Shown here: in pieces, positions 1-64,000 of the stretch
Layout: every line of letters starts with the position of its first letter
Position numbering within the stretch: the first letter of the stretch is position 1
DNA from: Candidatus Poribacteria bacterium
GTDB taxonomy: Bacteria > Poribacteria > WGA-4E > WGA-3G
Assembly: GCA_965205025.1 (NCBI GenBank)
Contig: CBDBFU010000016.1
Span: 1 to 64,000 of the forward strand
DNA: 64,000 nucleotides
Direction of reading: 5' to 3'
Made by a program: the position numbers and the translations under genes
The notes under the pieces: model-generated
Seen by the model: only the letters and a program-made list of their open reading frames with translations
What the model was told of the DNA's origin: nothing
Databases searched by the model: none

Positions 1-114
1 TGTATCAACCATCGTATCAAGGGCAGATTCAAAATCTCTACTAATTCCATCAGTAATGATTCCTATTTTCGGTAAGCTATCAACACCAAAGCTTTCTTGT
101 TTATCAATATTCAT
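1..114 (-). CDS. 5' part of a sugar-phosphate isomerase/epimerase (xylose isomerase-like TIM barrel); runs off the window
   Basis: Manual translation MNIDKQESFGVDSLPKIGIITDGISRDFESALDTMVDT, with RBS AAAGGA upstream; the 'GIITDxISxDFExAL' start is typical of AP_endonuc_2 proteins. Confidence 0.5.
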   Translation of the reverse strand, partial: MNIDKQESFGVDSLPKIGIITDGISRDFESALDTMVDT

Positions 115-139
115 ACTCTTTCCTTTACATGACTCTATC

Positions 140-1034
140 TTACTCTGTCTTTTTTACTTCAATTCCTGCTATATTTTCAAGTATTTTTATTATTGTCCAA
201 TTATCCTCATCAGGATTCACTGCTTTTCCTGCCTGAAATAATTCAAAAGCTGCACCCGTAGCAAACAAAGGAACTCCACAATCATTTGCCATACTCTTAG
301 CAAGGCTTAAATCCTTATACATCGTACCAATATTACTCTGTCCCTTAAAGTTCCTTTCTAATATATTCTCTGAAGTATCTCTGAACAGGAAATTACCTAC
401 GACACTTGTACTTACTACATCACAAAGTGTTTCAGGTTTAACCCCAGCTTTAACTGCCAAAGTGAGAGCCTTCAAATATACCTGCATAACTACAACCAAT
501 CAGTACTGCCAGTGCCGATTTTACCGTTTGTCCCATTCCAATTTCTTCTCCAACGTGGTATATATCCTTCCCAACGGCTTCAAGTACAGGTAAAGTTGTA
601 CCATAAGTTTTCTTATTCGTTGCCACCATCATTGTAAGTGTGCCGTTCGCAGCCCCGGGTGCCCCACCACTAACTGGTGAATCCACAAGGTGGATGCCTT
701 TTTCTACCAATAATTCTGATACCTCTATGACTTGAGAACGACCAATAGTAGCAGTACAAATAACTGTCCCACCTGGTCTTATTCCCGCTATCAACCCATC
801 ATCAGAGAGCAATATCTCTTTTACCTGATCAACATTAAGTACCATTATGAAAACGAAATCAGCAGATTCACCTACTTCTTTGGGAGTAGCAGCAGCTTTA
901 GCCCCTAATTGAGATAGTTCTTCAAGAGGTTCCATCCTTACATCGTAAACAGTCAGTTCGTGACCACACTTCAAGATATTCTTTGACATTCCCATGCCCA
1001 TGTTTCCCACACCAATAAGACCTACTTTCTCCAT
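140..1034 (-). CDS. NAD(P)-dependent oxidoreductase, 3-hydroxyisobutyrate dehydrogenase/tartronate semialdehyde reductase family (split by one frameshift near 470)
   Basis: ORF 450..1034 has GLIGVGNMG and DSPVSGG motifs. ORF 140..499 carries the C-terminal domain (ALTLAVKAGV...MYKDL). Removing one G from gaaGgctctc joins them (IFEALTLAVK). Confidence 0.85.
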
Positions 1035-1282
1035 CTATACCCCCTAAATATTTCATTTAGTTAATGTCTATTTTATATAACAACTCGATTATTCTATAAC
1101 AGACCTTAGTTGCAGTCAACATACCACTTTATCTTTAGGGTGTAATTAATTTGTCACCTTAGGTGTCAATTTAGTGAGTTTAGTTTATTTTTATGTTATT
1201 TTGAGTTATCTGAATCACAGATTCCACGGATTTCGCGGAGAAGAGTTTTTGGAGAGAGTAAGGAGTAAGATCACAAACTAAA

Positions 1283-1424
1283 TGAGGATTAAGTTTTAAA
1301 TTCGGTAATTCCCATTTTCCCAAACTCGGTAGGTTCGGTTTCCTAACCACGGGGAATGCTAAATAGCATTCATACCGTTGATTCGAATTTCTAACACATT
1401 ACCGAATTATTATTTTAATCTTCA
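1283..1424. mobile_element. 142-bp MITE-like element, copy 1
   Basis: Terminal inverted repeats TGAGGATTAA/TTAATCTTCA, flanked by TAAA on both sides; near-identical reverse-complement copy at 32547-32688. Confidence 0.85.
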
Positions 1425-1503
1425 TAAAGTTTGTGGCACAAAAGATGTTTTGTGGTTCTCACAATTTTGATAGGTAAATACCTTAACACGGTTGAGATAT
1501 ATT

Positions 1504-4293
1504 CTACTGATTTTTTGATCTTTTCTTCGCAGCCAAAAGACGGGATATTGTATCATCTTGCATTTCGGATGGAGTAGTCTGAGGGGGTTCGGAAATTACC
1601 GTTTCCATTCGTCTTGAATCCGTTTCTACGCTAATTGGAATACGGTCTTTAGGTTGAATATCTATTGCAGACTTTTTTTGTCCTAAGACCGATAGTGTTT
1701 TAGGAATTAAATCAGATTTCCTGCGAAATTGTTCTCGTAGATCATTGATGTAACTACTTGCTATGCTAAAACGACGGAGTATCATTTCCAATGTAAACAA
1801 AATTACAGCAACAATCAATAGTCCAATGTAAAATGACCTTGTGGTTTCAATAGGAACACCAGAAGATGCTACAATTTCAGATTTTGTAGGTTCAAAGACA
1901 CCTCCAGTTTCTTTGGAAAGTGTCTTTAACAATGAAGTGTTTGTTTCAAAATCTGCATATTCCACGGGGTACGGCAGAGTAATGGACTCTGTTATTTTAT
2001 TCTCATCACCTTCCTGTTTTGCTGTCACAATATAAGATCCTACATCTGTCATTTGGAACTCACCTTGATACTGTCTTGAATTGACTTGGTTCATCTCAAT
2101 TATCTGATTTTTCTGATGTGGTCCAGCTACATTTACTGAAAATGACCTATCAGAGGAGGAAGAAGATTCAATCATAACTTCACCATTTCCATTTCTATTT
2201 GATACAATGAGATCATACTCAGCATTTACATCAGTAGTAGGTAATGTGGAGTTGATTAGTTGTCCCCAGAACTTACCAAAATTGGACCACTGAATCCAAT
2301 TTTTGCTCCATGCTGATTTGACATCTGATGTCCAAGCAACTGCTTTACCAAAACCGTAATTCCAATCTATAAGAATCGGTTCATTCTCATGAGAAGTTAT
2401 ATGCACTTGTGCCAAAGGTTTTTCTGCTGTTGAAACATATCCATAAAGTAAAGGTAAGGATGAAATACCATCAAAAAACTGAGACTGTGTGTAAGCTATA
2501 ACTGGTTGGAATTCTTCTTGAATAATATAATCTTGTGTGTCCCGTACTGCATCCATCAATACCTTTGGTAATTTATGGAGATTGTCAACATACACATATT
2601 CTCCATCTCCATTTATAGCAATTTCTTCGAGTAATTCTCTGACGGCATCACCTATCGCAATAGCCGTAATTCCAATTCCTGCATCAGAACAATCCTGTGC
2701 TTGTTGTAGAATTATCTCCTGTTCCTCATTCGATTTCCCATCAGATAGTAAAATGATGTGCTTTCGCTTTGCTTCAGATGAATCTAAATATATCTTGGCT
2801 TGTTTAATTACAGCTGCTATTTTATTAGTACCACCTGTTGGTTTTAACCTCCCTACAATATCAACTAATTCGTCCTGGTTAGTAGTTAACTCAGAGATTT
2901 TCCGAAGTTCTACATCAAAGCCTATAATTGCAGCATGATCATCACTCTCTAAATTTCCTATACCGGCACGTATCGCTTCAATTGCAAGGTCGATTTTTTT
3001 CTGTGAACCGACAATATTCGCCATACTGCCAGATGTATCTACTGCAAATACAATAGCAACTGATTCCTTTTTTTCTTTAGGTGTCATTTCCATAGGTAAT
3101 ATATCTTCTAACTTACTTCCTGTATAACCTCCAGGACCATAAGCGTTATCACCACCAATAACAATCAAACCATGACCAAGGTCACGTACAAATATCTCGA
3201 AATTTCTCAGTTGTTCATCGGAAAATACATCAATATGTGTATTACTCAGTATTAACAGATCATAGGATTTTAAATCGATAAGATCACTTGGTATCTGACC
3301 GGCAGGAACTACATTTACTGATAAACCATTTTCCTCAATTACAGTTTTTAAATAAGTGGATTCATCTAAATTGTCTTCGACATATAATATATTCGGTTTA
3401 TCCTCAATTTGTACGACCCCGTAAGCTTGATTATTCTCCAATATCTCATCAACTACATCTATCTTTACGTGGTAGTTATGAGTTATTTCTTCAAAAATCT
3501 GGTGCGATTGAAACGAAAAAACCGTTCTTCCTACTGTTAAAGGAATTTGAGTATCTAAAAGGAATTGATCATTATGATATAAAGCAGCATTAACATTTTG
3601 AAAACTTCCATCAGATTCAATTACTACCTTTATATCAAAATATTGACCTTTTCGTACCTTTTCTGGTAGTAATAACTCAACTACCCTAACTCTATCTTTA
3701 ATAGACTGTAGTGGGATTGTCATTATTTCTACCTCACTTGATGAGAATAGTGGAATAAAATCTAAAATAGCTTGATTATCAACATTGTGAATTCCATCTG
3801 AATAGAGGATAATTCGTCGATGAGAATTTTCTGGTAGGATTTCAAGACTTCTTATGATTCCAGACAGTATATCTGTATTACTACTCCCATCTGTTGATTC
3901 TATTAAATCAATAGATATTTCTTCCTTATCTGAAACCGGTGTTAGATTTCTCCAGACAGTCGGTTTTGACGCAAAACCGATAATAGCAAATTGGTCTGTT
4001 GGCTCTAATACAGATATAGTCGAATTAATCTGATCTATAGTGTTTTCAAGTTGGGAAGGTGCAATACTATCAGAAGTATCAATCAGAAATACTAAAGCAA
4101 GCCGTTGATCCTTACGGCTTGCTTGTAGGTTAGCTAATGCAAGGATGGCGCATAAAAGTACTCCACATCTAAGTAAAAAAGTTGTCCACTTTCGCAACTT
4201 AGATGCAACCACATGAGTGCTTCTATGAATTAATATGAAGATTGGTATTAAGAGAAGAAGAATTAGGAAGAGAGGAGTTCCGAGTACAAACAT
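1504..4293 (-). CDS. Membrane-anchored protein with two vWA domains and a glutamine amidotransferase-like domain (BatA-like N-terminus)
   Basis: N-terminal TM helices; MIDAS motifs DTSDS and DTSGS; GHGLIVIGG..AYGPGGY; C-terminal TM followed by EMILRR. Confidence 0.8.
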   Translation of the reverse strand: MFVLGTPLFLILLLLIPIFILIHRSTHVVASKLRKWTTFLLRCGVLLCAILALANLQASRKDQRLALVFLIDTSDSIAPSQLENTIDQINSTISVLEPTDQFAIIGFASKPTVWRNLTPVSDKEEISIDLIESTDGSSNTDILSGIIRSLEILPENSHRRIILYSDGIHNVDNQAILDFIPLFSSSEVEIMTIPLQSIKDRVRVVELLLPEKVRKGQYFDIKVVIESDGSFQNVNAALYHNDQFLLDTQIPLTVGRTVFSFQSHQIFEEITHNYHVKIDVVDEILENNQAYGVVQIEDKPNILYVEDNLDESTYLKTVIEENGLSVNVVPAGQIPSDLIDLKSYDLLILSNTHIDVFSDEQLRNFEIFVRDLGHGLIVIGGDNAYGPGGYTGSKLEDILPMEMTPKEKKESVAIVFAVDTSGSMANIVGSQKKIDLAIEAIRAGIGNLESDDHAAIIGFDVELRKISELTTNQDELVDIVGRLKPTGGTNKIAAVIKQAKIYLDSSEAKRKHIILLSDGKSNEEQEIILQQAQDCSDAGIGITAIAIGDAVRELLEEIAINGDGEYVYVDNLHKLPKVLMDAVRDTQDYIIQEEFQPVIAYTQSQFFDGISSLPLLYGYVSTAEKPLAQVHITSHENEPILIDWNYGFGKAVAWTSDVKSAWSKNWIQWSNFGKFWGQLINSTLPTTDVNAEYDLIVSNRNGNGEVMIESSSSSDRSFSVNVAGPHQKNQIIEMNQVNSRQYQGEFQMTDVGSYIVTAKQEGDENKITESITLPYPVEYADFETNTSLLKTLSKETGGVFEPTKSEIVASSGVPIETTRSFYIGLLIVAVILFTLEMILRRFSIASSYINDLREQFRRKSDLIPKTLSVLGQKKSAIDIQPKDRIPISVETDSRRMETVISEPPQTTPSEMQDDTISRLLAAKKRSKNQ

Positions 4294-4400
4294 CCTAAAA
4301 ATTTGAGAAGAATCTTTGCAACCTTACTACCCTAAGAATGAAGCAAACAGATGGTAGGATTTATGGTAGAATATCTTTGGTGTCAATCAATAGTTAACTA

Positions 4401-5147
4401 TCATCTATTCTGATTAAGACGTTCAATTTCTGCTAAGGCTTCAGCAAGTGCGACTTCTGCATTATCAGCGCGTTTTTCTGCTACTTGTCGTGCTGCGGTT
4501 TCTTCTTGAACAAGTGTTTCAGCATCTTTGATACGTGCTTCAGCATCTTCGATACGTGTTTCAGCATCTTCGATACGTTCGAATCGAGATTTCAACCATT
4601 TAGAGATTTCTGGATCATATAATCTCAACTTACCCATATCTTCACCCAACTCTAAACCCAAGACAGTAGAGAAAAGACGTCCCTCCACAAAATCAATCTC
4701 CTTGTACTTGCCGTCAATTAAGCGATACCCAACAAAACTCGGAACGACTTGTCCAAGTGGATCGTAGATGAAATACTCCTTTACCCTAAGTACCGATTCA
4801 TATAAATCTTTCTTAGGACCAATATCATCCTTAAAAGTACTTGGACTTGCAACTTCAAGAATGAAATCTGGTGACCGACCTTCCTCCCATATTCGGTATA
4901 TGCGTCTTTGTTTTTTCTCAATACCACACACGACAAACACATCTGGAGCGATAAACTTCTTAGGATCACCTTCTACATAATACATAAACATATTACCAGA
5001 AACACAGACATCCTCATTGATAAAATAGTCTTTTAGTATCTGAATGAAATCTATCATCAAATCCCGATGTATTTCTGTTTCCGCCATTGGTTTACCGTCT
5101 GATTCCGGATAGAATATTGTCGGAGCAGATTGGATTTTATTCTGCAT
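4401..5147 (-). CDS. Uma2-family PD-(D/E)XK putative endonuclease with C-terminal coiled coil
   Basis: YPESDGKPMAET, APDVFVV, PDFILEVASPST and VKEYFIYDP motifs; RIEDAE heptad repeats. Confidence 0.9.
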   Translation of the reverse strand: MQNKIQSAPTIFYPESDGKPMAETEIHRDLMIDFIQILKDYFINEDVCVSGNMFMYYVEGDPKKFIAPDVFVVCGIEKKQRRIYRIWEEGRSPDFILEVASPSTFKDDIGPKKDLYESVLRVKEYFIYDPLGQVVPSFVGYRLIDGKYKEIDFVEGRLFSTVLGLELGEDMGKLRLYDPEISKWLKSRFERIEDAETRIEDAEARIKDAETLVQEETAARQVAEKRADNAEVALAEALAEIERLNQNR

Positions 5148-5239
5148 CGTTTTATCTCCCAGTCTCGGTATATGGAATTAAGTATATTCTATCGTTGTAG
5201 GGATGTCAAGGGTAAGTCTAATAGGAAACTGCACATCAC

Positions 5240-6949
5240 CTATTGTTTTTGTAGTTCCTCAAAATAATCTTCAGCAGCTTGATGTTCTGCAGCATGTGTC
5301 ATCCCATAACGATTACATAGTGCTATATATTCAGCAATGGTATTTCGACGTTGAATTCCATCAATACCTCCAGCTACTATCATAGCTTTATATGCAGGTA
5401 TTGATGCTTTTTCTACACGTGCTCTAATTTCAGAGTTTGTTGCCAGATTAAACGCCTCTTTGAAGAACTCAAAAATACGTTGTGAACTTTCAGCATCTAA
5501 ACCTACATCTTCTGGTGAAGGGAAGGTTCCCGGGTGTAGACCCTTTGTCTCAACATTATCATGAAGAAACTCTATATAGTCCAGAATAGCAGATGATGCA
5601 TTTTTATAATGGAGTTCAACAAATTCTCTAAGGATTTCCTGCTCATTAAGATGTGGATTCCAAATTAGTTGTGAAATTAGATAATTTCTTAAGTCAGAGA
5701 ATTCCCCTGTTAGACCGTTTCCATTTGCCTGCATAAATACACCTTTAGCATTATTATTCAAAAAATATCTAACATTCGGTCCAATACAGCGTAGGTTTGG
5801 ATGTGGTAAATCATAACATCTGAAATTCGTGTTGTAATTCCAAATCCATATATCATTACATATTTTACCCCAATCAATTGTATCTGAACAAAATGCTTGG
5901 TTTTTTTCACAGTCCGGATTGTCAATAGCGTGTAAAGTACAACACTCAATACTACAAAGTTGAATCTGAACATTCGGTCGTGGTTTAATGGTCTTGGGTG
6001 CTTGGCGTGTGTACCAATATGCCAATGTTCCAACTTTTACGGATGGATGTACTTTTTCAATTCGTTCAGCAACAGCATTTACAAAAGTCAACTGTGAACC
6101 CATAGGTGTATCTTCATCTATGTTGAGTTCCTCACATCTATCACATCTACAGTATCGAGCAGTATCGGCTTGACTAACACTGATATTTGCAATATTGGGA
6201 TTATCGGTTAAGTGTTGTATTGCTGTCTTTGCAGCTATTTCGATAACCTCTTGATTTGTTACACATAATTGAGGACCACCACCGTGAGTTTCTGTATCTC
6301 GACTTCCTTCATGTAATGCATAATATTCCGGATGATCTTCACCATAAGTATTGAATGGAACTAAGAAATGGAATGAATGGTTGATGAGATTTTGTTGCGT
6401 CTTACCACCAAGGTTTTCTGCATCAGTAACAGTGTTGACTTTAAGCTTCGCTGCAAACTCAGGAGAATTTGAATTCTCACGATAGTAGCTCCACCTGAAA
6501 GAGAAGGGAGGGTTATATGTATAAGTTCCACAAGGTATCTTGATTTCAGTATTATCAGGAACAAATGTATGGTCTGTTGTTAGATATCGAATACCAATTA
6601 ACTCTTCAAGAAATTGGTATACTGCATACAATATGCCCCTTGGTAAGCCACCTCTAATCTGAATATATGATTGATCAACGATAATAGAAATTTCCTCATC
6701 GTCTAATGAAGATAATGAAGTTATGGTAACTTGTTCGTTGACGTTATTGAAGTTTTCAATAGCTTCCAAAGGTAATTCTAACTTGTTTGCTTGATTGAAC
6801 CATTTTTGAAATTCCTCAGCAGCGTAATGTTCTGTGACGGTTGCTTGATTAGAAGTGACTATTTCCCAATTCTTCATATCAGAAACAACTAAATTCCCAC
6901 CTGTATGCTCATAATTAAGTGTCTTGCCTATAGACATATTCCACCTCAA
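5240..6949 (-). CDS. DUF4838-type glycoside hydrolase-like protein
   Basis: YAAEEFQ, RGILYAVYQFLE, HPEYYAL, QLCVTN, CRCDRC, TLAYWYT and LIWNP motifs; true start may be at 6937. Confidence 0.75.
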   Translation of the reverse strand: MRWNMSIGKTLNYEHTGGNLVVSDMKNWEIVTSNQATVTEHYAAEEFQKWFNQANKLELPLEAIENFNNVNEQVTITSLSSLDDEEISIIVDQSYIQIRGGLPRGILYAVYQFLEELIGIRYLTTDHTFVPDNTEIKIPCGTYTYNPPFSFRWSYYRENSNSPEFAAKLKVNTVTDAENLGGKTQQNLINHSFHFLVPFNTYGEDHPEYYALHEGSRDTETHGGGPQLCVTNQEVIEIAAKTAIQHLTDNPNIANISVSQADTARYCRCDRCEELNIDEDTPMGSQLTFVNAVAERIEKVHPSVKVGTLAYWYTRQAPKTIKPRPNVQIQLCSIECCTLHAIDNPDCEKNQAFCSDTIDWGKICNDIWIWNYNTNFRCYDLPHPNLRCIGPNVRYFLNNNAKGVFMQANGNGLTGEFSDLRNYLISQLIWNPHLNEQEILREFVELHYKNASSAILDYIEFLHDNVETKGLHPGTFPSPEDVGLDAESSQRIFEFFKEAFNLATNSEIRARVEKASIPAYKAMIVAGGIDGIQRRNTIAEYIALCNRYGMTHAAEHQAAEDYFEELQKQ

Positions 6950-7712
6950 TTAGATGTATCTGTGTCATTTCCTATAGTATCAGCATCTTCCTGATACTTT
7001 CGTTCATTGAAAAGTATAAAGAAAAGAATAGCAGCAATAATCGTTAAGATAATAGGTAGTAGAAAGATCTTTGACCAAGCATAACCACCACTTGCTAAAT
7101 CCCCATCTGGTAGTATAATGTCAGGATATGCGAAATAATCATGTAATCGACCACTTACAATATGTCCCACAAACATACCGAGTCCATTCGTAAAAAATAG
7201 AAGCAGTGCTTGGGAACTTGCACGAATATCTGATGGACTTAGACGTTCTATTGCAATCATTCCACCAACAAAGAAGAACGAATAACAGATACCGTGAAGT
7301 GACTGAGAACCGATAACTAACCAAACAGGTTCACCAATAGCAAATATGGTATACCTTACCGGCCATGCAAGTATACCTAAGAATATTGTCATTCTCATCC
7401 CTAAATATCGTAGACAAGGTAATAGCAGCACCATCAGATGAGTATATGAGATATTCCTGCAAAAAGTTGGGCAGAGATGAGTCTATCAGCAATCCAACCA
7501 GCAATTATTGGAGATATAATTGCTCCTATAGCAGTTGTGCCGAAAACATAACTTAGTTGCTTACCTGAGAAACCAAGATTCTGCATATGACCGGCTATCA
7601 GGACCGCCCACGCACCCCAAATCGCAAACTGAAGGAACATCATTACTGATAAACGTACATGTGTAAAAAAAGAAACCTTTCCATAATGCATTTCTATTTC
7701 CTTAGATTTCAT
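6946..7712 (-). pseudogene. NupG-like MFS nucleoside:H+ symporter with a large internal deletion
   Basis: N-terminal fragment RLSVMMFLQFAIWGAW (7434..7712) abuts C-terminal fragment LHGICYSFFFV...RASSQ (6946..7434); about 250 aa total versus about 400 expected. Confidence 0.75.
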
Positions 7713-7742
7713 TATATTACCGTTGTTTAATGGTTGTTATAA

Positions 7743-8786
7743 TTACCAACTCTCGATTGGTTCAGTAGATTTAACTACATGCATCCCAGCTTCTTGGAAT
7801 TCACTAAATGCTTTATTCGCAGAATCTGTATAATCTACAACACCAGGTACAACAACAGGTGAAGTTAAATCTTCTACAAGGTATATCTTATCTGTAAGAA
7901 TCCCATCAATTTCTTGTATTTCTGATAGTAGATCACTTATTGTCCACACAACACAATGACTCTTGGCTTGACCAGCGATAATTAATCTATCATATTCTAA
8001 GAACATGTTGAGAATCTCTGTATTCTTGTGCGCTATGGGTTTCCCATCTCTGTCATCAAGTACTTCTGGACGAAGTACAGAATAGTTTTCAGTAAGTGGA
8101 TTTAATCCCTTAATTTCATATCGCGTCTGACTATTTTTTGCAATCGCATGGAAGAAACATGCTTCATCTACAGAAGAAACAACAGAATGACCAATACCTC
8201 CCAACATTGCATGGTATGGCCATATAGTTAATGGGTATTTTCCATCAGAAGTAAGTGTTTTGACATAGTGTTCTGCGTATTCTCTAAGCCACTGATATCC
8301 TTCATTCTGACCCTTGATATTTTCTTCCATAGCTGAATTCACACGCCACTTACCACTTTTTATATCTCCAAGAGTAATAAGGGTTTGTAATGGGATTGGA
8401 TGTATACCTTTTTCATCCACCCAAAAAATCTCATGAAATATCTGCATCGCTGTATGTGTATCCAAAGTACACACAATTTTTGTAAGATTATTCAGATTTC
8501 GATATATGAATTCACACAATCGTATATTATCCTCAACTGCCCCATTTCCAGATCTACCTGCAACAAAAAGCTCGAATTCGGGTATGCAAAATGTATTCTG
8601 AACATCCACAAGTAGTAAGCATGTTTTTACTGCATCCTCAGTAGCTGGAGATATATCATATTGTTTTTTCCATTCTCGTGCTTGGTTTACACGTTCTTGA
8701 TACGGAATTCGCCAGACTTCACCAACTCTTGAGTTAATAAAATGTGGAGGAATTGGAATTTGAGGTTTGGATAGGTTACTTTGCAT
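7743..8786 (-). CDS. Isochorismatase/nicotinamidase-like cysteine hydrolase
   Basis: LLLVDVQNTFC, LDTH, IWPYH and AGQAKSHCV motifs. Confidence 0.85.
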   Translation of the reverse strand: MQSNLSKPQIPIPPHFINSRVGEVWRIPYQERVNQAREWKKQYDISPATEDAVKTCLLLVDVQNTFCIPEFELFVAGRSGNGAVEDNIRLCEFIYRNLNNLTKIVCTLDTHTAMQIFHEIFWVDEKGIHPIPLQTLITLGDIKSGKWRVNSAMEENIKGQNEGYQWLREYAEHYVKTLTSDGKYPLTIWPYHAMLGGIGHSVVSSVDEACFFHAIAKNSQTRYEIKGLNPLTENYSVLRPEVLDDRDGKPIAHKNTEILNMFLEYDRLIIAGQAKSHCVVWTISDLLSEIQEIDGILTDKIYLVEDLTSPVVVPGVVDYTDSANKAFSEFQEAGMHVVKSTEPIESW

Positions 8787-9160
8787 TTTTTCTATCTTTT
8801 TTGCTACTAATATGTCTATAATATATAGATGAGAACGGTTAAGTATTTTATGATAGGTTATATTGAATTGAAATGTATAGAATTTTAAGGTTTACTTAAA
8901 AAGAGATATAGACAGAAGAATTAGACAAATTAAGTAAAAGCCTGATTGAATTCTAAAGTACATTGTGAATTTTTACAATAAAAAACTATAGTCTTCTAAC
9001 GGAATATAGAGATAAATCGAAGAAAAATATGAGATAATGAATTCTTTTACAGAATTTTACGTAATTAAATTAATGGGAATGTAAGAACATGTTAGTCTTA
9101 TATCGTTATTGAATTATGACGTGACACATATTCCCAGTACAAACATAGGATTGACATAAG

Positions 9161-9772
9161 ATGCGCAGATGGAAAAAACGACGTCCGGAAATAGAGGAAA
9201 GGCTTGAACAAGCAAACAGACGGTTTCGTGAAGCACGTGGAAGATTACGTTGGTCGGTAAATGATGCCCTCCTTCCACTTAATATTCAAGAGAGTCATGG
9301 TATTTCTGAATTAAAAGGTGATGTGATTATTATTTCGTATAACCGTGATTTACAAAATAGGATTCGCGATGTGCTTGAATCTGAAAATTTGAAATGTGAT
9401 GCCGTTGGAAGAAGTGCTGAAGCTGTGTCAATGTTAAAAATTAGAAAATATAAATTGGTAATCGCTGATTTTACGCGGTATCGACGCACTCGGATATTCG
9501 AATTTGTTAGAAGGTATCAACCGTATGTCAAAATTATCTCAATTGTATCAGATGAAGGGTGGGCAAAGGAGTTAATGCGACGCGGTAGTTATAGTTTCTT
9601 GATGGGACGTGGTTTTGATCCTGAACAACTCCGTACATGTCTCGTGAGTTCTTTAAGATTACAACATCGTGTTTGTAGTTTGCAATCAAATGGGGAACGA
9701 TGTAATCGATCCTGTATCAATAGTTATCAGACTGAAGAGGATATAGACTTTGAACTGATGGATCTGGAATAA
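9161..9772 (+). CDS. Hypothetical protein with a degenerate receiver (CheY-like) domain
   Basis: IRDVLESE..AEAVSML..YKLVIAD pattern; Arg-rich N-terminus and Cys-rich C-terminus. Confidence 0.5.
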   Translation: MRRWKKRRPEIEERLEQANRRFREARGRLRWSVNDALLPLNIQESHGISELKGDVIIISYNRDLQNRIRDVLESENLKCDAVGRSAEAVSMLKIRKYKLVIADFTRYRRTRIFEFVRRYQPYVKIISIVSDEGWAKELMRRGSYSFLMGRGFDPEQLRTCLVSSLRLQHRVCSLQSNGERCNRSCINSYQTEEDIDFELMDLE

Positions 9773-9830
9773 TTGATGTTATAGAAAAAATAACATTGCT
9801 AAGAAGAAATATGCTAAGAAGAAATAATTA

Positions 9831-10355
9831 ATGGCTAAAAACTTAGAGTTTAAAGTACGGTATGATTCTATTGATAACTTGCTTCCTAAATTACAAGAAT
9901 TAAAAGCAATACATAAAGAAGTAATACATCAGGTAGACACATACTTTAATAATCCAAAGGGACGGTTGAAATTGCGTGAAACTGAAGCGTCAGATGATGG
10001 CTGGTTGATCTATTATGAACGTCCCAACAATAAAGAATCGCGTTATAGTATATATGAATTGTGTAGGATACCTGAACCGACACAATTAAAGGAATTATTG
10101 TCCGTTTCATTAGGTATAAAGACCATCGTAAAAAAGGATAGATCTTTTTGGCTATATAATAATACAAGAATTCACTTAGACACTGTAGAAGGATTGGGAG
10201 AATTTGTAGAATTAGAAACTGTCTTTCAAGGACAATCAGATTTAGAAGCAACGCAGGAACATCAGCATGTTAAGACGATGCTTGAGTTGAACTTAGCAGA
10301 TCCAATCGCTGTCTCATATAGTGAATTACCCAATGAAATTAACATAATGAGTTGA
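9831..10355 (+). CDS. cyaB: CYTH-domain protein / class IV adenylate cyclase
   Basis: NLEFK, QVDTYF, RLKLRE and RIHLDTVEGLGEFVELE motifs. Confidence 0.85.
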   Translation: MAKNLEFKVRYDSIDNLLPKLQELKAIHKEVIHQVDTYFNNPKGRLKLRETEASDDGWLIYYERPNNKESRYSIYELCRIPEPTQLKELLSVSLGIKTIVKKDRSFWLYNNTRIHLDTVEGLGEFVELETVFQGQSDLEATQEHQHVKTMLELNLADPIAVSYSELPNEINIMS

Positions 10356-10400
10356 TACCATACATTTCTATTTTCTTGAAGTCTATATTGGTGGTGAATT

Positions 10401-10628
10401 ATGAATAATATACAATCACGTAAACTCTTAAATGCAATCAACCAAATGGATTGTGATCAACGTGAACAATTGTTACGGATAAATATATATAACCATCCGT
10501 TATCTGAATTAAAGACATCAAGGGCATCTCTCTTAAAATTAAAAAGTAAATTAGAATGTTGTAAGGATACTAAGAAAGTAGACACAACTGGTATCAGACA
10601 CATCCTTGGTAAAAAACGTTCAAATTAA
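10401..10628 (+). CDS. Small hypothetical protein
   Basis: ORF with GGTGG RBS, co-oriented with cyaB and followed by a terminator. Confidence 0.4.
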   Translation: MNNIQSRKLLNAINQMDCDQREQLLRINIYNHPLSELKTSRASLLKLKSKLECCKDTKKVDTTGIRHILGKKRSN

Positions 10629-10658
10629 AATAGTGATTGTGAATTTCTCTGAAGAATT

Positions 10659-10694
10659 AAGGTAGAAATCCGAGTGATTTCTACCTTGTTTTTT
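10659..10694 (+). terminator. Rho-independent terminator
   Basis: AAGGTAGAAATC-cgagt-GATTTCTACCTT followed by GTTTTTT, between convergent genes. Confidence 0.8.
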
Positions 10695-10744
10695 AAGTAT
10701 AATAATTAAAGTGATGGAAAGTCATGCACAAATCCTATATATCA

Positions 10745-11692
10745 TCATATATGACTAAGAATTGATTGGTAAAGTAAAGGGATCATCAGTTCATGGTGTC
10801 CAGTAAAAGCATATCCTGTTCCTCCCATTTCAGTAGGCCGTCTGACTACATTCTCTAATGGTCGGTATTGTTGATTCATATCAAAATCTACCGCTGTAAA
10901 ATTAGACACTGTATGACCTAAATTTCTTGCTATCGTAAGAGCTTTCAAAAAAACCTCAGGTAGAATCACTGCCGATCCGAAATTCATTATTACCCCACCA
11001 TCTTCTAATTCAATTATAGACTGTGTTAACAATTTGAAATCAGTGAAACTTGCTTTTCCAATAGCAGCACCATCGGCAGTTGGATGTTGGTGTATTATGT
11101 CTGTTCCGATTGCAACATGAGTGGTAATTGGAACATTATAATGAATACCATTAGCGAGTAAACTATATTCATTGTATGGAGCATCTATTTCAAGGAGTTC
11201 CTTTCCTAAAGCTTCTCCCATACCAATCTCTTCATCTGCCCCCTGCTTAATTGCCTGATTCATCAACTTACCTGTCTCTTCCCACATACCAAATTTTCCG
11301 TCTTGTAGGTAATCGGATACATCTTCAGAAGTCTCTCCAATTAAAGCAATTTCAAAATCATGTATACTACTTGCGCCATTAAATACAAAACCGGTGATAA
11401 CACCCTTCTTCGCTAAGGAGATTAAGAGTGGAGATAATCCACACTTTATTACATGTCCTCCCATCATAACAATTACTGCTCTTTCTTTACGATATGCTGT
11501 AACTATACTGTCGACAAGTTGTAGAAATTCCTCTCCTTTGAGTATCTTAGGCAAACAGTTTAACAAAGATGATATGTTATTCTGATTGTCTGACAATTCT
11601 GCGAAATCCTTAACTGATACCTTATTAATCCTTTCCTTTAGTGGATAGGTTTTCACTGATGACATATCAATTGGTTTCAAACTTTTCTTCAT
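10745..11692 (-). CDS. Conserved protein with deoxyhypusine synthase-like NAD-binding fold
   Basis: GGHVIKCGLSP, IHDFEIAL, GTDIIHQHP, GSAVILPEVFLKA and GHHELMIP motifs. Confidence 0.7.
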   Translation of the reverse strand: MKKSLKPIDMSSVKTYPLKERINKVSVKDFAELSDNQNNISSLLNCLPKILKGEEFLQLVDSIVTAYRKERAVIVMMGGHVIKCGLSPLLISLAKKGVITGFVFNGASSIHDFEIALIGETSEDVSDYLQDGKFGMWEETGKLMNQAIKQGADEEIGMGEALGKELLEIDAPYNEYSLLANGIHYNVPITTHVAIGTDIIHQHPTADGAAIGKASFTDFKLLTQSIIELEDGGVIMNFGSAVILPEVFLKALTIARNLGHTVSNFTAVDFDMNQQYRPLENVVRRPTEMGGTGYAFTGHHELMIPLLYQSILSHI

Positions 11693-13211
11693 TTTCCTCG
11701 TCCCTTACAATCTGTATATAGTAGATTATGCCAATAATAAACCAAAAAAGCAATATCGTTCGTTGGTGCAGGATGTTATCTGCCAGACCATAAATTAAGC
11801 TTGAAATTAAAAAACCACTGCTCCCAAGGAACATGCCAAACCCCCAAAAATATCCGTGATAATCAAGAGTTTTCCGTAGTTTCCAAATCCTTTTCACGAT
11901 TAAGGCTATTATCCAGAATAGTATTGCAAGAGAAGGTATACCGTGTTCAACTGCGGTATGGAGGTATATGTTATGAGCATGATAAGGTATATTATACTGT
12001 TCTTTTGGTCCATTGAGTTGATATTCATATCGGAATCTACCCAGACCAATACCAGTAATTGGGTATTTCTGAATTAATTCCAAAGATGTCTTCCACCAAA
12101 TAGGACGTTCCCCAATATATCCAGATGGACGTTCAATGATACTATTTAATCGTGATTTTATATGATTTGGAAGAATGAATGGAATTACCACAATTACAAG
12201 TATAATTATTGCTGATAATATCATCACAGGTCTTGTAGATTTTGCTGTATTTCTTTTATATAATAAGACTTGAATAACATAATACAAGACTATACATAGG
12301 ATACTAAAAATTACGCTTATCCATGCTGTACGAGTCAGAGTTAATGCAAGATTTATACACATTAATATGATAATTATACCCAATCCCATTGACCCCAATT
12401 TAGAAATCCTGGTATTCCCCATTCCCCCAAAGCTTGTTAAAAAGAATCCAAATACAAAAGGAAGACTTAGCGCAAGATAAGCCCCAAGATCATTAGGCAT
12501 TTTAAATGTTCCAGTCAAACGTTGTTCAATCATGAATATCATGAGTTCACTTTTAGTATTTCGAACCACATATCTTCTATTTCGAGGTGTATCAGTTATA
12601 TACCATTCATCTGATTTTTTCTTGGTGGAAATTCTTGCATCATCTGATAAAGGTATGTTAATAATTCGTAGATCATCTCTGAAACTTTCAGAAAAACCAA
12701 TTTCTTCATCAAGTTCTTGTTGATACACTAAATTGACATTTCCCATATAATCAAGTCCTAATCGTGTATCGTTGAAATAATACCAAATACCTAATGCTGA
12801 TGAAAATCCTGTGATAATAAACAATGCGATTATAATATGTCGGAATTGAATCCCAATTCCAGAATGTATTACAGCATAACATAATAAGATTCCACGTAAT
12901 AATTTCCAAAAATACCCATAACTACTACTGGATGGGTTTGGCGCGAATATACATGCTACAATACTTAATAATAGGAAGATGAAGATAGGAAGATTTAAAT
13001 CATTTTTATACCATCTATAACGTCCATCGGCAATTACCCTACCAATCCACCCAATTAATGCGAAAAGAAGTCCAATATTCATGAATATTGTTGAATATCC
13101 AAAAGGGAGGGATAGAATAAATAAGATTAATCCTGAATAACTCAAAAATGAGAATAATTTGAGTATGTTAAATTTCGATGTTAGTTTCAACTTCTTGATG
13201 TCTTGTGTCAT
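11667..13211 (-). CDS. O-antigen ligase (WaaL/Wzy_C) family membrane protein
   Basis: Many TM helices; RLTGTF..PN, TLTRTAW, PITGIGLGRF and HAHNIYL motifs. Confidence 0.85.
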   Translation of the reverse strand: MTQDIKKLKLTSKFNILKLFSFLSYSGLILFILSLPFGYSTIFMNIGLLFALIGWIGRVIADGRYRWYKNDLNLPIFIFLLLSIVACIFAPNPSSSSYGYFWKLLRGILLCYAVIHSGIGIQFRHIIIALFIITGFSSALGIWYYFNDTRLGLDYMGNVNLVYQQELDEEIGFSESFRDDLRIINIPLSDDARISTKKKSDEWYITDTPRNRRYVVRNTKSELMIFMIEQRLTGTFKMPNDLGAYLALSLPFVFGFFLTSFGGMGNTRISKLGSMGLGIIIILMCINLALTLTRTAWISVIFSILCIVLYYVIQVLLYKRNTAKSTRPVMILSAIIILVIVVIPFILPNHIKSRLNSIIERPSGYIGERPIWWKTSLELIQKYPITGIGLGRFRYEYQLNGPKEQYNIPYHAHNIYLHTAVEHGIPSLAILFWIIALIVKRIWKLRKTLDYHGYFWGFGMFLGSSGFLISSLIYGLADNILHQRTILLFWFIIGIIYYIQIVRDEENEEKFETN

Positions 13212-13389
13212 TAGTGTAATTGTAATTCTTAAAAATATACTTCAATAATCTGGATATTTAGGGTGCGGTATCGAAACTCATACAATCACTAATATAGTTA
13301 GATACAATTTCATTGTTGGATTTCATTATGATATGGTATCATAAGATAAGTATACATTCATTACAAGATACACATATACGGAGTAAATC

Positions 13390-14583
13390 ATGTTAATTAT
13401 CCAGAGATTTAGATATTTATTCGTTCTGACTTTTCTGATTATTACATTAGGAACATCTCCTGTCGACAGCTTCATTGAACGGGAGTATACAATACGGGAA
13501 GTACTTGATGCTTGTACAAATATAGTTTTTGGAGAAATAGAATCTGTAAATCCAAAACGGTTGCAGGCTGTTGTTAGTGTCAAAGAAGATGTTAAGGGTG
13601 AAAGTAATCTAAATGAGATTAAAATGAACTTTGCTACTGGTCAATACAAGCAAGGAACATCCCCACAAAAAATGGTTCGATTAGTTAAAAAAGGAATGCC
13701 TATTATTGTTTTCTATAGAAACCATTATGGAATTGATAGTATGTGCTTTATTGACAATACATGGTTTCAAATGCGTGCGTATCGTGGTTCCAGTGGAAAA
13801 TCATGGTGGAGTTTTACTCACATTGACCCTATGATGGACCGCACATTTACTGGAAAGACATTAGAATTCCAAAGAATCGTTCGGGATATGCTTGCTGGAA
13901 AAATGTGGGTCACTGCTGGAGAAAATTCAGTAAAAATATTAGTTTTATCAGGGAATAGTACTCCTCCAACTTGGAGTCAATCCCATGTATATACAAACAC
14001 GATGACTTATGAATATAAGGCTTTACGAAATGTAAAGAAAGTAGGTAAACGTGAAATTGTCTTCGAATCAACCAAAAACCGAAAGTTAAAATTCTTGAAT
14101 GGTGCAGATATATTATGGATTGGTTATGAAGAGATTTCAAGTTTTGGTAGACATTTACTTCCAAAAGATACAGAGAATAAGATTAAAAAATATGTATATG
14201 ACGGTGGAATTGTTGTTATATCAGGGCAAGACAGCACCGATAAGAAATCTTGTGGTATTGGTTGGCTTCATGGTGAATTAACAGGTGTTGAAAGTGCTCC
14301 AAATAGAAACTTTGTGCTTACAGATGTTCCTTCTACCATCTTCTCACATCCTAATAAGATAAAATCTGGAAGAATTTACGTTGACGATGCATGGGTGGAT
14401 TGGGAAAAAACTGACAAAGTTCTTGCAATAACACCTAATAGTAATGAGCTTGTTGTTGGAATACGGGAATATGGAAAAGGATTCTATATAATTACAAGTC
14501 TATGTAATTATAAACAACAAGATGTATCATGGAATAAAGAACTAATGGAAAATATAATTCACTATGCAGTAAACAAATTATAA
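13390..14583 (+). CDS. Secreted hypothetical protein
   Basis: 397-aa ORF with signal-peptide-like N-terminus and GGAG RBS. Confidence 0.7.
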   Translation: MLIIQRFRYLFVLTFLIITLGTSPVDSFIEREYTIREVLDACTNIVFGEIESVNPKRLQAVVSVKEDVKGESNLNEIKMNFATGQYKQGTSPQKMVRLVKKGMPIIVFYRNHYGIDSMCFIDNTWFQMRAYRGSSGKSWWSFTHIDPMMDRTFTGKTLEFQRIVRDMLAGKMWVTAGENSVKILVLSGNSTPPTWSQSHVYTNTMTYEYKALRNVKKVGKREIVFESTKNRKLKFLNGADILWIGYEEISSFGRHLLPKDTENKIKKYVYDGGIVVISGQDSTDKKSCGIGWLHGELTGVESAPNRNFVLTDVPSTIFSHPNKIKSGRIYVDDAWVDWEKTDKVLAITPNSNELVVGIREYGKGFYIITSLCNYKQQDVSWNKELMENIIHYAVNKL

Positions 14584-14610
14584 TTCTCATTCTTGTTGAG
14601 GTAAGTAAAC

Positions 14611-15798
14611 TTATACTGATCCGAACTTAGCTACAACTAATGTAATATCATCATGAGGTATATTCCCGTCCTGAAAGTTATTAAGATCGGATAATATCTT
14701 CTGTTTGATTTCAACCGGTGTAAGATGTTTATTCTTAAATACCAGTTGTTTAAATCTGTCAAGACCGTACATCTCAGTATCCTCATTAATTGCTTCAGTA
14801 ATACCGTCTGAATACATCACCAATAGATCTCCAGGATTCCAAGTTTCCTTAAGACTATGGTAATCAGAATTGATTTGTTCTTCAGGTAAAGGAATTCCAA
14901 CAGGGGTGTATTGAGAATCTAATTCAATTATCTCATCACTATCGGTACGGAAGAGCAAGATTGATGGATGTCCAGCATTAATAAACTCAAACGTATTATC
15001 CTGATGAATGACCACATAACAACAGGTCATATAGATAAATGTTTGTGCATCCTCCTCTGTAACCCGTTTTACGGCTTTCATTACTTCAGGAACAGATGCA
15101 TTGAAGCGTATTTGTGTTTGAATACAACTTTTCGTCATCGCTGCGACCAGAGCAGAATGAAAACCGTGTCCCATTACATCTCCTATGAATATTGCGATTT
15201 TCTTATCAGGTAGATGCAAATAATCATAATAATCTCCACCAACATCATTCGTTGGTTCACAATATCCTGCTGATGTGATATAAGGATATTCAATCTCTTC
15301 GTTGGGTAAAATAGACTGTTGCACTTCAGCAGCAAGACGTATTGATTCCTCCTGGGCAATCTCCTTCCGAATTGCACTCATCTGAATCTCAAGGTCATTA
15401 CGAATCTTGTTATTAAGAACACGAAAAACACCTTTACCAATTAGGGGTTCACGAGCCATTGCAGTAAAAAAATCATCTCTTGTAATTCTTAACATTCGTG
15501 TAGGAGACAATGTTTTAATTGTTGCGCTTCTTGGTTTATCATCAATCAATGCAACTTCTCCAAAACAATATCCGACATCATTAAAAGATAATACCTCAGT
15601 ATCTGACTTGATGATACTGATCTCTCCAGCAACAAGCAGGTATAGTGAGTCACCATCATCTCCTTCTTCAAAAATTATATGATCTGAGGGTAATTCGATT
15701 TCGTGTGCTACTTCACATATAGATTTAATCCTTTCTAATGGTAATTCTGAAAAAAGTTCTGTGCTGCGCAGAAAATGTTGCTTTTCTTCTTCTAACAT
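14611..15798 (-). CDS. cNMP-binding domain plus SpoIIE/PP2C (RsbU-like) phosphatase
   Basis: FGEVALIDDKPRSAT; VGGDYYD, GDVMGHG, NAGHP, YSDGITEA and DDITLV motifs. Confidence 0.9.
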   Translation of the reverse strand: MLEEEKQHFLRSTELFSELPLERIKSICEVAHEIELPSDHIIFEEGDDGDSLYLLVAGEISIIKSDTEVLSFNDVGYCFGEVALIDDKPRSATIKTLSPTRMLRITRDDFFTAMAREPLIGKGVFRVLNNKIRNDLEIQMSAIRKEIAQEESIRLAAEVQQSILPNEEIEYPYITSAGYCEPTNDVGGDYYDYLHLPDKKIAIFIGDVMGHGFHSALVAAMTKSCIQTQIRFNASVPEVMKAVKRVTEEDAQTFIYMTCCYVVIHQDNTFEFINAGHPSILLFRTDSDEIIELDSQYTPVGIPLPEEQINSDYHSLKETWNPGDLLVMYSDGITEAINEDTEMYGLDRFKQLVFKNKHLTPVEIKQKILSDLNNFQDGNIPHDDITLVVAKFGSV

Positions 15799-16272
15799 AA
15801 AGCTAAGATCCTTACGAATATTCTATTAGGATAAATTGTGTGTTTTTTGGATTGAGGATGCAGATGTGTTAACACACTGTCCTATTATAATCACCCTCAT
15901 CACATTTGTCAAACAACAGATAATTAAAGAAATACTGATTCACTTTACAAATACATTTATAGACTTGACATAGCACCTAAAATCTATTTTAAGATTTTTT
16001 CAAGAGAAAAATGTTGTCATTTGAATATCTGTAGATGGGTAAATCATACAATGAAAATAACTGTAAAGGATGGAATTTTAGTTGATTATATGTATTGGTA
16101 GATGTGGACAACACCCTTGACTTTCCAAAACAAATTATGTTAAAATACTCTCTATTATTTTATTACATACCAACCAATCTACAACGGACTTGTCAGACAT
16201 CAGCAAATTAGACAGGTTATTATAGACACCAATCGGTAACAACTGTAATTTGCATATAGACAAAAGGAAAAT

Positions 16273-19200
16273 ATGTCAATAGCCGATTTCTTTCGTGGGA
16301 AGGTTTTATTGATTACAGGTGGAACCGCCTTCCTGGGGCAACCTATGGTTGCCAAAATACTTACTTCTCTATCAGATGTAAAACACATATACCTACTAAT
16401 CAGAAACCGAACCGAGTCAAATGGTAAAATCACCACCGCACAGGAACGTTTTGATAAAGAATTATTAACTTCTGATGTTTTTGATGAATTACGAAAAAAA
16501 CACGGATCAGCTTTTGAAACCTGGGTGTCTGAAAGGGTTTCACCAATAGAAGGGGAACTTACAGATGAACGTCTTGGATTCAGTGATACTTTGTATGAGC
16601 AACTGCAAAATGAAGTAGATATATTTTTTAATATTGCGGGATTGGTTCAGTTCGATCCTCCATTTGATGCCTCGTTAAAAGGAAACGCACTCGCCGCCAG
16701 ACATACAGTGACATTCGCCAAAGGTTGTTCTGATGCAGTATTTCTACACGTTTCAACAGCCTATGTTTGTGGTGATAATCCAGGAATTGTACCAGAAGAA
16801 CTACACCCACCTTATGAACAATTTGCGGAAGAACTCAGTGAAAAAACTGGCAATTCTATTCCAGCAACCCTCATTGAGGAAATTGACTACCTTAAGACAT
16901 TAAGCCAATCTATACGAGACGAGGCAGACACACCATCCCAAAAAGCTAACTTCCAACAGATAGCTGAAAGAATATCTAAAACCGATAAACGGAAAAGTCG
17001 TAAATCTATCGAAACACTCACTGAAGAAGTTAAAGCTGATTGGTTGGAATCGCGGCTTGTTGAAGTTGGGTTAACCCACGCACGCTCTCGTGGGTGGAAC
17101 GATACATATACTTATATGAAATTCTTGGCTGAGCATGTTGTCATGGAATTGCGTGATACGATGCCAACTGCAATTGTCCGTCCATCCATTATAGAAAGTA
17201 GTCTGGTAGAACCACATCCTGGTTGGCTTGGGAAGTATCGTATGTCTGAACCACTCATTGTAGGTTTTGCTAAAGGACGGATTCCTGATTTTCCTGCAGA
17301 TCCGGATATTATTTTAGATATTATTCCCGTTGATTTTGTAGTAAATGCCATGTTAGCTGCTGCAGAAGCTGTTGCTGAGAGTCGTGGAATAGAAGTATAT
17401 CATGTTGCATCAGGTTCTCAAAATCCTCTTTATTTCCGTGGAATTGTAGACGCTACATCTGAATATTTCATTAAAAACCCTATGATGGAAAATGGACAAC
17501 CCATACGTGTTCCTGTTTGGCAATTTCCCAGTCTGGAACAATTTGAGAAAAAAGTCGAAGGAAAAGTACGGCTTCTCAATGGACTAATTCGGTTACTTAC
17601 AATATTTCCAACTCGTTCTTCAAAAAGAAGACGTCGAAAACTTGTTGTTAAACAGAGCAGCATTAAAGCATTACTTCACTACATACGAATCTACGCACCA
17701 TATACGCGAACAAACTTTGAATTTGACACCAAGAAAACACAAGCATTATTTGAAAATCTTGACACTATTGAACAGAAACAATTCAGTTTTGATGTATCAA
17801 AGATACAGTGGAACCAGTATTTTCAGGAGATACATATTCCAGGTATCAAAAGACATGTTCTCAAACTTGAAGAGACAACTCCTAATACTACGAAGCATGA
17901 AGGGGATTCGACTGAAGATGAAGCGGACGAATTTCCTACCCAAGCTCCGAATCCAATTGATGAAATCTCACCAAAGACTATTGTTGATTTAATTAAGATA
18001 CAAGCAGAACGTATACCTGATAGAATCGCGCTTCAGATGATACATGAAGGGGAATGTCAACAATATACATATGCAGAAACATACAACAGATCCCGTCAAG
18101 TTGCATATCATTATTGGAAAAGTGGATTAAGACAGAACGATAGAGTGATATTGGTATCCGAAAACCAACCGGAATGGTGCATTTCATATTTAGCTGCAGT
18201 ACAAATCGGAATTGCTGTAGTTCCTCTTGATTCACAGACACCAGCACAAGAAATCTTGGCTATTTCAGAATTTACAAATGCAAAATCCATTCTGGCATCT
18301 AATAGTGTTATTACGAAATCTGATACAGAATTAAACGATAATGATTTTCCTATACACAATATTAACAACATTCAAGAATTGATTAATCATAACGAGGAAA
18401 TATCGGATGAATTTCCTCAGGTAGAAATTACACCAGACACTGTTGCATCAATAATCTTCACAATGGGAACAATTGTTGATGCTAAGGGAGCAATGTTAAC
18501 CCATGGAGGTTTTATATCCAATGTAAAATCAGTTGCCAAAGCTTTACCTCCAACCGATGAGGAACGTATTCTTTCTGCTCTTCCTTTGTATCATGCATTG
18601 AGTTTTTCCTGTAGTTTGTTGATGGCACTTTATAGTGGAACAACAGCGACTTATGTCAATGCTCTTCGACCAACCACTCTACTGAAGGCAATGCGTGATG
18701 ACAAAACTACCGCTTTTATCGGTGTACCCAGATTATTTCAGATGCTTCAGACTACAATTGAAAGACAAGCATTACGAGAAGAAACACCAGGAGACACTTT
18801 AGTTGAAAAAGCAAAGGCAGTTACAGGGGGACATGTACGCGTTCTTGTATGCGGTGGTGCTGCACTTGCAGATTCAATTTATGACGGATTTCAGAAATTG
18901 GGTATGACAATTTATCAAGGGTACGGTATGACTGAAACTGCGCCAGTATTGAGTGTAAATCCATACAAGAATAGTAAACGTGGATCTGTTGGACCTGCTG
19001 TGAAGGGTGTAGAGTTCAAGATTTACAACCCCAATAATGATGGTATTGGTGAAATCCTTGCAAAAGGACCAAGCACAATGAAGGGGTATTATAATAATAA
19101 GGTGGCAACAGATAATGCAATCAGAAATGGATGGTTATACACTGGGGATCTTGGTTATATTGATGATAGTGGATATCTCTATATAACTGGACATACTAAA

Positions 19201-20505
19201 GATGTAATTGTACCGGCTTCTGGTAAGAACATTTATCCAGTTGAGTTAGAGGCATTATATCAAAATCACAAAGACATTAAAGAGATGTGTGTGGTTGGAA
19301 TTTCCTATGAAGATGGGTCTGATACTGCAATTCAGGCTGTGATTTCACCATCTAATCAGGATGAAAACACTAAGAAAGAAATACAGCAACACATACAACA
19401 CCGTGCAAAACAGTTACCAAGTTACCAACATTTTCACCGTACTCATTTTATCTGTGAAGACTTACCGAAAAGTGAAAATGGTTCTATTGACAGAGTTGCT
19501 GTAAGAGAATATATTAAAGAAATAATTACACATGAAAGTGCTGAATCTCTCATTGAACATGAGGATATTCCAGAAGAGATATTACTACCAATTGCACGTT
19601 TAGCTCGATTATCCCCTAACAAAATACGTCTTGAAAATAGGTTAGATACTGATCTCGGTCTTGATTCACTAACACGACTTGACCTATTAATGTTACTTGA
19701 ATCTCGTCTTGGACAAACAATTCCCGATGCTATGATAGCGAATTTACACACAGTCGGTGATGTAGTAGAATTAGTGACTATTTTTGAAAAGGAATCATCT
19801 GATGGTAAAAGTAGCTCAGATAATGAAATAATGAAACTACCGGAAAAACCACAATGGTACGCCCGCGCTTTCCGAGCAGGAATTAGAAGTATATACCGTA
19901 GACGTTTCTCTTTTCAGTGTTATGGACTTGAAAATATACCTGATGGGAAACCGTTCATCATTACACCAAATCATTGTAGTCATTTAGATACACTTACTGT
20001 CATTACTGCATTAGGACAAGAATCTCATCGAATGTGGACACTTGCAGCAAGAGATTATTGGTTTGGCAACAAATTACAGGGATGGTTTGCACATAAGTGT
20101 TTGAATGCACTTCCCATTGAACGTGATGGAAATTTCGTACAATTCCTAAAAGACTTACGAATGGCAAATGAGGTAATGGAAAAGAATAATGGACTTTTGG
20201 TATTTCCTGAAGGTACAAGATCTCTTGACGGAAACTTACAACCCTTCAAACCTGGAGTACTTAGTCTTCTGATTTACGGTCAACAAGTTCCAATTATTCC
20301 TACTTACATTAAAGGTACATTTCAAGTGCTTCCAAAGGGACAGAACATTCCCAAAAAACATCCAGTGCAGATTGTTTTTGGCAAACCCCTTTATTTGGAC
20401 ATATCACAAAGTCCAGAGAATATAAGCGAAAACTCAGAAATCTATCAGAAATTTTTAGCAGAACTTGAAAATCAGGTTGCCGAACTTGGCAAGGAGCTAA
20501 ATTAA
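16273..20505 (+). CDS. ElbD-like multidomain enzyme: fatty acyl-CoA reductase + acyl-AMP ligase + acyl carrier + PlsC acyltransferase
   Basis: ITGGTAFLG, HVSTAYV, YTYMK and IVRPSII (FAR); QGYGMTE and TGDLG (AMP-binding); LGLDSL (PP-binding); NHCSHLD and FPEGTRS (acyltransferase). Confidence 0.9.
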   Translation: MSIADFFRGKVLLITGGTAFLGQPMVAKILTSLSDVKHIYLLIRNRTESNGKITTAQERFDKELLTSDVFDELRKKHGSAFETWVSERVSPIEGELTDERLGFSDTLYEQLQNEVDIFFNIAGLVQFDPPFDASLKGNALAARHTVTFAKGCSDAVFLHVSTAYVCGDNPGIVPEELHPPYEQFAEELSEKTGNSIPATLIEEIDYLKTLSQSIRDEADTPSQKANFQQIAERISKTDKRKSRKSIETLTEEVKADWLESRLVEVGLTHARSRGWNDTYTYMKFLAEHVVMELRDTMPTAIVRPSIIESSLVEPHPGWLGKYRMSEPLIVGFAKGRIPDFPADPDIILDIIPVDFVVNAMLAAAEAVAESRGIEVYHVASGSQNPLYFRGIVDATSEYFIKNPMMENGQPIRVPVWQFPSLEQFEKKVEGKVRLLNGLIRLLTIFPTRSSKRRRRKLVVKQSSIKALLHYIRIYAPYTRTNFEFDTKKTQALFENLDTIEQKQFSFDVSKIQWNQYFQEIHIPGIKRHVLKLEETTPNTTKHEGDSTEDEADEFPTQAPNPIDEISPKTIVDLIKIQAERIPDRIALQMIHEGECQQYTYAETYNRSRQVAYHYWKSGLRQNDRVILVSENQPEWCISYLAAVQIGIAVVPLDSQTPAQEILAISEFTNAKSILASNSVITKSDTELNDNDFPIHNINNIQELINHNEEISDEFPQVEITPDTVASIIFTMGTIVDAKGAMLTHGGFISNVKSVAKALPPTDEERILSALPLYHALSFSCSLLMALYSGTTATYVNALRPTTLLKAMRDDKTTAFIGVPRLFQMLQTTIERQALREETPGDTLVEKAKAVTGGHVRVLVCGGAALADSIYDGFQKLGMTIYQGYGMTETAPVLSVNPYKNSKRGSVGPAVKGVEFKIYNPNNDGIGEILAKGPSTMKGYYNNKVATDNAIRNGWLYTGDLGYIDDSGYLYITGHTKDVIVPASGKNIYPVELEALYQNHKDIKEMCVVGISYEDGSDTAIQAVISPSNQDENTKKEIQQHIQHRAKQLPSYQHFHRTHFICEDLPKSENGSIDRVAVREYIKEIITHESAESLIEHEDIPEEILLPIARLARLSPNKIRLENRLDTDLGLDSLTRLDLLMLLESRLGQTIPDAMIANLHTVGDVVELVTIFEKESSDGKSSSDNEIMKLPEKPQWYARAFRAGIRSIYRRRFSFQCYGLENIPDGKPFIITPNHCSHLDTLTVITALGQESHRMWTLAARDYWFGNKLQGWFAHKCLNALPIERDGNFVQFLKDLRMANEVMEKNNGLLVFPEGTRSLDGNLQPFKPGVLSLLIYGQQVPIIPTYIKGTFQVLPKGQNIPKKHPVQIVFGKPLYLDISQSPENISENSEIYQKFLAELENQVAELGKELN

Positions 20506-20508
20506 ATA

Positions 20509-21198
20509 ATGATAGAATCGAATCAGGAAAAAGCAATCGCATTTTTTGATGTAGATGGAACATTGTTGAGTTCAACTATAGTTCATTGCTACCTGTGGAT
20601 ACAGACTTCATCAATGTCTTCTGTTCAGAAATTCTTTTGGATGATAGGATTTCTACCGAAAATAGTATATTATCTAATTTTAGACAGGTTTAATCGATCT
20701 CGTTTCAATCAAGTCTTCTATCGAAATTACCGTGATATGGATGCATTGCAAACCCAATCTTCAGCCAAAGATTTGTTTAATGAATACCTACAACAGAAGG
20801 TATTCCCTGAAGCAAAAACACAGATAGAGGAACACAAAGAACGCAATCATAAAATTGTCCTTGTAACTGGGTCGCTTGACTTTATTGTAAAACCAATTGC
20901 AGAATATTTTTGTGCAGATATTGTATTGGCAGCAAAACTTGAGGAGTATGGTGGTAGGTATACTGGTGAATTGACAACAGCCCCTGTTATTGGAAAAGAG
21001 AAGGCAAAAATTATGACGGAATATGCGGAACAAGAAGGTGTTCCTCTGGATATATGTTATGCATATAGTGATAGTCAATCTGATTTGGCAATGTTAGAAT
21101 GTGTCGGAAATCCAATTGTTGTCAATCCAAATAAAGCACTACGTAAAAAGGCATTAGAAACCGGTTGGGAAATGCACGAATGGATGGATGAATCTTGA
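20509..21198 (+). CDS. HAD-IB family phosphatase
   Basis: FFDVDGTL, LVTGS, GKEKA and YSDSQSDL motifs; starts 3 bp after the ElbD-like gene. Confidence 0.9.
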   Translation: MIESNQEKAIAFFDVDGTLLSSTIVHCYLWIQTSSMSSVQKFFWMIGFLPKIVYYLILDRFNRSRFNQVFYRNYRDMDALQTQSSAKDLFNEYLQQKVFPEAKTQIEEHKERNHKIVLVTGSLDFIVKPIAEYFCADIVLAAKLEEYGGRYTGELTTAPVIGKEKAKIMTEYAEQEGVPLDICYAYSDSQSDLAMLECVGNPIVVNPNKALRKKALETGWEMHEWMDES

Positions 21199-21281
21199 AA
21201 TACGAATCTATTTTCAATTTTAATTCATACATTTCATATATTGTCATTTATAACATCGGTAGGATGTCCTAACATTAATAT

Positions 21282-21509
21282 ATGAGGAGAAAAATGGAAG
21301 TCAAAAGGTTTTTAGAATCTATGTCTGAACCGAATGATACGATGTACGTTGAAATTGATGGAATGCATCGTTTTACCCGGCGTGGTGATGACTGGGTAAA
21401 ATTCCGTGAAGACTTAATAGAATTAATCGAACAGACTATTTCAGAAGATTTATCTAAGAATTTTGCAAAAGTAACGGCAAATTGGATTCCTGATTCTGTA
21501 CCAGAATAG
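21282..21509 (+). CDS. Small hypothetical protein
   Basis: ORF with strong RBS GAGGAG before MEVKRF. Confidence 0.55.
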   Translation: MRRKMEVKRFLESMSEPNDTMYVEIDGMHRFTRRGDDWVKFREDLIELIEQTISEDLSKNFAKVTANWIPDSVPE

Positions 21510-21568
21510 AAGTTATTAGAATTCCATAACCAATACATATATAGATAGGAATTGGAAACAGTATAGCA

Positions 21569-23464
21569 ATGAGCACATATTACATAACGACACCTATATA
21601 TTATGCTAATGGTGAACCACATGCTGGTCACGCCTATACCACTATTGCTGCAGATGCATTAGCACGCTATTATCGAATTAAAGGGGATGATGTATTCTAT
21701 CTGACAGGGGTTGATGAACATGGGGCAAATATCGATAAAACTGCTGAAAGTAAAGGATATTCACCCCAAGAATATTGTGATATGTTGGCACCGATTTTTA
21801 CCGATTTATGGAAAAGACTTAATATCTCAAACGATATTTTTCTTAGAACAACAAGCGACTTACACAAAAGAGGAATACATAAATTCCTGACTGCACTTTA
21901 TGAGAGTGGTGATGTCTACAAAGGACATTACGAAGGATTTTACTGTCGACCATGTGAAAGATTCTTCCCTGATAAAGAAATACCAGAAGATAAGATTTGT
22001 CCTATTCATAAGACTCCTTTGGAATTATTAAAAGAAGAGAACTATTTTTTCCGTCTTTCCAAGTATCAAGACAGACTTCTCCAATTGTATAGTGAACAAC
22101 CCGATTTTGTCTATCCTGATAGTCGTCGAAACGAACTCCTCAATGTGTTGGAATCTGGTTTAGACGATATAAGTATTTCGCGTTCATCGGTCTCATGGGG
22201 AATTGCCTTACCTTTTGATCCAGAACACATTGCTTACGTCTGGATTGATGCTTTACCCAATTACATTACTGCACTTGGTTATGACGCGGATGATAAGCAG
22301 TTTCAAACTTATTGGCCAGCAAACGTCCACATGATGGCTAAAGAGATTACTCGTTTTCATGCGATTATCTGGCCTGCAATGTTAATGGCTGTTGATCTAC
22401 CTTTACCTAAACAGATTGTTGCTCATGGTTGGTTAACGAAGGATGGTGAGGCATTAAGCAAAACACGCGGTATATTCATTGATATGGATGGAGATGTTGA
22501 TACTTATGGTGTCGATGCGTTCCGTTATTATCTACTCCGTGAATTTAGTTTCGGAAATGATGGGGATTATCGACCTACTCGTTTACATGAAAGGTACAAT
22601 GCTGACCTTGCAAATGATTTAGGTAATCTGCTCAATCGGGTTCTTGGCTTGCTTAACAAGAATTTCGATGCTATTCCACCGCCAACAACACCAGGTGAAT
22701 TCGATGATGAGATTAAAACTCTTACCAGTGAAACAATAGCATCCTTAGGGGAACATATTAAGTCGTTTGCATTTGATAGTGCATTAGAATCAATATGGGA
22801 ATTAATACGACGTGTTAACCGGTATGTTCAACAGACTGAAGTTTGGACGCTTACAAACCCAGAAACTAAACCCAGAATGGGAACCATCTTATATAACTGT
22901 TTGGAAGCATTACGAATCATCTCTGTTCTACTTTCACCATTCATTCCTGAAACGGCTGAAAAAATACAACAACAGATTGGACTAAAGGATTTTGATACAG
23001 AGACTAAATGGGGTAACCTACCTGATGGAATTGTTGTAAGTAAAGGTGATCCTATTTTTCCACGAGTCGATTTGAAGAAAGAAGAAAAATCACAAACTCA
23101 TAAACCCAAACAAACTAAACCTAAATCCAAAAAGAAAATGTCTGAGAATATCTCCTTTTCTGAATTCCAGAAGCTTGATTTACGTATTGGGAATATAGTC
23201 TCTGCTGAACCGGTTGAAGGTGCGGATCGACTATTAAAACTACAAGTGGATATCGGTGATGAACAACGCCAAGTAGTAGCTGGAATAGCAGAACATTACA
23301 CACCTGACACCCTAATTGGTCAACAGGTTGTTATCGTTGTCAATTTAGAACCTGCGACAATCCGCAATGTTGAATCACAAGGTATGATTCTGGCAGCCAG
23401 TGGGGATTCAGTCGTATTGGTTACACCAGAAACGAAGGTTCCTCTTGGTACAGAAGTAAGATAA
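21569..23464 (+). CDS. metG: Methionyl-tRNA synthetase with C-terminal tRNA-binding domain
   Basis: YYITTPIYYAN, HAGH, TGVDEHG, CRPCE knuckle, YVWIDAL, DLANDLGNL; C-terminal LDLRIG...SQGMIL. Confidence 0.97.
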   Translation: MSTYYITTPIYYANGEPHAGHAYTTIAADALARYYRIKGDDVFYLTGVDEHGANIDKTAESKGYSPQEYCDMLAPIFTDLWKRLNISNDIFLRTTSDLHKRGIHKFLTALYESGDVYKGHYEGFYCRPCERFFPDKEIPEDKICPIHKTPLELLKEENYFFRLSKYQDRLLQLYSEQPDFVYPDSRRNELLNVLESGLDDISISRSSVSWGIALPFDPEHIAYVWIDALPNYITALGYDADDKQFQTYWPANVHMMAKEITRFHAIIWPAMLMAVDLPLPKQIVAHGWLTKDGEALSKTRGIFIDMDGDVDTYGVDAFRYYLLREFSFGNDGDYRPTRLHERYNADLANDLGNLLNRVLGLLNKNFDAIPPPTTPGEFDDEIKTLTSETIASLGEHIKSFAFDSALESIWELIRRVNRYVQQTEVWTLTNPETKPRMGTILYNCLEALRIISVLLSPFIPETAEKIQQQIGLKDFDTETKWGNLPDGIVVSKGDPIFPRVDLKKEEKSQTHKPKQTKPKSKKKMSENISFSEFQKLDLRIGNIVSAEPVEGADRLLKLQVDIGDEQRQVVAGIAEHYTPDTLIGQQVVIVVNLEPATIRNVESQGMILAASGDSVVLVTPETKVPLGTEVR

Positions 23465-23502
23465 ATTATCTACTCCAAATCCTTACTTCCTTAGTAGCCA
23501 AA

Positions 23503-26500
23503 ATGCAGAATATAGAGAATACTATTAAATCTCGTATCGAAAATGACAAGGCAAATTCCTTTGTAATTATCGTACCCAATGAAGCTTCGCGTTTAATACG
23601 ACAGCGAGAATTGGTTTTATATCATGGCAATAATTCTGTCGCCAATTTACAGATTTATGATATTGAGAATTTCATACAAAGGTTGTATTCTAATGTGTTT
23701 CCTCCGAGACAGACCATTTCAATGGGTCTCCAACACCTTTGGTTACACGAAATAGTAGATCCTGATAACAATCCACTGAATCCATCTCAATTTAGCTCAT
23801 TTCGTCCTGTTGATGAAAGTGATATTCCTGATAGTACTCTTAACTTAATTGCAAATTCAATTAACCAGCTTAAAGATCGTGGTGAGTCTGTAGATTCAGT
23901 TACATCAGATCAACAAATTGATGCAGACTTAATTCGAATATATCAGGAATATGAGGAAAAGTTGCATTCAAGCTGGATTGATGATAGAGGTAAACATCTT
24001 TACCTTGCAGATAACTTTGAGAAAGGATATTTCAAACGGTCATTTCCTTCCACTAATCTGTTAGTAATAGAAGGATTTTCTATTCTCTCGAAATCTGACA
24101 TTGAAATATTCAGGCAGATTGCTGGTATATCAGATTTAGAAGTGTGGTTTCGGACAGACTGTCTTGAGGAAAACATAAATCTATATTCCAATATTACGAA
24201 TCTTATATCTAATTTTCGAGATGAAAATGTCAATATTGATTCTGTTTTTGACAGATATTCTGATAATCACCAATATTTGGCGGAAAACTTATTTCAAACT
24301 AATTCTCCTTTAGAGAACAGAAGAGATCTAACCAAGAAGATAAATGCATTATACCCATCTGATCGTTCAGAAGAAGTTGAACAAATCGCATTTCTCATAC
24401 GGAGACATATTGATGAAGACAACTGTGGATTAAATGACATTTGTGTTACCTATTACAATATAAACCAATATAAGCATCGAATTGCTGAGACATTTCATGC
24501 CTTTGGTATCCCTTATTCACTATCTGAAAGCATTCCATTGAATAAGTCCAGAATTATAAAAGAAATCTTTTCTCGTTTGACACCTCATCAAACATCCTTA
24601 ACAAATCTATATTTCGATGATAGTGATGATACAAACTTCCCAAAAAGTCTTGATCCAGATGAATTTTCTGAATATATTGATACTTTTCTCAAAGCAGGGG
24701 ATGTATTAAATAAGATTATTAATCCTATGATAAGGGAAAATAGAGAGATTATTGAAGCTGAGATTAACGCATTACAGCACTTCAAAAGAATAGTTAAGGA
24801 GCTTTGTGAATTCTATAAAACTGAGGAAGACAAATCATACCCTTATAGTGAATATCTTACAAAACTGCAACATATAGCAAGACATACATACTTTCAGATC
24901 AGTTCATTTAAAAACAGTGAATCTGTAAATATATTACCAGTCAGTGAACTCAGGAGTTTAGAATATAAGATTGTGTTATTAGGGGATTTTGTGGATGGTG
25001 GTTTTCCACAATATTATAGTCCGGATCCGTTATTACCAGAAACACCATACCACAGAAGAGAAGAACAACTTTATGATAATCGCTTTCTGTTTTATAGATT
25101 GTTAAAATCATTTAGTGAACATCTATATTTACTTGTACCTCAACGTGAACAAGAAACAGAATTAATCCCATCCTTATTTTTATCTCAATTGAAAGCAGTT
25201 GCAGATATTGGTGAATTAGAAATACTGAATCCTGAGGAAAGAAGTATTTATGGCTTCCTCAGTGCTTATGGTAAGTTTGTATCAAATACTGAATTTCAAG
25301 ACAATGTTGATTTTCCAAATGAACTTACCGATCTACGTCCTTTAATTGACCATGTTGTTACAATAGAAAAGAGTCGTGAAAAAACAAACCAACACCCAAC
25401 TTACGAAGGAAAATTAACAGAAAAAGACAATTTGACAAATATCACCATCTCCCAAACAAGTAGAGAAAGATTGCACCAGTTTCGAGAAAAAACATATTCT
25501 GTTACTGACTTAGAAACTTATGCAAATTGTCCATATCAGTACTTTAATAGTAAGGTGTTAGTATTTAAACCTGAACCAGATGAAGAGAAAGGTGAACTAA
25601 CTACATTAGATAGAGGATCATTAATTCACAAAGTTGTAGCTGAATTTTACACAAAACGAAGGGATAATGGAGATCCTCCTATTTCTCAATGTTGTAATGA
25701 AGACTATTCACAAGCGATACTGCAAATTAATGAGATATTAGATAATCAACAAGCATTGTTACGTAATGATGAGTATAAAACTCTACCAATGGATAATCTT
25801 TTTTGGAGTATAGACATTGATAAGACAAAGGCAGCATTACACAAATGGGTAGCAGCAGAACGGGATTATGCTTTACCTCTTTTACCCAGTTATTTTGAAG
25901 TGGGTATAGGTAGAACGTCTGGAAGGATTGATCAAACGTTAAATCATCCAGAACCAATCCCGATTGGAAACGTAAAGATGAATGGAAAAATAGACCGTAT
26001 TGATATCGGTTCAAATAGTTTTAGTATCATTGATTATAAGACAGGGGGAACGATTCCAAATATACAAAATATACAAGAGGGTCGAGCGTTACAAGTTCCA
26101 ATTTATCTACAATTAGTAAAGAAGATATTGGATGAAGATAAGAATAGTAAATTTAATCCTTCAGCTGGTCTCTATCACAAAATTAGATTGGATGAATGTA
26201 AAGTTGAACTTGGAATTGGTAAGTCTTCACATAATGGAGAAACATATCAAGTCTATGGAAACAATAGATGGTATTCATCAGGAAGGAGTAGTAGACAACT
26301 GTTAGATGATAATGTATTTGAATCCACCCTGGATAGGGTCACTGGATATATACAGCAGTACGTTAATAATATATCAGAAGGGATTTTCCCTATCATCACA
26401 CGGGTGGATTTCTATGAGGATTCTTTAGAAGAGGGTGACAGACCTATTAAACCTAAGGATCCCACTGCCCCCTGCAATTATTGTAATTACCTACGAATAT

Positions 26501-26544
26501 GTCGTGTTGGTGCATTCACTGAAACGAGTGATGATGTAAATTGA
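23503..26544 (+). CDS. AddB-like PD-(D/E)XK nuclease subunit with Fe-S cluster cysteines
   Basis: SVTDLETYANCPY, RGSLIH, GKIDRID, IIDYKTG, LQVPIY and CNYCNYLRIC motifs. Confidence 0.85.
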   Translation: MQNIENTIKSRIENDKANSFVIIVPNEASRLIRQRELVLYHGNNSVANLQIYDIENFIQRLYSNVFPPRQTISMGLQHLWLHEIVDPDNNPLNPSQFSSFRPVDESDIPDSTLNLIANSINQLKDRGESVDSVTSDQQIDADLIRIYQEYEEKLHSSWIDDRGKHLYLADNFEKGYFKRSFPSTNLLVIEGFSILSKSDIEIFRQIAGISDLEVWFRTDCLEENINLYSNITNLISNFRDENVNIDSVFDRYSDNHQYLAENLFQTNSPLENRRDLTKKINALYPSDRSEEVEQIAFLIRRHIDEDNCGLNDICVTYYNINQYKHRIAETFHAFGIPYSLSESIPLNKSRIIKEIFSRLTPHQTSLTNLYFDDSDDTNFPKSLDPDEFSEYIDTFLKAGDVLNKIINPMIRENREIIEAEINALQHFKRIVKELCEFYKTEEDKSYPYSEYLTKLQHIARHTYFQISSFKNSESVNILPVSELRSLEYKIVLLGDFVDGGFPQYYSPDPLLPETPYHRREEQLYDNRFLFYRLLKSFSEHLYLLVPQREQETELIPSLFLSQLKAVADIGELEILNPEERSIYGFLSAYGKFVSNTEFQDNVDFPNELTDLRPLIDHVVTIEKSREKTNQHPTYEGKLTEKDNLTNITISQTSRERLHQFREKTYSVTDLETYANCPYQYFNSKVLVFKPEPDEEKGELTTLDRGSLIHKVVAEFYTKRRDNGDPPISQCCNEDYSQAILQINEILDNQQALLRNDEYKTLPMDNLFWSIDIDKTKAALHKWVAAERDYALPLLPSYFEVGIGRTSGRIDQTLNHPEPIPIGNVKMNGKIDRIDIGSNSFSIIDYKTGGTIPNIQNIQEGRALQVPIYLQLVKKILDEDKNSKFNPSAGLYHKIRLDECKVELGIGKSSHNGETYQVYGNNRWYSSGRSSRQLLDDNVFESTLDRVTGYIQQYVNNISEGIFPIITRVDFYEDSLEEGDRPIKPKDPTAPCNYCNYLRICRVGAFTETSDDVN

Positions 26545-26601
26545 ATTCATCTGAACTAACACAGAAAGATATTTCTTTAGAAGTTAGAACTTGTATAATA
26601 C

Positions 26602-26630
26602 TTGCACGCTTAATAAAATTTTGATATACT
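26602..26630 (+). promoter_or_regulatory. Sigma70-type promoter of sodA
   Basis: TTGCAC-17 nt-TATACT with an extended TG; RBS AGGAGG downstream. Confidence 0.6.
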
Positions 26631-26665
26631 GACATTACCAAATATATTTAGGAGGCTATTATTAA

Positions 26666-27274
26666 ATGGCACATACATTACCTGCACTACCTTATGCACA
26701 CGATGCGTTAGAACCACATATTGATGCACAAACAATGGAAATTCATCACGGAAAACACCATCAAGGGTATGTCAACAATCTGAATGCTGCTTTAGAAGGT
26801 CATGACGATCTTGCAAATTTAGATGTTGAAGAACTCCTCAGAAATATTGATGATGTACCTGAAGATATTAAACAGGCTGTCATTAATAACGGTGGTGGAC
26901 ATGCAAATCACTCACTTTTCTGGTCAATCATGAGTCCAAATGGTGGTCAACCCAGTGGTGGTGAAATTGGAGATGCAATTAAATCCGCATTTGGATCACT
27001 TGATGCTGCCAACGAAGAATTTACAACTGCAGCAACAAAACGGTTCGGCTCTGGTTGGGCATGGCTTGTAATTGGTGATGATGGATTGGAAATTTATTCA
27101 ACAGCAAATCAAGATAGTCCACTCATGCAAGGACATACACCGATTCTTGGTATTGATGTCTGGGAACACGCATACTATCTAAATTATCAGAATCGACGTC
27201 CAGATTATGTTGATGCATGGAAGAACGTTGTAAACTGGACACGAGTCAACGAACTATATGTTGCTAATGCGTAA
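26666..27274 (+). CDS. sodA: Mn superoxide dismutase
   Basis: [29 protein letters not shown] and DVWEHAYY motifs. Confidence 0.95.
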
Positions 27275-27289
27275 AATTCCGTATAAAAT

Positions 27290-27313
27290 AGGGGTAGCGT
27301 TGATTCTACCCCT
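27290..27313 (+). terminator. Hairpin after sodA
   Basis: AGGGGTAG-loop-CTACCCCT; weak U-tract. Confidence 0.55.
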
Positions 27314-27601
27314 TCATATTCATCTACATAAACCATCCAATTTATAGTATTATCATAAATAGACAATACTTAAACTAAGTAGTCTAACTTTTATCTACTT
27401 TCAAGAATAATTAATCAACAACTACAGTAAAACCTAAAATTATCATTACATTAGTATGTATTAATGTCAAATGCATAAACGGTAATTTACGGGTTCGGTT
27501 TCCCAGTAAGCCACTCCTACCATAAAGTGTAAGCATATTTATAGAATCTACTAAGAATAGTTCATTTAACCATTTTAACTTCAAAATAGGAGGAGTGTAC
27601 A

Positions 27602-28393
27602 ATGAAAAGGTTATTTTGTTTGGTTTCTATATTCACATTAATTTCCATTAGCATCGTATTCGGTCAGGACGTGGCTGTTCACTATGATGCAGCTGTAGAA
27701 AACGGAAACGGTTTGGCTGTTCCAAACCCAGCACAATTAGCAGACCTAATCGTAGAAAAACTTAAGGACAAGAAACTGACTGCTGAAATCGTTGATAGTG
27801 ACGCTTTAGCAGATTATATGAATGCAAATAAGAATGGGATCTATATTATCACTCAAGGAAACACCCCTGGAAGTATATTTCAGAAAAAAGGAAAAGATGA
27901 TCTGGTATACAAATGGTTGAGAGAAGGTGGTATTGGGGGTTTCATTGGTGACTATGCGTTTTACTACTATTGGCATAAAGGAGCACGTGTAACTGCAGCA
28001 GGGGGTGGACAACAGAGTGTCTTCGGTGCCACTATTACAAACGCTACAGTTTCACAGGTTGAACCAACGGAACTCGGTAAAAAGTATATTCCTTCTCTCA
28101 AGAAATGGACTTCAAATCGGGCATCTGGTTTAGCAGTCTTGAAACAAAATAATTTCGAGTTTGAAAGTTATGCTGATAATGGGGCAAATGCCGATCCAAT
28201 AGCATACCGAACTGAAGATATGAAGGGATGGTTTATTAACTTCCATACGTCTTGTTGTGGTACGCAAATTCCACCGAATGAACAAATTGCTACTGAATAT
28301 GCTGAACTGATTTCAAATCGCTTTGCGGTACCACAGGCTGTTGATCCTAATGGAAAAATCAGCATTGTATGGGGACAATTGAAGTCACAATAA
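27602..28393 (+). CDS. Secreted protein with Poribacteria-type C-terminal motif
   Basis: Signal peptide; ends AVDPNGKISIVWGQLKSQ; RBS AGGAGG. Confidence 0.8.
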   Translation: MKRLFCLVSIFTLISISIVFGQDVAVHYDAAVENGNGLAVPNPAQLADLIVEKLKDKKLTAEIVDSDALADYMNANKNGIYIITQGNTPGSIFQKKGKDDLVYKWLREGGIGGFIGDYAFYYYWHKGARVTAAGGGQQSVFGATITNATVSQVEPTELGKKYIPSLKKWTSNRASGLAVLKQNNFEFESYADNGANADPIAYRTEDMKGWFINFHTSCCGTQIPPNEQIATEYAELISNRFAVPQAVDPNGKISIVWGQLKSQ

Positions 28394-28491
28394 TAGAATT
28401 TTATTACGACTTACACAGTCCTACTAATGTCTCCATTATTCAACTATTTTTGAGTAGTAGGGACATTATTCTATTCAATATAGTGAATTTC

Positions 28492-28520
28492 TTGACAATT
28501 CTAATCTAAAGTATTATAAT
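28492..28520 (+). promoter_or_regulatory. Consensus sigma70 promoter of the ilv leader
   Basis: TTGACA-17 nt-TATAAT, exact. Confidence 0.85.
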
Positions 28521-28577
28521 TAAACAGTTGATAAACCGTAATATCGTTATTTTGAATAGAAAGAATAAACATATTAA

Positions 28578-28909
28578 AAGGCGTTGAAAGGGAGGAGTAA
28601 GTCAAGAAGGCTTGCAAGAGATGGGGATTCATAGGCTGTAAGATCTCCTCAAGTACTTATGACTGAAGGTCGCCCTGGAGCTGCTTTTCTGAACAGTTGG
28701 AAGTTGATTACTTAGTAGGATCAGCCGATGTGATGCTCGTTAACGCATCCCAATGAGTGCTCTTTCCCATAATAGGATGATCTATATTCATTTATGTGAA
28801 AGTGAATTGGAGTGGTACCACGGTAAGGTTGTGTCGGTAATTCATGTACCGAACGTGCTATTGAAAGCCGATTCCTTCTCGTCTCCAAGTCGGAACGAGA
28901 AGGTTTTTT
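28578..28909 (+). promoter_or_regulatory. T-box riboswitch (transcriptional), predicted Val (GUC) specifier
   Basis: Stem I with AGUA, AGAGA and GCUG boxes; GAA-G-GUC-G at 28665-28672. T-box AATTGGAGTGGTACCACGG at 28805-28823 pairs with CGTCTCC (28880-28886). Terminator CCTTCTCGT/ACGAGAAGG plus T6. Confidence 0.9.
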
Positions 28910-28967
28910 AATTTTAACAATTCTCCGATTTGAATTCGGTAAAATTATATTAATAAGGGAAATTGGC

Positions 28968-30644
28968 ATGGAACTTAAAGGAGCAGAAATCCTTGTTGAG
29001 AGTCTCAAACGTGAAGGTGTCGATTATATCTTCGGTGTAAACGGTGGCGCGGCTATGCCGATTTTTGATGCCCTCTACAACGAAACAGATGTTAAATTGA
29101 TTCCTATGCGGCATGAGCAGGGAGCTTCCCATGCTGCGGATGGATACGCACGTGCAACTGGTAAAGTCGGTGTCGCACTCGCTACATCCGGACCGGGGGC
29201 AACCAATCTTGTTACTGGAATAGCAACAGCATATATGGATTCAATACCAATGGTTGCTATCACCGGTCAGGTAATGACGCATTTCATTGGGAGTGACGCA
29301 TTTCAGGAATGTGATGTAATCGGAGTCACACGACCAATATGTAAACACAGTTATCTTATTAAAGATGGAAATGAAGTTGCGGATGTTGTTGCAGAAGCAT
29401 TTCACATTGCCAGTACAGGAAAACAGGGTCCTGTTATCATAGACATTGCCAAAGATGCACAGAACCAGGAAACCCTCTTTAAATATCCCGATTCAGTTGA
29501 TATTCGAAGTTACAAACCACAGGTAAATGGTGATTCAGATCAAATTGCTAAAGCTGCAGAGTTAATAAAAGATGCCAAGAAACCTATGTTGTATGCTGGT
29601 GGTGGTGTTGTGCTTGCAGACGCAAGCGATGAATTACGCGAATTAACATTGAAAACCCAAATTCCAATTACTGTAACATTAATGGGTTTGGGGGCTTTTC
29701 CTGAAACACATCCATTAGCTATGCAGATGCCAGGTATGCATGGATCCTGTTGTGCAAATTATGCCTTCACGGATTCTGATCTTGTGATCGCAATTGGTGC
29801 AAGATTTGATGATAGAGTTACAGGAGACCTTGACAAATTTGCCCCGAATGCCAAGAAAATACATATTGATATTGATCCTTCCTGTATAGGAAAAAATGTT
29901 CCAGTTGATGTTCCTATTGTCGGTGATGCGAAAAATGTATTGAAAGAACTTATTAAAAAGGTCGACACAACTGATATTGATCCGTGGAGAAATCAAATCC
30001 AAGAATGGAAACAGAAGTATCCTTTTGAATACGAACAGAAAGGGAATAAGGTGATGCCACAGTATGTCATAGAAAAAATCTATGAACATTATAGTGATGC
30101 TATAGTTGTGGCAGATGTAGGTCAACATCAGATGTGGGCTGCACAATACTTCCAATTCACCGAACCTCGCCAGTGGTTAAACTCGGGGGGTCTCGGTACA
30201 ATGGGATTTAGTCTCCCCGCAGCAATCGGTGCTCAACTTGGATGTCCTGAGAAAACTGTTGTAAACATCAATGGTGACGGGTCATATATCATGACTATAC
30301 AAGAATTAGTTCCAGCAATATCACTGAAATTACCTTTGAAGGTTTTCATTATCAATAACATGTACTTAGGGATGGTACGTCAATGGCAAGAACTCTTCCA
30401 CGGAAAAAGGTATTCAGCAGTTGATTATCACGATAACCCTGATTTTGCCTTGCTTGCACAAGCATTTGGAGCAACCGGTCTTCGAGTTGAATATCCGGAA
30501 GATGTTGAACCAGCACTGATAAAAGCAAAAGGTGTTGACGATGGACCAGTCGTTATTGACTTCATTGTTGATGAAGAAGAAAACGTCTTTCCAATGGTTC
30601 CTGCTGGTAAAGGTCTCGGTGATGTAATCCGAGGGCTATCATAG
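28968..30644 (+). CDS. ilvB: Acetolactate synthase large subunit
   Basis: MRHEQGASHAADGYAR, TSGPGATN, DVGQHQMW, GLGTMGF and GDGSY...NN motifs. Confidence 0.97.
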   Translation: MELKGAEILVESLKREGVDYIFGVNGGAAMPIFDALYNETDVKLIPMRHEQGASHAADGYARATGKVGVALATSGPGATNLVTGIATAYMDSIPMVAITGQVMTHFIGSDAFQECDVIGVTRPICKHSYLIKDGNEVADVVAEAFHIASTGKQGPVIIDIAKDAQNQETLFKYPDSVDIRSYKPQVNGDSDQIAKAAELIKDAKKPMLYAGGGVVLADASDELRELTLKTQIPITVTLMGLGAFPETHPLAMQMPGMHGSCCANYAFTDSDLVIAIGARFDDRVTGDLDKFAPNAKKIHIDIDPSCIGKNVPVDVPIVGDAKNVLKELIKKVDTTDIDPWRNQIQEWKQKYPFEYEQKGNKVMPQYVIEKIYEHYSDAIVVADVGQHQMWAAQYFQFTEPRQWLNSGGLGTMGFSLPAAIGAQLGCPEKTVVNINGDGSYIMTIQELVPAISLKLPLKVFIINNMYLGMVRQWQELFHGKRYSAVDYHDNPDFALLAQAFGATGLRVEYPEDVEPALIKAKGVDDGPVVIDFIVDEEENVFPMVPAGKGLGDVIRGLS

Positions 30645-30774
30645 TCTCTATCCGTTAGTCATAGGAACATTATATTTAATTATTTGTGTTGATTTAGCAT
30701 AAAAGATGTAATGTTCCTTCCTATTTTACTAACCATATTTGTATACAACATTCACTAAAGTATAAAAAGAAATT

Positions 30775-31272
30775 ATGAATAACGAAGAACGGCACATTTT
30801 TTCTGTCTTGGTCGAAAATCGATTCGGTGTACTGGCTCGTGTCGCAGGACTTTTCAGTGGACGTGGGTTTAATATTGATAGCCTAAACGTCGCGGCTACA
30901 CACGACAAGAGTATCTCACAGATTACACTTGTTACCCATGGGGACGCACAGATTATTGACCAGATCTATCAGCACCTAAATAGGTTAATTGATGTAATTG
31001 AAGTTACTGATTTATCTACAGGGATGCATGTAGAACGTGAACTGGTACTCATTAAGATTGCAACTGAGGATCAACAAAAACGTACCGAAATATTACAAAT
31101 CGCAGAAGTTTTTCGGGGTCGCGTGATTGACATGAAACCGGGGTCGATTGTTCTTGAAGTTACTGGGGATGAAGGTAAGTTAGATGCAGCAATCAATATC
31201 TATCGCACCTATGGTATCATTGACTTAGTACGTACAGGGAAAATTGCAATGATGCGCGGCTCAGAAAAATAA
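30775..31272 (+). CDS. ilvN: Acetolactate synthase small (regulatory) subunit
   Basis: SVLVENRFGVLARVAGLFSGRGFNIDSL; ERELVLIK; VRTG. Confidence 0.95.
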   Translation: MNNEERHIFSVLVENRFGVLARVAGLFSGRGFNIDSLNVAATHDKSISQITLVTHGDAQIIDQIYQHLNRLIDVIEVTDLSTGMHVERELVLIKIATEDQQKRTEILQIAEVFRGRVIDMKPGSIVLEVTGDEGKLDAAINIYRTYGIIDLVRTGKIAMMRGSEK

Positions 31273-31283
31273 TCATATCTAAA

Positions 31284-31405
31284 CAGGACTTACGCAATAT
31301 AAGCAGAAAAAGGTGAAATTTGACTTAAAAAGTCGTCATTTCAGCGTTTTAACCCCCTAAATCCCCCTTATCAGGGGGACTTTAAGAGGAAATGCGTAAG
31401 TCCTA
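31284..31405. mobile_element. 122-bp non-autonomous MITE with IS701-type ends
   Basis: Ends CAGGACTTACGCA / TGCGTAAGTCCTA match the IS at 32714; 5-bp direct repeat CTAAA on both sides; internal hairpin TCCCCCT/AGGGGGA. Confidence 0.88.
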
Positions 31406-31498
31406 CTAAATTAAACTTCATTACGGTTCCAGAATCCTATATTCATTCCAGATTTAATCACATAGAAATATATAGAAATAATAGAGAGGAACAACAAG

Positions 31499-32489
31499 AT
31501 GGCAACGATTTATTACGAGAGTGATGCCGATTTCGATTTACTTAAAGATCGAATGGTCGCAGTAATAGGATATGGTGCCCAAGGAAGAGCACAATCCCTA
31601 AACCTGCAAGATAGTGGTGCGAATGTTGTAGTTGGTTTATACGAAGGAAGTCGCTCGAAACCACGCGCTGAAGCGGAAGGGTTAACTGTCAAGACTGTTG
31701 AAGAGGCATCAGCAATGGCAGACATCATTCAAGTTCTCATACCTGATGAAAAACATTCAGCGGTATATCGTGATGAGATCGCACCAAATATGGAAGCAGG
31801 TAACATGCTCATGGTATCACACGGATTCAGTGTCCACTTTGGACAGATCGTGCCATCAGATAATGTTGATGTGGCTATGATTGCTCCGAAAGGACCAGGT
31901 TCATTAGTGCGAGAAGTCTTTGAAGGGGGAGGAGGTGTCCCTTGTCTAATCGCTATTCATCAAGACACTACAGGAAATGCCCGGGACGTTGCTCTTGCTT
32001 ATGCCAAAGGGATTGGAGGAACACGAGCAGGTGTTATAGAAACAACATTTCGTGAAGAAACAGAGACTGACCTTTTCGGTGAACAAGCTGTATTATGTGG
32101 TGGAACTGCAGCATTGATAAAAGCTGCTTATGATACTTTGGTGGAAGCAGGATATCAACCTGAGATGGCATACTTCGAATGTCTCCATGAGTTGAAATTA
32201 ATCGTTGATCTGATTTATACAGGTGGGTTAAGTAAGATGCGGAATGATGTGAGTAACACCGCAGAGTTCGGGGATCTAACTCGTGGACCACAATTGATTG
32301 ATGATAGTGTCCGTGATAGAATGCGTCAGATACTCAAAGATGTACAAGGTGGGGTTTTTTGCCAGAGAATGGGTACTGGAAAACCAAGCAAATCAACCTG
32401 TATTACAAGCACTTCGTAGACAAGAAGAAGAATTAGAGATTGAAGAAGTCGGGAAGAATCTCCGAAGCATGATGAGTTGGTTGGATTAA
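31499..32489 (+). CDS. ilvC: Ketol-acid reductoisomerase (one extra T in the T6 run at about 32355-32360 splits the ORF)
   Basis: [30 protein letters not shown] and SNTAEFG; the true C-terminus FAREWVLEN...LRSMMSWLD is in ORF 32298..32489. Confidence 0.95.
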
Positions 32490-32546
32490 AACTATGTACC
32501 TATTGTAAGATAACATAAAAATTTTATAGATTATAGGCACGGTGTA

Positions 32547-32688
32547 TGAAGATTAAAATAATAATTCGGTAATGTGTTAGAAATTCGAATCAACGGTATG
32601 AATGCTATTTAGCATTCCCCGTGGTTAGGAAACCGAACCTACCAAGTTTGGGAAAATGGGAATTACCGAATTTAAAACTTAATCCTCA
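32547..32688. mobile_element. 142-bp MITE-like element, copy 2 (inverted relative to copy 1)
   Basis: Reverse complement of 1283-1424, with about 1 mismatch seen. Confidence 0.85.
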
Positions 32689-32713
32689 TAAACCGTGCCT
32701 ATTTTATTATGAA

Positions 32714-33803
32714 CAGGACTTACGCAAAATTACAAAATGTGTTATTCTTATTGATTATGAACACATTTACACATTCTAAAAAGAAGCAAGACTTATTTTC
32801 CGATTATTGTCAATATTTGTTTTCAAGTTTCACTAATTTTACACAAACTTATTTTGCTAAACATACAGACCGTTGGAGCCACGATCAACTCAATCGCTTT
32901 CTGAGAGACGAAAACATTCCTACAAGTGAACTCTGGGCATCCGTCAAAGACGACATCGACTTTGATGAAGAAGGATACCTGATTTTTGATGATGTTGTGC
33001 TGTCAAAAATACATTCTAAACGGATTGAAATAGTACGCTCTCAATGGAGTGGTAGTGACAGAAAGGTGATTCAAGGTATCGGTATTGTCACCTGTCTCTA
33101 TGTCAACCCTAAGACACAGGAATATTGGGTCATTGATTACCGTATTTTTGACAGAGATCATGACGGTAAAACCAAAATCGATCATTTATTGGATATGTTG
33201 CACGATGCTTATTCTAAGAAACAACTCCCATTCCGGACAGTCTTGATGGACTCTTGGTATGCGTCCATGAAAGTGATGAAAGCGATTGATAGACTTTCTA
33301 AGATCTATTATGTTCCGTTGAAACGAAACCGTCTTGTGAATGATACCAAAGGTGTAGAACCTCACAAGGCAGTCAAAGATCTATCTTGGTCTCAAGCAGA
33401 AAAGAAAAGCGGTAAACGCGTACATCTCAAAAACTTTCCGAAAGGTTCTGTCGTAAAGTTATTCCGGTTTGTGTCTGATACCGGACGCACGGAATATATA
33501 GTGACAAACGATTTGACACAATCAAATGTGGATATGACTCACCAAAAGTGTCGTCTCCGTTGGAAGATTGAACTCCTTCATCGTGAGATGAAACAAGTAA
33601 CCGGTATTGGTAAATGCCAATGTCGTAAGATGCGTGCCCAGAGAAATCATATTGCGTGTAGTTTCCAAGTATGGGTCTTTATGACGCGTGTTGTACGTGC
33701 TGTTGGACAAAAGATTTACGAGTTTAAAGATGGTTTATTGAGTGATTACTTAAAACATCAACTCTCAAATCCTTCAATAAAATTTAAAACTGCGTAAGTC
33801 CTG
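32714..33803 (+). mobile_element. Complete IS701-family insertion sequence (~1.09 kb)
   Basis: 13-bp perfect TIR CAGGACTTACGCA; 5-bp target duplication ATGAA (32709-13 and 33804-08); single DDE transposase. Confidence 0.92.
32757..33797 (+). CDS. IS701-family DDE transposase
   Basis: SHDQLNRFL, LIFDD, VLMDSWY, YIVTND, RWKIE..HRE.KQ.TG and CQCR...QRNH; start placed inside the left TIR boundary. Confidence 0.92.
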   Translation: MNTFTHSKKKQDLFSDYCQYLFSSFTNFTQTYFAKHTDRWSHDQLNRFLRDENIPTSELWASVKDDIDFDEEGYLIFDDVVLSKIHSKRIEIVRSQWSGSDRKVIQGIGIVTCLYVNPKTQEYWVIDYRIFDRDHDGKTKIDHLLDMLHDAYSKKQLPFRTVLMDSWYASMKVMKAIDRLSKIYYVPLKRNRLVNDTKGVEPHKAVKDLSWSQAEKKSGKRVHLKNFPKGSVVKLFRFVSDTGRTEYIVTNDLTQSNVDMTHQKCRLRWKIELLHREMKQVTGIGKCQCRKMRAQRNHIACSFQVWVFMTRVVRAVGQKIYEFKDGLLSDYLKHQLSNPSIKFKTA

Positions 33804-34249
33804 ATGAATTCAATAACTCCTGCAATTTTTTTCTACGAAATTCAAACATCTTCTTAATATCCGGTTGAAAAAACAATCGATTAACCAAATTTCCTCCCGG
33901 AACAGTGTATTCTACCTTATCTCCTACAATAGTTCCTATATCAGTCTCAACGAAAGTATGTGTATGAACCCAACTTCGAAAGGGTCCCTTACGTTGTTCA
34001 TCTACGAAGGCATAAGGTGGATGCCATGATGTAATTTCGCTCTGTGCACGCATTGGAATTCCGTGCAGTTTCAATTGGTAATCAATTTTTGTCCCTACAT
34101 CCATTGTAATTGGAGGGGGAATTAAGGACTTTAAAACATAACCAAGGAGGACTGATTTCGGTTAGATTAAATGCATTAGAAAAAAATGAAAATACCTCTT
34201 CTTGAGGCTTCTCAATTATTAGCTCAGTTGAAAATACAATGCTATTCAT
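33784..34249 (-). CDS. SRPBCC (START-like) family protein, frameshifted near 34115; stop displaced by the IS insertion
   Basis: Manual N-terminus MNSIVFSTELIIEKPQEEVFSFFSNAFNLTEISPPWL, plus ORF 33784..34104 (FVDEQRKGPF.SWVHTH...FEFR). Confidence 0.8.
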
Positions 34250-34285
34250 TATTAGAAATCACCTATATCAATAGAAAATGTCTAA

Positions 34286-35347
34286 TCAATTATCAAGATA
34301 ATTATCATTCACATATCGTGTAATCAGCTCAATCTCATTCTCTTCAAGAAATAATCCATTATCAATCATTCGTGAAATTATTTCTGTAGTCTCTTCTTTT
34401 GAACGTGGGGGATAATCTTCTACATCTGTAAGAGGATGACACTGTGAACATTTATCTTCAAAGAGTATTTTAGCCCTTGCTTCATTATAACTATCAGTAA
34501 GCATGTTCATAGGTGGTTCTTGATTCATGACTGAGGAAGCAATTTCAGCTGCAGCCTTTGCTTCATCTGTTCTCATCCTCTCTTCACGTTGTTGTTTTAC
34601 GGCGTTTTTTAGGTTAGGTGTGATTGCAATTAAGTATGTAGATACACTCCATTCCTCTTCTTGGTAGATCGGTTCACCTATAATAGGTTTTTCTGCCATA
34701 CGATTCACAAGCCGTACCCAATCTGGTGGTGTACGAGGTTTGGCAAGAATTGTTCGTAGATCATGACAGATAACACATTTTCTCTGTAATACATGTTGAC
34801 CATCACGTAATTTACGTTTAGTTGCAAGTTGATCAAGTGGTGCTTCAGGGGGTAATCCTGCATTCTCGATCAATTGTCGAGTTCTGACAATTCCTTCCTC
34901 ACTGAATGCACCTGTTTGTGTTCGTAGGACTGTTTCCCGAAATGTGAACGGGACAGACAACCCAATTAACAGGTACGTACATATCAATATAGTTACACCT
35001 ATATATGGCATTGCTTCTTCAAAATGTCTAAAGAATCGAAGGATAGCAACTTTAATAAGGATTAACACACCTATGGTAATACCAAGCATGAGATGAGCAA
35101 CAGTACGGGGTGGTAATTCGACTTGGTAATTCCACAGACGAGGTATCATATACCACATCATGAAAATATAGAGTATGGCATAAGAATACCCCAGTAAACG
35201 ATGCAGAAGTGTTAATCCGGCTGGTGCCTCACTCTTATGGGTTTCCTTATTAAATGGATACCCCCATAACTTGAACATTAAGAATACAGATGCATTGGCT
35301 ATGCCTAAGAATATTAATCCAAGAATAGCACTTGTTGAAGACGACAT
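34286..35347 (-). CDS. Membrane-bound dihaem c-type cytochrome
   Basis: Four N-terminal TM helices with His residues (HRLLG, HLMLG); CVICH and CSQCH haem motifs. Confidence 0.8.
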   Translation of the reverse strand: MSSSTSAILGLIFLGIANASVFLMFKLWGYPFNKETHKSEAPAGLTLLHRLLGYSYAILYIFMMWYMIPRLWNYQVELPPRTVAHLMLGITIGVLILIKVAILRFFRHFEEAMPYIGVTILICTYLLIGLSVPFTFRETVLRTQTGAFSEEGIVRTRQLIENAGLPPEAPLDQLATKRKLRDGQHVLQRKCVICHDLRTILAKPRTPPDWVRLVNRMAEKPIIGEPIYQEEEWSVSTYLIAITPNLKNAVKQQREERMRTDEAKAAAEIASSVMNQEPPMNMLTDSYNEARAKILFEDKCSQCHPLTDVEDYPPRSKEETTEIISRMIDNGLFLEENEIELITRYVNDNYLDN

Positions 35348-35511
35348 TATTATGAATCCTTATCGGAGTTGATTCACCGTACTGTTTATGCGTTTGGTTT
35401 GGAACCCGAACTACCGTAATATAATGATAAATTTAGGTGTAATTATATAACCTAATTATCTATCTTTATTAAATTTGATACTCATGTCAACGAAGAAATC
35501 TGCAGTTTTGA

Positions 35512-36312
35512 TTACTCTTCTAATGTCGGACGATTCAAGCGGGAATGATACGGTGGTTCCATGACTGCACGATGTCTATCATTTGCCCACTCCGGAATTG
35601 TATATGCTGGTACATAAGCCATATTACCTGCAGTATACCTTGTAAGAATAGAACGTCTTGGATGGTCTGCTGTCCATGGTAATGTACCGTGTGTTACGGC
35701 TTCTGTAAAAATAATCACATCACCAGCATCACAGACAAGCTGTCGGATATGTTCCTGATGATCCTGATATAGACGCATCTCTTGTGGACATGGATAATTA
35801 CTCTTATGACTCCCCGGAATGACTATCAAACCACCAACACCCGGCGGTACATCGGTCAACTGAAAGGTTACCACGGTTAGACCGTTATGCATACGACCAT
35901 CACGGAAAATATAATACTGATTCGGATCAAATCCGGGTCCTGATGAACCGTGGAAGATAAATCCTTCTGCTCCTTTATCCATAGATAGTAGGAACATATG
36001 ATGATCCATACGGAAACCTTTACCTAATATGACATTTAAATATGGTATCAATTTGGGATGTGCTAACATATGACGGAACGGATTACACCAGGGTTCCTCC
36101 CAAGACAACATCCCTCCAAGTTCACCTCTACCATGCTCACCACGTAATTCTGGTGATCCTCCGTCGAGGGTTTGTTCTTTGGGACGGATATTCATACTAT
36201 CAATATGTTTATCTATTGCTTCGTTAGCTAATTCTACTTCTTCAGGTGTTAGTACATTCTTAATTCTGAGATATCCGTTTAAATCAAAAAGATATTTCTC
36301 ATCAGCATTCAT
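35512..36312 (-). CDS. Phytanoyl-CoA dioxygenase (PhyH) family protein
   Basis: YLFDLNGYL, IPGSHKSN and AGDVIIFTEAVTHGT motifs. Confidence 0.85.
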   Translation of the reverse strand: MNADEKYLFDLNGYLRIKNVLTPEEVELANEAIDKHIDSMNIRPKEQTLDGGSPELRGEHGRGELGGMLSWEEPWCNPFRHMLAHPKLIPYLNVILGKGFRMDHHMFLLSMDKGAEGFIFHGSSGPGFDPNQYYIFRDGRMHNGLTVVTFQLTDVPPGVGGLIVIPGSHKSNYPCPQEMRLYQDHQEHIRQLVCDAGDVIIFTEAVTHGTLPWTADHPRRSILTRYTAGNMAYVPAYTIPEWANDRHRAVMEPPYHSRLNRPTLEE

Positions 36313-36324
36313 CTGTAATCCCTC

Positions 36325-37452
36325 CTATACCGCGTAAGCCACTGAACCATCTTCACGTAATGGTGTAGACCCGGTATTCATGGGTTGGAACGGAGTCTTT
36401 TCTATCAAACTATCCTCAAGTTCAACACCTAAACCTGGAGCTTCAGGAATAGGTATATAACCACCTTCACGTTGATATGAAACCTTATATACAGCAAATT
36501 GATCAGATTCATCACCCTTCGTGTATTCCTGGGTAATGAAGTTTGGAATACTTGTATCTAAATGGAGGGATGCTGCAGTTATAAGCGGTCCGAGGAAATT
36601 ATGTGTTACAACTGCACTATGATAGGATTCAGCAATCGCAGCTATCTTTTTACAGTGTGTCAATCCACCAGCTAATCCAACGTCTGGTCGTACATACTGA
36701 GGTCCACCGTATTCTAAGAGTTCACGAAATTCCCATATAGTTGTAAACCGTTCACCGATAGCGAGGGGTGTTGTCATACGTTTTGCCAATTCCCCCTGTG
36801 TTGTGATCGTGTCTATCTGAATTGGGTCTTCTATGAAATACAGATTAAAGGGGGCTAACGCTGTTTCCAAAACTATACTATTCATCGGTGTCAGTTTACG
36901 ATGCACTTCAACGATCAAATCAAGATCAGGTCCCCCACCTTCCCGTGCAGCAGCGACAAGATCACGTGCCGTTTTAACCAGACGGTCTACAGTCATGTCT
37001 TGAAAATTTCCAACTAATGGATCAAATTTTAGGGCGGTGAAACCTTCTTCTACAGCAGTCTTTGCAGCTTCAAACATCGTTTCTAGTGTGCCACCACCTC
37101 CCAGTAGATGTAATCGAATTTTATCACGACAATTTCCACCGAGTAATTCCCATATAGGTACACCGAAATGTTTACCCTTGATATCCCACAACGCGATATC
37201 GACTGCACTAATTGCCCCACACAATGCTGTCCCTTTGAACGGTCCCATTCTATAGAGATATTGCCAGTGATGCTCAATACGTAATGGATTCTGTCCAATG
37301 AGGTATTTTTCAAAGGTATTAACTATTTTTTTTACTGCTTCTGGATATCCCCAACATGCTGTCTGTCCAATGCCGCTTATACCGGTATCGGTATGAATCC
37401 GAATTACATACCCATTTCCAATGTAAAACGACTCTATCTTATCAATTTTCAT
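36325..37452 (-). CDS. Mandelate racemase/muconate lactonizing (galactonate dehydratase-like) enolase-superfamily enzyme
   Basis: AISAVDIALWDIKGK, KFDP, FIEDP, GER, GGLT..KKIAA.AE and PGLGVE motifs; start at MKIDKIE after GGAGG. Confidence 0.9.
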   Translation of the reverse strand: MKIDKIESFYIGNGYVIRIHTDTGISGIGQTACWGYPEAVKKIVNTFEKYLIGQNPLRIEHHWQYLYRMGPFKGTALCGAISAVDIALWDIKGKHFGVPIWELLGGNCRDKIRLHLLGGGGTLETMFEAAKTAVEEGFTALKFDPLVGNFQDMTVDRLVKTARDLVAAAREGGGPDLDLIVEVHRKLTPMNSIVLETALAPFNLYFIEDPIQIDTITTQGELAKRMTTPLAIGERFTTIWEFRELLEYGGPQYVRPDVGLAGGLTHCKKIAAIAESYHSAVVTHNFLGPLITAASLHLDTSIPNFITQEYTKGDESDQFAVYKVSYQREGGYIPIPEAPGLGVELEDSLIEKTPFQPMNTGSTPLREDGSVAYAV

Positions 37453-38159
37453 ACTACCCTCCAATAAGAAGTAGATTCTATGTTGATATTTCTTATTGTA
37501 TCACAAGGGAGTGACATTTGACAATAGTCAACTATATGGTGATTCCAATTCCTGATCCTTCAAAATTTTCTTCCCACTCCTTAATTGGCTTGGTTTACGG
37601 GAATGACTTATGAGGATAAATTTTCTTTAAAATGTTCTTGTTTACTGTGTTTCACAAATGTAATATTATATATACTATATAGTTTAAAATGTTACACTTT
37701 TCGTTACATGGTGTAACATTAGGAAAACGGTTGTCCGCTCTGTAGCAGTATGGGTTTATCGGTGTTTTTTTCCAATTATAAAAATTCTGAAATTTAGTGA
37801 TTTTGTGTCTTTTTCTTTCATTTCTGGTGTATCTCCAACCCAGGTATTTATGAGTTATGCTGGTTTTGTTTTTTATGTGATCTTGAATGTATTGGATAGT
37901 CATTAATTTTCATCCTGTTTTTATGCAAAATGTTACGATTTATGCTAAAAATGAAAAAGTTCCTCATGTTAGATTCAACAGTTTTTAATTCTACTCACCT
38001 AATATATGGTCATGTATTAGTATAGGTATTATAATTATTCTCAATATGTTATCATAACGTATGTTTACTATTATGTCAACTGTTTTTCATATATGTGATA
38101 TTAGTTGTTTGTTCATTGGATATTCTTCAATTTATTTTTTGTGTATTATAAATGTTGAT

Positions 38160-38445
38160 GTCTGAATCGCGGATTACACAGATTTCACGGATTTCACGGA
38201 AAGGATTTTGGTATGATGTATGTTTTTGTTAGATTTTGGTGTTTCATCTGAATTGTGGATTACACTTATTTCTGGGTAGAAGGATAGTGTAAATTCTTTG
38301 TTTTGGATTGGCAAGTAGTTTTATCTGCTGTGGTGCATTCTCGGAATAGAAGTGTCTTACACTTGCCCATTTGCTGTTAGCCGTTTGCTATTTGCTATCT
38401 GTCGTCTGAATCGCGGATTACACAGATTTCACGGATTACGCGGAG
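38160..38445 (+). repeat. Dispersed intergenic repeat family TCTGAA(T/C)C(G/A)C(G/A)GATTACAC(A/G)GATTTCACGG
   Basis: Copies at about 1210, 38161, 38406, 40846 and 42152, with partial copies at about 38247 and 40923. Confidence 0.75.
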
Positions 38446-38573
38446 AAGATCGGGGATCGGAATCCTCTCCTACTTTTTCCTTGAATAATATGCTAAAATA
38501 AATTAACCTGTTAACCAGAATGCGTTATATGCGTTATTCTCATAGCGTAAAACTGAAGTCTGGGAGATTCACA

Positions 38574-39080
38574 ATGCTAAATGGGCGAGCTGTCCTAATC
38601 GGGATTCTTTGTTTCCTGCTTGTTGCCTTTGCTGCCTTCGGACAAGAGGAGTCAGATCCAAACGTCATAACGGTTACTGAAAAGATAAATGTATTGGACC
38701 TGAACAATAATGTAGAAAGACTCAGTGAGGCTGTAGAAAAACTTAGTGGAAATGTAGAGAAACTCACCGAAAGTGTGAATAACCTTAACACAAGGGTTGG
38801 GGTGCTTGAAGAAAGAACACAAGGAACAGCCAAAACTGTACACGTGATTTTGGCATCATTCATAGGACCTCTGGTGGTAGGGATTCTAATAGCAATTATA
38901 GTTTCTCTTATCATTCGTAGTAAGAACAGTGAAGTCAAAATGGGTTCTACCAACACCACGCAAGTAAGCCAAAGCGAAGCTGCTACCACCCATACCTTGC
39001 CACCAAGGCTTCCTGATGGAACAGACGATATAAAAGACTACCTAAAATCCGATTCTCATGCCACAAAAGTGAAAATCTAA
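38574..39080 (+). CDS. Exported/membrane protein with coiled coil and one internal TM helix
   Basis: Signal-like N-terminus, VE(R/K)L heptads, hydrophobic helix; its stop overlaps the TPR gene start (TAATG). Confidence 0.7.
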   Translation: MLNGRAVLIGILCFLLVAFAAFGQEESDPNVITVTEKINVLDLNNNVERLSEAVEKLSGNVEKLTESVNNLNTRVGVLEERTQGTAKTVHVILASFIGPLVVGILIAIIVSLIIRSKNSEVKMGSTNTTQVSQSEAATTHTLPPRLPDGTDDIKDYLKSDSHATKVKI

Positions 39081-39982
39081 TGGAAAACACTAAGAACACA
39101 ATTGAGAACCCTACATCCGCAGAAGCCTACGTCGATAGGGGTAATGAATTCTACGATCAAGGCGATTATCAGGCTGCCATTTCCGATTATGACGAAGCGA
39201 TCCGGCTTGACCCTAATGAAGCGAGAGCCTACACCAACCGAGGAAACGCCAAAGACGAGTTGGGAGACCTTGAAGGTGCTATTACCGATTATGACGAGGC
39301 GATCCGTATAAACCCTGAATATGCAATAGACTACTACAACCGAGGGAATGCAAAAAGCAAACTGGGAGACCTTGAAGGTGCTATTACCGATTATGACGAG
39401 GCGATCCGTATAAACCCTGAATATGCAATAGCCTATAACAACCGAGGGAATGCAAAAAGCGACTTGAAAAAATATTTTGAAGCCATTTCGGATTATGACC
39501 AAGCGATCCGTTTCGATCCTAAATATGCAAGAGCCTACTATAACCGAGGTACTGTGAAAATTCAACTGGGGCACCCCGAGGCTGCGATTTCTGATTATGA
39601 CGAGGTTATTCATCTCAACCCTAATAATGCGGATGCCTACAACAACCGAGGTGTTGCCAAAAGCCGAATAGGAGAGCATTTTGGTGCGATTTCTGATTAT
39701 GATGAGGCGATACGGCTTGACCCTGAAGATGCAGGAACCTACCACAACCGAGGAAACGCAAAACTTCGGTTGGAACACTCTGAGGCTGCGATTTCTGATT
39801 ATGATGAGGCGATACGGCTTGACCCTGAAGATGCAGGAACCTACCACAACCGAGGCTTTGCCAAAAGTAAACTGGGAGACATCGAAGCTGCTATCGTTGA
39901 CTATGACGAGGCGATCCGGCTTGACCCTAAATATGCGATAGCCCGTAACAACCGAGAAAAAGCCAAGAAAAAACTTAGGTAA
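39080..39982 (+). CDS. Tetratricopeptide-repeat protein (about 8 TPRs)
   Basis: 34-aa repeats AYxNRGxAKxxLGxxExAIxDYDEAIRLDP. Confidence 0.95.
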   Translation: MENTKNTIENPTSAEAYVDRGNEFYDQGDYQAAISDYDEAIRLDPNEARAYTNRGNAKDELGDLEGAITDYDEAIRINPEYAIDYYNRGNAKSKLGDLEGAITDYDEAIRINPEYAIAYNNRGNAKSDLKKYFEAISDYDQAIRFDPKYARAYYNRGTVKIQLGHPEAAISDYDEVIHLNPNNADAYNNRGVAKSRIGEHFGAISDYDEAIRLDPEDAGTYHNRGNAKLRLEHSEAAISDYDEAIRLDPEDAGTYHNRGFAKSKLGDIEAAIVDYDEAIRLDPKYAIARNNREKAKKKLR

Positions 39983-40252
39983 CCCTCTTCCCTTCTTTCA
40001 TCCACCTACCCAATAAATTCCAGTTCTGACGATTGACCACTCATTAGCAAAATCCCGAATATCACAAAATCCTGAAAACCTGCATCTCTGAAAAGTAATA
40101 CCCGTAATGTGAAATATTTAAATTGAAATGGAATAATTTCTACACTGAATCTTTGTACCGCAAACTTTCCAGTTTGCGGATTGTTTCAATCTCGTTATTG
40201 ATAATGAATTTGCTGTTCCTTCTATCAACTAATAACTGATAACCTGATAACC

Positions 40253-40495
40253 GGGTATGTAAAGTTTTTGTCACTAAACATTACGCTGCTATCGTACTTG
40301 GATACCAATTTTTATCTCAAGTATCATCTCAACTCCAGATATGTTAGATGTATGGTTACTATGTATTGTAAAAATCTGTTAATTTTTATCGTTTTGAGAT
40401 GATAGCACTTTCACGGAAACCTTCACGGAGCAATTTTACGAACCCTTACTCTATAAGGGTTTATAATTAAAGTAGACCAATTCTCCGTGAATCAC
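40253..40495 (+). repeat. ~245-bp repeat, copy A (inverted partner at 56937-57191)
   Basis: Shares blocks such as GGGTATGTAAAGTTTTTGTCACTAAACATTA and ATGATAGCACTTTCACGGAAACCTTCACGGAGCAATT with the reverse complement of copy B. Confidence 0.85.
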
Positions 40496-40564
40496 ATTCG
40501 TTAATTATATTTTAACTTAAGCGTGAATTAAGTACTTATATGTTTTTCATACGAAGTGTATTGG

Positions 40565-40637
40565 GACATAGCACTCCGCTGGAGTGCCAGACCGTTCCGA
40601 TATTGTTTTCTATAGACATAGTACTCCGCTGGAGTAC
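40565..40637 (+). repeat. Two REP-like palindromes
   Basis: GACATA-GCACTCC-gct-GGAGTGC and GACATA-GTACTCC-gct-GGAGTAC (compensatory change). Confidence 0.7.
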
Positions 40638-41197
40638 GGTATTTTTGATATAGAAAACTCCAAAAAATAGACTAATCATTAGATTCTCAGTTACCCCCTG
40701 GAATAAAATTGTCAAAATTATAGTAGTGAAGAATAAGCTGTAATTCTTGAAATTCAGACTGGATGAATTGGAATTGAGATTTTGTTGGTGCTTAGTAAAG
40801 TGACAAAAAGATTACACACCCCTGATAACCAATTGCTACCTGTTGTCTGAACCGCAGATTACACAGATTTCACGGTTGGGTATGTGTGTATGATGACTGT
40901 TCTTGTATGGTATAGTCTTTTGTCTGAATTGGGGATTACACAGACTGGTAGCCTGGAATCAATAGGTTTCTCTTACTATCTGCTGATAGCCGACAGCCAT
41001 CTGCTATAACGTTTCAATCTCGTAATTAAGAATCTTTTATTTTCTATTAATGGATATTTTTATCTGTGATTTTTTAACGTTTACTAAAATAAATAATAAG
41101 AATAAATCAATTGGAATTGGATAACATAATATTTTCATCCCATTTAAAATAGTCGGGGGTTTAGCGTCTCCCCGCAGGACGTCATAAAAACGTTTAG

Positions 41198-41890
41198 TTA
41201 GTAATACTTCTTCATTTGTGCCCAACTCACCGCTAACTTACCGCGTGCCTCAACAGCAGCCACTTGGTCCCACGGTATATTTTTACCGGCACCGTTTGCC
41301 TGATGGACATCATCAAAGTTAGGGTGTCCCCATCCCCCACTACTGTTATCATAGACAACAAGTTGCGCGAGTTCACCTTTGAAGTCAGAAACGTCCCATT
41401 CTTTGCGGGTCATACTTTCGTTGTTGTTACCAGTTGCAGAAAGAACTACTTCCTCATCAATCACAAGGTTGACACCACACGGTTCTGGATTTACACCCCA
41501 TGGACGATTACCCCCACCAATAAGAAAATTCATCGTCTCTCCAACAATCACGAACTCGATTGAAGTCAAAGTCCCTTGTGGTGCATCAACACCATCCGCA
41601 AGATCACCCGGTTTCTGTCCAAGTTTTGCACCTTTGTCCGGTCCCTGATACTTTTCTGCCAATCCAAGCCACCAATCACCTTGATGTTGTGAAGGTTGCC
41701 CTCGATTCCGTGCAGTCGGGTTATCACCCCAAGTCGGTTGAAAATCAAACGCTGTGCCAGTTTTTTCCCAATCTGTGAGATCACCAGTTTCAAAATCGTT
41801 GTTAAACGCACGAGCAAAAACAACGTCAACAGGCAAAATAAGCAGAATTATCAGAAATAACGGGACCACAACTGAAAAAACATATTTCAT
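41198..41890 (-). CDS. Secreted carbohydrate-binding-like protein with Poribacteria-type C-terminal motif
   Basis: Signal peptide; NNDFETGDLTDW, GTLTS..F, FLIGGG, GGWGH; ends AVEARGKLAVSWAQMKKYY. Confidence 0.8.
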   Translation of the reverse strand: MKYVFSVVVPLFLIILLILPVDVVFARAFNNDFETGDLTDWEKTGTAFDFQPTWGDNPTARNRGQPSQHQGDWWLGLAEKYQGPDKGAKLGQKPGDLADGVDAPQGTLTSIEFVIVGETMNFLIGGGNRPWGVNPEPCGVNLVIDEEVVLSATGNNNESMTRKEWDVSDFKGELAQLVVYDNSSGGWGHPNFDDVHQANGAGKNIPWDQVAAVEARGKLAVSWAQMKKYY

Positions 41891-42409
41891 CAGATATGCT
41901 CCTTTGAATACGCCAATTTTTAGCGTCTTTTAGAAAATTGTTAATACAATAGTAGTGGAAAAATAATCGTAAATAGTGTTCTTTAATATAATCGCATTTT
42001 TTCCTTTATATAGCAATGATATTTATAGAAATGGTATTATTTCTTTGCAATAGAAGGGAAAGATTGAACGGCTATTTCTATCTGGAATTCTGGAATCAAT
42101 AGGTTTCTCTTACTATTGCTTATAGCCGACATCCATTTGCTATGTTGTTTGTCTGAACCACAGATTACACGGATTACACAGTTTCACGGTTGGCTTTGTG
42201 CTTGATAACCGTTCTTGTATGGTATAGGTGTTTTTGACTGTATAGTTGATTACACGGATTTCACCTACATACCTATCGAAATTCTTATGTCTAAGGATTG
42301 CAATTACAAAGCTGAATATGGTATTATATTGATACATATTTCACACAAAAATTACACAATAAAATTACATAAAACTATAAACACATTAAAGGAATACTCT
42401 CAGATACTC

Positions 42410-44017
42410 ATGTCGAAAAAAACAGAAAAGAAATCAAATGAAAATGGGGCAACTTTAGGTTTTGAAGCAACCCTATACCAAGCAGCTGATAAACTTCGGA
42501 ACAACATGGATGCTGCAGAATATAAGCATGTAGTTTTAGGATTGATCTTCCTCAAATACATTTCTGATAATTTTGAGGAAAAGTATCAATTTCTACTTCA
42601 ACAGTATGCTAATCCGCAAAGTGATTACTATGTCAAAGAAGAATCTGCCCGTTTGGATTATGCTGAGGATAGAGACGAATACATGGCAGAAAATATCTTT
42701 TATGTGCCGAAGGAAGCGCGCTGGTCATTTTTGCAGGCAAAAGCCAAACAACCAGAAATTGGTACGCTTATTGACGATGCAATGCTGGCAATTGAAAAAG
42801 AAAACCCACGACTCAAAGGTGTACTGCCGAAAAACTATGCACGTCCAAGTTTGGATAAACAACGGCTTGGGGAACTTGTTGATCTTATAGGTACTATAGG
42901 TTTGGGTGAAGAAGAGAATCAATCAAAAGATATTTTAGGTAGAGTGTATGAGTATTTTCTATCACAATTCGCAAGTGCCGAAGGTAAAAGAGGCGGACAG
43001 TTTTATACCCCTCGTTGTGTTGTCCAACTCTTGGTTGAAATGCTCACTCCTTACAAAGGACGAGTATACGATCCATGCTGCGGTTCTGGTGGTATGTTTG
43101 TCCAAAGTGAAGAATTCGTTGAAGCACATGGTGGAAATCCAAATGACATATCAATATATGGACAGGAATCAAACCCAACTACACGACAATTAGCTTTGAT
43201 GAACCTTGCCATACGCGGTATAGACGCGAATCTTGGACTGGAACATGCAGACAGTTTTCACAACGATCTGCACCCTGACTTAAAAGTTGATTTTATCCTT
43301 GCTAATCCACCATTTAACAGCAGTGATTGGGGTGGAGAACGGCTGCCTGAAGATAAACGATGGACTTACGGTACACCTCCAACAGGGAATGCCAACTTTG
43401 CTTGGGTACAACACTTTATTTTCCACCTTGCACCAAACGGGATTGCAGGCTTTGTGTTGGCAAACGGCTCCATGAGTAGCAATACTGCAACCGAAGGTGA
43501 AATTCGCAAAAACATCGTTGCAGCGGATTTAGTTGATTGCATGGTAGCGTTACCCGGGCAACTTTTCTATTCCACATCCATTCCAGTCTGTCTATGGTTC
43601 ATCACAAGAAACAAAGAGAACAGTCAATATCGTAAACGAACTGGGGAAACACTTTTTATTGATGCGCGCAGGTTAGGTGTGATGATTGACCGCGTACACC
43701 GCGAGTTAACGCATATCGAAATGACGCGAATTGCCGAAACTTATCACGCATGGCGCGGCGATGAAAGTTCTGGTGAATATGCTGACGTGCCCGGATTCTG
43801 CAAAAGCACCAAACTCGGTGAGATTCAGGAATACGGATACGTGCTTACACCAGGACGATATGTAGGTATTACAGACATTGAGGATGACGAAATCCCTTTT
43901 GAAAAACAGATAACGCAACTTTCCGACAAACTCTATGAACAGTTTGCAGAGTCTGAACGGCTTGCGGCAGCTATCAAGAAAAATTTAGAAACATTAGGTT
44001 ATAGAGGTGAACAATGA
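42410..44017 (+). CDS. hsdM: Type I restriction-modification methyltransferase (m6A)
   Basis: [38 protein letters not shown] and NPPFN motifs; start at MSKKTEK. Confidence 0.95.
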
Positions 44018-44427
44018 GCTTAAATTTTGACAGTTTAGCAAAATCTATTGAAAGTCTGGAACGCTCTGTTAAGGCTGCCAATACACTTAATACCTCTGAT
44101 GAAGATTTACAAGAAACGGTTCGTGCCGGAGTTATTCATAGTTTTGAGGTTGCTTATGAGCAGTCTTGGAAAATGATAAAGCGGTGGCTTCAAGAAAATA
44201 TTGGTGAGGCTGCCGCTGAAGGGATTACACAACGAAATCTCTTTCGTTTAGGTGCAGAGAGCCAATTGATTTCTGATTCGGAACGTTGGATGGAATATCG
44301 TGAGGCGCGGAATTTGACTTCTCATACTTACAATGAAGATGCTGCTGAAAATGTATTTACTGAAGCTACTGAGTTTATCTATGATGCCAAGCAGCTTTTA
44401 AAAGCATTAGAGGAACGCAATGATTGA
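44014..44427 (+). CDS. HEPN-domain protein (HI0074 / nucleotidyltransferase substrate-binding family), putative RNase toxin
   Basis: [17 protein letters not shown] and RNLTSHTY (Rx4H); overlaps the hsdM stop. Confidence 0.88.
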
Positions 44428-46111
44428 ACTCAATCCTAAACATCTCAAAACAATTAAATACATATTGGCTGAGTACATCCCAGGTTACGAGGTTCGTGCC
44501 TTTGGATCGCGTGTGAAGTGGACAGCGAAAGATTATTCCGACCTTGATCTTGTTGTTGTCGGAAGTAAGCCTTTAAACTTGAAACAGAGAAGCGAATTAG
44601 TAGAGGCATTTGAGGAATCCAATCTGCCATTTCGGGTTGATGTCTTAGATTGGCAATCAATATCAGAAGGGTTCCGACAAGTGATATCGGAAAGATATGA
44701 GATAATTCAAAAAGCACAACTAGTTGACCAGAACGAAAATTCCGAAGGAATTAATGGAAAATGGAGTACAAAAAGAGGATGGCGAGCAAAAACTTTTGGT
44801 GATTGTGCAACGTTGATCCGTGAGCCCGTTTCACCCTCTGATTTGGGTGATACTCCTTATATTGGACTTGAGCACATTGGAGAAAACACATTATCTCTCG
44901 TAGGACAAGGTATAGCAAGCGATGTCACGAGTACAAAGTCTCGTTTCAGAGAGGGTGATATCCTTTTTGGAAAATTGAGATGTTATTTCCGTAAGGTCGT
45001 TACAGCACCTTTTGATGGTGTATGTTCAACGGATATTTGGGTTACGCGCGCCAAAGAAGAAATAGATCAAAATTTCCTCTACTATTGTATGGCATCTCAA
45101 TCTTTTGTTGACTTTGCAGATTCCGGCTCTGAAGGCACACGGATGCCGCGCGCTCAATGGGAATGGGTATCACGATACAGAATCCCTATACCGCCTCTAT
45201 CTGAACAACGCCGCATCGCTCACATTCTCGGCACACTTGACGATAAAATCGAACTCAACCGACAGATGAATGAAACATTAGAGGCAACAGCGCGGGCAAT
45301 TTTCAAGTCATGGTTTGTAGACTTTGACCCCGTGAAAGCAAAAATGGAGGGATGCGAACCCGTTGGTATGGACACTGAAGTGGCTGCGTTAATCTCATCC
45401 ACGTTGCAAGATTCATCCCTCGGGAGGATTCCGAATGGATGGGAAGTCACTAGGTTTGTAGATTTAACCGATGTGGTTTTAGGTGGCGATTGGGGGAAAT
45501 CTACAGAAATCGGTGATTGGTCGTGTCCTGTATTCTGCATCAGAGGTGCCGACGTACCTAGTCTCCAAATTGGAGGTCTTGGGGATATGCCTATCCGGTA
45601 TCTAAAAACATCAAGCTTAGCGAAGCGTCAGCTACAAAATGGGGATTTAGTAATTGAGATATCTGGTGGCGGTCCTACACAGTCAACGGGACGGACAATA
45701 TTAATTAAAAAAGAATTGCTGGATCAACTTGAGTTTCCTTTAGTTTACTCTAATTTTTGCCGCGTTATTCGCCTGAAATCAGAAAACATGTCAAATTTTA
45801 TCTATCTATGGTTTAGGGATCTCTATTCAAATGATAAATTTTTTCAGTACGAAAATGGGACCACAGGAATAAAAAATTTCGCCTTCAAAGTCTTTGCAAA
45901 AGAGCAATACTTATGTATTCCACCTGTGTCTATAATAAATGCGTTTAATCGAACAGTTGAACCATTGTTCAAAATGCTTCAATTTAACGGAGAACAATCT
46001 CGCACGCTTGCCCAAACCCGAGACACGCTATTGCCAAAATTGCTGTCTGGGGAAATTCGTGTAGACGAGGCAAATGAGATATTGGAGGTAACAGATGGCG
46101 AAAAATCCTAA
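44420..46111 (+). CDS. hsdS: Minimal nucleotidyltransferase (MNT) fused to type I R-M specificity subunit
   Basis: N-terminal FGSR...SDLDL...LPFRVDVLDW (MNT), then two TRDs with PPLSEQRRIAHILGTLDDKIELN and RDTLLPKLLSGE. Confidence 0.92.
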   Translation: MIELNPKHLKTIKYILAEYIPGYEVRAFGSRVKWTAKDYSDLDLVVVGSKPLNLKQRSELVEAFEESNLPFRVDVLDWQSISEGFRQVISERYEIIQKAQLVDQNENSEGINGKWSTKRGWRAKTFGDCATLIREPVSPSDLGDTPYIGLEHIGENTLSLVGQGIASDVTSTKSRFREGDILFGKLRCYFRKVVTAPFDGVCSTDIWVTRAKEEIDQNFLYYCMASQSFVDFADSGSEGTRMPRAQWEWVSRYRIPIPPLSEQRRIAHILGTLDDKIELNRQMNETLEATARAIFKSWFVDFDPVKAKMEGCEPVGMDTEVAALISSTLQDSSLGRIPNGWEVTRFVDLTDVVLGGDWGKSTEIGDWSCPVFCIRGADVPSLQIGGLGDMPIRYLKTSSLAKRQLQNGDLVIEISGGGPTQSTGRTILIKKELLDQLEFPLVYSNFCRVIRLKSENMSNFIYLWFRDLYSNDKFFQYENGTTGIKNFAFKVFAKEQYLCIPPVSIINAFNRTVEPLFKMLQFNGEQSRTLAQTRDTLLPKLLSGEIRVDEANEILEVTDGEKS

Positions 46112-47600
46112 GGTATTTATTTCATACTCTCATGACTCTCCAGAGCATAAGCAGTGGGTATCCGAACTTGCTGCACGATTGCGTCATGACGGCATCGATG
46201 CAATACTCGACCAATGGGACCTCGGATTGGGAGATGATGTAACACGATTCATGGAACGTGGCATTGTAGAGGCTGATAGGGTATTAGTAATTTGCACAGA
46301 TCAGTACGTGACTAAAGCAAACGCCGAGGAAGGGGGTGTTGGTTATGAACGTATGATTGTTAATAGTGAACTTGTGCAGAATTTAGGTACAGATAAATTC
46401 ATACCAATCATTCGTAACTCATCAGGTAAAGAAAAAACACCAGCATTCTTAGGAACAAGGGTTTATGCTGACTTTAGAGAAGACAATCAATTTGATGCAG
46501 AGTTTGAAAAATTAATTCGTGAACTCCACGAAATACCCATTGTAGAAAAACCACCATTGGGAGAGAACCCGTTTCCTGCTGTAGAAATAAACACACAGTT
46601 GACAGAAATCCCTGCTAAGATTGGATCTGCTAATGAAGTATATATTACTGCTACAAAATTTATACGTGCTAGGGATACATTTGGTTGGCAGCTATTCTTA
46701 AAGAAGATTAGACCTAATGCTATAGAGACATTGAAACATTGGCGTCTAAGTGAACTCAATAAATCAGGACAAGATAATATAGAACGCTGTAGAATTGTGG
46801 ATCAGGCAGTTGAAATTATTTCATCACTAATGGTATTTACTTTAGCAGGAGTTGAATCCGGACAAGAAGAATTTAGATACGAAAAAGAAATTATATATGA
46901 ATTAACAAACCTTGCAAAACCTAACAGCATGGGTATTTACGATCATCTTTATCAAACCCTAATCTATGTTTATCATAGTATACATGGAAGTCTTTGTTTA
47001 AGTACTAACCAAATTGACTGTGCCTTAAGTTTAGTTCAAGTTAAAACCAAAGATATTTACAGAACGAACCACCGTTATATTTGGCAAGTACCTGAATATA
47101 TGGGTTGGTCTAATTCATTTGGTAAAAAATATCTTGAAGGTTGGCAGTATTTAGTGAATGGTTTTGATAGATGGGAGTGGTTAGCTACGATTTTTGAAGG
47201 TGATTCAAAACTATATAGAACATCATTGGTAACATATTATATGGCTCTGAATATTCACGAATTAGCATCAATAATCGCTTCAAATAAGAATGAGAAAACA
47301 AGCGCGTATAATAGTATGCATCTTTCACCTGACAAGGTTCCATTGACTTTTTTGTTTGAAGATCAAGATATATATGAACAATCTATTTCTCTTTTGTCAC
47401 GGAATCCAGATTCAGTATCAGAATTATGGACATGCTTAAATGTAACGCGTGAGGATATGGTGAATATATGGAGAGAATGGATCAGGAACTCTGAATATTT
47501 GTTAGAGCAGGATTATAGAAGCAATCCCGATGTTAATATAAGAGTAGTGAGAAGAAACGTAGATCGTCATAGTAATTTATTCATGATGTTGCAATCTTAG
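46095..47600 (+). CDS. TIR (TIR_2/SEFIR-like) domain protein, paralogue 1
   Basis: KVFISYSHD, LDQWDL, FMERGI, GGVGYE (putative catalytic Glu), KFIPIIR; ~340-aa unknown C-terminal region. Confidence 0.88.
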   Translation: MAKNPKVFISYSHDSPEHKQWVSELAARLRHDGIDAILDQWDLGLGDDVTRFMERGIVEADRVLVICTDQYVTKANAEEGGVGYERMIVNSELVQNLGTDKFIPIIRNSSGKEKTPAFLGTRVYADFREDNQFDAEFEKLIRELHEIPIVEKPPLGENPFPAVEINTQLTEIPAKIGSANEVYITATKFIRARDTFGWQLFLKKIRPNAIETLKHWRLSELNKSGQDNIERCRIVDQAVEIISSLMVFTLAGVESGQEEFRYEKEIIYELTNLAKPNSMGIYDHLYQTLIYVYHSIHGSLCLSTNQIDCALSLVQVKTKDIYRTNHRYIWQVPEYMGWSNSFGKKYLEGWQYLVNGFDRWEWLATIFEGDSKLYRTSLVTYYMALNIHELASIIASNKNEKTSAYNSMHLSPDKVPLTFLFEDQDIYEQSISLLSRNPDSVSELWTCLNVTREDMVNIWREWIRNSEYLLEQDYRSNPDVNIRVVRRNVDRHSNLFMMLQS

Positions 47601-47710
47601 TGTAGTAATTAGCCGTTTTCTTAATTCATTTTTTCTGGTATAAGCTATAGTCAATTAAGAAATGCCGAATTTAGTAAGTTGCATGGATTGACAGTTATTG
47701 AAGGATAAAG

Positions 47711-49231
47711 ATGTCTGAAAATCCAAAGGTTTTTATTTCATACTCTCACGATTCACCAGAACATAAACAGTGGGTATCAGAACTCGCAGCGCGACTTCGC
47801 CATAGCGGAGTTGATGCAATACTCGATCAATGGGATCTTGGACTCGGGGACGATATTACACGATTCATGGAACGGGGCATTGTGAACGCTAATAGGGTAC
47901 TGGTTATATGCACGGACAAGTACGTGAGCAAGGCAAACGCCGAAGAAGGGGGTGTTGGTTATGAACGGATGATTGTAAATAGTGAACTTGTGAAGAATTT
48001 AGGAACCGATAAATTCATTCCTATCATTCGAAATTCATCGGATAAAGAAAAAACACCAGCATTCTTAGGAACAAAGGTTTATGCTGACTTTAGAGAAGAC
48101 AATCAATATGATGAAGAGTTTGAAAAATTAATTCGTGAACTCCACGAAATGCCGATTATAGAGAAACCCCCTTTAGGAAAAAGTCCGTTTCCTACTGTAG
48201 AAATAGATACACAGTTGATAGAAATCCCTGAAGAAGTTCTATCTGTGCAAGAGGTATATTTAACAGCTTCTAAACTGATTCGTGCAGGGGATACATTTGG
48301 ATGGCGTGAACTTATTAAAAAGATTCGACCAACCGTTTTTAAGGATTTAGTCCAATGGCGACAAAATGAATTGAATGGAAAAAATCCAGAAAACAAAGAA
48401 CAATTGGTTCAGATTGTGGATAAAGCCGTTGAAATTATTTCCCCTTTAATGGTAGTTGCTTTAGCAGGTGTCGAATCTGGTAGAGAGGAATTTCGAGACC
48501 AAAAAGCTTTTCTTGATGACCTGCTAAATATAACTGGATGGAATAGTGATGAGAACAGAGAGTGGATACGTCTTCCTTATGCTTTAGGATATGTATATCA
48601 TAGTTTGCACGGGTGCGTTGGTTTGGGTACAAATCAAATAGACCTTGCTCTTGAGCTTGCCTCGGTTAAAATTCCTGATAAATACAATAGAAAAGAACTC
48701 ATTCATGTTTGGAAGCTATCTGAGTTTGTAGGATGGGCAGACTCCTTTGGTCCAGATTGTACAAAAGGGTGGGAATATTTAGCCAATGCGTATAAAAGAT
48801 GGGAATGGCTATCTCTCATATTTGAGAATGACTTAGAATACCGTGCATCATTAGTGGCATATTACATGACACTCAATATTCATGAATTTGCAGCAAAAAT
48901 TGCATTGTACCAGAAAGAAAACTTAACAAGAACTTACAATTCGACATCTCCCTTTGACTTTGATGTCCCCCTCACTTTTATGACTGAAACCACAAAAATA
49001 TATGAACGAGCACAATTTCTTTTACTACGGCATCCAGACTCAGTTTCTGAATTATGGACAAAATTAGATGTTACACAGAAACAGCTACATGACTTTTGGA
49101 ACAATTGGGTTGGTCAATTTAACAGTTGGTTAGGAAATATTTATAGAGAGGCACCAGTTAGTGTTAATCGTGCCAATTTTTCAAGGAACATTATATACCA
49201 TCGGGATTTTCTTAAGATGTTGCAACAGTAA
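47711..49231 (+). CDS. TIR domain protein, paralogue 2
   Basis: Same TIR motifs; C-terminus homologous to paralogues 1 and 3 (YVYHSLHG, SLVAYYMxLNIHE). Confidence 0.88.
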   Translation: MSENPKVFISYSHDSPEHKQWVSELAARLRHSGVDAILDQWDLGLGDDITRFMERGIVNANRVLVICTDKYVSKANAEEGGVGYERMIVNSELVKNLGTDKFIPIIRNSSDKEKTPAFLGTKVYADFREDNQYDEEFEKLIRELHEMPIIEKPPLGKSPFPTVEIDTQLIEIPEEVLSVQEVYLTASKLIRAGDTFGWRELIKKIRPTVFKDLVQWRQNELNGKNPENKEQLVQIVDKAVEIISPLMVVALAGVESGREEFRDQKAFLDDLLNITGWNSDENREWIRLPYALGYVYHSLHGCVGLGTNQIDLALELASVKIPDKYNRKELIHVWKLSEFVGWADSFGPDCTKGWEYLANAYKRWEWLSLIFENDLEYRASLVAYYMTLNIHEFAAKIALYQKENLTRTYNSTSPFDFDVPLTFMTETTKIYERAQFLLLRHPDSVSELWTKLDVTQKQLHDFWNNWVGQFNSWLGNIYREAPVSVNRANFSRNIIYHRDFLKMLQQ

Positions 49232-49335
49232 ACTTTGCTTGCAGAGACACCTAATAACTCATTAATTCCCATTTCAACGTTTGAACTGTAAGTAAATGTT
49301 GTAATCATTTTGTAATAATCAGAGATATAGTAAAT

Positions 49336-50832
49336 ATGACAGAACATCCAAAAGTTTTTATATCCTATTCCCATGATTCCCCTGAACATAAACAGTGGGT
49401 ATCCGAACTTGCTGCACAATTGCGTAACAATGGAATTGATGTCATACTTGACCAATGGGACCTTGGTTATGGTGATGATTTTCCACAATTCATGCAACGA
49501 GGAATCGTTGAAGCTAATAGAGTTTTGGTTGTTTGTACTGATGAATATGTAACCAAGGCAAATAAAGGTGTAGGTGGTACTGGTTACGAATGCATGATTG
49601 TTAACGCGGAACTTGTCAAGAATTTAGGTACAGATAAATTCATACCTATCATTCGTCAGTCATCAGGAAATGACATAACCCCAATCTTTTTAGGTACGAA
49701 AGTTTACGCAGACTTTAGAATAGACAAGGAATTTGATGAAGAGTGTGTAAAATTATGCCGTGAAATTCACAATATGCCTATTGTAGATAAACCACCTTTG
49801 GGAAAGAATCCGTTTCCTACCATTAAATTAGACCCACAATTGACTGATATTCCTGAGGAAGTTCTATCTGTGCAGGAGGCATATTCAACTGCTACTAAAC
49901 TCATTAGGGCAGGGGATACATTTGGATGGCGTGAACTTATTAAAAAGATGCGTCCAAAGGTTTTTAAGGATTTAGTTCAATGGCGAGAAAAAGAATTGGA
50001 TGGACAAAAGCCGGAAAGCAAAGAACAATTAGTCCAGACTGTGGATAAAGCCGTTGAAATTATTTCTCCTTTAATGGTTGTGGCATTAGCGGGAGTCGAA
50101 TCTGGTAGAGAGGAATTTCGAGACCAAAAAGCTTTTCTTGATGACCTGCAAAACATTGTAGGTTGGAAATCTGCTGGGTACGATGCATGGATACAACTGC
50201 CAAAAGCCTTAGGGTACGTGTATCATAGCATGCATGGAGGAGTCTGTCTGAGTACAAATCAGATAGACCTTGCACTCGGTCTAGCCCAAATCAAAATTCC
50301 TGTCGCTGGTGGTACAAAGTTTTTCCCATTATGGGAAATGAGTGAATTTAGGGGATATGCATATTCAATTAGTGGTACTCGAGGTGGAAATTGTCTTGAA
50401 AGTTGGAGCTATTTAACCAATGCCTATGATAGATGGGGATGGTTATCCTCATTTTATGAAGATAAATTGGCATATCAATCATCATTAGTGGCATATTATA
50501 TGGCATTGAATATTCACGAATTAGCATCGGTTATCTCATTAGGCAGGGAGGATATGTTACAATCAACATCCGAACCATATTTTCAGATTCCGTTGACTTT
50601 TCTAACTGAAGACTATAATACCACTAAGAAAGCAATTTCTTTACTTAGAAATGATCCAAATACTCTGTCAGTTCTATGGGAAAGTTTAAGGGTTGAACAT
50701 AAGAAAATCGAAAGTTTATGGGAAAATTGGATTGACTTATCTGAAAGAGCTTTGATAAGATCAATGTCCTTTAATGAAACAACTCTTATAAATCTTGCTG
50801 ATCTTTATCGTTATCTCTTTAAAGGCATGTAA
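49336..50832 (+). CDS. TIR domain protein, paralogue 3
   Basis: KVFISYSHD, GGTGYE, YVYHSMHG and SLVAYYMALNIHE. Confidence 0.88.
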   Translation: MTEHPKVFISYSHDSPEHKQWVSELAAQLRNNGIDVILDQWDLGYGDDFPQFMQRGIVEANRVLVVCTDEYVTKANKGVGGTGYECMIVNAELVKNLGTDKFIPIIRQSSGNDITPIFLGTKVYADFRIDKEFDEECVKLCREIHNMPIVDKPPLGKNPFPTIKLDPQLTDIPEEVLSVQEAYSTATKLIRAGDTFGWRELIKKMRPKVFKDLVQWREKELDGQKPESKEQLVQTVDKAVEIISPLMVVALAGVESGREEFRDQKAFLDDLQNIVGWKSAGYDAWIQLPKALGYVYHSMHGGVCLSTNQIDLALGLAQIKIPVAGGTKFFPLWEMSEFRGYAYSISGTRGGNCLESWSYLTNAYDRWGWLSSFYEDKLAYQSSLVAYYMALNIHELASVISLGREDMLQSTSEPYFQIPLTFLTEDYNTTKKAISLLRNDPNTLSVLWESLRVEHKKIESLWENWIDLSERALIRSMSFNETTLINLADLYRYLFKGM

Positions 50833-50904
50833 TTACAATTAGGAGATAAACACAAACCACAAGTTTATGTCTGGTTAATAAGATACGATCCAAAATTTAA
50901 AAAC

Positions 50905-53900
50905 ATGAATCTCAATACAATCCACGAATCCGATATTGAAGAATCTACCCTTCAATGGTTTTCCGATTTAGATTATGCTGTATTACACGGTCCAGATATA
51001 GCACCAGACTCCCCTAATGCAGAACGTTCTTCATACAAAGATGTTGTACTGAAACAACGACTACATGATGTTGTTACCCGTCTTAATCCTACGATCCCTT
51101 CTGATACACTACAAGAAGCAATCAATAAAATCCTCAATCCAAATTCCCAAGTGTTAGTACAAAACAACAACACTTTCCACTCAATGTTAATTGGTGGCAT
51201 AGAAGTGGAATATCGACAAGAAGATGGAAGCATACGTGGGGATCGTGCCAAACTAATTGATTTTGAAACACCTGAAAACAACGATTGGCTTGTAGTAAAT
51301 CAGTTTACTGTTGCAGACGAATCCAATTGTCGGCCAGACATTGTAGTTTTCATCAATGGACTTCCATTAGCAGTGATTGAACTCAAGAATCCTACAGATG
51401 AATCAGCGACAATTACCAGTGCATTTCACCAAATACAAACATATAAAAAGGAAATACCATCTATTTTCGCTTATAATGAAGTTATAGTTATCTCAGATGG
51501 ATTAGAGGCACGTATCGGTTCTCTAACTGCAGACAAGGAATGGTTTTTACCTTGGCGAACAATAGAAGGGGATGAGGAGGCTGCTCCAACTGAATTAGAA
51601 TTAGAAGTTTTAATAAATGGGGTTTTTCAAAAGAAACGTCTCTTAGAATATTTAAGACATTTCATCGTCTATGAAGAAACTGACAACGGTTCAATTGCAA
51701 AGAAGATTGCTGGTTACCACCAATTCCATGCTGTCCAAACTGCTGTTGAAGCTACAATTAAAGCATCAGGTGTGGATGGGGATAAACAGTGTGGGGTTGT
51801 ATGGCATACACAAGGTTCCGGTAAAAGCTTAACAATGGCTTTTTATGCAGGGAGTATCATTCAACGTCCGGAAATGGAAAACCCCACAATTGTGGTAATT
51901 ACAGATCTAAACGACCTTGACGATCAACTATTCGGTACATTCGCCCGTTGTAATCAACTCCTTAGACAAAAACCTGTGCAAGCACAAGACAGAAAACACT
52001 TAAGGGAACTCCTACAAGTAGCATCTGGGGGTGTGATCTTTAGTACAATTCATAAGTTCTTTCCAGAAGAGGAGGAAACGTACTTTCCACAACTATCAGA
52101 CAGACGTAACATTATCGTTATTGCTGACGAAGCACACCGTAGTCAATACGGGTTTATTGATGGTTTTGCACGGCATCTACGTGACGCAATTCCAAATGCT
52201 TCATTCATAGGTTTTACTGGGACACCTATCGAACTTGCAGATAGAAATACAGTAGCCGTATTTGGTGATTACATTAGTATATACGATATTCAGCAAGCGG
52301 TTGATGATGGTGCTACTGTTCCTATTTACTACGAAAGTCGACTTGCTAAAATTGAAATGGATGAAGATGAAAAACCACATATTGATCCTGAATTTGAAGA
52401 ATTAACTGAAGCTGAAGAAGTAGCAGAAAAAGAGAAATTAAAATCTAAATGGGCACAGATGGAAGCATTGGTCGGAACTGAAAAGAGAATTGGACTTGTT
52501 GCTGATGATATAATTTCACACTTTGAGGAACGATTAGAAACTATGGACGGAAAAGGGATGATTGTTTGTATGAGTCGTAGAATCTGTGTGGATCTATATA
52601 ATGCCATTATCAAACGCAGACCAGACTGGCATGACGACAATGATAAGAAAGGAATTATAAAAGTAATAATGACAGGTTCATCGTCGGATGATGAGTCATG
52701 GCAACAGCATATCCGAAACAAAAAACGTAGAGAACAATTGGCAACTCAATTTAAGGATTCGAGTGAAGCATTCAAACTTGTTATAGTTCGTGACATGTGG
52801 TTAACAGGATTCGATGCCCCAAGTCTTCATACAATGTATGTAGACAAACCAATGCAGGGACATGGACTAATGCAAGCAATCGCTCGTGTTAATCGCGTAT
52901 TTAAAGATAAACCTGGGGGTTTAATCGTTGACTACATTGGACTTGCATATCATTTAAAACAAGCATTGAGTAATTACACCAGAAGCGGTGGCAAAGGAAA
53001 AGCAACATTAAACAAAGAGGAAGCAGTGGCTGTCATGCTTGAAAAACACGAAATCTGCTGTGACCTTTTTCATGGATTCGACTGGACATTATGGTCAACT
53101 GGTACTCCCGCGGATCGAATAAAATTACTCCCTGCTGCTCAAGAACATATCTTACAACAAGAGAATGGAAAAAATCGTCTACTTGAAACTGTTTCTGCTT
53201 TGACAAAAGCATTCGCGCTTGCTGTTCCACATGAAAAGACAATTGAGATACGTGACGATGTAGGATTTTTCCAAACAGTTCGTAAAATTTTGTCAAAACG
53301 CAGTATTGACGAAGAGACACAGTTGGAATCTACTGACGAAGCAATTAAGCAATTAGTATCCAAATCAGTAGTGCCTGAAGGAGTAGTAGATATTTTTGCA
53401 GCCGCAGGATTAAATAAACCAGATATCTCAATTCTATCGGAAGAATTTCTTGATGAAGTAAAAGATCTACCACAAAGAAACTTAGCAGTTGAACTACTTG
53501 AAAAACTTCTGAAGGGTGAAATTAGGTCCCGTTCAGATAAAAACGTCGTTCAGGCACGGTCATTTGCTGAAATGTTAGAACGTTCAATTCGTAATTATCA
53601 GAATCGAAGTATTGAGGCTGCACAAGTTATTGAACATCTAATCGAAATTGCAAATGAGATGCGCGAAGCACAAGAACGGGGTGATGAATTAGGACTATCT
53701 GAAGATGAATTGGCTTTCTACGATGCTCTTGAAACAAATGATAGTGCTGTTCAGGTATTGGGAGATGAAACTCTAAGAACCATTGCAATTGAACTGGTGG
53801 AAAACGTCCGTAAAAATGTATCCATTGACTGGACATTAAAAGACAGTGTAAAAGCTCAGATAAGGTTAATTATTAAACGTATTCTACGTAACCACGGATA

Positions 53901-53979
53901 CCCACCAGACAGAGAAGAGAAAGCTACTCAAACTGTTATAGAACAGGCAGAAGTATTGTGTCATAATTGGGAATATTAA
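50905..53979 (+). CDS. hsdR: Type I restriction endonuclease subunit R
   Basis: [47 protein letters not shown] and QAIARVNR motifs. Confidence 0.96.
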
Positions 53980-54136
53980 ACCGACGATATAAACAGAATA
54001 CCTAATTTACATTCTGTGTTTCATTACAATCCTTAGTCAATTTCTACCTTATTCATCCCTGTCTTCTTTCCAACTAATTAATGTTCCAGACCACATTCCT
54101 AAGATATTTGCACATTCCTCAATGTTCTCTATAGAA

Positions 54137-64000: not shown

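Follow-up and report, generated by a model that had tools for sequence, protein, structure and literature searches.

Three diverged bSEFIR-family genes nested between hsdS and hsdR in a type I restriction-modification operon from Candidatus Poribacteria

Introduction

What are three tandem genes of about 500 codons each doing between hsdS and hsdR of a type I restriction-modification (R-M) operon? The arrangement lies in contig CBDBFU010000016.1 of a Candidatus Poribacteria bacterium (assembly GCA_965205025.1), and we use "the window" for the whole stretch analysed, 64,000 nucleotides from position 1. An initial annotation, made from the letters alone, took the three genes for TIR-domain paralogues that guard or complement the R-M system. 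We consider it likely that they are diverged members of the single-protein anti-phage family bSEFIR, carried as cargo in the hsdS-hsdR slot, and that they act as autonomous NAD+-depleting sensors. The locus illustrates how immunity genes can be stacked and nested, and does not represent a new type of system.

Results

The operon and its cargo

The order of genes on the forward strand, from ORF calls and Pfam, is hsdM, HepT, MNT::hsdS, three SEFIR genes and hsdR, with two reverse-strand genes further downstream:

42215..44017, + strand: hsdM, type I R-M methyltransferase (Pfam N6_Mtase E 3e-107, HsdM_N E 1e-25; PADLOC MTase_I E 1e-222)
44014..44427, + strand: HepT-like (NTase_sub_bind / HI0074 family) toxin-type gene between hsdM and hsdS (Pfam NTase_sub_bind E 5e-37, HepT-like E 2e-5; NCBIfam TIGR01987 E 5e-21)
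44420..46111, + strand: MNT-type nucleotidyltransferase domain (aa 1-98) fused to HsdS (aa about 116-556) in one ORF (Pfam Polbeta and NTP_transf_2 at aa 8-93, Methylase_S; PADLOC Specificity_I E 6e-77)
46095..47600, + strand: bSEFIR paralogue 1, 501 aa, SEFIR domain aa 5-155, all-alpha C-domain aa about 175-501 (PADLOC bSEFIR E 1e-80; PDB 5y8e E 2e-27; AF2 models)
47711..49231, + strand: bSEFIR paralogue 2, 506 aa (PADLOC bSEFIR E 2.5e-79)
49336..50832, + strand: bSEFIR paralogue 3, 498 aa (PADLOC bSEFIR E 9e-74)
50905..53979, + strand: hsdR, type I restriction subunit (Pfam HSDR_N, SWI2_SNF2, T1R_D3-like, T1RH-like_C; PADLOC REase_I E 0)
54842-55630, - strand: DUF3800 protein at the island edge (Pfam DUF3800 E 4e-9)
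55807-56775, - strand: WYL/WCX HTH regulator at the island edge (Pfam WYL E 5e-19, WCX E 2e-16, HTH_11 E 3e-9)

HsdM, HsdS and HsdR are all present by Pfam and PADLOC, so the type I R-M operon is complete. The true start of hsdM probably lies 3' of the listed TTG because tblastn matches of its relatives start at query residues 49-68. The fusion of MNT to HsdS in one ORF is also present in 13 related loci. The DUF3800 and WYL/WCX genes (54842..56775) form the island edge, and their link to the operon is putative. The next gene downstream of this edge is a housekeeping gene, a purD-like GARS.

The three SEFIR ORFs are intact (498-506 aa) and stand in tandem between hsdS and hsdR, which bears out the initial annotation, as does the 17-nt overlap of the first of them with hsdS: the ATG of copy 1 (46095) lies within the end of the hsdS ORF (46111) and is preceded by a GGAGGT motif. 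A promoter and terminator scan of 41800-54400 found no + strand terminator between the copies, and the counts over this interval were not above those of shuffles (35 vs a mean of 41, and 7 vs 7.4). We read the locus as a probable operon. The junctions from hsdS to copy 1, copy 1 to copy 2, copy 2 to copy 3 and copy 3 to hsdR are all bridged with zero differences by contigs of two public runs, which, as far as the contigs show, rules out an assembly artefact; since both runs may be source samples, the bridging does not count as independent support.

The cargo proteins belong to the bSEFIR family

The initial annotation had described a highly similar TIR N-terminus. The similarity is as described, with FISYSHD and GG(V/T)GYE motifs in all three copies and 75-89% identity over residues 1-160, and the domain is indeed TIR-like, but by its best solved relative it is specifically of the SEFIR type. 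Against PDB sequences, the B. cereus SEFIR domain 5y8e is matched at E 2e-27 over aa 5-154, whereas TIR chains are matched at E 2e-3 or worse. The same crystal structure is the top fold match of the N-domain as well (Foldseek E 3e-7, TM to target 0.79), with 5y8f also among the top matches, and it shares 40% identity with the window protein over about 150 residues. The likeness covers the N-terminal part, since the solved chains of 5y8e and 5y8f consist of the SEFIR domain only (144-154 residues).

Pfam finds both TIR_2 (E 3e-24 to 5e-23) and SEFIR (E 4e-15 to 6e-16, aa 5-128) in the three copies, both within aa 5-141, and by hmmscan bit score TIR_2 (82-86) outranks SEFIR (57-59). The preprint that describes bSEFIR assigns membership by HHsearch against PDB and Pfam, with SEFIR to be stronger than TIR (10.1101/2022.05.11.491447); in our comparisons SEFIR is the stronger against PDB sequences and TIR_2 the stronger in Pfam. 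NCBIfam has no match near its curated cut-offs for the three proteins.

Family membership is carried by the PADLOC bSEFIR model PDLC03957 (412 positions), which scores 271, 266 and 248 bits for copies 1, 2 and 3 and has 0 matches in 14 control genomes. Model positions 35-349 are aligned in copy 1 and 35-245 in copies 2 and 3. Because the alignment of copies 2 and 3 stops at about residue 205, the link between their C-domain and that of the Bacillus protein in the published test is an indirect one. The initial annotation had regarded a match of the C-terminus to a known system as evidence against its reading; such a match is found in part, in that the whole protein belongs to bSEFIR (PADLOC E 1e-80).

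D39, G80, G81, Y84 and E85 are invariant in 50/50 aligned relatives and in 19/19 more distant ones; D39 sits in an ILDQWD motif that aligns with ILDRW of 5y8e, and the ILDxW Asp and GGxGxE Glu are common to the window copies and the B. cereus structure. According to the preprint text, the SEFIR protein of Bacillus sp. NIO-1130 needs no partner gene to defend B. subtilis against phi29, and the defence is lost with the substitution D40A (10.1101/2022.05.11.491447). D39 of the window proteins is a candidate counterpart of this residue. The published accounts report that SEFIR itself depletes NAD+ and thereby kills infected cells. The window proteins thus resemble bSEFIR in their strong family HMM match and in joining an N-terminal SEFIR domain to a C-terminal extension in one protein; they differ in being about 500 aa long against the 412-position model, in scoring higher with Pfam TIR_2 than with SEFIR, and in forming three tandem diverged copies nested between hsdS and hsdR rather than one gene.

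The all-alpha C-domain is a reused module

The C-terminal regions had been called progressively divergent and impossible to assign. They are the most diverged part of the proteins, but homology spans the whole length, and the three regions are one shared domain of a conserved family rather than three domains. The AF2 model of this C-domain is all-alpha and confident (pLDDT 93.2, pTM 0.92). Foldseek returned no PDB match at E<=1e-3 (best TM 0.28). Comparison with BFVD viral structures likewise produced none at E<=1e-3, and among 48,161 chains compared by VIA-align the highest Z was 6.8, with all matches generic helical repeats. These empty searches do not in themselves show a new fold. In the ESM Atlas the only matches were clusters labelled 'hypothetical protein' (0.92, 0.91) and a single cluster with SEFIR/TIR_2 (0.76).

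The domain matches 300 cluster representatives at E<=1e-3. An in-house HMM found a SEFIR-like N-terminus in 87 of the best 150 of these 300, and among 20 other representatives that were scanned there were 6 with Pkinase, 3 with ParA-like AAA_31, 1 with TIR_2 only and 4 without a Pfam N-domain. The C-domain is therefore reused as a module, and its occurrence behind kinase and ParA-like N-termini is the pattern that one would expect of a sensor module. As a well-folded unit that has no convincing solved relative, is attached to kinases and ParA-like ATPases and has no described role in the literature examined, it is a candidate phage-sensing domain.

The three copies are old and mosaic

Over their full length, copies 1 and 2 are 62% identical, copies 1 and 3 54%, and copies 2 and 3 63%. 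By region, identity falls from the 75-89% of residues 1-160 to 49-76% over residues 161-330 and 38-45% in the last third, so the N-terminus is most alike and the C-terminus most diverged. Entropy across 41 relatives follows the same course (0.64 in the SEFIR domain, 1.10 in the middle, 1.48 in the last third), with peaks at residues 321-340 and 461-500, and pN is 0.06-0.14 in the N-domain vs 0.35-0.42 in the last third. The pN/pS values are rough and no proof of positive selection because pS, at 0.45-0.73, is close to saturation.

The genes appear as DNA repeat families with a spacing of 1616-1634 nt. In the tree, copy 2 is sister to L074_1, and copy 3 is set apart from copies 1 and 2 in another starred clade. 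The copies are mosaic, with variable patches within the C-domain at about residues 321-340, 401-440 and 461-500 of copy 1. Judged by their near-saturated synonymous sites, their separate clades and this mosaic structure, the three copies are old. A recent triplication in situ is ruled out by the pS values and by the placement of copy 3. The regional identities, tree, pN and entropy make a diversified sensor repertoire, as put forward in the initial annotation, a reasonable reading, and with copies this old that recombine, the locus lends itself to mapping the surface patches that set specificity.

A proposed mechanism

We propose that each bSEFIR protein is a self-contained sensor-effector. 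The all-alpha C-domain (~330 aa) would keep the N-terminal SEFIR domain off until a phage-derived cue is met; the SEFIR domains would thereupon come together and split NAD+ by hydrolysis into ADP-ribose and nicotinamide, and the infected cell would stop, as in abortive infection (Abi). Both the NADase activity of the window proteins, predicted from their kinship with SEFIR, and the sensor role of the C-domain are assumed here. The three copies would present a near-identical effector with differing sensor surface patches, so that they may differ in specificity and together widen the range of cues. Placed inside the operon, a second line (Abi) would be inherited, and probably transcribed, together with the first line (restriction), because the start of copy 1 overlaps hsdS and no convincing terminator lies between the genes. 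One operon unit would then combine restriction, a toxin-antitoxin pair and three predicted NAD+-depleting abortive-infection sensors in a natural layered immunity.

A conserved slot for cargo between hsdS and hsdR

The position is not peculiar to the window. Among 60 related loci of the phylum, bSEFIR lies between hsdS/hsdM and hsdR in 30 and is partly embedded in 3 more, and its start codon overlaps hsdS in relatives as it does in the window. Carrying cargo is a conserved feature of this gap, in which HEC-01, GHKL ATPase, Abi_2, Fic and CD-NTase(+Mrr) genes occur as well. In the embedded loci, bSEFIR usually precedes a SEFIR::HEC-01A fusion; in most relatives, the gene after it joins another SEFIR domain to an ABC ATPase and is accompanied by a DUF4276 partner. 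The HEC-01 cassette is absent from the window. The R-M-linked copies form one clade apart from 11/12 'alone' copies, and even in the 'alone' clade, type III or EcoEI-type R-M genes adjoin 4/6 loci with scanned neighbours.

In a metagenome sample, 8/19 loci of the same architecture lie beside type I hsd genes vs 0/61 SEFIR domains with other C-termini, a contrast to be read with the bias of the sample towards the R-M-embedded clade, since it consists of the best 80 matches to a query that is itself R-M-embedded. The strength of the hsd matches differs greatly among these loci, which suggests that they belong to more than one type I family. The bSEFIR architecture is thus nested unusually often in type I operons of several families, which makes the wiring of NADase effectors to restriction directly testable. 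Plasmids gave 181 matching records, of which 0 cover at least 80% of the query and most match the SEFIR domain only. Among the papers and preprint texts that a literature search covered, none describes SEFIR genes inside type I operons; the journal article of Millman et al. and the bioRxiv preprint supplements may list such cases.

Discussion

Guarding or complementing restriction

The tight, recurrent link to type I operons could mean that the cargo depends on Hsd proteins rather than acting autonomously. The model for such dependence is PrrC, which joins an ABC-ATPase to a HEPN RNase, cuts tRNA-Lys and is kept silent by the R-M enzyme; prrC lies between hsdS and hsdR, the very slot occupied in the window. 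By analogy, the C-domain would bind the Hsd complex or sense its inhibition by anti-restriction proteins, the NADase would be released only when restriction is disabled, and the copies would cover different anti-restriction factors. We regard this as improbable. The overlapping start codons, the number of embedded loci, the separate R-M-linked clade, the R-M neighbours of the 'alone' clade and the metagenome contrast all speak for it, the last from the biased sample. On the other side, 8/60 related loci retain bSEFIR and the HEC-01 cassette with none of hsdM, hsdS and hsdR detected, and a guard lacking its guardee should be useless or toxic. A sulfatase gene marks the upstream edge of two of these loci (L070 and L081), and L008 has one upstream of hsdM. 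Among more distant homologues, one (L023) adjoins Thoeris genes and another (L025) lies on an integrase/T4SS element, which likewise speaks for autonomy from R-M. The slot moreover holds many unrelated Abi-type genes, which fits a general habit of embedding (described in the preprint text of 10.1101/2024.01.29.577857), and in the published test cited above the Bacillus SEFIR was active by itself in B. subtilis. Co-folding of HsdS (aa 105-563) with copy 1, run with controls absent, scored 0.00 against a mark of 0.32 and is uninformative either way.

The guarding role that the initial annotation suggested thus finds no direct support, and its other suggestion, that the genes complement restriction, fits better in the form of a co-inherited second line. 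The window locus and the EcoprrI locus of PrrC are alike in that a gene for a suicide-type effector is embedded in a type I operon. They differ in the effector, which in the window is a predicted SEFIR NADase domain with an all-alpha C-domain (Pfam, PADLOC and NCBIfam detect neither an ATPase nor a HEPN domain in any of the three copies), and in the persistence of the cargo without hsd. PrrC itself is described as almost exclusively embedded in type I R-M, and the same preprint text reports frequent embedding of defence genes in type I R-M, BREX and DISARM (10.1101/2024.01.29.577857). The term 'SEFIR' is absent from the main text of that preprint, by Payne et al.

A bolder version would make the SEFIR clade with the all-alpha C-domain a dedicated type I partner across phyla, an NAD+-depleting analogue of PrrC whose C-domain watches the Hsd complex or catches anti-restriction proteins or restriction by-products; the three mosaic copies would form a repertoire against phage anti-restriction factors, and HepT with MNT::HsdS would be a second trip-wire in the same operon. 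We hold this, too, to be unlikely, if anything slightly more so. Autonomous bSEFIR sensors would find a parallel in TgvAB, which is reported to be nested in a type I R-M cluster and to have given the protection alone (10.1101/2024.04.04.588119). This system and other genes embedded in type I R-M or Hma are, like the proposed window cargo, autonomous defence genes within a type I R-M cluster; the TgvAB cargo, however, is GmrSD-like type IV restriction, and that of the window is predicted to be NAD+-depleting Abi.

Thoeris and non-defence readings

Thoeris ThsB acts on NAD+ through a TIR-superfamily domain, as the window proteins are predicted to do, and Thoeris loci are known to broaden their sensing by carrying several diverged copies of ThsB. 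The three genes might be producers of a messenger derived from ADPR that serves an effector at another locus, perhaps a cassette of the HEC-01 type seen in relatives, where the second SEFIR::ABC ATPase and its DUF4276 partner follow bSEFIR in most cases. PADLOC and NCBIfam models of ThsB and of the Thoeris type III TIR do match, but weakly (E 1e-3 to 2e-4). Pfam shows no candidate receptor or effector in the operon, and neither there nor in the scanned flanking ORFs (28 to 64 kb of the window) does it find SIR2, Macro or SLOG domains, so that the absence of a ThsA-type effector, on which the initial annotation had set this locus apart from canonical Thoeris, holds for this interval. With the HEC-01 cassette missing from the window, SEFIR described in the published texts as the depleting effector itself and a single gene sufficient in the published test (10.1101/2022.05.11.491447), we judge messenger production very unlikely.

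We give even less credence to a role outside defence, in which a sponge symbiont would use its SEFIR/TIR-like proteins on innate-immune adaptors of the host or as general interaction scaffolds. The closest genomes are Candidatus Poribacteria, and an older proposal, quoted in the preprint text, took prokaryotic SEFIR for general interaction domains (10.1101/2022.05.11.491447). Against this, the genes share their R-M operon with a toxin-antitoxin pair, no export signal was noticed by eye, and relatives of 31-40% identity occur on diverse non-sponge metagenome contigs, in R-M operons beside Abi_2, Fic and CD-NTase genes.

Organization of the gene array

The three paralogues occupy a single gene array on the + strand, which runs from about 42.2 to 54.0 kb of the window by ORF calls, Pfam and PADLOC and lies in an island flanked by housekeeping genes (ilvC-like upstream, purD-like downstream).

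Features of the array and its surroundings
32709-33797, +, DDE_Tnp_1 transposase gene, between the ilvC-like gene and the island
41198-41890, -, 230-aa ORF just upstream of hsdM
42215-44017, +, hsdM
44014-44427, +, HepT-like gene
44420-46111, +, MNT nucleotidyltransferase domain and HsdS in a single ORF
46095-47600, +, copy 1, 501 aa
47711-49231, +, copy 2, 506 aa
49336-50832, +, copy 3, 498 aa
50905-53979, +, hsdR
54842-56775, -, DUF3800 protein and WYL/WCX HTH regulator, at the island edge directly downstream of hsdR

The 230-aa ORF had no match in Pfam or NCBIfam. WYL regulators are frequently linked to defence islands. Copy 1 starts 17 nt ahead of the hsdS stop and its start is preceded by a GGAGGT motif, and the intergenic gaps are 110 nt (copies 1-2), 104 nt (copies 2-3) and 72 nt (copy 3 to hsdR). 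Between the copies, a simple scan revealed no terminator on the + strand, and because its counts did not exceed those of shuffled sequences, we only infer that the array is co-transcribed. Every array junction is spanned without differences by contigs of two runs, which may be the source samples.

The copies belong to the bSEFIR family

At residues 5-141 the copies match Pfam TIR_2 (82-86 bits) and SEFIR (57-59 bits), and all three match the PADLOC model for bSEFIR, a single-gene defence system (E 1e-80, 2.5e-79 and 9e-74 for copies 1, 2 and 3). Of the 412 model positions, 35-349 align with copy 1, whereas copies 2 and 3 align with 35-245 only; NCBIfam gave no match over its cut-offs for the three proteins. 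The closest solved protein is the Bacillus cereus SEFIR domain (5y8e, E 2e-27; 5y8f, E 1e-25). TIR structures reached E 2e-3 or worse against the copies' sequence, and Foldseek with the full-length model ranked SEFIR structures ahead of TIR in the same way. The preprint that describes the system assigns membership where the N-terminal SEFIR match exceeds the TIR match by HHsearch, and it reports homologues in 460 genomes and protection of B. subtilis from phi29 by the Bacillus sp. NIO-1130 SEFIR protein alone, which was abolished by D40A (10.1101/2022.05.11.491447). Two later preprints describe SEFIR as a single-protein system whose N-terminal domain depletes NAD+ to ADPR and nicotinamide, and which is overcome by the phage NARP1 pathway. 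Residues D39, G80, G81, Y84 and E85 are invariant in 50/50 aligned relatives, and also in a further 19 that are more distant; by analogy with TIR enzymes, E85 would be the catalytic Glu.

Both the system to which the proteins belong and the kind of arrangement in which they stand have already been described. Defence genes are reported to nest within type I, BREX, DISARM and Hma systems in general (10.1101/2024.01.29.577857), and TgvAB is a tested type I-embedded defence system (10.1101/2024.04.04.588119).

A C-terminal domain shared with other output domains

The initial annotation had the N-termini of the copies alike and the C-termini diverging, and the regional identities bear this out, falling from 75-89% to 38-45%.

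Amino acid identity between copies (1-2, 1-3, 2-3)
Whole length: 62%, 54%, 63%
Residues 1-160: 89%, 75%, 75%
Residues 161-330: 53%, 49%, 76%
Last third: 45%, 38%, 39%

Judged by these alignments, the copies are one family along their full length, with C-terminal parts that are mutually homologous and not unrelated. Folded alone from a 135-row alignment, the C-terminal domain (C-domain) was modelled with confidence as all-alpha apart from a small hairpin (pLDDT 93.2, pTM 0.92), a fold for which we found no convincing match among the solved or viral structures searched and unnamed clusters only in the ESM Atlas.

Against 1.84 billion cluster representatives, the C-domain matched 300 proteins at E<=1e-3, 41 of them at E<=1e-30. 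An HMM built from alignment A2 called a SEFIR-like N-terminus in 87 of the 150 best matches; many of the rest consist of the domain alone (60-360 aa) and may be fragments. Among 20 C-domain proteins scanned with Pfam, chosen because their N-terminus is extended or is long and not SEFIR, six carry a protein-kinase domain before the C-domain (P0161, P0186, P0228, P0239, P0250, P0270), three a ParA-like AAA_31 (P0127, P0223, P0235) and one TIR_2 without a SEFIR match. In four, the N-terminal region (about 190 aa) has no Pfam domain. The other six are SEFIR proteins extended at the N- or C-terminus, and one of these carries LexA_DNA_bind. Because one domain joins several different output domains, we infer that it is a sensing or regulatory module.

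Neighbours of bSEFIR genes in Poribacteria relatives

A genome-collection scan gave 23 loci, mostly from Candidatus Poribacteria, and the bSEFIR model matched 64/176 genomes of the phylum at E<=1e-20, the window's genome counted. From 58 of these 64 genomes we took 60 loci, leaving out small-contig fragments and some second loci, and mapped them by tblastn with the window's proteins (coverage at least 0.4).

Neighbourhoods of the 60 loci
30/60, SEFIR gene(s) between hsdS/hsdM and hsdR
3/60, partly embedded, locus at a contig end or hsdR missing
8/60, bSEFIR, SEFIR::HEC-01A fusion and DUF4276, no hsd gene detected
19/60, none of these neighbours ("alone")

The usual order is hsdM, often Schlafen/AlbA_2, often HepT and MNT::hsdS, one bSEFIR gene, a second cargo block and hsdR. 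Three full-length copies occur in the window only, and two in L076 and L080. The second block is either a GHKL ATPase with a receiver-like protein or a SEFIR domain fused to an ABC ATPase (PADLOC HEC-01A, E 8e-154) with DUF4276 (HEC-01B). The fusion is the gene after bSEFIR in most relatives (L008:11935-14218, L007:11643-13926 and about 35 loci). In L008 the bSEFIR model matches its residues 1-154 (E 2e-60), and the downstream DUF4276 protein matches HEC-01B (E 2e-83). When HEC-01 was tested in published work, it did not protect (10.1101/2024.01.29.577857); a SEFIR head on HEC-01A suggests that the fusion may have an NAD+-depleting output.

In the window, 44014-46111 (+) holds the HepT-like toxin gene followed by the MNT antitoxin-type domain (aa 1-98) fused to the HsdS specificity subunit. 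This fusion ORF recurs in 13 related loci, some of them one genome counted twice, at 528-563 aa with identical first residues. With its antitoxin tethered to a restriction subunit, HepT could act as a trip-wire set off when HsdS is lost; our literature search found no paper on the fusion or on such a trip-wire.

In two cassettes without hsdM, hsdS and hsdR (L070, L081), a sulfatase gene borders the upstream side and a STAS gene the opposite one. A sulfatase gene also lies upstream of hsdM in L008, which suggests the same chromosomal site, so the hsd genes were either lost from these cassettes or never joined them. For six "alone" loci we examined the adjoining genes. In L059, L093 and L102 bSEFIR and a type III Res gene (ResIII and RE_endonuc) are arranged tail-to-tail, the Res gene of L059 being followed by a DNA methylase gene, and in L097 bSEFIR lies directly behind an EcoEI-type hsdR-hsdM-hsdS; the remaining two had no restriction gene among the two neighbours scanned for each. 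"Alone" copies are thus also found near restriction genes (4 of six).

Type I nesting outside the phylum and in metagenomes

In L021 (Chthoniobacterales) the order is hsdM-hsdS-Abi_2-SEFIR-hsdR, with hsd genes just 26-30% identical to those of the window. Thoeris genes adjoin the homologue in L023, and integrase and T4SS genes lie near that in L025. The 80 best metagenome matches to the family alignment, a sample ranked by likeness to an R-M-embedded query and so biased, comprise 19 loci with SEFIR and C-domain (31-57% identity) and 61 with SEFIR and another C-terminus. Many of the contigs are short.

Type I hsd genes beside SEFIR among the 80 best matches (with C-domain vs other C-terminus)
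All loci: 8/19 vs 0/61
Both flanks at least 2 kb: 6/9 vs 0/13
Both flanks at least 4 kb: 4/5 vs 0/8

The rows are interrelated, so the Fisher value of 4e-6 exaggerates the contrast. In five of five metagenome loci checked, Pfam verified HsdR or HsdM, and it identified further cargo in these operons: Abi_2, Fic, YhcG, and a CD-NTase accompanied by an Mrr-like protein.

In type I operons with a bSEFIR-type gene, such cargo lies at L146:4384-7956, L179:6537-7868, L119:9168-13926, L131:7794-8915 and L151:3006-3974: CD-NTase (DncV-like) with Mrr-like protein, Fic, YhcG/DUF1016 nuclease, Bro-N and Abi_2.

The main rival reading is a PrrC-like guard of the type I enzyme, in favour of which stands how strikingly often the SEFIR and C-domain architecture is nested in type I operons, and in more than one family of them. 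Against it, the cargo persists at loci without hsd genes, the same slot holds a mixed bag of other cargo, and stand-alone activity has been published for SEFIR; we consider a guard unlikely. The copies are probably three autonomous bSEFIR sensors, each with a conserved, predicted NADase head and a variable, putative helical sensor, which would form a second defence line passed on together with restriction. A signalling-TIR role seems very unlikely and a host-interaction role extremely unlikely. The recurrent type I nesting, the reuse of the C-domain with kinases and ParA-like ATPases, the SEFIR::HEC-01A fusions and the MNT::HsdS fusion were not found in the literature searched; the Millman journal version or preprint supplements may cover some of them.

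Age of the triplet

A quick IQ-TREE tree (LG+G4, SH-aLRT support only) was built from 52 full-length copies, leaving out those below 450 aa and all HEC fusions. One clade (support 100) holds 11/12 "alone" copies and the other (support 100) all R-M- or HEC-linked copies. Copies 1 and 2 fall within a 12-row all-R-M clade, copy 2 as sister to L074_1 (support 95, 74% identity), and copy 3 in a separate 5-row clade (support 98), where it shares 73% identity with L063_1. For copy 1, metagenome proteins with 91% and 87% identity exist. Synonymous differences between the copies are near saturation (pS 0.45-0.73), with local dips to 0.22-0.28 at codons 91-180 (copies 1-2) and 181-270 (copies 2-3), which we read as old conversion tracts. 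Given the separate clades and near-saturated pS with local dips, the triplet is a stack of old, partly recombined alleles. A recent local triplication is rejected by the same pS values and clades. Across 41 relatives, the SEFIR domain has the lowest column entropy (0.64), and the highest values fall at residues 321-340 and 461-500.

Elsewhere in the window's genome, a 71-aa remnant of a SEFIR N-domain (G000:C18:29612-29803; L004:1510-1725) keeps the VFISYSHD motif, and the model match there passes through stop codons.
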